From Leucoraja ocellata (lineage: Eukaryota): a stretch of DNA of 64,000 bases. Below, one piece after another: positions 1-64,000 of the stretch; position 1 is the stretch's first letter; each line of letters opens with the position of its first letter. The stretch is from positions 1 to 64,000 of the forward strand of contig JAWMAR010000513.1 of the NCBI GenBank assembly GCA_036785375.1. Reading direction: 5' to 3'. Under the pieces are notes generated by a model. It saw nothing but the letters and a program-made list of their open reading frames with translations. It did not search any database and had not been told where the DNA came from. The translations under genes were made by a program, and so were the position numbers.

Positions 1-44
1 GGCGGTGCTGGCTCGAAGGGCCAAATGGCCTACTCCTGCACCTA
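1..44 (+). mobile_element. CR1/HER1-type LINE 3' tail fragment
   Basis: ggcggtgctggctcgaagggccaaatggcctactcctgcacct, the CR1-type 3' end that recurs many times in the window (e.g. near 22430, 36730, 55500, 58830). Confidence 0.7.
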
Positions 45-360
45 GTGTGTATTGCCTACTGTGGTTTGATTTGCTGGCTGGCTTCCTGTCCACTGGCAAT
101 GTAGATTTTGGGCTGTTTTCCAAGCCAGTTTCACACTGCAACTTTCTCCAGAGCTAGTGCTAATACTCCTCTTTTGCATTCCCTGAAACTCACTCCAATT
201 CATCCAGGTTGGCTTAATTATCAATGCACGGGAAGTAAGGAGTAGTCAGGAGTGGATCTAGATCTTTGGCATGCCCAACTCGACTCTTCACTCTCGGTTC
301 CCTCGCTTTATACCTGTTTGTAGTATCTCGTGTGTATAAAATGGGTCAAATGTTTACCAA

Positions 361-585
361 TAGACACCAAAAGCTGGGGTAACTCAGCGGAACAGGCAGC
401 ATCTCTGGGAGAGAAGGAATAGATGACGTTGTGGGTCGAGACCCTTCCTCAGACTCTGAAGAAAGGTCTCGACCTGAAACATCACCCATTCCTCCTCTGC
501 AGAGATGCTGCCTGTCCCGCTGAGTTACTCCTGCTTTTTGTGTCTATCTTTGGTTTAAGCCAGCATCTGCAGTTCCTTCTTACAT
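361..585. repeat. Fold-back (head-to-head) pair of Penelope-like terminal modules with hammerhead-like cores
   Basis: Arm 361-452 is the imperfect reverse complement of arm 456-546; each carries a degenerate CTGAAGAAGGGTCTCGACCCGAAAC motif. Confidence 0.75.
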
Positions 586-825
586 AACTGTTTACCAATG
601 GTGGATTGAAGGAAGTTAGGTATGCTCAAATATGTTGAAAGAATTCGGAGAAGGGAGAGATTTGGGAGATTACATGGCTGGAGGAAGATGCAAAGATGGA
701 GAAAAAGTCCATAGAAGGATCTGTGAGCAATGTAATTTCAAACCATAAGATAAATTGTTTTTATTGCTCAATAGCCTTGTTGCTCACAAATATCTGGGAA
801 TATTTGGGCAAGTCCAACTCACCTA

Positions 826-1086
826 TAATAATAATAACTTTAATATAATAATAATAATAATAACTTTATTTATAAAGCCCTTTAAACAACTGCAGTTGCC
901 ACAAAGTGCTGTACATGAGAACTCGTGGACAAGAAGTTATTACAAACCATTAAAACCGTAAAACAAAGGACTATAAAACAGTAAAAATTAAAAGCACTAA
1001 AAACAGGAGCAATGTCTCAGCCAGTGTCGAAAGCCAGAGAATAAAAATGAGTTTTTAGGGTGGATTTGAAGATGGACAGTGAGGGC
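826..1086 (-). mobile_element. L2-clade LINE 3' fragment with (ATT)n tail
   Basis: On the minus strand it reads ...FKSTLKTHF..., then an L2-type 3' stem (gcactttgtggcaactgcagttgtttaaagggc), AATAAA and a trinucleotide tail. Confidence 0.55.
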
Positions 1087-1419
1087 CTAAAGGCCTTGAA
1101 GCCTTAATGAGCTCATGCAATAATGTAAATGGCTATCAACATCTTAGCTAGTCTCTGAGTAGCCATTCCTTGTTCAGGTTTCAGCTCCATTACCATCTTA
1201 TGCCAAGTACACACTAAACAGATTTTAACTTTGGATCTCAGTTAGACCACTTGAATTAAGGGTCTTTAGTATTTTAATTAACTGATAGAAGTAATTTATT
1301 TTCTCAAGTATACTATTTGTTCTAAACTTTTTCTTGCAACATAAATATTAGAGGGATGATAATGGTTGCATTCATTCAGCTTCCATGGTGCAAAAAATAT
1401 CTAAATCAATCCAAGTCAA

Positions 1420-1700
1420 CGAGTATGGAAACAGGCCCTTTGGCCCAACTCGTCCATGCTGACAAAGATGCCCCATCTAAGCTAGTCCTATTTTCCCACC
1501 TCTAAAACTTTCCTATCTATGTACCTGTCCAAGTGTCTTTTAAATGTTGTTATTGTACCTGTCTCCCCTGGCAGCACATTCCAGATACTTACCACCATCC
1601 AAATGAAATAGTCGCCCCTCAGATGCCTATTAAATCTTTCTCCTCTTGCGTTAAAGCTATGTCCTTTGGTTCTTGATTCCCCTACCCTGGGTAAAATAAC
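1420..1700 (-). mobile_element. CR1 LINE 3' fragment
   Basis: gaaacaggccctttggcccaac...atgtacctgtccaagtgtcttttaaatg is the reverse complement of the CR1 3' region seen at 14010-14268. Confidence 0.6.
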
Positions 1701-1880
1701 CTGTGTATTCAGCTCCCTTCACACCAAGAAATTTATTTTCATATTCACTGACTTCTTTGAGTGGAATAAAGTGGCTTGGTTGTGCCAAAAGGATACAGAA
1801 GTATACAGAGGAGCGAAATCTGTTTCAATATTAAAACCATATGTTTGATGGTAAAACAGATTGTTCTGCTTTCTCTGCAG

Positions 1881-2093
1881 ATATGCAATTCTGATGAACT
1901 CTGGGAAAATATTGTTTTGAGATATTGTGATACCATAACCTCCGAGATGCGAGCATTGGCTTTTGATGTTGGTTGGAAGGAGATCTTCTTCACCAACAAA
2001 CTTCAGCTGCAGAAAAAGATCTACCGAAGACGGCAAAAGGTTGAGGATAATGCCACTGATGTGCCAGATCAAAGCCATGCGTTGCAGAGTTAA
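1881..2093 (+). CDS. FBXO36: F-box only protein 36, last coding exon (upstream exons lie outside the window)
   Basis: Acceptor ttgttctgctttctctgcag ends at 1880. Phase-0 translation ICNSDELWENIVLRYCDTITSEMRALAFDVGWKEIFFTNKLQLQKKIYRRRQK...* matches the recalled FBXO36 C-terminus (SDKLWEQIVQSTCDTITPDVRALAEDTGWRQLFFTNKLQLQRQLRKRKQK). Stop TAA at 2091-2093. Confidence 0.92.
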   Translation: MCNSDELWENIVLRYCDTITSEMRALAFDVGWKEIFFTNKLQLQKKIYRRRQKVEDNATDVPDQSHALQS

Positions 2094-2435
2094 AACGACA
2101 AACAAAGTTGGTGCATACATTAGGAAATAGTTTGTTGCATTGTCATTTATGTTTCCATTTAAATTGCTCAAATAGTACACAGAGTGCCTTAATGCTTCAT
2201 CCTATGGACAATATTACTTAGTAAACCATTCTATATTTATTACATATTGTTGCTTTTTTTTGGAAAGTTTAATATGAGCCTAATCCATGAAATGGCCAGC
2301 AGAATGTATACCACTTGCCAATGTGGATAAGATGAAAGCAGAGATGTCTTTCACTCATTTCTGAAATAAGAATTCATCCCTTTTCACGGAGACCTCGCTT
2401 GTAGCCTAGTTCAAATTATGTTTTACCCTGAGGAA

Positions 2436-2485
2436 AATAAAAAGAAGTCCACAATGAGACCAACCACAGAAAAAAACTTAATAAA
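2436..2485 (+). promoter_or_regulatory. Candidate FBXO36 polyadenylation signals (AATAAA at 2436 and 2480; alternatives at 3032 and 3225)
   Basis: AATAAA hexamers downstream of the stop codon in AT-rich sequence; the one used cannot be determined from sequence. Confidence 0.3.
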
Positions 2486-3592
2486 ACTCTAAAACTTGAT
2501 CCCATTAGTTCCCCCATCCAACCCTCCACTGTCCTAAGAATTTCTGCTCCAAAGTTGTGATCAGCGCTCTTTTGCCCCAGGCTCCATCAATTATTTATCA
2601 CCTTTTTCCATTCTCCATCGGTCTGTCCATTTTTCTAATCTGTGGTTCTTTAGCCCTTAGATCTCTAACAAATTCAATGCCGTGGTTTATTGCCAAATGC
2701 TGATATATATATTTACATTCTTCCTCTGTCCCCACCCTACTATAAACTCCGTCCATCCAACATTCATCACCGCCACTGGTAAGGCCACCTTTCTGTAGGA
2801 GTTGTGCCTTGGGTTACTCAGCCATGTCCATTCAGACACAATGTACCTACCCAGTGAGGTATTGGAGAGTAACTGATTTTCGGCACTCGGGTTCACGGCA
2901 CTGAGCTACTGCAAATATTTCATTTACAAAATGTTATTTAGATTTTTCCATTTGCTGTTGTAGTTCTCAATAACATGCATGCATCTAGTATATTGCGCAA
3001 TTTTAACTCCCTTTTAGTTTTGTAAATCTGAAATAAAAGCTTTTTTTTCACCTATTATGCACTTGCTCTGACATGGCAATTGTGACTTTGTAGTGCATAT
3101 TAGGAGATTGGAGATATTTTTATATTTTATTAAATCCTAATTGTACATCCACTATTCCATCCAGTGAAACTAGATGAATGATTTTAAGCAACTTCAGTTT
3201 GTGAGGTGTAAATAGTTACTGCTTAATAAACGTTCTGATTTATCTTAGAAAAATATGGCTTTGGAGCATTATTATTGTGTTTATTCTTAAGGAATTGTCC
3301 TGGTGTTGGGCTCTGTTTTTAGTCTCTCCGTTAATCTCAAAATACCTCTATTACTAGTTCGAATAGGCTACTATCATACATTATATATCACAAGTAAGTA
3401 GTGTGCTGGACTAATGAATAGGTCTTGCAGGCAAACCTAAAACTTGTATGTCCTTTCTCAGTTCGAAGTTGGGTGATTTGATTAGTTTATTGCCATATGC
3501 ACCAGGGTTCAGAATGAAAGGACGTTCTTTTAGGAAGAAGATGAGGATACATTTCTTTAGCCAGAGGATGGTGAATCTGTGGAATTCTGCAA

Positions 3593-5595
3593 CTGAGTTT
3601 TTGCTCATCGCAGTCCTAAATGGCCTGCCCCTTATTCTTAAACTGTGACCCCTGGTTCTGCATTCCCCCAACATGGGGAACATTTTTTCTGCATCTAGCC
3701 TGTCCAATTCCCTAAGAATTTTATATGTTTCTCTAAGATTCCCTCTCATCCTTCTAAATATAAGCCCAGCTGACCCATTCTTTCATCATATGACAGTCCC
3801 ACCATCCTGGGAATTAATCTGGTGAACCAACGCTGCACTCCCTCAATAGCAAGAATGAACTTCCTCAAATTAGCAGACCAAAATGGCACACAATACTCCA
3901 GGTATGTTCTCACCAGGGCCCCGTACAACTGCAGTAGGACCTCCTTCTATACTCAAATCCTCTCATTATGAAGGCCCACGTGCCATTTACTTTCTTCACT
4001 GCCTGCTGCATGATTATTTTCCATGACTGATGTACAAGGACACCCAGGTCTCATTGCACCTCCCCTTTTCCTAATCTGACACCATTCAGATAATAATCTG
4101 CCTTCTTGTTCTTGCCACCAAAGTGGATAACCTCACATTTATCCACATTATACTGCATCTGCCATGCATCTGCCCACTCACCCAACCTATCCAAGTCACC
4201 CTGCAGCCTCAGCATCCTCCTCGCAGCTCACACAGCCACCCAGCTTTGTGTCATCTGCAAACTTGGAGATGTTACGTTTAATTCCTTTGTCTAAATCATT
4301 AATATATATTGTAAATAACTGGGGTGCTAGCACTGAGCCTTACGGCATCTCACTGGTCAATGCCTGCCATTCGGAAAAGGACCTGTTAATTCCTACTCTT
4401 AGCTTCATGTCTGCCAACCAGTCCTTTATCCAATACCAAGTGCTCTAATTCTGCACACTAATCTCTTGCGTGGGACCTTGTCAAATGCTTTTTGAAAGTC
4501 CAGTTACACCACATTGACTGGCTCTCCCTTATCCATTCTACTTGTTACATCCTCAAAAAATTCCAGATTAGTCAAGCATAAATCATAAATCCATGCTGAC
4601 TTTGACCAATCCCGTCAATGCTTTCCAAATGCACTGCTATTACATCTTTAATAATCGACTCGAGCATCTTCCCCACTACTGATATCAGGCTAACTGGTCT
4701 ATAATCCCATGTTTTCTCTCACCCTCCTTTCTTAAAAAAAGTGGCTATCCTCCAGTCCACAGTAAATGATCCAGTCTACAGAACTTTGGAAAATGATCAT
4801 CCACGATTTCTAGGGCCACCCCCTTGAGTACTCTGGGATGCAGACCATCAGGCCGTGGGCATTTATCTGCTTTCAGTCCCAACAGTTTACCTAACGCCAT
4901 TTCCTGACTAATGTGGATTTCCTTCCGTTCCTCCTTCCCGCTAGATCCTCGGTCCACTAGTATTTAATGGAGATTGTTTGTATCTTCTTTAATGAAGACA
5001 GAACCATGTACTTGTTTAACTGGTCTGCCATTTTCTTGTTTCCCATTATAAATTCACCCGTTTTTGACTGCAATGGGACCAACATTTGTATTTACTAATC
5101 TTTTTCTCTTCGCATATGTATAGAAACTTTTACAGTCAGTTTTAATATTCACTTTCTTTCATGCTCTATTTCCCCCCTCTTAATTAACTTCTTTGTCCTC
5201 CTGTGTTGAGTTCTAAATTTCTCCCAGTCCTCTGGTTTGCTGCTTCAATTTATATGCCTCTTCCTTGGATTTAACACTATTATTAATTTCCCTCATTCAC
5301 CACGGTTAAGCTGCCTTCCCTGTTTTTATTTTTACGCCAGACAGGGATGAACAATAGTTGTAATTCATCCACGCGATCTTTAAATCTTTGCTATTTCATA
5401 TCCACCGTTAACCCTTTAAGTATCATTTGCCAGTCTATCCTAGCCAATTCCCGTCTCATACCATCAAAGTTACCTTTCTTTACGTTCAGGACCCTCGTCT
5501 CTGAATTAACTGTGTCACTCTCCATCTTAATGCAGAATTCTACCATATTATGGTCACTGTTGTTTAAGGGGATTTGCACAACCAGATTGCTAACT
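3593..5595 (-). mobile_element. Degenerate CR1 (HER1-like) LINE ORF2, about 2 kb
   Basis: Frameshifted fragments in collinear order: PLNNSDHNMVEF/KKGNFDGMRRELARIDW (endonuclease C-term), LKADKCPRPDGLHPRVLKGVA (RT start), YGALVRTYLEYCVPFWS..IEGVQRWFTRLIP, RGNLRETYKILRELDRLD..TRGHSLRI. Confidence 0.9.
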
Positions 5596-5719
5596 ACATT
5601 GTTGTATATACATAAAACAATGATAAATGTACTAATAAATATAACAGCGAGTGCAATACAGCAGAATGGTACAAGATTATCATGTAAAATCCAAGTAGTG
5701 CAAAAGAATATTATACAAA

Positions 5720-6770
5720 TCGCATAACTGAAATGAGCTATGACTACATGGCCACATCTCTGGTAATTGGATGTGAATGAGGTGATTGATTCAGGAGTCG
5801 GATAGCAGTAGGAAAAAGATTATTCATAAGTCTGGGCCCTTGTTTTCAAGCTCCTATATTTTCTCCCAGAAGTTAGAAGAGAGAAAAAGGAATGGCTAGG
5901 ATGGCAAGCATCCTTGATATTTCCAGCCTTCCTGATTCAATGCACCATACTGAATGGTAGTGACAAGCCTGTGATTGACTGAGCGGTTGGTATTCCTCAT
6001 TCTCTGCCAGTTCAGATGGTCAAGAGCAGAGCAATTCCTCTACCAGGCTGTGATGCATCCTATCAGTATCCTTTATATATTACATTTGTAGAGGTTTGAG
6101 GAAATCCTTGAGGATTTGCTTAGTATTTGATGACAGCTTCAGTGAAGGGACCAGATTAGCTGCTAGTGACATGGATGTCTGGGAACTATACTCTGTTCTC
6201 CAAGTTGATGAAGCCAGTTGTTGAGGATGGGCCACCACCTTGAGTATTCTGGGATGCAGAATCAGGCCCATGGGATTGATCTGCCTTCAGTCCCAACAGT
6301 TTACCTAACACCATGTTAGGGACTGAAGGCAGATAAATGCATGCCACACAATAGTTGACTCACTTGCATAATTAGGTTAACAACAAACTATTTTGTTTTT
6401 GTTGATGTTAATGGCTAGGTTGTTATTCTGACACCATGACACTGTTGTTTCTCTCTTTCCTGAATGTTGTCTCATTGCTATCGTTGATTCGGCTGACAAC
6501 AGTGGCATCATCGCCAAACTCAAAATGGTTTGGCATTGTACTTCGCCACACAGTCATGGGTATGCAGGTAGTGGAGCACACAATGCAGAGGGACATGGTG
6601 GAGGAAATATTATGACCAGTTCCGACTGTCAGTCAAGAAGTCCAGAAGTCAGTTGCAGATGGAGACCCTAAATTCAAGGTCCAAAAATTTAGGGATGAGC
6701 TTATATGGTGTTGAAGACTGTGCTGCAGTCAATGAAATACTAGGTGTAGCTCCAGGATCTGTCCATGCTG
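5720..6770 (-). mobile_element. Old Rex1/Babar-type LINE remnants, with a short CR1 piece near 6225-6345
   Basis: Minus-strand F(G/A)DDATV-like RT motif near 6500-6520 and a Rex1-type 3' segment at 5800-6070 resembling the better copy at 48692-49440. Confidence 0.45.
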
Positions 6771-6960
6771 CTTTTCAATGAAAATACATTTTAACATATT
6801 AATAAATTCAATATACACATGTGTTTGGCTACACAAATTTGTAGGAAGTGGTGGGAATCAAAAGATAAACTGTTAAGGAAAGAGAGCAAGTTCTGCCAGG
6901 CACAGGGGGAGTGTTCGTTGAGGAGAACTGTGTGAATCACTGTTTTGGAGAAAAGCATAA

Positions 6961-7186
6961 AGGGCCTGTCCCACTTGGCAATTTTTTCGGCGACTGCCGG
7001 CAACATTGACTGACGTATCAGGTCACCGAAAATGTCGCGGCATGACCCGGCGTGATGACGTATGACACGCGGTGTTTTTTCAAGTGTCGCAACTATTTTT
7101 TGCCGCCACTGGATTTTGAAATGTTCAAGATATAATTCTTTAAATGTTCAAAGTCGCAGAAAAAATTGCCAAGTGGGACAGGCCCT
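6961..7186. mobile_element. PIF/Harbinger-type MITE
   Basis: 28-bp perfect TIR AGGGCCTGTCCCACTTGGCAATTTTTTC; TAA target-site duplication at 6958-6960 and 7187-7189. Confidence 0.88.
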
Positions 7187-7189
7187 TAA

Positions 7190-7600
7190 GGCCTTCCTAA
7201 TGAGGGATTGTATATTCATGGTGAAGTTGAAGGTGGTGGGAGCAAGGGAATTGGAAGTTGTTGAACTGCTGGAGAGCATGTGAGATGTACCAGATGGAGG
7301 TGGGAAGGGATTGGATAAGGGGTGACTAGACGCAGCCAAGATACAAGAAGATAAGTTCAGTGGGTCAATTACGGGTGGTTAAACGGCCCTACTGGGGCAG
7401 TCCTGCTTGTGAATCTTGGAGACGATAGCTTCCCACCACTGCACTGTTACTGTCATATTGGAAGCTGTGGAGGGGAGACCACCTGAAGCGTTGAGATCTG
7501 AGATGGTACGGGAGTCAGTGGCCAGATTATTGGTGGGGTCATAGTCCAAGTGGAGATGAGGGGATGTCGATGAGCTGACCTCTGCAAGGTTGCCTGTCCT
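7190..7600 (-). mobile_element. Penelope-like element RT fragment (degenerate)
   Basis: SKIHKQDCPSRAV and FTMNIQSL fragments resemble the PLE RT motifs PKIHK..PGRP and TMDVQSLY. Confidence 0.6.
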
Positions 7601-8169
7601 GCTGAGTTCCTCTAGCTGCACTCCTTTTATTTGCTACAGATTCCAGCAACTTGTCTCAAAAGAAAAGTTTAAATCAGAAGTTTTCCAAGATGAGGAAGTA
7701 CAAATGGAGCAGATCTGGGAATACATGACCTTCCCAGGTTACCATAAGGTTCCTGTCAACTGTTCGTAACCAGTTTGCAATGTTTAAACGGGGCCACAAA
7801 CAGAATTCCCACCAGGCAGAAGATGTCAGCAGATCTGCAGCAGAGGGCAAATCCAACTAACCATCTCCCAATTGCTCATTCATATGTTCAGGCTGTACAT
7901 CAATTGGATGTTCACTAAGTGGAGAGAATCTGTAATATGACATCTGGACAAAAATGAATTGTGAATAAATGGAACCAATGCAAACAAGATTGTGAATAAT
8001 ATCATTTACAAATATTTTCTATTCACATTGAATAACTCGCATTGTATTCAAATATCTTAATCATTTTCAGATTATTGAACCTACATTATAACAGAGGCTG
8101 TTGACAGGTCCATGCATAAGAGGAGGCAAGGGATGAAAGGATTGTAGTACAATGTTAAAGAACATGAGA

Positions 8170-8480
8170 TTTAGACTTTACTTTAGATTTTAGAGATGCA
8201 GCATGGAAACAGGCCCTTTGGCCCATTGAGTCCGCGTCGACCAGCAATCACCCCGTACACTAGCACTATCCTCCACACTAGGGATGATTTTCAATTTACA
8301 GAAGCCAATTAATCTACAACGTTGTATGGTTTTGGAGTGTGGAAGGAAACCAGAGCACTCGGAGAAAACCCCACAGGTAGAACGTACAAATTCCGGAGAG
8401 CCAGAACCCGTAGTCAGGAACGAACCCGTGCCTCTGTCGCTATAAGTCAGCAACTCTACCACTGGGCCACTCTGCCACCC
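8170..8480 (-). mobile_element. tRNA-derived V-SINE (HE1-like), near full length
   Basis: tRNA-like head with A/B-box-like segments, V-domain (gagtgctctggtttccttccaca) and CR1-type tail aagggcctgtttccatgctgcatctcta. Confidence 0.85.
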
Positions 8481-8689
8481 AGACAATACCAGGTAATTTT
8501 ACAGAACAATGGTTAGACTATGTTTGAAGTATTATGTTGCTACACTATAGGTAGGATGTGGTTGTGCTGGGTGGAGTGTAAAAGAGTTACGGCAAGTTGT
8601 TGCCTGGATTGAAGGTTTTTAGTTCTGGGGTGAGATTGGCGACGCTAGCTTTGCTAAGCAGCTGCGCTCTGTCTGATGTGGTCATCTGG

Positions 8690-9345
8690 ATGTTCTGGTT
8701 GCTGGCCATTTTAATTCCACTCCCATTCTTACGCCGACCTGTCTGTCCTCAGCCTCCTCAACTGCCAAAATCTAACTAGAGGAACAGCACCTCATATTCT
8801 TCCATGGAAGTATACAACCCAACAGCATGATTATTGAATTCTCCATTTTCTGTCACTTTCTCTCATTTCCTATCTACTCTGTACCCTTTAATACCAGCTC
8901 CTCCCCGCCCCCTATCATTCTGTCTTTCCCTTTCTTCCTCACACATTCCTCCCAGTGGTTCACATTCCCCCTCCCCCTCTGCTCACCTCTGTTGCTTCCA
9001 TCTGCCACCTCCCCTCATTCAAGTCCATTTTCACCTTCCTATCAGATTTCAGATTCTGCAGCCATTTTCGTCTCCACTTATCACCTCTCATCTTCTGTTC
9101 ACTATCTCCGGCCACCAACCACCCTGCCGCCCTCCTCTGCCGACTCTTATCTGCTCATTAACCTTTCCTCACCTGTAACCACCCAGCACTTTCTCACTCT
9201 TGCCCCAGCCCTGCCTCGTAACACTGGCCTCTTCCCTTCTATTCTTTCAGCCCAGATGACGAGCCATGGACCCGAAAAGTCAACTGCCCACCTCTCTCCT
9301 CGGGTGCTGCCTGATCCACTGAGTTCCTCCCTCCACCTGCTCTTG
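8690..9345 (+). mobile_element. Penelope-like 3' fragment (GIY-YIG C-terminus plus terminal module)
   Basis: LEEQHLIF segment at about 8776-8800, a pyrimidine-rich 3' region, and a degenerate terminal module at 9255-9345. Confidence 0.6.
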
Positions 9346-9469
9346 GTTATTAACCTTTTTCGTTGTTGCTATGTTCCCAATTCCAATGAAGGGAAACTTG
9401 CACTTGATTCCTCCTGAAACCACGCCAGTATAGGATCTTTGCCAGTGGTGGCCGGCAATGATGATTGTT

Positions 9470-10007
9470 GCAGAAGATTGCTGATGGGCACCCGAAAAAG
9501 GGACCACATCATCCCAATTCTGGCCTCTCTCCACTGTCTCCCAGTACGGTTCCGAATCAATTTCAAGTTCCTTCTTTATGTTTACAAAGCCCTTAACGGG
9601 CTTGCCCCCACCTACATCAAAAATCTGCTAACTCACCATTCTACCTCCAGGTCCCTTAGGTCGGCCGACTTGGGGTTACTGACCGTCCCGTGGTCTAGGC
9701 ATAAGCTCAGGGGCGACCGCGCTTTTGCGGTTGCAGCACCTAGACTATGGAACAGCATCCCTCTTCCCATCAAAACTGCCCCCTCCATCAAATCTTTTAA
9801 GTCTAGACTTAAACTTTATTTCAACTCACAAGCATTTCTTGAGGTCCTCTGCGGGAGCGCTGTATGTATGTATTTATGTATGTATTGTTGATCTATGTAC
9901 CACTGTTTGTAGCACGTTAGTACGTGCACTAATGTAAAGCACTTTGGGCAACGAGGGTTATTTTTAAATGTGCTATAGAAATAAAATTGACTTGACTTGA
10001 CTTGACT
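9470..10007 (+). mobile_element. L2-clade LINE 3' end
   Basis: RKRDHIIPILASLHCLPVRFRINFK..KALNGLAPTYI..LRS..GDRAFAVAAPRLWNSIP..FKSRLK is the typical L2 ORF2 C-terminus; followed by gtaaagcactttggg..aaatgtgctatagaaataaa and a (TTGAC)n tail. Confidence 0.92.
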
Positions 10008-11389
10008 TTCACCACAGAGTGTAACTGTACACTTACACTATGATGTTTAAAGAGACAGTTCAGCCAAAGATAGAAACTCGCCCATGGAGTGTAACTAATG
10101 TACACCATGTGACAACTGATTACAACGATTGCATGATACGCCATTCAACTATTCTAGTGACGGCTGCAAAGTTATATATCTGGACTCCCAACTAGTTAAA
10201 CCCGTCAGTGACATTCAGTTTCCTTGGTTCAGGTTTATAACCTAAGCCTAAAATGTTCTCCCTTTTAAGTTTCTATCCTTTCAATCCAGGCTAGATTTAA
10301 AAGAAGGTAGACAAATGTGCTATAGAAACTCAGTGGGTGCGGCAGCATCTATGGAGCGAAGGAAATAGGCAACGTTTTGGGCTGAACACCTTCTTCAGAC
10401 TGATTTAAAAGATGTAGCTGAATGAAAACTACCGCATATTTATGTATATCCCACCTAGTAACTCTCTCAATTGTCAATACCACCAAGCAACTCCAAGCTG
10501 AATTATAGCCAAGATTTAAATATGGCACAAATATGTACTATTATTGAACTTGTTAAGTTTTTGATTTAATACATTGATATAATCTTTTCCACTTCTATTA
10601 GTTTTACTAATAATTAAACAGCTATTAGTTTTACTGTTGTGTCATTTTTTTTTAATTAGATTTTTTTTAAAAACATGAATGTATGAGATACTTGCCAGAT
10701 TTTACAATTTAAGAGATGACACAGTTGGGAAAAAATTTAAGTTGTCATATCGAGTAACAGTGTACAAAGCAGCTTTGCCCAGCTGTGTTCCTGTTATTCA
10801 TTATGATGGCTACATTGACTCAGTGGAAAACACTGACTTGCACAACAGTAGCTATGTACCTTATTTTGAGAAGCAGCATGACTATCATTGACTGTCTCAA
10901 TGTGGGTCTGGTATTCTCAGCATCGTCTGGTATTTTTTTGCAGCCAGTCCGCAATTGAATGAAATTATGTCAATTTACCGTATTAACAAATAAAATGAAT
11001 CATCATTTCTTTTTTGACTAGGTTCACTAGCAATAGAATAATGAAAAGATATTTAAAGGAAACAAATGCAGGAGCCAAACTTAAATGCACCAGAATCTGT
11101 AAAAACACGTGGAAAAGATTATGAAGTCATTGGATCATAGTAATTTTCACCCCAGAGATGGTCAACTGATCAGCATATGTTCAAAATTAGGGGCAATACA
11201 TGTTGGTTCAGCAAGGGGATTCAGGTATAAGACACAGGAGTGGAAAAATCAAGTTGCTGGTGGAATCCCATTATGACCTTTCTGAATGGTAGAGCAGCTG
11301 TCCAACTTATTTCACTGATGGGTGCCAGAGAAGCTGTTGAAGCAATGCTTAACAGAAACAGACTTTAGAGAAAGAAAATTCTCACCTCC

Positions 11390-11910
11390 AAAGATAGACA
11401 CAAAATGCTGGATTAACTCAGCGGGTCAGACAGCATCCCTGGAGAACATGGATAGCAATGTTTTGGGCCAGGACCCTTCTTCAGACCCTAAACGTCACCT
11501 ATCCATGTTCTCCAGGGATGCCTAACCCGCTGAGTTACTCCAGCATGGTGTGTCTATCTTTGGTATAAGCCACCATCTGCAGTTACCTTTTATCACAAAC
11601 TCACCTCCAAGTTTGTTAAGTTTATTTGTGTTCAAGAAGGAACTGCAGATGCTTGAAAATCGAAGGTAGACAAAAATGCTGGAGAAACTCAGCAGGTGCG
11701 GCAGCATCTATGGAGCGAAGGAAATAGGCTACGTTTCAGGCCAAAACCCTTCTTCGGACTGATGCGGGGTGGGGGGGGGGGGGGGGCGGGAAGAAAGAAA
11801 GAGGAGGAGCCAGAGGGCTGAGGAGAGCTGAGAAGGGGAGGAGACAGCAAGGGCTACCGGAAATTGGAGAAGTCAATGTTCAGGCCACTGGGGTGCAGAC
11901 TGCCCAAGCG
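11390..11910. repeat. Fold-back Penelope terminal module pair (11390-11590) followed by a minus-strand PLE 3' fragment (11630-11910)
   Basis: agacacaaaatgctgg..gacccttcttcagac with its reverse complement; second piece contains the module, a G-run and the end of the GIY-YIG region. Confidence 0.7.
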
Positions 11911-12194
11911 GTTTATTTTAAGTTTATTTGTGAGTAGTTTTTTTCAAGATCAACACTGACTACCATTTCTGCAACACTTATTGCCTCTTCGGCTCGGTAA
12001 CAACTGGTCAATTAAGTGATTAGTGATTTTTGCCAATTCTGTCTTTGGCCCCAAGATATTCAATCAAAGCAGAATAGGTTTCTTTGCAGACTATTAGATT
12101 TAGCTCTTAGTGTGGCTGTCAACAATTCAAGTAGATTCCAAAGTGACATTTTCAAAAAGATGTCAATGTGTCATTAAATCTATTATGACATCCA

Positions 12195-13000
12195 TGTCCA
12201 TCGGGTAGCGCCATCGAGTGTGGCAGCCTCACCAGCAACTGTTCGTCCATTCACCCTTTTCTGTTATTTTTAGTATGTCAAGAAGTATGTTTTAAAGGTA
12301 TCGTCTTTATGTGGGGGGAATAGGGGGAAACAGTTTCCCAGTCACTACCTGGACGGAGATGCGTCTTTTCTCCGAGTCGCATCTTCGCCCCCCCCCCCTC
12401 GCGGCCTACCAACTGGATTGGTGCGGCCTTTCCTGCCGGAGACCGGCCAGAACTTTAGCAGCGGCGCAGCATTGAATCCCATCGTGGAGCGGGATGATGC
12501 CTTACCGGGGATCGCTTGTGTTGGGGCTCCAGAATGGTGGGCCTGCTGACTTTAACACCGTGGAGCTGTGGTTTACGAAGCTTCTAGCCTCGGGCGGCGC
12601 TGACTTTAACATCGCGGAGCCCAGTGGTGGATCTCCGCCCTGCTAGGCCTGTGGATGTGGAACCCGCGGTCTCCGGTAGGAAGTGGCCAATTCGGAAACT
12701 CCAAGCCGCTAAGTGTTCTTCCATTCCGATGCCAGAGCGAGAGGGCCTGAACATCTGGCCGCCCGTAGCGGCGACTGGGGAAGGCTCAAAGGCCCCGACC
12801 ACGGGTGAACAAAAAGGAAGATGGCTGAACTTTATTGCCTTCCCTCAAAGTGGGAAACGTTGATTCCGCTGTGTCGGGGTGTTCATGTTAAATTTATCGT
12901 ATATCGTGTTATTTTTATTTGTATGGCTGTCGGGTAACTCAAATCTCACTGTACCAATTGGTGCGGGTGACAATAAATGTAACTTAAACTTGAACTTGAA
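12195..13000 (+). mobile_element. GC-rich non-autonomous retroelement with Rex1-type 3' tail
   Basis: GC/CpG-rich body, core ccttccctcaaagtggg..gattccgctgtg, tail aaatctcactgtaccaattggtgcgggtgacaataaa plus (CTTGAA)n; related to 19436-20061, 41820-42007, 49490-49668 and 51090-51932. Confidence 0.6.
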
Positions 13001-13139
13001 CAATGTCTGCCTGAGGGCTTAAACAGAAATTAAATGTCTGTCGAAACCCATTGTTCATATTTACTCCTGTCAGCCTGGTAAGTTGGATAATCATAGGTGG
13101 AAACCTTTTCATTACTGATATACTGAGCTTTGTTTATGC

Positions 13140-13440
13140 TCAGTTTAATGATATAGTGCGGAGACAGGCCCTTTGGCCCACTGAGTCCATGCTAACCGGC
13201 GATCACTCACACACGAGTTCCATGTTATCCCACTTTCGCATCCTACACACTAGGGGCAATTTTACAGAACCCAATTAGCATACAAACCGGCATGTCTTTT
13301 AGATGTGGGTGTCAACTGGAGCACTCGGACAAAATCCACGCGGTCACAGGGAAAATGAACAAACTCCGCACAGACAGCACCTGAGGGCATCATTGAACCC
13401 GGTCTTTGGCGCTGTGAGGCAACAGCTCGACCATTGCTAC
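13140..13440 (-). mobile_element. V-SINE (HE1-like)
   Basis: Same head, V-domain and tail as 8170-8480. Confidence 0.75.
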
Positions 13441-13699
13441 ATGGTACATGATGATTTCTTTGTTGTAAATCGGATGTTAAAATGTATTTAAAATCTCTGT
13501 CATTGAAACAAAATTTAAGGGAAGCCAAATAATGAAACAACAAAGTGATTAAATATAGGAATTCTGGAAAAACACACCTGACCTGATAAAGGACACATTG
13601 GAGAATAGAATTCACGAGGATGTTGCTCAGTGTTTGAGGTTTACAGAGGGATTGTGAAAGCTAAGACATTAATCTTTGGATCACAGGAGGATGTGGGGA

Positions 13700-14268
13700 T
13701 CTTCCGTCCACACTTCACGCTTCCTCGGCAAGGCCACTCTCTCTTCTCCCCTTTCCCATCGGACAAAATTTACAGAAGTGTGGAAACGCATACCTCCAGA
13801 TTCAGGGACAGTTTCTTTCCAGCTGTTATCAGTGGACCTAACCTACCATCAACTAGAGAGTGGACCTAAACTACCATCTTACCTCATTGGAGACCTATGG
13901 TCTATCTTTAATCGGACTTTACTCTACTTTATTTTTCATTCAACGTTATTCCCTTTATCCCATATCTGTGCACTGTGGACAGCTTGAGTGTAATCATGTA
14001 TAGTCTATGAAGTGGGAAGGGAAAGATATAATAGGAACCTTAGGGGCAACTTTTTCACACTGAGGAGTGTGGGTATTGGATAAGCTGCCAGAGGAGATAG
14101 TTCAGGAAGATAATATAACCCCATTTAAAGACATTTGAACAGGTACGTGGATTGGAAAAGTTAAGAGAGATCTGGGCCAAACACAAGCAGGTGGGACTAA
14201 TGTAGATGGGGCACCTTGGTCAGCATGGGCAAGTTGGGCCAAAGGGCCTGTTTCCATGCGTACGACTA
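13700..14268 (+). mobile_element. Rex1/Babar 3' fragment (13700-14005) followed by a CR1 3' fragment (14010-14268)
   Basis: GHSLFSPFPSDKIYRSVETHTSRFRDSFFPAVI (Rex1 C-term), then ggggcaactttttcacac...aagggcctgtttccatgc (CR1 tail). Confidence 0.75.
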
Positions 14269-16724
14269 AGACCTCCATCCTCCCACCCTTGCCCTTTCTT
14301 CGTTCTCATCCTACCTCGCATTATCTTTTCCTGGATGAGGTCACATACTGCTTTAGCTCCGCCATTTTCTAGTTCGGTGAAAGGTGGGACGGTCCCGAAT
14401 TCTTTTCTCTTTATTTCAGTTTTCTTGTACCTGCAGTGTTTTGTATCCCACAGCTTTGATTTTCTCTCTGTCTATCTGGCTCTGTCTCTCTCTTTCTCTC
14501 TCTCTCTCTTTCATTTCCTCGCTCAGTCATTCATCTTCTATTTATTTCTCCTCCAGATAGATCAGCTGCAATTAACCAGACTTCACCTCTCTCTCTTGTA
14601 CAGCATCACCAACCATCCTTTCCAAGCATTCTCTTTATGCTCTCCACCGCTTCCATTGGCAACTTAAAGCATGTTTGATTTCTGTTTCCCACTTCTGATT
14701 AATTCTAATAAACTGAAATGTCAATTCTGTTTCTCAGAAGGTGAACCTGCTGATTTTTTCCAGCATTTTCTGTGTCAATTTCAGAATTTCAGCATCTGTG
14801 TTTTTTTGTGCTCTGCACTTACCATGCGATCATTGTACGGTGGAACAGGTCTCAGGGGCTCAGTCATCTCGTCCTGTGCCTATGATTTATATTATTCCTT
14901 CACAGAGTTTGAGTGTCACTGATAACGCTAGGATCACCCTTATCCTCTATCCTGACTGATCATGACCTGTGTCTTTCTCAGCCTTTTCAGAAGGCAAATA
15001 GAACATGGAACGTAGAACATAGAACAGTACAGCACAGGAACAGGCCCTTTGGCCCACAGTGTTTGTGACACACATGATGCCCATTAAACTGATCTCATCT
15101 CCCTGTATCAGATCCATATGACTCTATTCCTTGCACTTCAATTTGCTATCCAAAAGCATTTTAATACTATTGTATCTGCCTCCATCATCACCCCTGGCAA
15201 TGCGTTCCAGGCCCCCACTGCTCACTGTGTAAAAACAACTTGTCCTCCAGATGCTGAACGGCGTGGAGTTGGTGAGACAAAGGGCCTGTTTCAATGCTGC
15301 ATCTAAAACTAAATTAAACTAAACTAAACAAAACTAGACTAAACTAAACATGGAAGAGCATAATGATATTTTTAAGAATGTTCTATTCTTCAATATTCAT
15401 CAATTGATTCATCAAACATTTTCCTGAAAAGCTGTCACATTGGTTTATCCAGCCAGTAGATATCCTTGGACAATAAATGGTCCATTTAAACTCCCCATTT
15501 TCAGTTCAAATTGTTATAAAGGAAAGCTTTGCTTATTGTTTACAAGTAACATATATTTAAAAAAAAAAATGATTCTTATTCCTAATTGGAAATAATATTG
15601 ATATTTTATCCCTGCTGTTGCTTATTTGAATTGCTCTAATTTATTTCTCTGACTTCACAGGATCTAATCGGTTTAATTCTTCCCACAGAACATGGCTGGT
15701 GTTAATTTTCTCTTGATTTCCAAATTAGACTATTGAAGAGTATAATTGATTGGCATTGGTCATTTCTCCCTCAAAAGGTGGCCTTGCTTGGTTCCACCCC
15801 CGCCCGCGGCCTCCCTCCCTCCCACAGCGCCGTGCTCCCTCCTCACCACCCCTCCCTCCTTCCCTCCCACACACTTCACGTAAAAAAATTAAATCCCACT
15901 TACAGACCAGCTTCTAAAGTCATTCAAGATAATTCTCCAACCTCACATTCCTAACAACAGTTCAGAAACCATAGAGGCTTCAATGCACTTAGTTCTGAAA
16001 TTTGCTCTGAGCAAGAGGACCAAAATTGCAAAGCCATAAAGCTATCCCTTCCACCCCCCCCCCCCCCCGCCCATGGAACCCCCACAACTACCCCCCTCTC
16101 CCCCACCAAACACCCCCTGCCCCCCACACCCCCTACCCGGTTTGCGTTGGGGGAATGGTTGAGTGGTGGAATATTGCGTTGGGGAGCAGACTCAATGGGT
16201 TGAGGCTGTTTAATGTAGTCTACAGAGAAGACATTTTTCATGGCTAAGCAATGATACATACATAGTTTCCCGTCATGTCAATGGGGCAGTTGCCAAACCG
16301 CAGATGATATGGCAATTGGACTATCTGTGCAACAATAGGATAGGAGAGAGGATTTCTTAACAGCTTTCAAAGGCATTGCAGATGACTACAAAGTGAAGCC
16401 AAACACATGATAATAAGGGCTTGTAGATGTGCTGTCAGGGGTAGCTCAGGGAGGAAGGATTTCAAACACCCAAGACTCCAATCTTAATCATGCTATTGAA
16501 GATTGTTTGCTGACAGGGAAATCACAAGACAATTCACATTTGGGGACCTCTTAAAACATGGAATACAACATCTTTATGACCTGAAGAAGGGTCTCGACCT
16601 GAAACGTCACCCATTCCTTCTCTCCAGACTTGCTGCCTGTCCCGCTGAGTTACTCCAGCTTTTTGTGTCTATCTTTGGTGTAAACCAGCATCTGCAGGTC
16701 CTTCCAACACACCTTCATAACTTG

Positions 16725-17099
16725 GCTCAGCACTTCAACTCCCCCTCCCACTCCGTCTCCGACCTCTCTGTCCTGGGTCTCCTCCATGGCCACAGCGAGC
16801 AGCACCGGAAATTGGAGGAACAGCACCTCATATTCCGTTTGGGGAGTCTGCACCCCGGGGGCATGAACATCGAATTCTCCCAATTTTGTTAGTCCTTGTT
16901 GTCTCCTCCCCTTCCTCAGCCCCCCTGCTGTCTCCTCCCATCCCCCAGCCTTCTGGCTACTCCTCCTTTTCCCTTTCTTGTCCCCGCCCACCCCCGCCCC
17001 CGATCAGTCTGAAGAAGGGTTTCGGCCCGAAACGTTGCCTATTTCCTTCGCTCCATAGATGCTGCTGCACCCGCTGAGTTTCTCCAGCTTTTTTGTGTA
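16725..17099 (+). mobile_element. Young Penelope-like 3' insertion with 14-bp flanking direct repeat
   Basis: AQHFNSPSHSVSDLSVLGLLHGHSEQHRKLEEQHLIFRLGSLHPGGMNIEFSQF* (GIY-YIG C-term), hammerhead-like core at 17009-17036, accttcataacttg at both 16711-16724 and 17100-17113. Confidence 0.82.
17009..17036 (+). ncRNA. Minimal type-I hammerhead-ribozyme-like core (PLE-associated)
   Basis: CUGAAGA-A-GGGU-UUCG-GCCC-GAAA-CGUU: conserved CUGAnGA and GAAA boxes, stem II closed by a UUCG loop, palindromic AACGUU stem III; stem I is weak. Confidence 0.6.
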
Positions 17100-19435
17100 A
17101 CCTTCATAACTTGCCCATTTTATTAACACGTGGCATGAGGCAGAAGGCCAGGGGGCTTAGAATCTACATAAAGGAGAGCCAAAGTCATTTTGTTTGGGTG
17201 CAAGAATGAGAAGGTTAGTGAATAATTAGAACAGAAGCAAAGGAAGATGGAAGGCTACTGGGGAAGGTGGCAGGGTTTACATGCAAAGACAGGAAGAATA
17301 TGTCACATGTCTTTTCATTCAGTGGTTCATCTCTGACTTTCAATACGACCACTTGGAACCCCTCTGTAGTAAGATCTACCAATAGATCTATCGGCATATA
17401 GATGTAATCTATCTATTTTAGTAGGAGGGAGAAATCCAGGCAAAGTGAAAGGTGGATACAGGTGAGGGGAGGGTTGGTTGGCAGATGTGTGGGCAAAGAT
17501 CAGAGATGGGGCCTGGTGGACCAGCATCCAGGTGGGTTTGACAGTACTGTGGGTGGACTTCTGTGGAATTTAGTGCGGAGACCCTCCAAGAACAACAAAC
17601 ACGCAGGCACGCAAGCACATCACACGCATACGCACACGCATGCAAACATGTGCTCTATGATGTAAAACAATTATATACACATTTTTCATAACAGGGCAGT
17701 AAATCAAGTCAAAGACCTGGACCTCGCCTTCCCTTATCAGTCAGATGCGGAGGCTCGCTTTGTCTGGTGAGTCTTGTGGACTGCAAGTCTCCCGCATTTC
17801 CTGCCGTCTCCTTGAGTAATGGGAGAAAGAACTTGCCAGGGTTTTAACTTCCAATTGTACGCAAGTCTGGCAAAGAAGGATTAAAACGAGCTGTAATCAC
17901 TTTCCCACGGCCTGGCTATACTCTAATACTCCCTGCAATGATGAATGATCAATTGGGTGAGGCACAAAGGACAAATATTGCGTGTGGCATCATCCCAGCA
18001 TTTATCAGGTTGCTGCTGTTCCCCATTGACCTATGACTGGAAAATGAGGTGTTAGTCAGGAGTCAGCACCCAGATGAGGGACATAGACAAGATAAAAAAA
18101 TACTGATAAATACAAATTGTAACATTAATAAGTTTAGAATGGTAAAATCATATTCTTGCTGATTCTGGAAACCTATTGATCTGATTCCATTTTGATTGCA
18201 TCAATGGACAAACTGTTGCAATTACAAGAAAACTAGAATCGTACTGCACATGTTTGCAAAATAAATCATGTGCTCCATCATGGGTTTGATGTGCTCAGAA
18301 TTATGCCAATAGAAGCTTGTAGTTAAATGCAATACAAGTCGTGAAATCTAGTCTGAACCTCGCAAACCAGGAAACAACACAAAAGATGTCTAGGAAGAGC
18401 CACAACGTGGTCATTGCCTTTCAGTTAGGAACAATCCTGTTTTAACCTTAATTATTTTTGTTCTCTTTTATTTTCTATACTCTGTTCAACAGTATGGTCA
18501 TTTGCCTTAAAACATAATTTTACTCTGCATATGCACAGATGAAGTCACAAATAAAAAAGTCAAGATAATTAAAAATGATCATAACATTAAAATATAAATA
18601 ATTAAAGCAATCTTCTATTTTGTTTAATAGCAATTTCTACCTGGGAGAATAATGCTATGCTGTACTTTCTATTTAGGTATTTGATTCAATGGCTTCTGTG
18701 GTGTGTTTATAGTCACATGTACAGAGATACAGTGAAATGCTTGTTCTGCATGCTATCATCAAATCACAGCATACGTGAGTACAATATCGTCTTCTGAAAC
18801 AGCACGCAGAGTTGCCACCTTCTGCCGCCATTTTGCAACTTCTTCATCTCTGCAACGTCTGATCGAGGCCTGAGACTTGAAATTCTTATATTTCTCACCT
18901 TCGGGCCTGCTGTCTTGGCGACACTAAAACAATGAAGTAGGGGTCGGCCTGGCCCAGCATTGGATTCTTGCGCCGTTGCTCCATGCAGCTACCTGAATGA
19001 TCAAAAAGCAAATGTAGTTGGAAATGTTTATTGACTTCACCTATGCGTAGTAATAAAATATCCTCCCAGAATTTGATGGGACTTGTCAATGAACTACAAC
19101 CGCTTAGCTGGACATGTTCTTGTCCATTGTATCTCAATGATATGTTGTGCTGCAGGAAGTGTGAGGTAGATATAGCGCACCACCATGGGACTAAGTCGCA
19201 GTGCACAGAACCAGTAACTATGTGTCTTGTGAACTGGTCACATTGAAGTAGGAGGAGGTTTTACGCACACAGCTGAGAGGGAAGTCTAAATCATTATAAG
19301 TGTGCCAATGGAATTGAAGAGAGGCCAAAGAGAAATGTTGAACGAAGAGTGAGAGAGAAAGAAAATGCAGAAATATATTTAAATTTTTAAGGAAATCAGC
19401 AACTAAAAGGAATATGACTCAAAACTGGAAAATCA

Positions 19436-20061
19436 AATGTCCTTTCACCTTGACAACAGTTTGTCTTGTCCTTTTCCTTCTTTGTTGGTTTTTAGTATGT
19501 GTTGCATGTATGTTTTAGTGTTCTTTAGATTGTTTTATGTGGGGGGGTGGGGGGCGGCGTTGGGGGAATTTTTTAAAATCTCTTACCTCGACGGAGATGT
19601 CGACTTTTTCCGTATCCTATCTCCGTCCGCACTGCGGCCTAACATCGAGGAGCAGGTGGCCTCTTGGTGGGGACTGACTTCGGGGAGCTCCAACTGTGGG
19701 AGCCTGCGGACTATAACATTGTGGAGCTCGCGGTCCCTGGTTAGGGACCGACTTCGGGAGCTCCAAGCCGCAGGAGCTTCGACCGCACCGATCACGGGAG
19801 CTTCGATTGCCGGCTGCTGGAGCTTTGATCGCCCTGACTGCAGATGGTTCGACTCCCTCGACCGCGGGAGAATAAAGAGGGAAGAAGATTAGACTTTATT
19901 ACCTTCCATCACAGTGAGGAATGTGGAATCCGCTGTGGTGGATGTTTATGTTAACTTTTATGTAGTTGTGCGGTTTGTTGCATTTTTTAATATGGCTGTA
20001 CGGTAAATCGAGTTTCACTGTACCTTAATTGACAATAAACAGACCTTGAAACCTTGAAACC
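19436..20061 (+). mobile_element. GC-rich non-autonomous retroelement with Rex1-type tail
   Basis: Body related to 12195-13000; ccttccatcacagtgaggaatgtgg core; tail tttcactgtaccttaattgacaataaa plus (CCTTGAAA)n. Confidence 0.6.
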
Positions 20062-21110
20062 TCTTCCCTTTCCACCAGAAAGGACCCAAATAATCTTTCA
20101 AGATAAAGCAGTGCACTTCTTCCAATCCAGTTTACTGCACTTGGTGTTTACAATGTGGTTTCCTCTATGGCAGAGAAACCAAACAATGATTGCGGTATTG
20201 TTCTAACAATGATTAGAACTTAGAACAATGCAGCACAGGAACAGGCCCTTCGGCATACATTATTTGTGCTGAACATGATGCCAAGTGAAACTAATCTCCT
20301 CTGCACATGATCCATAACCCTCCATTCCCCTGTGTATCCATGTACCTGTCCAAAAGCTTTTTAAATGCTGCCGAGGTGATATTTTTATGAAGCACCTGTG
20401 CTCAGTCGATTAGAATGACCCTGAGCTTTCAGTTTCCTGCCATTTCCGTTCTCCATACCACTTCCTTCCTGATGTTTGTGTGTGTGACCTCCTGCACTGT
20501 TAGATCAAGGCCACATACAAACCTGGGAGCAATGTTTGTGTGAGAATTGGCCTCTGTAAATTGCCCCTAGTGTATAGGGACTGGATGAGAAAGTGAGATA
20601 ACATATAACATGTGAATGGGTGATCGATGGTCGGCTTGGACAGGGTGCAGCAAAGGGCCTGCTTCCTTGCTGTATCTTTCATCAATCAGTTATTTACAGA
20701 TGACATGACATTTCAGTCACTTACCTCGATGCGATTTTTCTCCGTGTTGCATCTCCATCCCCGTCCCCCCCCTCTCCATCTCCCCCACTCACATCGTGGA
20801 GTGGTGCGGCCATTCGTGAAGACCGGCCGCTGGTGCGGCGTGGACTTACCATCGTGGAGCGTGTGAGCCGTTGCCGAGGGTCGCCAGCGGAGCTCCGACT
20901 GTGGGGCCTGTGGTCTTTAACACCGTGAAGCCGCGGCCTCTGGTAAGAAGAAGCCGACTCTGGAGCTCCATGCCGTGGAGTGTTCTGATCCATCCCGACG
21001 TTTCGATGATCCCGACGAGAGGGCTTGAACATCGGACAATAATCATGTATAGTCTTTAAGCTGACTAGATAGCACGCAACAAAAAACATTTCCACTGTAC
21101 CTCAGTACAC

Positions 21111-21270
21111 TTCTTATCGAGTCCACACACAAGATTAGAAGTTGTTCAGCCAGCTTCTCGGCATCTGCACAATGCATATGTCTGTCTCTCGCTTCTTGTG
21201 CTTCTTGTGCGTGGTGGTGGAAAGATTGGTGAAAACAGGGCCACGACGTGAACGATCTTTCCTTGACCCC
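21111..21270 (-). mobile_element. 160-bp non-autonomous retroelement with 5' HDV-like ribozyme fold and 10-bp TSD
   Basis: Flanked by ctcagtacac at 21101-21110 and 21271-21280; on the minus strand it begins GGGGTCAAGGAAAGA.. and ends ..GATAAGAA; inserted into the tail of a Rex1-type element. Confidence 0.8.
21219..21270 (-). ncRNA. Minimal HDV/CPEB3-like self-cleaving ribozyme candidate (52 nt)
   Basis: GGGGUCA A GGAAAGA U CG UUCACGU CG UGGCCCU GU UUUCA CCAA UCUUUCC. P1 starts with a G1-U wobble, P2 GGAAAGA/UCUUUCC is perfect, L3 is UUCACGU, J4/2 is CCAA, P4 is nearly absent. Confidence 0.65.
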
Positions 21271-21287
21271 CTCAGTACACTGAACAA

Positions 21288-21392
21288 TAATAAACGAAAC
21301 TAAACTAAATTAACTAAACTAAATTAAACTAAATTAAACTAAACTAAACTAAACTAAACTAAACTCAAACAAACCAAATCAAACCAAGCTAA
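21288..21392 (+). repeat. (TAAAC)n pentanucleotide tail array
   Basis: Imperfect taaac/taaat repeats following a Rex1-type 3' end. Confidence 0.85.
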
Positions 21393-21590
21393 AGATAGAC
21401 ACAAAATGCTGGAGTAACTCTGGGATCAGACAGCATCTCTGGAAAAAAAAAATAGGTGTCGTTTCGGACTCTTCGGAGTTCTTCAGACTCCTTTGTGTTC
21501 CTTTTCTCCAGAAATGCTGCCTGACCCATTGAGTTACCCCAGCATTTTGTGTCTACCTTCGGTGTAAACCTCCATCTGCACTTCCTTCCT
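21391..21590. repeat. Fold-back Penelope terminal module pair
   Basis: agacacaaaatgctggagtaactc..cagcatctctgga and its reverse complement tccagaaatgctg..gagttaccccagcattttgtgtct. Confidence 0.7.
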
Positions 21591-22244
21591 AAACTAAACT
21601 AAACAGGGAGAATGTGCAAACTCCACAAAGACAGCACCCAAGTTCAAGATCGAACCCAGGACACTGGCACAGTGAGCCAGCAACTATACCAGCTGCGCCA
21701 CTGTTCCGCCTAATCTGGTGTGTACTGATGTAATCTTTAGAATGGTTGGCCTCTCACAATTCATTTTTATTAAACTAAACTAAACTATTCTTTGTTGCCC
21801 ATTTGTTTGTTTTGTCTCTTTTTTTTAACATTTAATAATAAATAGAGATTGCACTTTGCGTGGGGGCTAGTGATTTTGGAAGTAATAGTGGAAGGAAATT
21901 GATTGCACAGTAAACTTCCCGAGTTAGAAGCTGACCGCGAATTCACGACAAATTGGTGAGCAATCCAAGTATTTCACAATTTGGGTTTCTCCTAAAACGC
22001 TATTATTGGGACATGAATGAGTTGATGTGCATCAATTAGTGTTTCAGCCTGAACAAAGCTAATTGCACAAAGCTCCGTTGAGAAATAGAAGGAACTGCTT
22101 AAGATCATAAGAAGATATCGGATAGAAATCTGGTGCAACAGTGAAAATAAAAGTTCTGGAGGCGGAGACACAGGTAAGAAAGGAAAAGGGGATCTTTGAA
22201 TAGCTCGTAAGCATGTAAGCATGTAAATGTATTTTAAAAAACAC

Positions 22245-22820
22245 ACAGAGAGTGGTGAATCTCTGGGATTCTCTGCCACATAAGGTAGTTGAGGCCAGTT
22301 CATTGGCTATATTTAAGAGGGAGTTAGACGTGGCCCTTGTGGCTAAAGGTATCAGGGGATATGGAGAGAAGGCAGGTACAGGATACTGAGTTTGATGGTC
22401 AGCCATGATCATATTGCTTTGAAGGGCCGAATGGCCTACTCCTCCACCGATTTTCTATGTTTCTATGTTTCTATACTAGACAGGGCACATCCAATGCATA
22501 CCACATTAAATTGGAGCGCAGGTGACTGAGAGGGTAATCTTATAGAGGTGTATAAAATCATGAGGGGAATAGATAGGCTGAATGCACAGAGTCTCTTTCC
22601 CAAGATGGGGGAATCAAAACTAGAGGGCATAAGTTTAAAATGAGATGAAAAGATTTAATAGGTATCTGAAAGGCAACTTTTTCACACAACGAGGGTGGTG
22701 GTAAACGAAATGATCTGGCAGAGGAGGTAGTTGAGGTAGGTACAATAACAACGTACTTCTTAGAAGAGCATTTTGGTTAGCATGGATGAGTTGGGCTGAA
22801 GAGCATCATTATGCTGTATG
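22245..22820 (+). mobile_element. Two CR1 3' fragments
   Basis: gagagtggtgaatctctggg..gaagggccgaatggcctactcct plus (TTTCTATG)n, then RLRGNLIEVYKIMRGIDRLNA-type segment. Confidence 0.75.
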
Positions 22821-22899
22821 ATTGCATTTAGAGTTATCCACCATTGTTCAGATCTGCAACTCTAGAGCTAATATTGACATGGTACTTTTCTAATTCAAG

Positions 22900-22970
22900 G
22901 GTATGGAAGAATACGTGAAGATGAAGATAGTGATGATGATGGCTCAGGTGATGAAATTGATGAATCATTG
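22900..22970 (+). pseudogene. TRIP12: Isolated TRIP12-like exon (orphan or duplicated exon, or part of a paralog)
   Basis: Acceptor tacttttctaattcaag, donor gtaaat at 22971. Phase-1 translation (G)[23 protein letters not shown] versus recalled human TRIP12 [25 protein letters not shown]. Flanking TRIP12 exons were not found by eye. Confidence 0.75.
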
Positions 22971-23944
22971 GTAAATGTTCCTGTTAGCTGGAATTTGCAG
23001 AAATGTTTATCGTAGTTATCAACATGTAACTAATAAATCTAATAATGTTAGTTAACTTTATCAAATGTTTACTCACTTTGAAAATTGGATTGTTTGATGC
23101 TTTAGGAAACGTGAATTATTACTATCTACAACTATGCACATTTGAAATATCTGTGATCACATTCTAAAATTGCATGTTATCATCATATTCTTCCGATGCA
23201 AAAGGGGAGAAATAATCAAGTCGCGAGTTGTGTTTTATTGTCACATGTCCCAGACCGAGCAATGAAATTATAACTTGCAGCACAATAGAATATGTAAACA
23301 TAGTACTCTGGAAGCAACATAATAAACGAGAGAAAAAATATATACACACACACACGCTTTCACTTTCCTCTGTTCCAGGTAAAAACCAAACCTATTTATT
23401 GAGATCATGGCGATACTCTATGCCAAGCATCTATCTGGAATTTACAATGCCCTTGACTAATGAATAGTTCTGGATTAATTGAACAAGCGTCTGCCAACTA
23501 GGGGAAGTTTTGCCCTTCTGTCACTCATTAATAAAGTGTTTCCTTGCCTCTCTCACTGGGCCTAGTCATGTCCCCTTGTCCTGGATACACCCAACGAGGA
23601 GTAAATTTTAAATAAAATAGTCATAGCATCTTCTACCGCTGGTATAAGCTCTTCAGCCCACCATGACAATTGGATCCCGTTTGATACTACTCTTAACGTA
23701 ATCTTATGCCCTCTGGTTGTAGACACCCATGTCAAGGGGGAAATGTTACCACTATTTACTCCATCCTTCCTCTAATATTGTTTATTTGAGTGAGATTTCC
23801 CAACTTCCTCCATACAAAAGAAATCAAACCCAGCCTTTCCAGTTTCTTAGCTGAAAGTCTCCATCCCCGGCAACATACAGTATGAGTGAATCTCCTCTGC
23901 ACTTACCATATATATAGTATGGCCTAACTAATACTTTATAATAC

Positions 23945-24510
23945 GTAGACGCAAAATGCTGGAGTAACTGAGCGGCCCAGGCAGCATCTCTGGAGAGAAG
24001 GAATGGGTGACGTTTCGGGTCGAAACCCTTTTTCAGACTGAGAGTCAGGGGAGAGGGAAACTAGAGGTATGAAAAAGTTCAGAACAAATCAGGCCTGGCA
24101 CTGATGACCAAGGAAATGTGGAGCCCACAATGGTCCATTGTTGGCTGTGGAAGAGGTGGTAGCGAAGGGATATGGGTGCGAACAGTGAAACAGGCAGGAC
24201 GATTAGGGTGGGGGAGAGGCGGAGAGAGGGAATGCAGGGTTTACTTGAAATGAACTGGGTGGGAAGCTGCCCAAGTGAAATATGAGGTGGTGTTCCTCCA
24301 ATTTGTGTGTGGCCTCACTCTGACAGTGGAGGAGGCCCAAATAGAAAGGTCAGTGTGGGAATGGGTAAAAGAGAGAAATCAATACTTATCAATACTGGGT
24401 TGTAAGTTGCCCAAGTGAAATATGTAGTGTTGCTCCTATAATTTGCATGTGGCCTCGCTCTGACAGTGGAGGAGGCCCAGACAGAAAGGTCAGTGTGGGA
24501 ATGGGTAAAA
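23945..24510 (-). mobile_element. Penelope-like 3' fragment with an internal tandem duplication of about 115 bp
   Basis: Terminal module 23945-24040; the LEEHHLIFHLGSF segment occurs twice (about 24255-24370 and 24395-24510). Confidence 0.7.
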
Positions 24511-25067
24511 GACAAACAGGCCATTTGACCCACCAAGTCCACGCCAATCACCCACTTACACTAAACAAAGTGTTGGAGGAAACACAGCAGGTCAGGCAGC
24601 ATCTGGGGAGGGAATGGACAGGCGATGTTTCCAATCGGGACCGTTCTTCAGACTGATTCCATTGTTTATTCTTCGCACCTACCCATTAAAGATCCCTCAG
24701 GTTCTACCACTCACCAATGTACCAGGGGCAGTTTAGAGTGGCCAATTAGCCAAGCAATTGGCTAATCTTTGGGGCGTGGGGGAAACTGGAACACTCCGAG
24801 GAAACCCAGGCAGTCACAGGGAGTACATGCAAACTCCACATAGGCAGCAGCCGAGGTCAAGACTGAACCCGGGTCTCTGGTGTGACCCACTGCACCACCC
24901 ACACTGGTATGCCAAGTGTGGAGAACATGTAGAAGTGTATGTTGGTGCCATGGAGCTGAATGAAAGTACAGAGGACATCATGGAATCTGGAAGCGGTGGG
25001 GAACGACCCCTGCCACTGGGCAGTAGGAGAGGTGAGAGCAGAGGTGTAGGAAACAGAAAGGGCACAC

Positions 25068-25113
25068 TTCTTCTTCATCTTCTGGCGTAAGGCATGCACA
25101 GCCTAAAGTTGTA
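25068..25113 (-). mobile_element. Short Vingi-type 3' end
   Basis: Reverse complement tacaactttaggctgtgcatgccttacgccagaagatgaagaagaa matches the 3' end of the element at 25443-26213. Confidence 0.7.
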
Positions 25114-25396
25114 AGACAACACGTCAGGTTGATTTGCACTGACCTCATTCATTTATTTTCTGGCTCAGTTTAACACACTATCTGTTATCCAGTTTGGTTT
25201 CAGTGAACTACCCATTTGGCAATTAACAGCAGAAATTTACTCCATCAACTCAAAACTGAAGGAGTGCCAGGACACATGGCACAGGTTATGTTACTTGGTA
25301 CATAATACACCTGGATAATAGTCACGGCCTCACGCTGACCTACTTCGATCTTTCCTTTTGGGAAATCATTTCTATCGACTTTTATTTAAAGGAGGA

Positions 25397-26490
25397 CGGA
25401 CGGCACGGTGGCGCAGCGGTAGAGTTGCTGCCTTACAGCGCCTCTACCGCATAAACTGAAAGCAAGGGTCAACATCATCAGGAAACCTGCAGGCAACAGC
25501 TGGGGATCCAACGCACACACCCTCCATACCGCAAGCTTAGCCCTCGCCTACTCAACAGCCGATTTTGCTCAACAACTTGGGCTTATAGCTGCCACACCAA
25601 ACGAGTTGACGCTGTCCTTAACTCTGCAATGCGGGTCATCACAGGGATGCTTAAGTCAACACCTTTGCAGTGGCTACCTGTCCTCTCTCATATCGCCGCT
25701 CCCAGCATACGCAGAAGGGAGAGGATGTTGAAAGATTGGTGCACCATCGAGGCCAACCCTGACCTTCCCATCCATGCTGACGAACAATCTGCCCAACATG
25801 CGCCTGAAGTCCCACAAACCCTTCTGGTCTTCAGTTAAATCCCTGGAAGACTTTGACTCCAAGACTGAGTGGCGCAGAGCCTGGAAAGATGCCAACCCCA
25901 ACAACGGAGAGGTCTTCACAGACCCACAGTGAAACCACTGGGATTTGACCTCCATCGCAAGCAATGGCTAACCCTGAACAGAATCTGCACCCTCCATGCA
26001 ACAACAGCCCATCACCTGCATAAGTGGGGGATAACAGACAGCCCTGCTTGCGACTGCGGACATCCAGACCAGACCGTCCCACACATCGTGAATGAGGCTT
26101 TTCCCTGGTGGCATCAAAGGCATCCACCCAGTAACTGATGCTGCCCTGGCCTGGATGTCTACCCTTGACCTACAACTTTAGGCTGTGCACGCCATACGCA
26201 AGAAGAAGAAGAACCACCAGATACCCAGGTTCCATCCTGACCACGGGTGTTGTTTGTATGGAGTTTGTACCTTCTCCCCGCGACTCTGTGGGTTTTCCCC
26301 AGGTGCTCCGGTTTCTTCCCACACTGCAAAGACGTACAAGTTTGTAGGTTAATTTAACTTTGGTTAAAAACATTGTACAATTGCCCCTAGTGTGTAGGAT
26401 AGTGCTAGAGCACAGTGTTCGGCAGTTGGCATGGACACTATAGGACCAAGGGCCTATTTCCGCGCTGTATCACTAAACTAATCTAAACTA
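25397..26490 (+). mobile_element. V-SINE split by the Vingi insertion (head 25397-25442, body 26214-26490)
   Basis: ggcacggtggcgcagcggtagagttgctgccttacagcgcc, interrupted, then ccagatacccaggttccatcctgacc..V-domain..aagggcctatttccgcgctgtatc(actaa)n. Confidence 0.85.
25443..26213 (+). mobile_element. Vingi/Ingi-group (I superfamily) LINE, 5'-truncated
   Basis: KLKARVNIIRK.AGNSWGSNAHTL.TASLALAYSTA, NSAMRVITGMLKSTPLQWLPVLSHIAAPSIRR, C-terminal zinc knuckle WGITDSPACDCGHPDQTVPHIV, 3' ccatacgc plus (AAG)n tail; contains frameshifts. Confidence 0.8.
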
Positions 26491-28100
26491 AACCAAGACT
26501 GTGAGATATCCAATGTTTTGCCATCTCTCCCCGATATTCGATCATTATTCCAGGACAGCTGCTTTGCAAGAAAGCTAGATATTTCAGAGCCATTATAGCA
26601 ACCACAGTGTTAACATAACCAACCTGACTCCAGTCAGTCATAAGTAACCCAAATCCCCACTTCCTTACTGTGCTCATTTATCTTATTGTCGTGTCATTGT
26701 ACATGTCGATCTGCCAAAGCGGGGTGGGTGATGGCACCGAGAATTTAGAACTCAGTGAAAAGAAATTGAGTGAGGGGAATGGGGGTGGGGGGAGTTGGGG
26801 CACATCTCTTGTTCATAAGGTCATAAGTCATAGGAGTAGAAGTAGGCCATTCGGCCTATCATGTCTACACCGCCATTCAATCGTGGCTGTTCCATCCTTC
26901 TCTCTCAACCCCATTCTCCTGCCTTCTCTTCATAACCCATGACGTCGTACCAACGCAAGTATCTATCAATCTCCACATTAAAAATACCCAATGACGTGGC
27001 CTCCATGACCACTCGTGGCAATGAATTCCACAGATTGACCATCTTCTAGCTGAAGAAATTCCTCCTCATAGTTCCCATCTGGAGTATTCCTGTTTTAAGC
27101 TGGTTGGCAACTTTCACACCGTGGATCCCAGAACAAACCAGCCAGGGGTTCTGAGGGCAGGCCCAGTGGTGTTCTCACTCTCAAGGGGAGCTGGGCGGTG
27201 GGAGCTGCAGACATATTATTTATTCTGGCCAGTGTTCAACACCACCATCAAGTGTCTCTGCACACAAACCACATCGAAAAACCTCAGGCAACTGTGGGGA
27301 TTCCAGCCTCCACACCTGAACTCTCTTCAAATTGAGAGGAATGTGATACGTAATAAAGATTCTAAATTTATCGTTCTTTTTATGCCAGGAATGTGTAGGA
27401 AAGTGGTGGTACCAGGTACTAATGTGCGCACCTTCCAAGCACTGCAATACAGTTGCCAACACCCATGCCTAATTGTTTATAGATATATCTAAACTTCAGA
27501 GAGACTGCTTAACATTGAAGTCCACATTATTGGGCAGCAGGGTTTCGAGGTGGCTGTGTTATCAGGAAGTGAAGTTAGGTGAATATGACTTTCAGAGCCC
27601 AAAGCACACGGCCTCTCAACTCTTCCCATTGGTTCCTCAGTTCCCCGTCAAGTGAAACTGGCCTGAGAGCAGCTTGCGTTACAATATTTGAGGATACTCC
27701 TCGGGCTGAAGTGCGTTTATAATCCTGTGAAAGGCAACTTTCAAAATAATTCCACCAAAAACCTGCTGCAAGAAAGAAAATTAGCACGAACAATGTTTGT
27801 GGAGGTTTGCCCGGATACCAGAAAGGTAAGATAAATCACATAGATATACTGTACAGAGGTATTATAGCAAAATGACATAGAATACTTGAGCTTGGTCATT
27901 GACGGTCATGTTTTGAAATGATTAATAATAAGAACTTATAAAAGGGGAACATACATCATTTGGAAAGTAAGTGTAATTTTTTAATCTTAATCAGTAAATT
28001 GTCAATTACCCAGTGGTTTTCATTTCCATTAACTACTTGTTCCTAATTGCAATATTGCGTCTATCTATGGTTTGACAAAGCATTAGGATAGATTGTCACA

Positions 28101-28415
28101 ACGGCACAGTGGCTTAGCTGGTAGAGCTGCTTCTTCTCAATGCCAGAGATCCGGGTTCGATCCTGATCTCGGGTGCTGTCGGTGTGGAGTTTGCATATTC
28201 TCCCCTGTGCCAGCATGGATTTCCTCCGGGTGCTCCGGTTTGCTCTCACCTCCCAAGATGGTCGGGCTTGTAGGTCAATTGGCCTCTGTGAATTGCTCCT
28301 GGTGTGCGGGAAGTGGCCATGAATGTTTCGTAACATTAAACTAGTGTGAACAGGTGATCGATTGGGCAGCAGGGACTCGGAAGGCCGAAGAACTTTTTCC
28401 ATGCTGTATCTTTCA
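28101..28415 (+). mobile_element. V-SINE (HE1-like)
   Basis: cggcacagtggcttagctggtagagctgct..ccgggttcgatcc..gtggagtttgcatattctcccc..ccgggtgctccggttt. Confidence 0.85.
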
Positions 28416-28561
28416 ATTCATTCAACCAAGATTCTTTTCAGGAATTAAATTGTGGGAACATTTTAATTCCAGAAAAAAATCTTGGTTGAATTAATTGAAA
28501 GATACAGCATGGAAAAAGCTCTTCGACCTTCCGAGTCCCTGCTGCCCAATTGATCACCTGT
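28350..28561. repeat. Near-perfect inverted repeat (arms about 104 bp, 4-nt loop)
   Basis: 28350-28453 is the reverse complement of 28458-28561 with few mismatches; loop GGGA. Confidence 0.92.
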
Positions 28562-29688
28562 CTATTGAATTGGTCTAATTTTGATTTCCATTATTTATGA
28601 AATATTTATTAGGGTATAATTTAAGAAATATCATGTGATAACTAGATCAATAATGTAAAAAAAAGTGTTTCATTCAGCAGAAGGGGCATATGTATACCAC
28701 AGCATTGCTGCAGGCTATAGACACTACATGCTGGAGTAAGGACATAAGTGATAGGTGCAGAATTAGGCCATTTGGCCCATCAACTCTGCTCTGCCATTCA
28801 ATCATGGCTGATCTATCCCTCCCTTCTAACCCAATTCTCCTGCCTTCTCCCCTTAACCCTTGACACCCGAACTAATCAAGAATCTATCTCTGCCATAAAA
28901 ATATCAATTGACGGCCTCCACAGCCTTCTGTGGCAAAGCATTCCACAGATTCACCACCCTTGGACTAAAGAAATTCCTCCTCAACTCCTGCCGAAAGGAA
29001 TGTCCATTAATTCTTGTCCTAGACTCTCCCACTCAGCAGGTCAGGCAGCATCCCTGGAGAAAAGGAATAGGTGACATTTCAGGTCGAGACCCTTCATCAG
29101 ATTGCCAAGAGACACTGCCACCATAGTCATGGGATAAAAGTTATAGCAGATTCTGGATGACCCAGTTAAATGTAGAAAACCAGATGCCATCATTAGTCAC
29201 ACACTGCTCCTCCTCAGCAAAGAATGTTTAGCAGCCTCTGGAAGTAAAATGTCAGCAACCTAGCACAGTAGGGCAGCGGTAGAGTTGCTGCCTTACAGCC
29301 AGAGATCTGGATTTGATCGTGAGTGCTGTCTGTATGGAGTTTGGACGTTCTCCCCGAGACCGCGTGGCTTTTCTTCCTGCCCTCCGATTTCATCCTACAC
29401 GTCAGACTTCAGACTTGGGTAAAACATGTTTTAAATTGTCTCCAGTGTATAGCCATGATCACAATGAATGGCAGTGCTGGCTCGATGGGCCGAATGGCCT
29501 CTTCCTGCACCTATTTTCTATGTTTTCTATGTAGGATAGTGCTAGAGTACAGGGTGATCGCAGGTTGACAAGGACATGGTGGACTGAAGGTCCTGTTCCT
29601 GGGTTGTTTCTCTAAAGTCTAAAATCTGAATTGAAGTAAACTCAATGTAATTGTTTTCAATCATATTCCTAATCATAATTACCTCTTG

Positions 29689-30730
29689 TGTAAGAAGGAA
29701 CTGCAGATGCTGGTTTAAACCAAAGATAGACACATAAAGCTGGAGTAACTCAGTGGGACAGGCAGCATCTCTGGAGAGAAGGATGGATGACGTTTCGGGT
29801 CGAGACAATTCTTCAGACTGAGAGTTGGGGGGGACAGGAAACAAGAGATATGGACAGGGATGTAGAGAGATAAAGACCAATGAATGAAAGATATGCAAAA
29901 AAGTAACGATGATAGAGGAAACAGGCTGTTTGTAGGGTGTAAATGAGAAACTAATGCGACTTGGCTGGGGAAGGGATAGAGAGGGAATACTGAGGCTACC
30001 TGGTGAAATAAATCAATATTCATACCACTGGGCTGTAAGCTGCCCAAGTGAAATATGAGATGCTGTTCCTCCAATTTGCGTTTAGCGTCACTCTGACAAT
30101 GAAGAAGACCTAGGACAGAAAGGTCTGTGTCAGAATGGGAAGGAGAATTAAAGTGTCCAGCAACTGGGAGATTATGTAGGTTGAGGCGGGCGTAGCGAAG
30201 GCATTCAGCGAAACGATCGCCCAGTCTGCGTTTGATCTCGCCGATGTATAAGAGTCCACATCTTGAACAACGGATACAGTAGATGAGGTTGGTGGAGGTG
30301 CAAGTGAACCTCTGCCTAACCTGAAAGGACTATCGAGGTCCCTGGACAGAGACGGGGGAGGAGGCATAGGGACAGGTGTTGCATCTTCTGTGGTTGGAGG
30401 GGAAGGTACCTGGGGAGGGGATGGTTTGGGTGGGAAGGGATGAGTTGCTGAGGGAACGGTCTCTGCGGATGGCGGAAAGGGGTGGAGATGGGAAAATGTG
30501 GCTGGTGGTGGGATCCCGTTGGAGGTGGTGGAAAATTTGGAGGATTATGTGTTGTGTGCGACGGCTGATGTGGTGGAAGGTAAGGACTAGGGGGACTCTG
30601 TCTCTGTTGTGGCTAAGGGAAGGGGGAGCCAGGGCGGAGCTGTGGGGTACCGAGTAGACACGAGTGAGGGCCTCATCGATAATGGGAGAGGGGAACCCCC
30701 GTTCCCTAAAGAATGAGGACATCTCGGATT
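29689..30730 (-). mobile_element. Penelope-like element 3' half: linker, GIY-YIG endonuclease and terminal module
   Basis: SEMSSFFRERGFPSPII..RVPLVLTFH..LQRDPTTSHIFPSPPLSA.RRDRSL..C.TCPY; FTCTSTNLIYCIRCSRCGLLYIGE (GIY-YIG); LEEQHLIFHLGSLQPSGMNID; hammerhead-like module near 29787-29820. Confidence 0.92.
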
Positions 30731-31211
30731 TAGTCCTTCGCCCTAAACAGGCCAATTAGTTTATTTTGGTTTTGAGATACAGCATGGAAAACAGGCCATT
30801 CAGCCCACTGTCCACACTCACCATCGATCACCCATTTACTAGTTCCACGTTATCTCACTTCTTCTTCCACTCCATACAAACCAAGGCCAATTAACCTACT
30901 AACCCACATGTCTTTGGGATGTGGGGGGAAACCGGAGCATCTGGAGGAGACCCAGGCAGGTATAGGGGGAACGGCAAACTTCACACTGACTGCTCCTGCA
31001 GTCAGGATTGACCTGGACCTCTGGCGCTGTGAGGCAGCAGCTCGACCAGCTGCACCAATCTTTAATGTTTTCTGTGCGGAATATTAATCACATCAGATAC
31101 AAATTTCAAAAGATTATTGATTTTACCAGGTTTTTAAAATATTTTTTGATAATTTAACACGTCTCTTTGTATTTTTATTTTATGGTTTGTAAAATATTGC
31201 AAATATTTTTA

Positions 31212-31512
31212 GCGGCACAGTGGTGTTGCGGTAGAGCTGCTGCCTTACAGCGCCAGAGACCCCGGTTCAATACTGACTACAGGTGCTGTCTGTGTGGAAT
31301 TTGTATGTACTCTCTATGACCTATGTGAGATTTCTCTGGGTGCTCTGGTTTCCGCCCACACTCCAAAGACGTGCAGGTTTGTAGGTTAATTGGCTTTGGT
31401 GAAAAATGTAAATTGTCCCTAGTGTGTGTTGGATAGTGCTAGTGAATGGGGTGATCGCTGGTTGGTGCGGACTCGGTGGGCTGAAGGGCCTGTTTCCGCG
31501 CTGTATCTCTAA
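31212..31512 (+). mobile_element. V-SINE (HE1-like), full length
   Basis: tRNA-like head, V-domain and CR1-type tail gaagggcctgtttccgcgctgtatctcta. Confidence 0.88.
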
Positions 31513-32293
31513 AGATTAAAGTCTCGTCTATTAAAAGAATATTTAGGTTTTTCCTTTTTTTCTGCCGTCAGTAAGAATATTTCAATGCGATTTAGCTACT
31601 GACGAACTTGATGTGTTCTTGAAAGTTCTTGAATTTACAGTGACCGATCCAAAGAAAGAAGAAGCCCACACCACAAAGTTCCTTGTGGCCAACTTCCTTT
31701 AAAGTCAGTGGCGAGTGCTGTCACTTCGCCACCCTACATGTTGATTCTGAAGCACATTGTAGGAACTATGAATTATTATGGGGTTTTTACGTATGAATAG
31801 CATAAGAATTATATTCATGCTGTACAACCAGTTGTCAGACACACATTGATGAACAATGGTGGAAGACTCCTACAACTTTGCTTGGCCGGGCTGACCCTGC
31901 AACGCCACCAGATCAATAGGCCTTTCTGGCCAGTTACACTTAAAGCAACTTGGACATTGAAAATGGCGGCAAAACCTGGCGGCTCTTTTGTATGGACTCA
32001 GTGGACTATTTCTATACACTTTGTACTTAATCTGGCATCGTGTTTATGTATAGAGATAATTTACTGAACTCAATGCAAAACAGGAATTTCATTGTACCTC
32101 GGTACATGTGATAATAAAGAACCAGTGATATAAACCGTGATATATTTTGTTTTAGAGGGGAGATTTTCTCCAATTGACAAAGAAAACAAGATATATCTCC
32201 ACAGATGATAAACCCAAACATCAGAACTTACAATAATGATCCAACTTTACAGACATGTAACAGTTTGTTTTGTGATTGATAATGGTTCGTTAA

Positions 32294-32323
32294 GCTAATT
32301 GTCTCTTTTCTGTGACCCTTTAG
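32294..32323 (+). promoter_or_regulatory. Putative splice acceptor for the GPCR coding exon
   Basis: Branch-like gctaat, pyrimidine tract gtctcttttctgtgacccttt, AG at 32322-32323, 144 nt upstream of the ATG. Confidence 0.45.
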
Positions 32324-32467
32324 AGATCTGCAAACAAATAACATCAGTGAACAGTGACGTGCAGAAACTGAAATGGCAAGATGTCCTTTAATATGACCAA
32401 TAACACGATGGAGGATTAACTTTGTATGGTTTGTCCATTCCATACACAAAGAACATTAAGCGGAGCC

Positions 32468-33427
32468 ATGAACAGTTCTAACGAGACGTCTGATTGTATT
32501 TCTATTGCAGTGAAGACTTCAATTTTCCTGGTTGATTTTCTCATCACTGCTGTTTGGAGCCATGCAATAACTAGTGCCGTGCAACAAGAATTGGAATTGA
32601 AACGAGAGACCAGATATAACCTCCTGTGCCAACATCTCATCTACTCTTCCATATATTTCGCCTTGGGCACCGTGACAAACGGCTTTCGGCTCTTCAAGGT
32701 CGACTTACCGCGAGTTCTTTGCTGGATTTTGTTCCCTGTACAAATAACATTCGCACAATGCATCATGCTAACTTTAACCCTAATGTCCTTGAATGCTTGT
32801 CTGGCTATCTGCTGGCCACTGCGGTATTATGCACTTGTTGGTTCCCCCATAAGGAAAATAACCGCAATAATATGGATATTGGCAGTGCAGAATCCATTGT
32901 GGTCTGTAGTTTACCAAAGTCTGAATGTGTCCTCAGCATACATTATTGAAAAAGACAGTAGCTGCCCAAATCCAATGAATGGATTTGTTTCAAGGCAAAT
33001 TGCAATTGCATTTATCCTACTGTGTTTTCTCATGATTGTAATAAGTTATTTGTTAATATACAGAGAAGGAAGACGAGCAGGACATTTTGTGTCCTCAAAT
33101 ATTCAAGCCAGGAATACCATTCTCATCCATGGCTTCCAATTAAGCTTTTTCATTCTCCCGGTTTTGATCACAATAGGAATAGGTAAAAAACCTAAATTAA
33201 CAGCACTGAATCTAGCCAACACTGTCATATTCTCTGTTGCTCAGTGCCTTAGCCCCGTGATTTATGGGCTCAGATGTAAAGAGCTTCGAAATAAATTAGC
33301 AACAACCAAATTCTGCTGCTGTGCATTTAAACACGGGAAGAAAAGTGCAAGGGCGATGCGACTGAGTGAAGTCCCTACCATTAGCACCGTGACTGATACC
33401 AGGAGCAGTCAAGTCTGCAATCCCTGA
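32468..33427 (+). CDS. Single-exon rhodopsin-class GPCR, type-2 odorant-receptor-like (OR131-2-like; eta/theta/kappa-related), 319 aa
   Basis: Uninterrupted ORF (in-frame upstream ATG at 32426; gccATG at 32468 gives MNSSNETS with N-glycosylation sequons). Seven hydrophobic segments. Motifs ETRYNLL, MSLNACLAICWPLRY, ISYLLIY, ARNTILIHGFQL, AQCLSPVIYGLRCKEL. Tandem TGA stops; AATAAA at 33773. Confidence 0.9.
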   Translation: MNSSNETSDCISIAVKTSIFLVDFLITAVWSHAITSAVQQELELKRETRYNLLCQHLIYSSIYFALGTVTNGFRLFKVDLPRVLCWILFPVQITFAQCIMLTLTLMSLNACLAICWPLRYYALVGSPIRKITAIIWILAVQNPLWSVVYQSLNVSSAYIIEKDSSCPNPMNGFVSRQIAIAFILLCFLMIVISYLLIYREGRRAGHFVSSNIQARNTILIHGFQLSFFILPVLITIGIGKKPKLTALNLANTVIFSVAQCLSPVIYGLRCKELRNKLATTKFCCCAFKHGKKSARAMRLSEVPTISTVTDTRSSQVCNP

Positions 33428-36400
33428 TGAGTGTGTTGCTATTCCTCTCAGGTAGCAGTGCAGTATTTCATCGAAGCTTAGAATGAGAAATTGTTCAGGC
33501 CATTGGTAGGAACAACCCAATTCATCCCGCTTGCCTGACTGTTACTTCAAAGCCTGCAAAAGGGGCAAAGATGTCTTCAATTATTTAACCTTTTTAAAAA
33601 CATTATCATTGAGTCCACGACTGTTCCACTGTTCTTTCCAGCAGTATATTCCCAGTCACTACACTGAAAGTGTTCCTTTAACCTATCCCCTTTGACCCCA
33701 CTTCCCTCCCCGTATTGTACTGGTAAAATATTGTTAGTAATGTTTTAAAACTGTGGAAAATAGGTTTGTTTTAATAAATAGTCTAGATGTTTACACTGAA
33801 CAAAATTAGCAATAAGGTGAATATTATTTCAGCAGTTTGTTGAGGCAAGTAGTTGGCAGAGCTGAATTTCATGTCTTGTGAGTCTGAAGAAGTGTTTTGA
33901 CCCAAAACATCACCTATTTCCTTTTCTCCAGAGATGCTGCCTGACCCGCTGAGTTACTCCAGCACTTTATGTTTATCTTCGGTGTAAACCAGCATCTGCA
34001 GATCCTTCCTACACTTCATGTCTTGCCAGCTTAGTACTCATCTCTGGCTGGAGAAAGCAGCTCTTTGAAACTGAAACACAAGCATTCTGTTTAATTAAAC
34101 GGACAAGCAAACACTAGCTGAAGGAAGACCCCGTGATGTTAGCAAGAAAGACGACAAAGGAGAAAATAACATGTTCATCTTCAATATACATCTCCTCCAG
34201 ACAAAGCATCTTCAATTAACATGCCTTCATCAGCCTCTCATATTCAGACTCCCTTGGTCAAGAGTTAAGTGTTTAATTGTGATATGTACCAACAATGGAA
34301 CAATGGAATTCATGCAGCAGGACCTGTAAAGACAATAAACACAGATACAAATAAAAATAAAATTAAAAAATGGACAGGATAGGTTTAGAGGGATATGGGC
34401 CAAATGCAGGCAGATGGGACTAGTGTAAATGGGACATGTTGGCCGATGTGGGCAAGTTGGGCCAAAGGGTCAGTTTCTACGATGTAAGACTCTATGACTA
34501 GATGACTCTACGTCTGGCCTTTGTTCAACTATCTGCAAATATAAAACCTGCCTCATCTACACACACCTATTACTTGCCTGGTTTTGTCCCGCCCCACCTC
34601 ACCTCTCTTCCAGCTTCCCCCCCACTCCCCGACTACAGTCAGTCTGAAGACGTGTCCTGGCCTGAAATGTCACCTATCCATGTTCTCCGGAGATGATGCC
34701 TGACCCATCTGAGGTACTCCAGCACTTTGTGTCCTTTTCCGTAATCCAGCATCTGTTCTTTGTGTCTACGTTTTGCCTGCATTGCTTTATTGTATTGCAG
34801 TTCTTTCATCTGCAGCCTCAGGAAATGGGCTCATGGTCAATGTTCCTGGCACAGTTGGCTTTAGGTCTCCTCCAGGCCAGTTGAAGGCCCCCACAGAAAG
34901 TGCCACGGAGATGCAGAGGGTAGGGCCTGGTACAGCAGCATGTGAGATGTAACAGCAAGATGTATTCAAGAGAAAGTTAGATATAGCTCTTAGAGCTAAT
35001 GGAATCAAGGGATATGGGGAGAAAGCAGGAACGGGGTACTGATCTTGGATGATCGGCCGTGATCATATTGAATGGCAGTGCTGGCTCGAAGCACCTATTT
35101 TCTATGCTTCTATGTAACAGGGGCACAGATTAACCAAGACCACATACTCCCCTTCTCAGAATGGATACAATGGAAGGGACAAAAGAAGGTGAATGTATTT
35201 TACAGATGCTCAGACCACAATGTTTCCCTTTGATCCAGAGCTTCCTGTTGCTGGGGCTCCAATTTGTTATCATTATTAGAATCAAGCTCTGCTCCCTGTG
35301 AATTAATTTGCAACTTTTATTTGAAATCTGTCAATGGTTAACTAAATAAAGTGAAATCTAAACAGCTCCCTGTGCCTCCTGTGTTTGGGGTGAGTATATT
35401 TTGTACCGAGCAATCTATGAAGGGGCAATTTGTCTGAAGTGAAAACACCATTATCAAAGGGCAGTGTTTGCCTCCTCCCGTGGAACAAGCGTACTTTTAT
35501 TACCTGGCAGGAATTAAATTAAATAAACTGAAAATGTAATAAAAAATCTCAAAGGCAATAAAAAAGAGGAATTGTGCTGCGTTCCACCCAGCTGGATTGA
35601 CAGGAGCATTTGAGATCAGCTCTGTAGATATAATCAGATCCTCTCAGGTGCCTCTGTACTTCACTCACCAAACTCTTATCAGCTTTCAAACTGTTTTTAT
35701 TCTTTCTTTTGGGAGATAGTTGAAAAGGTGATGGAGGAGAGAGACTTGAATCGCATTGTTCCTGTGTAATGTTGAGGTAGCTTAGTTTAGTTTATTATTA
35801 TCATGTGTACTGAGGTACAGTGAAAAGCTTTTTGTTTGCATGCTACCCAGTCAAAGGAAAGACTAACATGAATACAATCAAGCTGTCCACAGTGCACAGA
35901 TTAAGGATAAAGGCTGCATGTAGCATTTAGTGCAATATAGAGCCCAATAAAGTATGATTAAAGATAGTTCAAAGGAAGGGGTGATGTTTCAGGTCTAGAC
36001 TCTTCTAAACCAGTCTGAAGAAGGGTCTCGACCCAAAACGTCACCCATTTCTTCTTTCCAGAGATGCTGCCTGCCCCGCTGAGTTACCCCAGTATTTTGT
36101 GTCTATCTCCAATGAGATAGGTGGGAGGTCTGGACTGCACGCTCCTATTAAATATTTCCCCCCTCACCTTAAACCTCTGCTTCTTGATCTTGGTAAGATC
36201 ATTGAATGGGGTTGAGGGGGAAAGGTAGATAGATCAGCCATGATTGAATGGTGGAGTAGACTTGTTGGGCCGAATGGCCTAATTCTGCTCCTGTGGACTG
36301 ATTGATTGTAATCATGTATTATCATTTTTGCTGACTGGATAGCACGCAACTAAAAGCTTTTCACTGTTGCTCAGTACACGTGACAATAATACACTAAACT

Positions 36401-38079
36401 AAACTAAACTAAAACTAAGATGACTCCCAGTGGGCATTTAAGATCTGGAAAACATAGAGTGAGTGGTGCCGTGTGGCATTCTGACATAATTTAAGAAATA
36501 CTTAGATTTTTAGGTTAGAGATACAGCGTGGAAACAGGCCCTTCGGCCCAATGAGTCTGCAATGACCATTGATCACCCATTCACCCAATTAAGAGAGAGT
36601 TAGATAGATCACCCATTTAAGAGAGAGTTAGATAGAGCTCTAGGGGCGAATGGAGTCAAGTGATATGGGGAGAAGGCAGGCACGGGTTATTGATAGGGGA
36701 CGATCAGCCATGATCACAATGAATGGCAGTGCAGGCTCGAAGGGCCGAATGGCCTCCTCCTGCACCTATTTTCTATGTTTCTATGTTTCACACAACTTCA
36801 ATGTTAGCCCACATTCACATCCTACATACTAGGGGCAATGCACAGTAGCCGATTAACCTACAATAATGTGCGTCTTTGGAATGTTGGTGGAAACCCGAGC
36901 ACCCGGAAGAAACCCACGCAGTCACAGGGAGAGTGTGCAAACTCCACATGGGCAGCACCCATAGTCAGGATTGAACCTGGGTCTCTGGCGCTGTAAGGCA
37001 GCAACTCTACAACTGCGCCACTGGATTCCTGATGAGCTTTGGAATGGCCAGTCTGTTGAAGACTACAGGTGAGGTGCTGTAAATGGGATGGGCTGCCCGA
37101 TGGCCAGCAGGGACCTGGTGAGCTGAAGGGCCCACCTTTGTGCTGATAACTGTGAATGTACTCATGTTGTGTTTATCCTGCCAGTCAACTGGACCATGAT
37201 TCAGCACTTACGGCCTGCCTTCAAAATATCACTGGAGTTTGACTTTAACTCAAAGGATGGGGTTTCATCAGTAGCTTCACATTGGCAGGCAGGAATATTG
37301 ATTTGATAGGTAGAGATGCAAAAGTAAATCTTAATTTAATTCTCTCCTTCTGGTGTGACATTCACTGGACACAGATGCAAGGGTGCTGGGAGTGAGTGTG
37401 TACCAAGAATAACCCATCCAGGTCACACTGGCACCTCAAAGGCAGAGGCCCCATTATGTAGACCTTATAATTCTGATCATGTAATTAAGATGAATGGAAG
37501 CACAAGATGGATTTTAAACCTTTGAAAACAATGGCAGAGTAGACTTGATGGGCCAAATGGCCTAATTCTGCTCCTATAATTTATAAAGACAACATTTATT
37601 TGTGTGTTACAAAGTCATACCTGCTCCCAGCAAACTAGGGCTTGTGGACTTGCGTTACCAGCCGCTGGGCTGCCTCAGTTCATTTGCAAAGTTACGGAAT
37701 CTGTTGCACAAAAGGGGTCTGTCGCTGCTGTAAAGCCCTAGGTCTCTCCCTCTCGCTGTTGGAACTTTCCACAATGGAAACGTATTGTTTACTGGGGATC
37801 TATGTTGCGCATGAGGCACTGTAGACTGGAAGGTACGGACCGGGGCCCTAGTTGTGGTGAGCCTGGAGCTCATGGTGGGAAAGTGAGATGCTGTGGGGAT
37901 TTGATAGCCCACAGCCCCACGTCAGCTGTCCACAGGGTATCAGGGATATTTATTGTGGCTTTGTGATGGGTAGTCCTGCCTGCTGGTGCTATTGCACTAC
38001 ATGTTATTCCTAGGGAATGATATGTCTGGTTTTTCCTCAATACGTGTGGGAAGGAACTGCAGATGCTGGTTTACATTAC

Positions 38080-38586
38080 ATTACATGGGAACATTACCAT
38101 CTGGTTTGGGAAATGCTCTGCCAAGGACAAGAAGGCTCTGCAGAGAGTAGTGCGTTCGGCCGAACGCACTATGGGAACTTCACTCACCCCCCTGCAGGAA
38201 CTATACAAACGGAGGTGCAACTCCAGAGCAAACAAAATCATGAGTGACCCCTTCCACCCCTGCAACGGACTGTTCCAGCTGCTACGGTCAGGCAAACGCC
38301 TCCGTTGCCATGCGGTGAGAACGGAGAGGTTAAGAAGGAGTTTCATCCCAGAGGCAATTCGGACTGTAAACTCCTATCTCACCAGGGACTAACTCTACAG
38401 AACGTTTTTCCTTCCATTATTTATTATGTAGAAGAATATGTGTGTTATGATTGTGTTTATAATTTGTTTGGTTGTTTTGTTGTTTGTCTTTTGCACAAAA
38501 GTCCGCGAGCATTGCCACTTTCATTTCACTGCACATCTCGTATGTGTATGTGACAAATAAACTTGACTTGACTTGACTTGACTTGA
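38080..38586 (+). mobile_element. Rex1/Babar LINE 3' end inserted into a Penelope terminal module
   Basis: ITIWFGKCSAKDKKALQRVVRSAERTMG..PFHPCNGLFQLLRSGKRLR...RTERLRRSFIPEAIR, (CTTGA)n tail; the flanks join to ggaactgcagatgctggtttacattgaagacagacacaaaaagctgg. Confidence 0.9.
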
Positions 38587-39559
38587 CATTGAAGACAGAC
38601 ACAAAAAGCTGGAGCAACTCAGCGGGACAGGCGGCATCTCTGGAGAGAAGAAATGGGTGACATTTCGGGTCGAGACCCGAAATCTGAAGAAGGGTCTCAA
38701 TCCGAAACGTCACCCATTCCTTCTCTCCAGATTCCCTAGGAATAACATGCCCTCTACTGGTGCTGAATAGTAATTGCAGAGGTTGTCAGAATTCATTTAG
38801 TTCTCTGTTATCCAAGAGAAAAGGATGAGTGGAAATCCTCAATTTTCCACTGAATTTTTTTAAACTGATAGAGGATTCTGGGCAAAACTATTTTTCAATA
38901 AGTTATCCACCTCCATGGAATCTTGGAGTCAGAAGTTTTTACCGACATGGTGGTACCTCTCCTCGATTTGATCTTGACTATGGGTGCAATCTGTGTGCAG
39001 TTTGAAGGTATCTCTTATGATAACATGGAGGATTACTGCCAGTGCGCTGGTTTTCTTCCACATGCCAAAGACATGCTGGTAAGTTGATTGCTAACTATAA
39101 ACTACCGTTTGGTGTAATGGCATGACAAAGAGGATCAGAGGTGATTTTACGGGCATGTAAGAGAGGGCAAGCTGCACGTCTCAGGGAAATACGGAGAGGG
39201 CTGTTAGGACTTAAGGGCTTTTCTGCTGGGAGCTAGCATGGAGCCAATGGGCAGAATGTCCTCCTCTGTCATAATTAGTAAGTAAGACGTGCAAGAAGTG
39301 TCAGACAAGTCCAAACAAAAGTCGTGAGCATGAAGCTTGGAATTCAGCCAAAACTATTTGGAGAGCACAAGGTTTTAGAGCAGGTCAGGAGGCAACATCT
39401 CTCAAGGACATGGATCATCGATGTTTCAAGTTGGGACCCTTCTTCAGACTGACCTGCTGTCTTACTCTAGCACTTTGGTGTTTCTTTTGTAAACTCGCGT
39501 TAGCACTTCCTTGTGTCTCCATTATTTAAAGAGCATTTATTTCACTCTTTAGGACTACT

Positions 39560-40042
39560 GTATCCGTTGTTCAATATGCGGACTCTTATACGTCGATGAG
39601 ACCAAATATAGACTGGGCGATCGTTTTGCTGAACACCTTCGCTCAGTCCGCCTGATCTCTCGGTTGCCAAACACTTTAATTCCCCTTCCCATTCTCACAC
39701 TGACCTTTCTGTAGGCCTCCTCCATTGCCATAGTGAGGCTAATCGCAAATGAGAGGAGCAGCAGCTCATATTTCGCTTGGGCAGCTTACAACCCAGTGGT
39801 ATGAATATTGATTTCTCTGACTTCAAGTAACCCCTGCACTCCCTCTCTCTCCATCCCTCCTCCACCCCAGTCGCACCAGGTTCCCGTTTGTTCTATATCG
39901 TTCTACATCACCATCTATATCTCTCGTTTCCTTTTCCCCTGACGTTCAGTCTGAAGAAGGGTCTCGATCCGAAACGTTGCACATACCTTCTGTACAGAGA
40001 TGCTGCCTGTCCCGCTGAGTTACTCCAGCATTTTGTGTCTAT
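39560..40042 (+). mobile_element. Penelope-like 3' fragment (GIY-YIG plus terminal module)
   Basis: YCIRCSICGLLYVDETKYRLGDRFAEHLRSV; hammerhead-like core ctgaagaagggtctcgatccgaaacgtt at 39951. Confidence 0.85.
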
Positions 40043-40139
40043 CATTAAATTAACTATTGGATTGTGTCATGCCACAATAACATTTTTATTGTTAAATCTA
40101 CTATTACCAATTTGCAACTGTTTGATGCACATCTTTGCG

Positions 40140-42780
40140 AGCAAGAGCAGAACTGCAGAGACGAGTGTGAAGGACCTATCTATGACAAAAGGGGTAAACC
40201 ATGTTAACTAAAGAATGAGGACATCTCTGATGTCTTTGTAAGGATAATCACATTTTAGGAGCAGATGCGGCGGAGACGGAGTAATCGAGAGTCATGTTTG
40301 CAAGAGGCAGGGTTTGCATGTTTGCAAAAGGAAGTGTAGTCCAGAAAACTGGGAGTCGGTAGGTTTGTAGTAGATGTCAGTCCATCACCTCTCTCCTGTG
40401 ATGGAGACAGAGAATTCAGGAAAGGGGAGGTATCAGAGATAGTCCAGATGAATTTGTGGGGAGGGTGGATGTTAGTGGTGAGGTTAATAAAGTCCATGAG
40501 TTCTGCACGGATGCAGGAGGTAGCCCGGATGCGCTTGTCTATGTAGTGGAGAAAGAGTTGGAGGATAGGGCCAGCGTATGCCTGGGAGTGGCCTGTTTGA
40601 CGTAACCCACAAAACGCTGGCATAGCTGGGGCCCACGTGAGTGCCAATAACACAAGTGCCCTTTGATTTGGAGCAAGTGTGAGGAGTCAAAGGGGAAGTT
40701 GTTGAGTGTGAGGCCAAGTTCCGCCAGGCACAGGAAGGCGTTAGTAGAAGGAAATTGGTTGGATCTTTGTTCAAGGAAGAAGCGGAGAGCCTTGAGACCT
40801 TCCTAGTGGGGGGATGGAGTGAAGAGGGACTGGTTGTCCATGGTAACGGTGAGTGAATGGGGGTCTGGAAATGGAAAGTTAGTAAAGAGTTGAAGGGGGT
40901 GTGATCTAGGTGGGAAGGGATTGGACAAAGGGGGGGGGATAAGATAGAATCGAGGTATGTGGAGATGAGTTTTGTGGGCAGGATCAGGCTGAAACCATGG
41001 GTCTGCCATGGCTGTCCTGTTTGTGGATTTTGGGAAGGAGATAGAAGCAGGCAGTGCGGGGCTGGGGAATAATGAAGTTGGAGGCTGTGGAGGCTAGATC
41101 GATCGGCAGAAGTGATGAAGTCAGAGGCAATCTCTGAGATGATGGCCTGGTGCTCATCTCTGGGGCTCATGGTCAAGGGGAAGGTATGAGGAGGTGTCTG
41201 AGAGCTGGCGCCTGGCCCCAGCATGGTGACGGTCAGTCTGCCAGAGTATAACTGCACCTCCCTTGTTGTTGGGTTTAATGATAATGTCGGGATTGTTACG
41301 AAGTGAGCGGTGAGCTTTGCGTTCGGAGGGGGTGAGATTGGAGTGGGTACGGGGAGTAGAAAAGTCAAGACGGTTGATGTCTCACCGGCTGTTGAAAATA
41401 TAAAGCTCCAGAGAGGGTAGAATGCCGTCCGGGGTAGTCCAAGAGGGGGAGGAATGGTGGAGGTGGGAGAATGGGTCATCACTGGGTGGTGAGGACTCCT
41501 TCCCATAGAAATAGTCCTGTAGGTGGAGGCGATGGAAGAAGGAGTACCACATCATGGTGGGCCCAGAATGTGCGAGGTTGGGGCGGAGGGGAAGGAAAGT
41601 GAGGCCTCTGTTGAGGACAGACCGTTCCGTATCGCAAAGAGGGAGGTCAGTGGTGGTTGTAAAAACACGACAGTGGTGAGGGCTGGGGTCAGAGGGCAGC
41701 AGGGGGGTGGGAGGGGTCTTGACGAGGTGCTGTGGGTTCAGAGAGGAGGGGGATAGGTGTAGGGGGTAGTAGGAGTGGTGTGGTTTACAGAGGGGGAAGG
41801 GCAGTAGGACCCAGTGGTAGCAGTGCAGTGGAGAGATACGTTTTTTTGGCCTTCCATCACAGCGATGTGATGGATGTTTATGTAAAATGTAAATTATGTT
41901 GTGTCTTGGGTCTATTTGTTTGTAATGTATGGCTGCAGAAAACGGCATTTCGTTTGGACCTCAAGGGGTCCAAATGACAATTAAATTGAATTGAATTGAA
42001 TTGAATTAGCATCATAGAGGTTTCATGTTGGAAGAGGGGAGCACTAGGACCCAGGAGAGTCAGAGCACATGGTGTTGGAGCTGCCAGTGTGGAGGCTGTG
42101 GGCCTGGAGCTGAGCCTAGATCTCAGGTGAGTCGACGGCTGGGGCCTGCTGGTGAGCGGAGGAGGGGCGAGGGTCAGCCCAGTCAAAGGTCGTGGTCCAC
42201 AGAGGGCTGGAGTGCAGGTGAGGGCCGGTGGTGAAGTTGCACCGTTGACCCCGGCCAGTGAGTGGCCCTGGAGGTGGTGAGAGTCGGAGAGGCGGTGAGT
42301 GTTGGTGCTGCTCCTCGTGGCGGTGATGGCGTTCCTGGTGGTCGGGCAGGCAGCGCGGTGCAGCGGTGGAGCCACGGGCCTGCGGACGGTCGAGTCGAAC
42401 AGTGTCGGTGGAGGCTTGTGGTCCTTAGTGGAATCCAGGTAGATGTGGAAGTGTTTATTGAAGGCCTGGATCTGGTGTCGAATGAAGTAAAGTTGGGGTC
42501 CATTGCAGGCGTGGGTGAGTGTGGCCGGGAGCTACGGGAGAGTCAGCGCGAGGGCCTGGTGATGCTGGCGCATCGCTGCCAGTGTGGAACGCAGGGCACG
42601 GAAGGACAATGTTGCGAAAAGCGGTGAATTGACTGTCGGTATCTGTAATCCGGGTTGGTCCGAACTGCGCGAACAGGATCCGTAGTTAGAAGCCCCGAGA
42701 CAGAAGACGGAGGCGCAGGCAAGTACTGAAGAAACACACGTGGCTGTGGTAGCGAGTCCTTGAGGAGAATTTGCCGTGGA
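40140..42780 (-). mobile_element. Degenerate Penelope-like element, N-terminal region and RT
   Basis: Frameshifted fragments VLNRGLTFLPLRP, IKPNNKGGAV, LLPKIHKQDSHGRP, TMDNQSLFT, ELMDFINLTTNIHP..KF.WTISDTS, LRLRRICS. Confidence 0.85.
41820..42007 (+). mobile_element. Short non-autonomous element with (AATTG)n tail nested in the PLE
   Basis: gtgcagtggagagatacgttttttggccttccatcacagc core shared with 51620-51705; tail ggacctcaaggggtccaaatgacaattaaa plus (TTGAA)n. Confidence 0.7.
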
Positions 42781-42882
42781 GTTGACAAATTGTAATAAAA
42801 GGAACTGCAGATGTTTGTTTATATTAAAGATAGACACTAAATGCTGGGGAACTCTGTGTCCCGGCACAAAACATCACCTGTC

Positions 42883-43220
42883 CAATTTCTCAAGAGATGC
42901 TGAGTTCCCCAGTACCCGGACGAGGCGTCGAAGGACGAGAAGCCGAAGCGAAGAATTGGAAGCCAAATTACCGAACGGATACAACGCTGAGGCCTGCTGG
43001 TGAGCGGGGGAGGGGCGAGGGTCAGTGGTCCGCAGAGGGCTGGATTGCAGGTGAGGGCCGGTGGTGAAGTTGCACCGTTGACCCCGGCATCGTGCCCTTT
43101 CGGTTATTTGGCTTTTCGACGTCATGGCCGTACGGTATCTTGGCTTCCACTTCTTCATTTCGGCTTCTCATCCTTCGACCTCCTGTCCGGGTACCGGGGA
43201 ACTCATCATCTCTGGAGAAA
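42883..43220. repeat. Inverted repeat (arms about 95 bp) enclosing a duplicated PLE segment
   Basis: 42883-42978 is approximately the reverse complement of 43128-43220; spacer 42990-43088 copies 42143-42255 with a short deletion. Confidence 0.75.
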
Positions 43221-44375
43221 TTTTGTGTTGGGAACCTTCTTCAGACTGTGGTGGGGAGGGGGGGGGGACTGGTAGCAAGAAAAGACCAGGATAAATCGGG
43301 GATGGTAACAGATGATCTCAGGCTGGGAAGATGCCTGATATGCCAATTGTGTGATCTCAAGAGGGATACCTCGTTGTGTTGTTGCAAACTGTGAAACGAG
43401 TCAACTGACTTTTAGTGGAGAAAGAGGAGCGGGGGGGGGGGGGAGGTTGTAGAAGTCTGGAAAGAAATATAAGGCTCATAAGTGATTTCTTACTGAAACA
43501 AATTGTTTTATTGTGATCATTCATCTAAAGCTTTTTGTAAGGTTGCATTAGGGAAGATTATTCAATAAAAATAATGTGAATAGTGGGGAATGAACATTTG
43601 TAGTAACTGATGACACATTAACCATGCCCAGATCAGGAATGGGTTAGAAATGACGTAAATCTCCCTCTATTCAAGTGCTTCTGAGGTAAGTTATTTTCCC
43701 CAGTGAGATCTTTCATCAGATATCATAGTAGTCAGCCTGCCACTGTCTGAAGAAGTGTCTCGACCCAAAACATCCTATTCCTTTTCTCCAGATATGCTGC
43801 CTGCCCGGTTGAGTTTCTCCAGCTTTTTGCGTCTGTCTCTAGCCATTTGTTAGTTGCTACTTCCCCGGCGATAGAAAATTTCTTAGTTCCTTCTTCCCAT
43901 CTGACTTCCATTTACAGCTGTTTCTGGGAATGTTACTTGTGTCCTTCAATATGAAGACTAATGTGAAATGCCTCCAAATCATCGAGCAGCCCCATATTTT
44001 CCATTATTAATTCCTGGACCCGCACTGTAGGGGCAATGCTTACTCTGTTTACACTGAACACTTGCGCTCAGTTTGCCAAAGCCTATTGGATTTCCTGGTT
44101 GCCACCCATTTTAACTCTCCATTTTCATATTGACCTTTATGTCCTGGGCCTCCTCCACTGCCAGAGCGAGGCCACACGCAAACTGGAGGAACAGCAGCAA
44201 ATAACGACCAGACGGAGTACAGGAAGGAGACTGAGAGCCTCGTAACCTCGTTTCACCCTTCCCTCAATGTCAGCAAGACAAAGGAGATTGTGATTGAGTA
44301 CAGGAAGAGAAGCAGTGCACATACCCCGGTATACATTAACGGCGCCAAACAAGAGATAGTTCAAAGCTTCAAGTT

Positions 44376-45557
44376 TCGGTTTTTTTTGCTCGTTTTGTTT
44401 ATTTTATTAGAAGTTAATACAGTACAAAACAGTACAGTGGAACCTAATTTTAGGTGCCAACTATGTAATACCGTAATCCATTCTATGTACAACCTCTAGT
44501 TTTATGTTATGAAAAGGAAGTAAGCAAGACAAGAAAAAGAAAACAATAGAAAGAGGAAAAAGTGGAAAAATAGATGGTAGAGAATAGAAAAAAATGTGAG
44601 GTGTGTATATAAAAAATAAAAAAGAAAAAGAAAAAGTGGAAAGTAGAAATAGAAGAGAATGCCCCTTAAAAGAGAATTTTTCAAATCTATATTCGGAGAT
44701 GTAGATCTATCCACGTCATGAACTGAAATCAGCAATCTTTACGGTACCGCTGCATCACATGATTCCAAATAGTCGATGAAAGGAGACCAACTCCTTAAGA
44801 ATTGGTCATATTTATCTATTAGTCGGAGTCTCATTTCTTCAAGGCGTGCTATGTCCATCATATTCCTAATCCACATTTTAACAGTTGGTATGGTTGTATT
44901 TTTCCAAAATTTAAGTATCAATTTCTTTCCAATTATTAACCCATAATTAAAAAAAAAACATTTTGGTCTTTATTTAAATTGGTATCTTCTCCTATTATTC
45001 CAAATATAATTCATTCCGTTTTGGGTTCTATTCTTGACTTGAAAAGCTTTGTAAATATATCAAATATATCACCCCAAACTGTATTCAACTTTGTACATCC
45101 TACAAATGAATGTGTTATATTAGCGTTTTGAAACAAACATTTATCGCATCTGGGAGAGACGTTTGGATAAAATTTATTCAACCTCGTTTTTGAATAATAT
45201 AGTCTATGTAATAATTTGAATTGATTTAAATTATGTCTGGCATTAATAGAACAGTTATGTGTATTCATCAAATACTTTTCCCATCTATCCTTCGAGATCT
45301 TTATCATTAGCTCATGTTCCCAATCTTCCCTTAGTGCTTCTGTTGAGGGTGATTCTCTATTTAATATATTATTATAAAAGTATGATATTAATTTTTGTGA
45401 ATCAGCCTTAATATTCATTGCTTCTTCTAAAGGGTCTAAAAATATAGTTTGAAATCTATGTGTATATTTCTTCATAAAGTCACATACCTGTATATATTTA
45501 AAATATTGATTATCCTTCAATTTAAATTTTAATTTTAATTGTTGAAATGATAACAGT
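44376..45557 (-). mobile_element. L1-clade LINE 3' end with zf-RVT/CCHC region, inserted into a Rex1 fragment
   Basis: SFQQLKLKFKL..YFKYIQV..WEHEL..CSINARHNLNQFKLLHRLYYS..RCDKC....ITHSFVGCTKL..W, KKLILKFWK..PTVKMW; A-rich tail; TSD ttcaagtt at 44368-44375 and 45558-45565; Rex1 sequence continues on both sides (44195-44375 and 45558-45830). Confidence 0.9.
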
Positions 45558-45832
45558 TTCAAGTTCTTAGGAGTCAATATTAGACCAGCAACTTGTCCTG
45601 AACCAGCCATATCAAAGCAATGGCCAAGAAAACACATCAAAGCCTTTACTGCCTTTGAAGGCTTTGGAAGTTCGGCATGTCCCCTACTACTCTCGCCAAC
45701 TTCCACAGATGAGATGTAGAAAGCATCTTATCGGGATGCCACACAGCATGGTTAGGGAACAGCTCTACCCAAGACCGCAAGAAATTGCAGAGTTGTGGAC
45801 ATAGCCTAGACAATCACACAAACCAACCTCGC

Positions 45833-45999
45833 CATGTCGCCAGGGGGTCGCCTGTATGGTCGTGAGTCGTCTCCTAGTCACCCAAAGAGTCGTAGCGCCT
45901 TTCTGGTCGGCGCTGAATTTTCAACATGTTGAACATTTTCGGCGACCTATGACGGGTGCCGGCAGTCACCGAAAAAGTGGCGTAAGTGGGACAGGCCCT
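45833..45999. mobile_element. Right half of a Harbinger-type MITE
   Basis: Ends with taagtgggacaggccct; internal sequence matches 56813-56967. Confidence 0.75.
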
Positions 46000-47675
46000 T
46001 TTTAGAGAGGAGAGTGGACACAGGATGTGAGAATTGGACACCTACAAATCTGTAAACGTCATCATGTCAAAGGTTCTTGGTGGAGGATGTCACAGTTCAA
46101 ACCGTAATTAATCTTTAAACCATCAAAAGTAATATATTAATCGTTATATGGACTTCCAATACGTCCTCTTGGAATGTGTACTAGAGAAATAACAGAATCT
46201 TAATGAGATTTTGAAAAAAGTATTAAAAGCATCCAGTAAATGGCAGAATCAAGAGGACTGGCATAACTCAAAGATGAGCATCTAAATGTAAAAATAAATT
46301 ATTTAAATAAATAAAACATCATTGACTAGGTAAACAGATTTGAACTAGATGCTCAATAAAATAATACGCACGTGGCACTCAAACAAGGACTATCCCTTGA
46401 TAGTGACATAGAAAAACCTAAAGTCTGTAAGCACCCTGTCAAAGGATGTTGCCCTTAATAAAATATTTTGCAACAAAATGGTAAATCTAACAAGATTTGT
46501 CCAATGAAGTATGTTCCTGCCTGCATTTTTGCTCCTGATGAGAAAATAAGTTTAACAGCATTGGGCTCCTTATTAAAGCAGTGAGGCTCACGTGTAACAA
46601 CGCTAGCCATTACGTACGCACTGATTCTTATTAAATCATTGATTTTCACAAACCTCACTGCTACTGTATTCCTTAAAAGAGCATTAGTACTTAAATGATA
46701 GAGGTTGACTCCCAAATCTTTCGATCAATGAAAAACAAGCGTGGGGGATGGGTATTGAACATGTGGAGGACAGTGTATTGTCATAAATATAGATAGCTCT
46801 CTTGGATATGTGTTATCTGCATTATTCTGTGTCATTAGTGGAAATTCTCATGATGCAAAGGTCTATTTTTGACATGCTACGTGTTTGGAAAAAAGCCAAT
46901 CTGCGTCTTAATCAGTCGATTGAATTTCTTCCATTAGACAATACAAAATTTTCACTTGTTTTAATCCCTTCACAAAATTCACACAATGAAATCAGTATAC
47001 GGACTGAACGGTTCCCGGGAACAGTTATCTCAGCCTGTGACCGTAGGCATTTGAAACAGAAAGGGCTTTGTAGTGGCCCTGACAAACACTGAATAGAGGC
47101 CAGGGATCGAGAACCAGAGAGGGGGAGGGAGTGTTCCCAGCGCATGTCAAAAATGGCACGACCCACCCCGTTCGATTTACAGATTGCACTGATATGACTT
47201 GCCTTCGTGAGTGAGTGAGTGAGGTTCTACACTCACATGATGGCGTGAAGTAAAATGTTGCATTATTCGGTCTGAATAACTCGGGGCTGGAAACAGTGGG
47301 GCAACTGTTGTATACTGCGCCGCACTGCTTTGAACCCTTGTTTTGTTTTCAATGGCTGTTAGTCATAAGGCAGTTAGGTGGCAACGGATGCCCTGAAGCT
47401 GGGGCCATGACACTGAAAAGACTAAACAAAATGTTTTGCTGTTTCCGCCAGGATGTTCAACCAGCCTGAGGTTTGAGCTGCAGTAAGTGCGCTCCGTTCT
47501 GAAGAAGCTATGCTGAATTGTTCCTGTGGCGGTGGATGGGTTGCTGAGGGGAGGTGAGGGAGCTGGAGACTGCAGTCACCTTCTTTCCGCCGATGAAAGC
47601 AGAGTGGCGAGAGCAGGCCACAAGCTCACCACCTCAGGCCCACAAAATCCATGGAGGGGAGGGTTTCAACAGTAA

Positions 47676-47876
47676 AGGGCCTGTTCCACTTGGGCATCAT
47701 TTGCGCGTCATTTACGTGACGACATTTACGTGTCACGATGCACGACGCGCACGTGATGCGCGCACGGTGCGTGGTGACGTAGGTAGTGACGCACGGACAT
47801 GCGCAGCGCCCCAGGATTTAGGGATGTACAAAATCTTCGCTCACCATCTGCGTGACGCGCAAATGGGACAGGCCCT
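47676..47876. mobile_element. PIF/Harbinger-type MITE, CpG-rich
   Basis: agggcctgttccactt ... aaatgggacaggccct termini; TAA TSD at 47673-47675 and 47877-47879. Confidence 0.82.
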
Positions 47877-48691
47877 TAACAAATCCCCAGGAGACTGCAG
47901 GTTTTGTCGCTGAAGTTTGAACAATAATTTGTCAACAAGAACTTTTATCTCCCGTTCTTGAACTTTTATCTCCTGTCTGTATTATGTTTACATATTCTGT
48001 TGTGCTGCAGCAAGTAAGAATTTAATTGTCCTATCTGGGTGCCGCCACCGAAGCCGAGGTGCCGGGCGGTCCCCGCCAGGAAACGGCGCTCCATGCCCGC
48101 TGGTAGGCCACGAGGACGGGTTGACGGGGCAGCCCGGAGAAAAAGCTGCCTCACCGACCAGGTAGGGACCTAGAAGTATAATTACCTTCTTCCCCCCACA
48201 TTAAAAAGTCCATTCTCCAACAAACAAAGGACAGGACTCACTAAAACTCCAAAAAACTCCCCAAAAAAAAGTGAGTTAAACGGACGGCTGCTGGTTAGCA
48301 GCCGTTCCCCAAGATGGCTCCTCCCATTATTCATGCAATGACGTTGGTGTGGTGGGTAATTTAAAGAAGATGCTTGGTCTGTGCTGGGTCCGTTGTCATG
48401 GGTACAGAGAGAGTGGAGCCAGTGTCTGAGCGCTGATGGCCAGTCAGGAGGAGATGTTTTTGCCAATCCCCACGTATTGGGGCCTGCCTGGAGAGGAAGT
48501 CAAGGATCCAAAGATAGACACAAAATGCTGGAGTAACTCAGCGGAACAGGCGGCATCTCTGGATAGAAGGAATAGGTGACATTTTGGGGTGAGATGGTTC
48601 TTCAGACCTTCGATGTATACCAGCATCTGCAGTTCCTTCCTACACATGTCAAGGATCCAGTTGCATAGGGATGAGCAGAGACTCAGTTTCA

Positions 48692-49440
48692 GTTGGTTTT
48701 GAGTTTAGTTTATTGTCACGTGTACCGAGGTACAGTGAAAAGCTTTTATTGCGTGCTAACCAGTCAGTGGAAAGACAATACATGATTTCAATCGAGCCAT
48801 CCACAGTGTACAGATACATAATAAAGCAAATGAAGTGAATAACGTTTAGTGCAAAATATAGTCCAGTAAAGTCCAATCAAAGATAGTCTGAGGGTCTCCA
48901 GTGAGGTAGATAGTAGCTTAGGAGCACTCTCTAGTTGTTGGTAGGATGGTTCAGTTACCGGATAACAGCTGGGAAGAAACAGTCCCTGAATCTGGTGGTG
49001 TGCGTTTTCACACTCCTGTTCCTCGTGTCTAATGGGAAAGGGGAGAAGAGGGAGCGACCAGGGTGTGCCTCACCCTTGATTATGCTGGTGGCCTTGCCGA
49101 GGCAGTGTGAGGTGTAGATGGACTCAATGGAAGGGTGGTTGGTTTGTGTGATGGGCTGGGCTGTGCCCACAATTCTCTGCAATTTCTTGCCGTCTTGGAT
49201 GGAGCTGTTCCCAAACCATGCTGTGATGCACTCTGATAAAATGCCTTCCACGGCGCATCTGTAGAAGTTGGTGAGAGCTGTCGGGGACTTGCCGAACTTC
49301 CCAGCCTTCTCAGGAAGTAGAAGCATTGTTGTGCTTTCTTGGCCTTTGCATCAATATGGGTGGTTCCGGACAAGTTGCTGGTGATATTAACTCCTAGGTA
49401 TTTGAAGCTTTCAACCATCTCTACTTGGGTGCCATCAGTG
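48692..49440 (-). mobile_element. Rex1/Babar LINE 3' end
   Basis: VESFKYLGVNITSNLS..HID...KKAQQCFYFLRRL; LTNFYRCAVEGILSECITAWFGNSSIQDGKKLQRIV..HPGRSLFSPFP...RSVKTHTTRFRDCFFPAVIR; 3' tail. Confidence 0.9.
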
Positions 49441-49669
49441 TTTGTTTATACCGAAGACAGACACAAAATGCTGGATTAACTCTAGGTCTCAAGGTTCAAG
49501 GTCAGTTTATTGTCACGTGTACCAATTAAGGAACAGTGAAATTCAAATTACCATACAGCCATACAAAAAAAAAGCAACAACTACATAAAAGTTAACATAA
49601 ACATCCACCACAGTGGATTCCCCACATTCCTCACTGTGATGGAAGGCAATAAAGTCCATCTTCTTCCTC

Positions 49670-50210
49670 AGCTTGTCAGGCAACATCTCTGGCGAAAAAG
49701 GATGGGTGATGTTTCGGGTCGGAGTAGAGGAGAGGGAACTAGAGGTAGGAAATGGTGAGACCAAATCAGGGCTGGCAGAAGATGAGCAAGGAAGAGTGGA
49801 GCCTATAATGGCCCATTGTTAGCTGGGGAAGAGGTGAGGAGGAATGGATACAAGGATGCGAACAGTGGAACTAGTGGGACGACTAGGGAGGGGGAGGAAG
49901 GGAGAGAGGGAATGCAAGGGTTACTTGAAATTAGAGAGATCAATATTGATACTGCTGGGCTGTAAGCTGCCCAAGTGAAATGGGAGGTACTTTTCCCCCA
50001 GTTTGTGTGTGGCCTCACTCTGACAAGTGGAGGAGTCCCAGGACAGTGTGGGAATGGAAAGGGCGTTCAAATGTTTGGCAACTGAGAGATCACGCAGCCC
50101 AAGGCGGATTGGGCGTAAGTGTTTGGTGAAAGAATCGGCCAGTCCACGCTTGGTCTCGCCGATATAAAGCCCACACTGAGAACATGGCATACAGTGGATG
50201 AGGTTGGAGT
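49670..50210 (-). mobile_element. Penelope-like 3' fragment
   Basis: CSQCGLYIGETKRGLADSFTKHLR..HLGSLQPSSINIDLSNFK*. Confidence 0.8.
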
Positions 50211-50615
50211 ATACACCTGTTGGTCCTCGTTGAGGCAGGTCACTCGGGTTTTCTAGGAAACCAGTATTATGAGTGCCATTTTAAAGCAGGCAGGGCTGTC
50301 AGACTGTAGACAATGAAGGTGTCTACAACAACTCTAGCCCGTCGGTCTGTGCAGGTTTTAAGAACTCCATGAGGGCCAGCAACGTCTCGAGGGGTAACCC
50401 TCGAGAAGTACCTTCCGATGACGGCCTCAGAGACTGAGATCACCGGGTCAATGAAACTGTGCAGCCCATGAAGGCACATCGTGGTTCTTCCTTTCGAAGT
50501 GAGTATAGTCAGCATCGGGCTTGTCCATGAGTAATGCAACTGCCACAGTTGCCGAGCGTTCATCTGAGTCTTCAGATTAGTCCAGAAGTGTCTTTTTACA
50601 ATCACGTGGCATTTG
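50205..50615 (-). mobile_element. Rex1/Babar RT-proximal fragment
   Basis: ISVSEAVIGRYFSRVTPRDVAGP.GVLKTCTD resembles Rex1 VSEADVRRSF.RVNPRKA.GPDG..VLK.CADQL. Confidence 0.65.
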
Positions 50616-50644
50616 AGTGATTGTCCCAGGACTTTGTTTTTGTT

Positions 50645-50938
50645 TTAGTTTTAGTTTTAGAGATCACATGTTGAATCAGGCCCTTCGGCCCTCTAAGGCT
50701 GCACCGATCAATGATCACTGCAGTTCGATCCCACACACTAGAGACAATTTTCACAAGACAATTGACCTAAAAAAACTGTACGTCCATTGCGTGTGTGAGG
50801 AAACCGGAGCACCTGGAGAAAACCCACGTGGCCACAGGGAGATCGTACAAACTTTGTAAAGACAGCACCTGTAGTCAGGATAGAGTCCGGGTCTCTGGCG
50901 CTGTAAGGCAGCAACACGACTGCTGCACCACTGGGCCG
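50645..50938 (-). mobile_element. V-SINE (HE1-like)
   Basis: Reverse-complement head, V-domain and tail with (AAAACT)n. Confidence 0.8.
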
Positions 50939-51089
50939 ACGTCTTGCATGATTCTGGATTGCCTGGCTTGAATATCAGAGAACTGGTTCTCTGTGGATCA
51001 CCTGGTTCATTCAATGTTTTTAGTAAAGCATTTTATTAAGTCCTCCATGGTAGGCCGATGCAGAAGATTAAGATGCTCAGGATTACTGC

Positions 51090-51932
51090 ACTTTTAAATC
51101 TCTCCCGGCACGGGAGACCTGACCTTTTCTTTGTCGGGTCTCCGTTGTCGTTGGGGCTGCAACGTGGAGCAGCCTCCAACGGGAAGACCGGGGACTCTGG
51201 TGCCGACGACTCACCTCACCGTCACGGAGCTGGCCGAGTCCAGAGCGGGTGGAGCGGTGGTGGAGCGCTGCTGCGGCCCGACCTCCGGAGATTCGGAGGC
51301 TGCAACTGCGGGTCTGGCGGACGGCGGCACCGGGAGCCCGCAGGTCCCTGGAGGGAGACCGCTTTTCAGGGCTCTCGCAACGACGACTTCTCCCGCCCGA
51401 GTTGCGGGGTTGAAGAGCTCCTGGAGCGGGGCCTTACAACACTGCCCCGCACGACTTGGAATGGTCGCGGGACTCTGTGAGCGCACGCCGGGGGCTCTAA
51501 CATCAAGACCTGGTGTGCGACCTTGCATCGCCCGGCGTGGCTTTAATGGCCGCGGGACAATCGCCATCGCCAGCCGGGGGCTTTGACTTTGACTCTGACA
51601 TCGGGGGGGGGGGGGGGGGAGTGCAGTGGAGAGATACGTTTTTTGGCCTTCCATCACAGCAATGTGATGGATGTTTATGTAAATTATGTTGTGTCTCAGG
51701 TCTATTTAACTGTTTGGTGCCTTTCCCCACAGTGGAAAGCTTTGATTCTGCTGTGGGGGGACGTTTGTGTTGAACTCTAAAATGTAGCGTGTCCATTTTA
51801 TTTTTTAACCTACTTCTATGGTTTGTAATGGAACTTATTATTTAATTTATGTAAAGCACTTTGGGGTCAATGCAAATTGACTAAAAATGTGCTATATAAA
51901 TAAACTTACTTTACTTTACTTTACTTTACTTT
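51090..51932 (+). mobile_element. GC-rich non-autonomous retroelement with L2-type tail
   Basis: CpG-rich body; core shared with 41820-41915; ends gtaaagcactttgggg..aaatgtgctatataaataaa plus (CTTTA)n, as in the L2 at 9934-10007. Confidence 0.65.
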
Positions 51933-51934
51933 AA

Positions 51935-53300
51935 TAGTGACTTGGTCGTATGGATTCATTGGTCATACTGATGGAAGACGGGGTTGTGGTGGAAGGGCGA
52001 TATTCAGTGACAAGTGGATGTCCGCAGGATCTGTGCTGGGACCACTGCTATTTGTGATATATATAAATGACTTGGATGTAAACATAGACAGGTCGGTTAG
52101 TCTGTTTGCAGATAACATGTAGATTTCTGGGATCGCGGATTGTGAGGAAAGGCTGTCAATGTACAGGACGGGATATAGTTCATCTCCAGAAATGGACAGA
52201 GACATGGTAGTGTAAGGTGCTGCACTCTGGAAGGTCATATGTAAGGGGAAAATATACAATTAACAGTGTTGTACAGAGGGATCTCAGGGTTCAAATCCAT
52301 AACTCCAAGAAAGTGGCAACACAAGCAGATAGAGTGGTAACGAAGGCATATGGTATGTTATAAGATATGTCAATAAAATATATTATTAGAAACATAGAAA
52401 CATAGAAATTAGGTGCAGGAGTAGGCCATTCGGCCCTTCGAGCCTGCACCGCCATTCAATATGATCATGGCTGATCATCCAACTCAGTATCCCGTACCTG
52501 CCTTCTCTCCATACCCCCTGATCCCCTTAGCCACAAGGGCCACATCTAACTCCCTCTTTGTTATTATTATTATTATATTATTTAAGAAAGAACTGCAAAT
52601 GCTGGTAAAATTGAAGGTAGACACAAAATGCTGGAGAAACTCAGCGGGTGAGGCTGTATCTATGGAGAGAAGGAATTGGCGATGTTTCGGGTCGAGACCA
52701 GGCTTATGCTTTCACAGGTTGGGGCATTGAGTATAAGAGTCGGGAAGTCAAGATGCAGTTTTATAGGACTTTGGTTAGGTTGCATTTGGAGTATTGTGTA
52801 CAGTTTTGGTTGCCCCATTACAGGAAAGATATAGAGGCTTTGGAAAGGGTGCAGAGAACAGTTTACCGGAGTAATACCTGGATTAGGGGGTATTTACTGC
52901 GGAGAAGCTGGAAAAACTTGAATTGTTTTCTCTAGAATGCCAGAGGTTGCCTATAAAGTATATAAAATGATTCGAGGCATAGATGGGGTAGGCAGCCTGG
53001 CTGGAAAATTCAAATACTGGAGGGAATAGTTTTAAGGTGACAGGGGCAAAGTTTAAAGGAGATGTGCGGGCCCAGTTTTTTACACCAAGGGTGGTGAGTG
53101 TCTGGATTGTGCTGCTGGGAGTGGTGGTTGAAGCTGATATGTTAGCGGCATTTAAAATACTTTTGGATAGGCATATGGACGTGCAAGGAATGGAGGGACA
53201 TGGATTATGTGAGGTAGATAAGTGATGATCTTGGCATTATGTTTGGCACAAGCATTGTGGGCCGAAGCGCCTGTTCTTGTGCTGTACTGTTCTATGATCA
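51935..53300 (+). mobile_element. Degenerate CR1 ORF2 3' region with nested CR1 tail (52385-52560, -) and PLE module (52580-52700)
   Basis: GSVLGPLLFVIYINDLD..FADN; GIEYKSREVKMQFYRTLVRLHLEYCVQFWLPHYRKDIEALERVQR; FKGDVRAQFFTPRVV. Confidence 0.85.
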
Positions 53301-53362
53301 ATGCTTCTGGTGAGGGAATACTCAAATGGTCTTGGTCGGATCACACACCTCCAACATTCCCT

Positions 53363-54146
53363 CCCGGTGAAGAGGATGGTACGGAGCTGATCAGGGAGGG
53401 CAGAGGAGGAGCAACTTTGCGATTGCTTGCTCCTGCTAGACTAGACGATGCTCAGGCTCGGCAAAGGAAATGAATGAATGCTGTGGCGTATTCGCCCAGA
53501 TCCGTTGCCAAGTCACGAACGTCGTTCAGTCTACCAGCTAAAAGCAATCGTGAAGTTGCTCCTCTGTCTTCCCCGATCTGCTCCGTACCATCCTGTTGAC
53601 CAGGGCTGCGTTCTCCAGTCGCCATCTCTATGCAGGAAGCAGGAGCACAGCCAGGTGGTGGGGTTTACCAAAGAATGAGCGGGGGATGGAGCAAGAGGTA
53701 TCTCTGATGGTGGAGTAACAGGTCCAAGAGAGTTTGATCCTCTGGTGCTGCAGGAGACATGATGCTGCTAGCTTGGAAACGTCTTCTTCAAACTAGCCTT
53801 GTTGAAATCCCCGTCAGCGATGGATAAGACATTAGGGTACGTCAGCTGCTGTTTATTGAGCAGGGCATCTCGTTCTTCAAGTGCCAGCTGAACATCCGCC
53901 TGGGGGCCTGGGGGCCGGGATATAGACTGTAGTTGCAATGATGGAGGTGAATGCCCTCAGGAGGTAGAAAGAGACAGCACGTCACTGCTAGATGTGGAGG
54001 GACCAGACCACCAGGTCCGAGCACCATGAAGAGTTTAACCGTGAGGAAGACACCTCTCCTTTTCCCTAAAGTCGCCATCCTGCCATAGACGGATCGAGAG
54101 GCCTGCGGGCTAGAGGGGTGGGGGTAAGTCATGTCTCTGTGAAGCA
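53363..54146 (-). mobile_element. Rex1/Babar endonuclease-region fragment ending in a fold-back duplication
   Basis: Minus strand has CFTET, GDFN and EEQLHDCF..VD segments; 53363-53482 is a diverged inverted copy of 53486-53605. Confidence 0.7.
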
Positions 54147-56087
54147 TGCATCTCTGTGACCCTCACATAACACAGTCATAGAGTCATACAGCACTGAAAC
54201 AGGCCCTTCAGCCCTATTTTCCCCATGCCAGCCAAGATGCCCCTTCTGCTCCAGTCCCACCTGCCTGCGTTCGGCCCATATCTTTCTAATCCATGAACCT
54301 GTCCAAATAAATATCTTGCTCATTAGTCCTCAATCTTATTTTCCGGGGATGATATCATAGAGTTGGATGGAGTTTCTTCGCTCCATAGATGCTGCCTCAC
54401 CCGCTGAATTTCTCCAGCATTTTTGTCTACCTTCTGGAGATGATATGTTGGTAAATAGGATGCAAGGGAGCCGGGGATGGGGATGGGTTTGGCGATTGTA
54501 CAACCACTCTTACATGCGGCTTCAATGTTACCTGTGAGGCGACCATGTTGCTGTGCTCAATGGGGCCTCCCCAGCAACCATGTTCCCAGGCCTAATAGAG
54601 TCCTCCCCAGATCCTGCAGATTCCGTAATGAATGATTGTGTCTGTGTGTTACAGATGTGTCAGGCTATAAGATCGCTAATTCATTTACACGTTCCGGACG
54701 CCTGTTTGTTACAGCACCGCTTTATCTAAGCTTTTTTCTAAGCTTAAATTAAAAATAAAAATCCCTTGCTGCTTCCTGTCTGACCAGACAGTGTACAGTG
54801 TGCAGCTTGTTTGGACTTTGTAGTTTTGCAGACACTTGTTTTCATGGCTTAAAACAGGCATGTGTAATATTACAGGTACACAAAAATGCTGGAGAAACTC
54901 AGCGGGTTCAGCAGCATCTATGGAGTGAAGGAAATAGGCAACGTTTCGGGCCGAAACCCTTCTTCTGTCTGATATATGTGTAATATTATCTCAGCTCAGC
55001 TGATGGTAAAATGTCGCCATACTCCGCCATTGTTCGTTTTCGAGACAAAAAACAGCTCAATAAAGCGTTCAGTTGAAGGCCCGTGAACCAATCGACACGA
55101 CATTCACAAATGGTGACGTGGTCTGTTCACACTGTTTGTCTACCAAGCAGACACAGGGCGGGCCACTCTGCCTCTTGTGGGTCAGCTAATCCACCTCCCT
55201 CCTCTGCCCTTTCACGATTATCTTGTGACATCTTTACTTTTCCCTCATAACTGACAGAACCCGACATGGTTGGACAGAATCCTGGTCATGGCAACAGCCG
55301 CAGCTCCTCAGCATTCCGACTTGCTCCGTACATCAGGCAACAGCTGTTCCAAGTGTCCAAGTTCCAAGGCCTATTCTCTGGATGCTTTCGAGAGAGTTAG
55401 ATAGGGCTCTTAAAGATAGCGGAGTCAAGGGATATGGGGAGAAGGAAGGAACTTTGTGCTGATTGTGGATGATCAGCCATGATCATAATGAATGGTGGTG
55501 CTGGCTCGAAGGGCCGAATGGCCTACTCCTGCACCCGTTGTCTATTGTCTATTGTGCATTGTTTCTAAAACACCCTAAAGACCAAAAAGCAGTGGTGGGA
55601 CCCTGCCCATGCTCATTCAGGGAGCAGAAAGGAAATTATTTTTAACAAATCATGAAGTCAAGTTTGTAATACTTTAAATCTACAGTCTGGTATCTCATGG
55701 ATGATTATCAATACATTTCTCCAATGGGTTTTGTGTCAATTTAGTGGCTTTGATCACATTATGTTTACAGACAGACAGACAGAATGAAAATAAGTCCTTG
55801 GACTCACCAGCCGACCATCAATCACCCGTTCACATTAGTGCTATGCTATCCCACTTTCTCATCTACTCCCTTCACACTAGGTGCAATTTAAAGAGGTCTA
55901 CAAACCCACACATCTTTGTATGTGGAAGGAAAGCTCAGCAGCTGGAGGAGACCCACATGGTCCCATGGAGAACGTGCAAGCTCCACACAGACAACACTCA
56001 AGGTCAGGATCGAACCCGGGTCTCTGATGATGTGAGGAAGCAGCTCAACCAGCTGCACCACTGTGCCGCCCATAGGTTAGAGAATAA

Positions 56088-56967
56088 AGGGCCTGTCCCA
56101 CTGATGCGACCTTTACAGGCGACTGCCGGCACCCGTGATTTCATTTTCAACGTTGAAAATTCAGCAGCGATCAGAAAAACGCTACGACTCTTTGGAGATC
56201 TGTCACGACCATAGGTGACCTCTCAGATTCAGATTCAGATTCAGATTCAGATTCAGATTCAGATTCAGATTCAAACTTTATTGTCATTGTGCAGTGTACA
56301 GTACAGAGACAACGAAATGCAGTTAGCATCTCCCTAAAAGAGCGACATAGAATATGAGCAATAAATAAATGTATTTACGTGCATACAGTCATAGTAGTGC
56401 AATTATTTTTTTCCTGGTGGAAGGAGTGTCCGGGGGTGGGGGGGTGGGGTGATTGGCAGTCACCGAGGTACATTGTTGAGTAATGTGACAGCCGCAGGGA
56501 AGAAGCTGTTCCTGGACCTGCTGGTCCGGCAACGGAGAGACCTGTAGCGCCTCCCGGATGGTAGGAGGGTAAACAGTCTGTGGTTGGGGTGAGAGCAGTC
56601 CTTGGCGATGCTGAGCGCCCTTTGGACAGACTCAATGGAGGGGAGCGAGGAACCGGTGATGCGTGGGGCAATTTTCACCACCCTCTGCAGTGCTTTCCGG
56701 TCGGAGACATACCATACTGTGATACAGTTGGTAAGGATGCTCTCGATGTTCACGACCATACAGGCGCTATAGTCATGAAAGGTCTCCTATGGTCGTGAGC
56801 GGTCACCAGCGACATGTCGCCAGGGGTCGCCTGCACGGCCGTGAGAAGTCTCCAAAGTCATAGCGTATTTCTGGACGCCTCTGAATTTTCAACGTGTTGA
56901 AAATTTTGCCGACCCATCACGGGTGGTGACAGTTGCCTGTAAAGGTCGCGTAAGTGGGACAGGCCTT
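56088..56967. mobile_element. Harbinger-type MITE split by a Rex1 insertion
   Basis: Left end agggcctgtcccact after TAA; right end agtgggacaggcctt before TTA; long imperfect internal inverted symmetry. Confidence 0.8.
56225..56750 (-). mobile_element. Rex1/Babar 3' fragment with (GAATCT)n tail
   Basis: IESILTNCITVWY..DRKALQRVVKIA..HPNHRLFTLLPSGRRYRSLRCRTSRSRNSFFPAAV; about 8 copies of AGATTC at 56225-56272. Confidence 0.9.
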
Positions 56968-57380
56968 TTACACTGAACACTGAAACCTGCTCTGACTCAA
57001 CCCTGCTCTGACTCTAACCTCATTCGGCCATTCACCCCCCAGTCAGGCGTCTTCTCTGCCGCAGTATTGTCCCATGGTCTGATCTTCCCTCTACAAACTC
57101 CTCTGCCCCCTCACCTCCATGCTCCCACCCACAGATCTGACCAGCCTTCCTATCACTCGAGAGTCAAGAGTCAAGGAGTGTTTTATTGTCATATGCACCA
57201 AAACGGAACAATGAAATTCTTACTTGCAGCAACACAAAACGTTAAATACAGTTCTCAATAAATAACATAAGAAACAAACATAAAAAAGTTCAATAAATTA
57301 TAAAAAAAACATATATAATTCAAAAAACTAAACAAAGCCCGAAGCTCCCAGTGCAAACAAGGCAGCTTGGAGTTCTTCGT

Positions 57381-57411
57381 CTGACGAAGGGTCTCGACCC
57401 GAAACGTCACC
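57381..57411 (+). ncRNA. Minimal hammerhead-ribozyme-like core (PLE module)
   Basis: CUGACGA-A-GGGUCUCGACCC-GAAA-CGUC-ACC. Confidence 0.55.
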
Positions 57412-58349
57412 CATTCCTTCTCTCCAGAGATGCTGCCTGTCCTGCTGAGTTACTCCAGCATTTTGTGTCGATCTACAGTTCGTGGCTCTGAGGTTAGTTG
57501 GCATTTATAGTGTTTAATAGCTTGAAGATCATTGGGAAGAAGCTGTTCCTGAACCTGGACATTACAATTCACAGGCACTTTACCTTCTTCCTGATGGTGG
57601 GAGTGGAATGAAAGTGTGGCCAGCGTGTTGTGGGACTCTGATGATGCTGGCTGCCTTTTTTGAGAAGGGACCATCCTACATGATGGTGGGGAGGTATCAT
57701 TCCTTCTCCCCCCCTCCCCCAAGTTAGTCGTCCTACTAGTCGTCCACTGTTTGGATCCTTGTATACCTTCATTATCACCTCGTCCCCAACCAACAGTGGG
57801 CCATTATGGGCTCCACCCCACCTCGGTCATCTGTTGCTGGCCCAGATTTGTTCTGGCCTTTTCTTACCTCCAGTTCGGGCAGTGTCCACCACTTTTTGTA
57901 ATCGCCTTCCTTCCAGGGTGTTCGAGCTGCTGAGGCAGGCCACGATGCAACCAGTCAATATGCCCCTTAATAAGCATCTGCTTATTTTTATTCTGCTTCT
58001 GTGAAATGTTCATGGAACATATTTTTTCTATTGCAGGATTTTGTATCCTGCAAATTGTTGCATTGTGATCCATTCAATGAAACAAGGAATTTACACTGAA
58101 TATTTGAAGAAGGGTCCTGACCCGAAACGTCACCTATCCATGTTCTCCTCCAGAGATGCTGCCTGGCCCGCTGAGTTACTCCAGCACTTTGTGTACTTCT
58201 GAATATTAAAGGTGTTCTGTTTCAGCAAAACGATACGTTTTGTAGGTAAGTCAACGACATATTGCCCAGATTCTTGATATTAATTAATTTATTTTATTTT
58301 ATACTTCAATTCTATAGCAAATTAAAGTAAATCACTTCTATATTTAACA

Positions 58350-59165
58350 GTAGAGAGAATCTCATTGAAACATACAGAATAGTGAAAGGCTTGGATGGTG
58401 TCTAGGACTAGTCATAACCTCTAGTCCTAGATGGCGGGACTGTCATATGCTGAGAGAATGGAGCGGCTGGGCTTGTATACTCTGGAGTTTAGAAGGATGA
58501 GAGGGAATATTATTATAACATATAAGATTATTAAGGGTTTGGACACGTAAGAGGCAGGAAACATGTTCCCGATGTTGGGGGTGTCCAGAACCAGGGTCCA
58601 CAGTTTAAGAATAAGGGGTAAGCCATTTAGAACGGAGATGAGGAAACACTTTTTCTCACAGAGAGTTGTGAGTCTGTGGAATTCTCTGCCTCAGAGGGCG
58701 GTGGAGGCGGAGAATTCAAGAGAGAGCTAGATAGGGCTCTTAAAGATAGCTGAGTCATGGGATATGGGGAGAAGGCAGGAACAGGGTACTGATTGGGGAT
58801 GATCAGCCATGATCACATTGAATGGCGGTGCTGGCTCGAAAGGCTGAATGGCCTACTCCTGCATCTATTGTCTATTGTCTATTGTCTCAGAATTAAAGGA
58901 CGTTCCTTCAGGAAAGAGATGAGGAGGAATTTCTTTAGTCAGAGGGTGGTGAATCTGTGGAATTCTTTGCCACAGAAAGCTGTGGAGGCCAGGTCAATGG
59001 ATATTTTTAAGGCAGAGATAGATAGATTCTTGATTAGTACAGGTGTCAGGGGTTATGGGGAGAAGGCATGAGAATAGGGTTCAGAGAGAGAGATAGATTA
59101 GCCATGATTGAATGGCGGAGTAGACTTGATAGGCCAAATGGCTTAATTTGGCTCCTATCATTTAA
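58350..59165 (+). mobile_element. Nested CR1 3' fragments
   Basis: GLSYAERMERLGLYTLEFRRMRG..TRVHSLRIRG and two successive CR1 3' tails. Confidence 0.85.
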
Positions 59166-60550
59166 GTCTTTATAACCTTATGAATCTTTGCATGCATCTT
59201 GATGGCAATGAGAAGCTATTCCAGTGTCTGGCCACTTGATGGAGTGGTGAATTTGGAATAATTTCAATGGAGTTTAAATTCGAGGATTCAGCTTTTGAAG
59301 TGGGCTGTGTGTGAGAGCTCGAACAAGGAAATGCGACTCTCAACTCACCTCAATGGCTGCTAAGGCAAGTCACTAATTTGTCAAAGCATTAACTTTCTGC
59401 AAGGCCTATAAAGGAATGCAGGTAAGACCAGGAGAGTGGCCCCCAGAGGGAAAATCTGGTGCAAATATTTGTTGTGAAATGTTTGCAGTAATAATGAAAC
59501 ATGGCTTTGTTCCCTGTGGAAACCTGGGGGTGTAACTTACCGTCCTGTTGTACTCAGTTGTTAACTCGTAGAGAACTGACGAGCTAATCTTTCTCATTCT
59601 ACGCTCCAGTTTTATGGAACTCGCACTGAGCAGTGGTAATCGAGGCTTCCAAGTCACCCTCTTCGCATCAAAGCTGCTTCCACACTTTTGTTCTTCATGA
59701 GCTGAGAGGCGGCTTGTTGCCGGGTAGATATCAGGGCCTATATTCCATAGAAACCTTTGGTGTTCCACCTTCCCACCTTATTCAGTTGGCCAAGCAACAA
59801 ACGCCAATCTCTATCTGTGTACTCCTGTTATCAGCAGAAGGATTTCTAAACCACTCACGACTGCAACGTTCCGTTTGCTGTTGCTTAGGGTCTTGTATCA
59901 ACAGCAGCCGCAGTCCTGCATATTTCTTGGCTTTCAGTTAAAATTGTGTTTTAGTCGAGTCAAAAGAACGTCAGATTAAAGACGCGGGTTCTATTATGGA
60001 AATGTTCTCGTTCGTGACATTACAGCTCTAATATAATGAATAACTTGCAGGAAAGAAAAGCTTGCCAGATTTTGTCCCACAGGCAAACTGAATCAAACTT
60101 AAGCTTTGTCAGGTTGTTGTTTAAAGTCACCGAGTCTCAGTTAAATGTGCAACTTCCAAGGGCCAGGAACTTGGAATCCCTCGCCAACTGACAGGTGCTG
60201 TAACTAGAAAGAGCCTCGTTGGAACCGCTTGCCGAAGAATTCAATTGTTTACAAAAGTGAGGGAATGTCCAAGTAAATCAATTTGCACGAGCTGCAACTG
60301 TCGGGCTACCCTAGAGATCGGCTGACATTAAATGCGCGGCTGAACTGGCCAGAGACGTGCTGTGACCCACCTGCCTGTGTTGCCAAAGGGCCAAATGTCT
60401 CATTATCATGGTTGAACTCATTTCTCCAGTAATGCCAATACACACTAGGGATAGTTTACAATCTTTACCGAAGCCAGTTAACGTACAAACCTGTACGTCT
60501 TTGGAGCGTGGGAGGAAACTGGAGCATCCGGGGAAAAAGCCACGCAATTA

Positions 60551-62577
60551 AACCCCTTTTTCACGGGGCGACTTGACGCAAGAGTTAACCATAGTTGAAC
60601 ATCGTGGGAACCTCTTGCGTTAACCGTACGGCATTCGTGGACCACCGTGGCGCTAACGGCAGGTACTCGTGTAACTTGGTGACTCGGGAGAAAATTCAAA
60701 CAAGCTTGCATTTCTCCAAGAGAGACTTGTACACTTGCAACATTATATGCACATAGTGGCCAGTGCGATATCCGTACTGACTCTTGCGTGTACCGTGGGA
60801 ACTCATGCGAACGGTGAACCCGGAAGCTGGACAGAGGGGACAGAAGGTGAGTAAAAATTGTCTTCTGTGGGATTGAATTTAAAAAATAAAGATTTGAATC
60901 CGCAAATGGACATCAACTTATTCATGAGTTATGTTAATGTGATTCAAGAAAATAACTATAATCTTTAAAAGGGACTTTACTGAAAGGTCCTGCATTTTTA
61001 TGGTCCGTGAGAAATTTTTCACAAGTACTTCTTTGAGAGATACAGCTCGGAGTCCTCGCCGACCAGCGATCGATGCCTTTCCGAAGCAGGGTCCGGAACG
61101 CTACCAATCAATGTTCTCCAGAGACCCGTGTAAAGGAGTGAACTGCACATGCTGGTTTAAAACGAAGACAGACACAAAAAGCTGGAGTAACTCAGCGAGT
61201 CAAGCAGCATCTCTGGAGAAAAATAGGTGATGTTTCGGGACGAGACACATCTTCAGATTCAATTCCGATTAGGATGTCTGAAGAAGGGTTCCGATTCGAA
61301 TCGCCACCTATACTTTTTCTCCAGAGATGCTGCCTGACCCGCTGACTTACTCCAGCTTTTTATGTTTTTCTTCCCAGATCTGACTTACCTGCTGAGTTAC
61401 ACCAACATTTTGTGTCCGTGTTCACTATGAACATTGAATTATTTAATTTTAGGTAACTTACACTCTCTCTCTCTCCCCCGCCCACCCCCTCCTGCTCCCC
61501 CCCCCCCCCCCCCCACCCCCATGCAGTAAATGTCAGTTAACCAGTCCAATGCAACGATGGTCCCCTCTTGGGATCACACTATCCCTAGCCAGCAATTGGC
61601 CTATCAGGGAACCAAATATAGACATAAAGTGCTGGAGTGACTCAGTGGGTCAGGCAGCATCTCTGGAGGAAAGGGTTAGGCGACATTTCAGGTCGGGACC
61701 CTTCTTCAAAATACCCTGCTGAGGTCATCTGTTATTGGCCCTGATTTGTCCCGGTCTTTTCTTGCTTCCAGTTCCCCCCTACAATCATCCCGAAGAAGGG
61801 TCCTGACCAAAAATGGAATCTATTCCTTTTCTCCAGAGATGCTGCTTGGCCCGCTGAGTTACTCCAGCATTTTGTGTCTAACTTGCTGATTCAGACAGTT
61901 TTTGATTTACTCTGAAACACACGTTGGAAATTTAAACTTGGGCGCAACTAACATCGTCTTACTACCGTGGGAACTCTTTAACTCAGCGGGAAGGCAGCAG
62001 TTCATTGTTGCTCCCTTCAGTTTCCCAGGGGGTCGGGACGGGACTGGAGTTGGGAGGGAAAGGTGGGGGAGTCGAGGGAGAGGAGGGGGAGACAGATGGG
62101 GGTGGCTTCATTTACTGGCGGCGGGTGTCTGTCACTGAAACAAGCAGGTGAGATTTCACATCCACCTTGTGTGTGCCTCTCTCTCTCTCTCCCTCCCTCC
62201 CTCTCACACAGACTGAGAGACTCTGCCTCAGTAACTGTGCTCACTCCATCTGTGTCTCCCACATACACAGTAAAACTCTGCTTTGTGTGTGTGTATATAC
62301 CAATTCAACCAAGGGAGGATATTTATAGTGTGTGAAAAAAAAGTGACATCATTTGTGCCACGTGATGATTTAATTACACTTGACAGTTTACAATGTCATT
62401 CAAGGTTTAACGGGAAAGCTCGGGAGACGGACAAGTCACTCGCACAAATAACAGAAATGCCCAGTACCGTGGGAACTCTTTGTCTACCCCCCCCGTTATA
62501 TCATGTGATATCGTGCTAGACCACGACCACTTCACTCTGGCTACATCTTGCGTCAAGTCGCCCCATGAAAAAGGCTA
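60551..62577. mobile_element. 2.0-kb non-autonomous TIR DNA transposon (PIF/Harbinger-like) inserted into a V-SINE
   Basis: Imperfect TIRs of about 55 bp (ccctttttcacggggcgacttgacgcaaga / tcttgcgtcaagtcgccccatgaaaaagg); TTA TSD at 60548-60550 and 62578-62580; flanks rejoin as continuous SINE cacgcaa-tta-cagggagaatgtacaaactc. Confidence 0.85.
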
Positions 62578-62820
62578 TTACAGGGAGAATGTACAAACTC
62601 TATACAGACAGCACACGTGGTCAGGATCGAACCCAGGTCTCTGGTGCTGTAAGGCAGCAACTCTACCACTGTGCCACCCAGAGATGGCACTTCCACTGGT
62701 GAAGTGTACTTCAATTCCATCTGTATGATTCCCTATAAGCTTTATATTGCCGTAAAGCACTACAAATATGTGTCTTCCACATGTCAACAGTTTCACATCA
62801 TTGTTCACGGTACTATATAA

Positions 62821-63134
62821 ATCCCTGTCCCACTGTGTGAGGTAATTCAAGAGTTCTCCCGAGTTTGCCCTGATTCGAACTCGGAGATTTACGGTAATGG
62901 CCCTTCGTAGGTACTCTGGGCTCTCGTGGACATTTTTCAACAAGTTGAAAAATCTTCATGAGTCTTCCCAAGCTTACCGCGTTTCCTAAGTACCTGCCGT
63001 AAGCGTTACGAGCCGCTAAGAGACGTCCCAAGCTCCGACGTACCCGCTACGTACATTCTACGTGCTTCCACGAGTTTGATTTTTTTTAAACTCGGGAGAG
63101 CTCTTGGAATGAACTCGTACAGTGGGACAGGGCT
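62821..63134. mobile_element. Harbinger-type MITE
   Basis: ccctgtcccactgt ... acagtgggacaggg termini; TAA on the left, right TSD degenerate. Confidence 0.72.
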
Positions 63135-64000
63135 TTCAGACTCTTTATTCAGCGAAATATTAACTGGTGGATTTTCAATCTAATTTCAAAGTGAAGGGAT
63201 ATTTTTGAACCATTGTTTCTGTTTGAAAGTAACTGCAGGTCTTAATTAAGAAGGGAATTTCTGTATTTGACTGATTGTTTCTGCCACAGCTAAATCAAAG
63301 CCACCTGCAATCAATGATTTTAATTGTTGTTTGTTATTCTGCAAACCAATTACCACTTATGTTCCTTTTGATATCGTCCTGTTCTGAAACATCAGTCCCA
63401 TAGTTTATAATTAGGAATTTTGTTTCTGGGTCTAAGGTTGCTTTACCTAACACTGTCGTTTTTTAGGTATTTATCTTTAAGAATTTTTTAAGGGATTGTT
63501 CTAGGTGAAAGAAAAGTTAGCTTTTGCAGTGTTGGAGCAGTTGATGAGATTATTCTTCACAGGCCAACTTCCTGCTATTAACTGAAGAGCTACAAGTTGG
63601 AGACACCTGCTCAGTGGTTAATTGAAACCGTATTAATTAATTGGCTTAATTTTGTTTAAACCATGTGACTTTTCTCAATTAGCCAATCTTGCTGTCGTCG
63701 ACATGAGCGGAGGAGGATAATGTTAACCTGGAAACTCAATTTGAAGTACACTGAGAACAAGGTGAAGGTACAATGTCTGGTGAAGATGGACTGAGGTCCC
63801 TAGCTTCACTATCACTGACTGTCTCCTCTTCGATACCTTATCAGTTCCTACTTCACATTATCTGTTCCTCCTTCTTAGGCGTCTCACGCAGTTCTGTGGG
63901 GTCTGGGGTGGCTATTGTGGTTGTGGCCGCCCCTCTTCCTCCACCCCCATCCTCTCTCTCCCCCCCCCCCCTCTCTGCTCTCCCCCCCCCCCTCTCTGCT

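Follow-up and report, generated by a model that had tools for sequence, protein, structure and literature searches.

Short non-autonomous retroelements that share a ribozyme head with an APE-type LINE are described from trypanosomes, where NARTc, RIME and SIDER carry the L1TcRz (Pr77) head of the Ingi clade (PMC3185411, PMC3383444, PMC4035085). The heads of L1Tc and NARTc are reported to cleave at +1 (PMC3185411, PMC3383444, PMC4035085), and the 77-nt head is described as both a ribozyme and a Pol II promoter that starts at +1 (PMC3185411). Bipartite LINEs, in which 5' and 3' ends are joined by internal deletion, are recorded for the RTE, Ingi, Vingi and R2 clades and include derivatives of Vingi-1_EE (Kojima 2018, PMC5786205). 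Members of the Vingi clade are characterized by a single ORF with an APE endonuclease and a reverse transcriptase (RT) and by the lack of RNase H (PMC13708176). Minimal HDV-like ribozymes lack P4; those described, drz-Mtgn and the theta ribozymes, have the catalytic C as the first base of J4/2 and come from metagenomes and phages, where they adjoin tRNAs (PMC10879173). The mammalian CPEB3 ribozyme (RF00622), which has been linked to memory, is a single conserved intronic copy with a P4 and a 7-bp P1. A 2021 paper states that it had not been found outside mammals, and a review credits Webb 2009 with HDV-like ribozymes of lamprey, lancelet and sea urchin (PMC8256844).

The element analysed here, from a skate, shares traits with each of these systems. 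Like NARTc, RIME and SIDER it is a short non-autonomous derivative with the head of an APE-type LINE, an HDV-like fold that starts at +1 and dispersed insertions with target duplications; unlike them it has a vertebrate host, a Vingi-type parent without an RNase H match, and a 52-nt head without P4 and with a 6-bp P1 that is a predicted ribozyme only. Like the bipartite LINEs it consists of a 5' and a 3' end joined by internal deletion. The missing P4 and the position of the putative catalytic C recall drz-Mtgn and the theta ribozymes, but here the fold heads an animal retroelement and P4 was lost among P4-bearing relatives. The typical element head also shares 19 straight bases of the P3-L3-P1 core with the CPEB3 ribozyme; unlike the latter, the skate element is multi-copy, scores 24-31 bits with RF00622 and decays neutrally.

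The insert lies on the minus strand of the window, by which we mean the whole 64,000-nt stretch of Leucoraja ocellata DNA that was analysed. The initial annotation had described a precisely bounded insert at 21111-21270, and the exact 10-bp duplication on its flanks confirms both the boundaries and the target-site duplication (Table 1). The 3' half of the window copy is altered by indels, and the copies with the best match measure 168 nt. A 146-bp inverted-repeat element adjoins the insert at 21403-21548 and gives sub-threshold matches to microRNA models on both strands; it is most likely a MITE-like repeat. Further along the window (32420-33427, plus strand) is an intronless receptor gene of the odorant receptor 131-2-like / GPR148-like type of cartilaginous fishes, which shares 96% identity with an odorant receptor of a skate and whose best 12 of 19 matches are from sharks and rays.

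Table 1. Features of the insert and its flanks, in window coordinates.
Feature	Position	Strand	Basis
Target-site duplication, 3' side	21101..21110	.	identical to 21271-21280
Last codons of the parent ORF (stop 21135-21137), 3' UTR and short AAG tail	21111..21169	-	window copy 93% over 44 nt to L232
Rest of the parent LINE 5' region, a variable short repeat, ending at the deletion junction	21170..21218	-	matches L239 5' region; junction seen in L203
HDV-like ribozyme head (predicted), 52 nt, no P4, 6-bp P1	21219..21270	-	pair check; RF00622 25.4 bits; 87.8% to parent LINE head over 74 nt
P2 3' arm	21219..21225	-	pairs with 21256-21262
Candidate catalytic C, first base of J4/2	21229	-	C in 26/27 aligned copies
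P1 3' arm, then GU (P1.1)	21237..21242	-	pair check
P3 stem and L3 loop; two copy-specific changes give a U-U mismatch	21243..21255	-	2/3 pairs; family majority 3/3
P2 5' arm	21256..21262	-	7/7 pairs with 21219-21225
P1 5' arm, begins with G1	21265..21270	-	6/6 pairs with 21237-21242
Predicted cut site	between 21271 and 21270	-	fold position, directly before G1
Target-site duplication, 5' side of element	21271..21280	.	identical to 21101-21110

A DNA search of the 3.44-Gb genome with the element gave 2,830 candidates, and all 40 that were scored were 87-100% alike over nearly the whole length. The first 16 nt have 2,668 exact matches in the genome compared with 10 for a reversed control, and the copy number is therefore beyond chance. 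Thirty fetched loci comprised six independent sites, all with the same starting G; 24 of the 30 represent a single amplified site. The latter loci (L003-L022, L025-L028) are one young insertion site amplified across many small contigs, so the element there sits inside a large repeated unit. The element thus forms a family of at least 2,668 copies with a common start at G1, as had been proposed, and the target duplication directly adjoins this G. A duplication of at least 7 nt abuts G1 in 11 of 28 copies, compared with 12 of 756 in a flank-swap control; the 28 are those of the first 30 listed copies with a script-called 3' end, and 11 is a minimum, since the script ended some copies too soon. 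The base at -1 in 30 copies (L281-L310) is T in 15, G in eight, A in four and C in three. With G in only eight of 30, the element does not start one G earlier and P1 is not 7 bp. The T found in half of these copies may reflect a target preference. Outside CpG sites the copies are ∼ 93% identical to the family majority (head 93.6%, body 92.8%); the head is conserved no better than the body, hence there is no sign of selection after insertion, and the family is ageing and now mostly decaying. The element is also present in thousands of pieces in contigs of two other organisms.

Helices are named here according to standard HDV usage (P1, P2, P3, P4, J4/2). The first 52 nt of the minus strand had been proposed to fit the HDV nested double pseudoknot, and they do: all six pairs of P1 form, including G1-U, P2 is perfect, P3 has two of three pairs, P1.1 is C21-G35, P4 is absent and C42, the candidate catalytic base, opens J4/2. 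The additional A-U pair described for P1 is present only through a CpG-type C-to-T change in the window copy, and the typical P1 has 6 bp. Canonical HDV-like ribozymes have a P1 of 7 bp. The suspicion that the window copy is one nucleotide short through decay holds for P3 but not for P1: the short P1 is a trait of the family, shared by the family-S copies and their parent LINE (see below), whereas the broken P3 is decay, a CpG-type C-to-T plus a G-to-T change giving the U-U mismatch. Both P3 changes are shared only with L002, a twin of the same site. Other families differ from this pattern, seven of the remaining eight having a 7-bp P1 (family H is poorly sampled at its 5' end), and no active natural 6-bp P1 is documented in the literature searched. 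The pairings are kept across copies; the family majority has the complete double pseudoknot of P1, P2, P3 and P1.1, with a 3-bp P3, the 6-bp P1, the G1-U34 pair, L3 and the J4/2 C. The window copy lacks one P3 pair.

With RF00622 the region 21219-21281 scored 25.4 bits (E 3.5e-4), and four other copies of the element scored 23.7-31.4 bits, all below the cut-off of 35; a scan of the whole window with Rfam at gathering scores gave no match. A strict HDV descriptor, written after the sequences had been seen, matched 56 times in 1.97 Mb of fetched loci, always at family C, D or S heads, and not at all in 5.9 Mb of shuffles. The U-U mismatch in P3 makes the window copy fail this descriptor. Single mutations in the 3-bp P3 of CPEB3 and HDV are very poorly tolerated (PMC9901934), so the mismatch is probably crippling and the window copy is probably a weak or dead ribozyme that cuts poorly. 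Decay is widespread in the family, every pair and C42 being intact in only six of 30 heads, L309 and L310 among them. At least six of 30 copies (L287, L293, L294, L299, L301, L306) have deletions inside the pseudoknot with differing break points, possibly skips of the reverse transcriptase over folded RNA. Nested folding, a model that leaves pseudoknots out, gave z values of -0.19 for the window copy, +0.6 for the typical head, -1.1 for family C and -2.8 for the metagenome copy L314; the typical head thus folds no better than its shuffles, and its P2 5' arm is predicted to pair instead with the short linker that follows P1, in a rival helix.

The 3' half of the element reads as the C-terminus of a Vingi ORF. 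A pattern built to exclude ordinary copies gave 30 loci, two of them with upstream coding sequence. With this coding sequence as the query, a LINE family was obtained that we call family S (107 candidates; of the 40 scored, most were 81-90% alike); a typical copy of the element matches all 30 fetched family-S 3' ends at 82-93%. Among ten extended family-S loci, one (L239, G000:C3112:16373-19156, 2.78 kb) has the head, RT and tail together: the element head at 89% over 74 nt, RT-coding sequence, and the tail at 90% over 73 nt, flanked by a degraded target duplication. This copy has no endonuclease region and is interrupted by insertions; only two occurrences of its 5' motif are present in the genome. 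Inside its RT region, at 4025-4580 of the locus, is a GC-rich insertion of ∼ 550 bp with inverted ends. A query with the post-head region of the parent recovered the two parent copies and otherwise an unrelated inserted repeat. Family S retains only the RT and C-terminal part, and no intact family-S LINE was found in the genome. The junction is seen in L203, where ∼ 97 nt of the parent 5' end are joined to its last 72 nt. Both ends of the element therefore derive from a single LINE family, and the element is an internally deleted Vingi-type LINE made of the first ∼ 97 and the last ∼ 72 bases of family S. It has the target duplications, microsatellite tail and lack of coding capacity of bipartite LINE derivatives. 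Family H has made a bipartite element independently (L160/161, L166/167).

These data support a non-autonomous element that depends on a Vingi-type LINE, as initially suggested, with family S as the parent. The partner originally put forward, the Vingi at 25451-26213, belongs to another, older family (A); its DNA matches the element over at most 15 nt (E at least 0.18), and family A was discarded as the parent because its 3' end does not match. The 3' ends of families B-I do not match either. A query with the C-terminal protein of family C returned, by identity, almost only family C. The Vingi at 25451-26213 (plus strand) is 5'-truncated and lies inside a tRNA-like SINE head, in an element that we take to be a SINE. 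The idea of a SINE with a ribozyme in place of a tRNA head is better replaced by that of a bipartite internal-deletion derivative, a known class (PMC5786205). A classical composite SINE, with an unrelated small-RNA head, a LINE tail and the nearby family-A Vingi as its source of mobility, would account for a short, high-copy, non-coding element with a LINE-derived tail and a Vingi 4 kb away. We consider it very improbable: head and tail occur together on one family-S copy, L239, where the missing short-copy tail after the head and the shared duplication speak against a chance juxtaposition, and the family-A 3' end is unmatched. ARAGORN found no tRNA at 20000-27000. The element was said to be free of Pol III boxes; for the B box, a 9-mer resembling the motif occurs once in the 3-kb locus L204, compared with 1.3 expected by chance. 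With a LINE-derived head, no tRNA and the B-box pattern at chance level in L204, the element falls outside the tRNA-, 5S- and 7SL-headed SINEs.

Our preferred reading, which we hold to be likely, is that this internally deleted family-S LINE inherited an HDV-type head that cut the RNA before G1, and that the trimmed RNA was copied by the RT of the parent. The element would be transcribed by Pol II, either by read-through or from an internal promoter; the head would fold in the transcript and C42 would cleave just before G1. The initial suggestion of a promoterless element is not supported, and the related L1Tc and NARTc heads double as Pol II promoters (PMC3185411). The family-S protein would then recognize the 3' stem and the AAG tail, and target-primed reverse transcription at a nick would insert the precisely trimmed RNA elsewhere. 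Such a mechanism would yield full-length copies that start at G1 with flanking duplications, as are seen. The cleavage step is modelled on L1Tc and NARTc, whose heads cleave before +1, and the short P1, the rival helix predicted by nested folding and the small proportion of intact heads argue against it. The same features would fit an element of identical origin whose shortened head is catalytically lost, with the 5' end set by an internal Pol II promoter and the fold surviving as a relic or as protection of the RNA end. Since the L1Tc head is also a promoter starting at +1 (PMC3185411), this would explain the common 5' ends, and several copies have spread or persisted with deletions inside the head. 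However, P1 was shortened cleanly, with one base gone from each side, and both the parent and the majority of the ∼ 2,700 copies retain G1-U, P1.1, L3 and the J4/2 C; family A, moreover, has separately lost P4 yet keeps a perfect fold. We regard a catalytically lost head as unlikely.

LINE families were collected by an endonuclease-domain query and by reading of their 5' ends; the family letters are ours. There are ten families of single-ORF APE and RT elements of ∼ 3.1 kb, and Pfam gave no RNase H match in the scanned pieces. Family C copy L089 is 3.15 kb long with one frame of ∼ 1,000 codons and few stops, in which Pfam identified endonuclease and RT only. The families are Vingi-type by anatomy, the RT tree having no named Vingi or Ingi references. 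Nine of them (A-E, G-I and S) start with an HDV-type fold, and in all nine a C-N-R-A junction precedes the P2 3' arm; family F is decayed and was left out. Decayed family F Vingis occur as near-identical, satellite-like copies in L090, L091 and many small contigs, with endonuclease matches ∼ 1.8 kb apart. Family A, in its copies of full length, starts with a P4-less HDV-like fold of its own whose P1 has 7 bp. The target duplication abuts the ribozyme-like head in four of six LINE copies examined, and in contigs of two other organisms the family-C match begins at G1.

Across the nine families the arms of each head pair with each other at 131 of 135 positions, compared with 661 of 1,080 for swapped arms, a count that leans high as it came from a best-fit search, in which only 2-3 copies represent E, G and I, a flank base was added to the P1 of S by the script, and the 5' G-run of H is intact in one copy only. 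When eight heads were aligned, 92.8% of cells were paired versus 83.2% after shuffling (0/500 as high), which is not a probability because the rows are related; 8 of 23 pairs were changed on both sides (slid controls, 36-51%). MAFFT alignments that mixed 6-bp and 7-bp heads were out of register and were excluded from the counts. The HDV-type fold is thus kept by compensatory changes across nine LINE families. In the RT tree (FastTree, 18 rows, no named references) S groups with H (0.919) and (C,(S,H)) has a support of 0.987. Since S is placed among P4-bearing relatives, its head has lost P4. The family-S head is of the same lineage as those of its sister families C and H, and is most simply a C/H-type head minus P4 and one P1 pair. 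Of 28 loci recovered with a head of family H as the query, 13 consist of the head alone, with an upstream flank that is the family's own 3' part reversed (L153-L155, L158, L159 and L162-L165 of family H; L172-L175 of family C). They resemble the 5' inversions of twin priming, by which a ribozyme can end up alone at a new site and in a new orientation.

The likeness to the CPEB3 ribozyme noted at the outset proved to be much stronger in these sister families, both of which pass the RF00622 cut-off. In one set all four family-C loci scored 49-61 bits (cut-off 35), and in a second 13 of 17 loci passed (11 H and two C, up to 64.7 bits); overall, family C heads reach 49-65 bits and the 11 family H loci 35-50 bits. 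Counted by eye, L088 of family C agrees with the RF00622 consensus at 45 of the 53 positions that lie outside P4, its differences being six in three compensatory pairs, one G-C to G-U change and one unpaired base; the family H majority does so at ∼ 47 of 53. In location the skate sequences differ from the CPEB3 ribozyme, being heads of multi-copy LINEs rather than part of mammalian CPEB3 intron 2. A degenerate core pattern gave four matches in metagenome contigs, at two distinct places (L313/L316 and L314/L315). These near-copies of the CPEB3 ribozyme score 51-66.5 bits with a different P4, L314 agreeing at 50 of 53 positions outside P4. One is upstream of a fibrinogen-domain exon on the same strand and is therefore probably animal DNA but not the CPEB3 locus. 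There is no Vingi ORF within 1.5 kb of either.

On balance we favour the view that the CPEB3 ribozyme of mammals arose by domestication of the 5' head of a Vingi-clade LINE, with relatives still present as transposons in skates. Alternatively, the likeness could be due to convergence on a single optimal sequence of the HDV type. In favour of this, the fold is both short and under constraint, part of the core is found in family B, which is more distant in the tree, and the two animal-like metagenome places reach their high scores with no Vingi ORF within 1.5 kb. Against this, the identity (45-50 of 53 positions outside P4) extends to stem positions that are freely exchangeable, and at E 0.01 RF00622 found no match in eight loci of families A, B, D, E, F and G, although most have the same fold. 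The core pattern, moreover, has no match in 2.9 million viral contigs and 185,579 prokaryote genomes, and CPEB3 is described in a review as substantially different from HDV ribozymes in sequence (PMC8256844). Convergence seems to us possible but doubtful. That mobile elements were the source from which conserved ribozymes of vertebrates were domesticated is a general suggestion of a 2020 review, which, in its available text, names no donor (PMC7761336).

In itself the element belongs to a known class, that of bipartite LINE derivatives headed by an HDV-like fold, comparable to NARTc, here in a new minimal 52-nt form in a vertebrate. The surprising part is the presence of HDV-like heads across Vingi-type families, two of which pass the mammalian CPEB3 model. 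We found no report of Vingi ribozymes or of a link between CPEB3 and Vingi in the literature searched; Webb 2009, Ruminski 2011, Kojima 2011, PMC3386971, supplements, Repbase/Dfam, the full hit list of Rfam and patents may overlap with these results. If our interpretation is correct, HDV-like ribozymes are a general property of Vingi LINEs, and a head of 52 nt whose P1 has 6 bp was sufficient for thousands of insertions. Gene writing already employs the anole Vingi-1 together with its native 5' UTR (PMC13708176), and a self-cleaving head there would matter for the design of such tools. The frequent 5'-inverted, head-only insertions would offer a route for a lone ribozyme into an intron, and families C and H would supply the non-mammalian outgroups that are said to be missing. 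The human genome holds traces of ancient Vingi elements (PMC5753468). Together with these traces, the skate families C and H, as a concrete donor lineage with sequence-level likeness to the CPEB3 ribozyme, would make the question of its origin testable.
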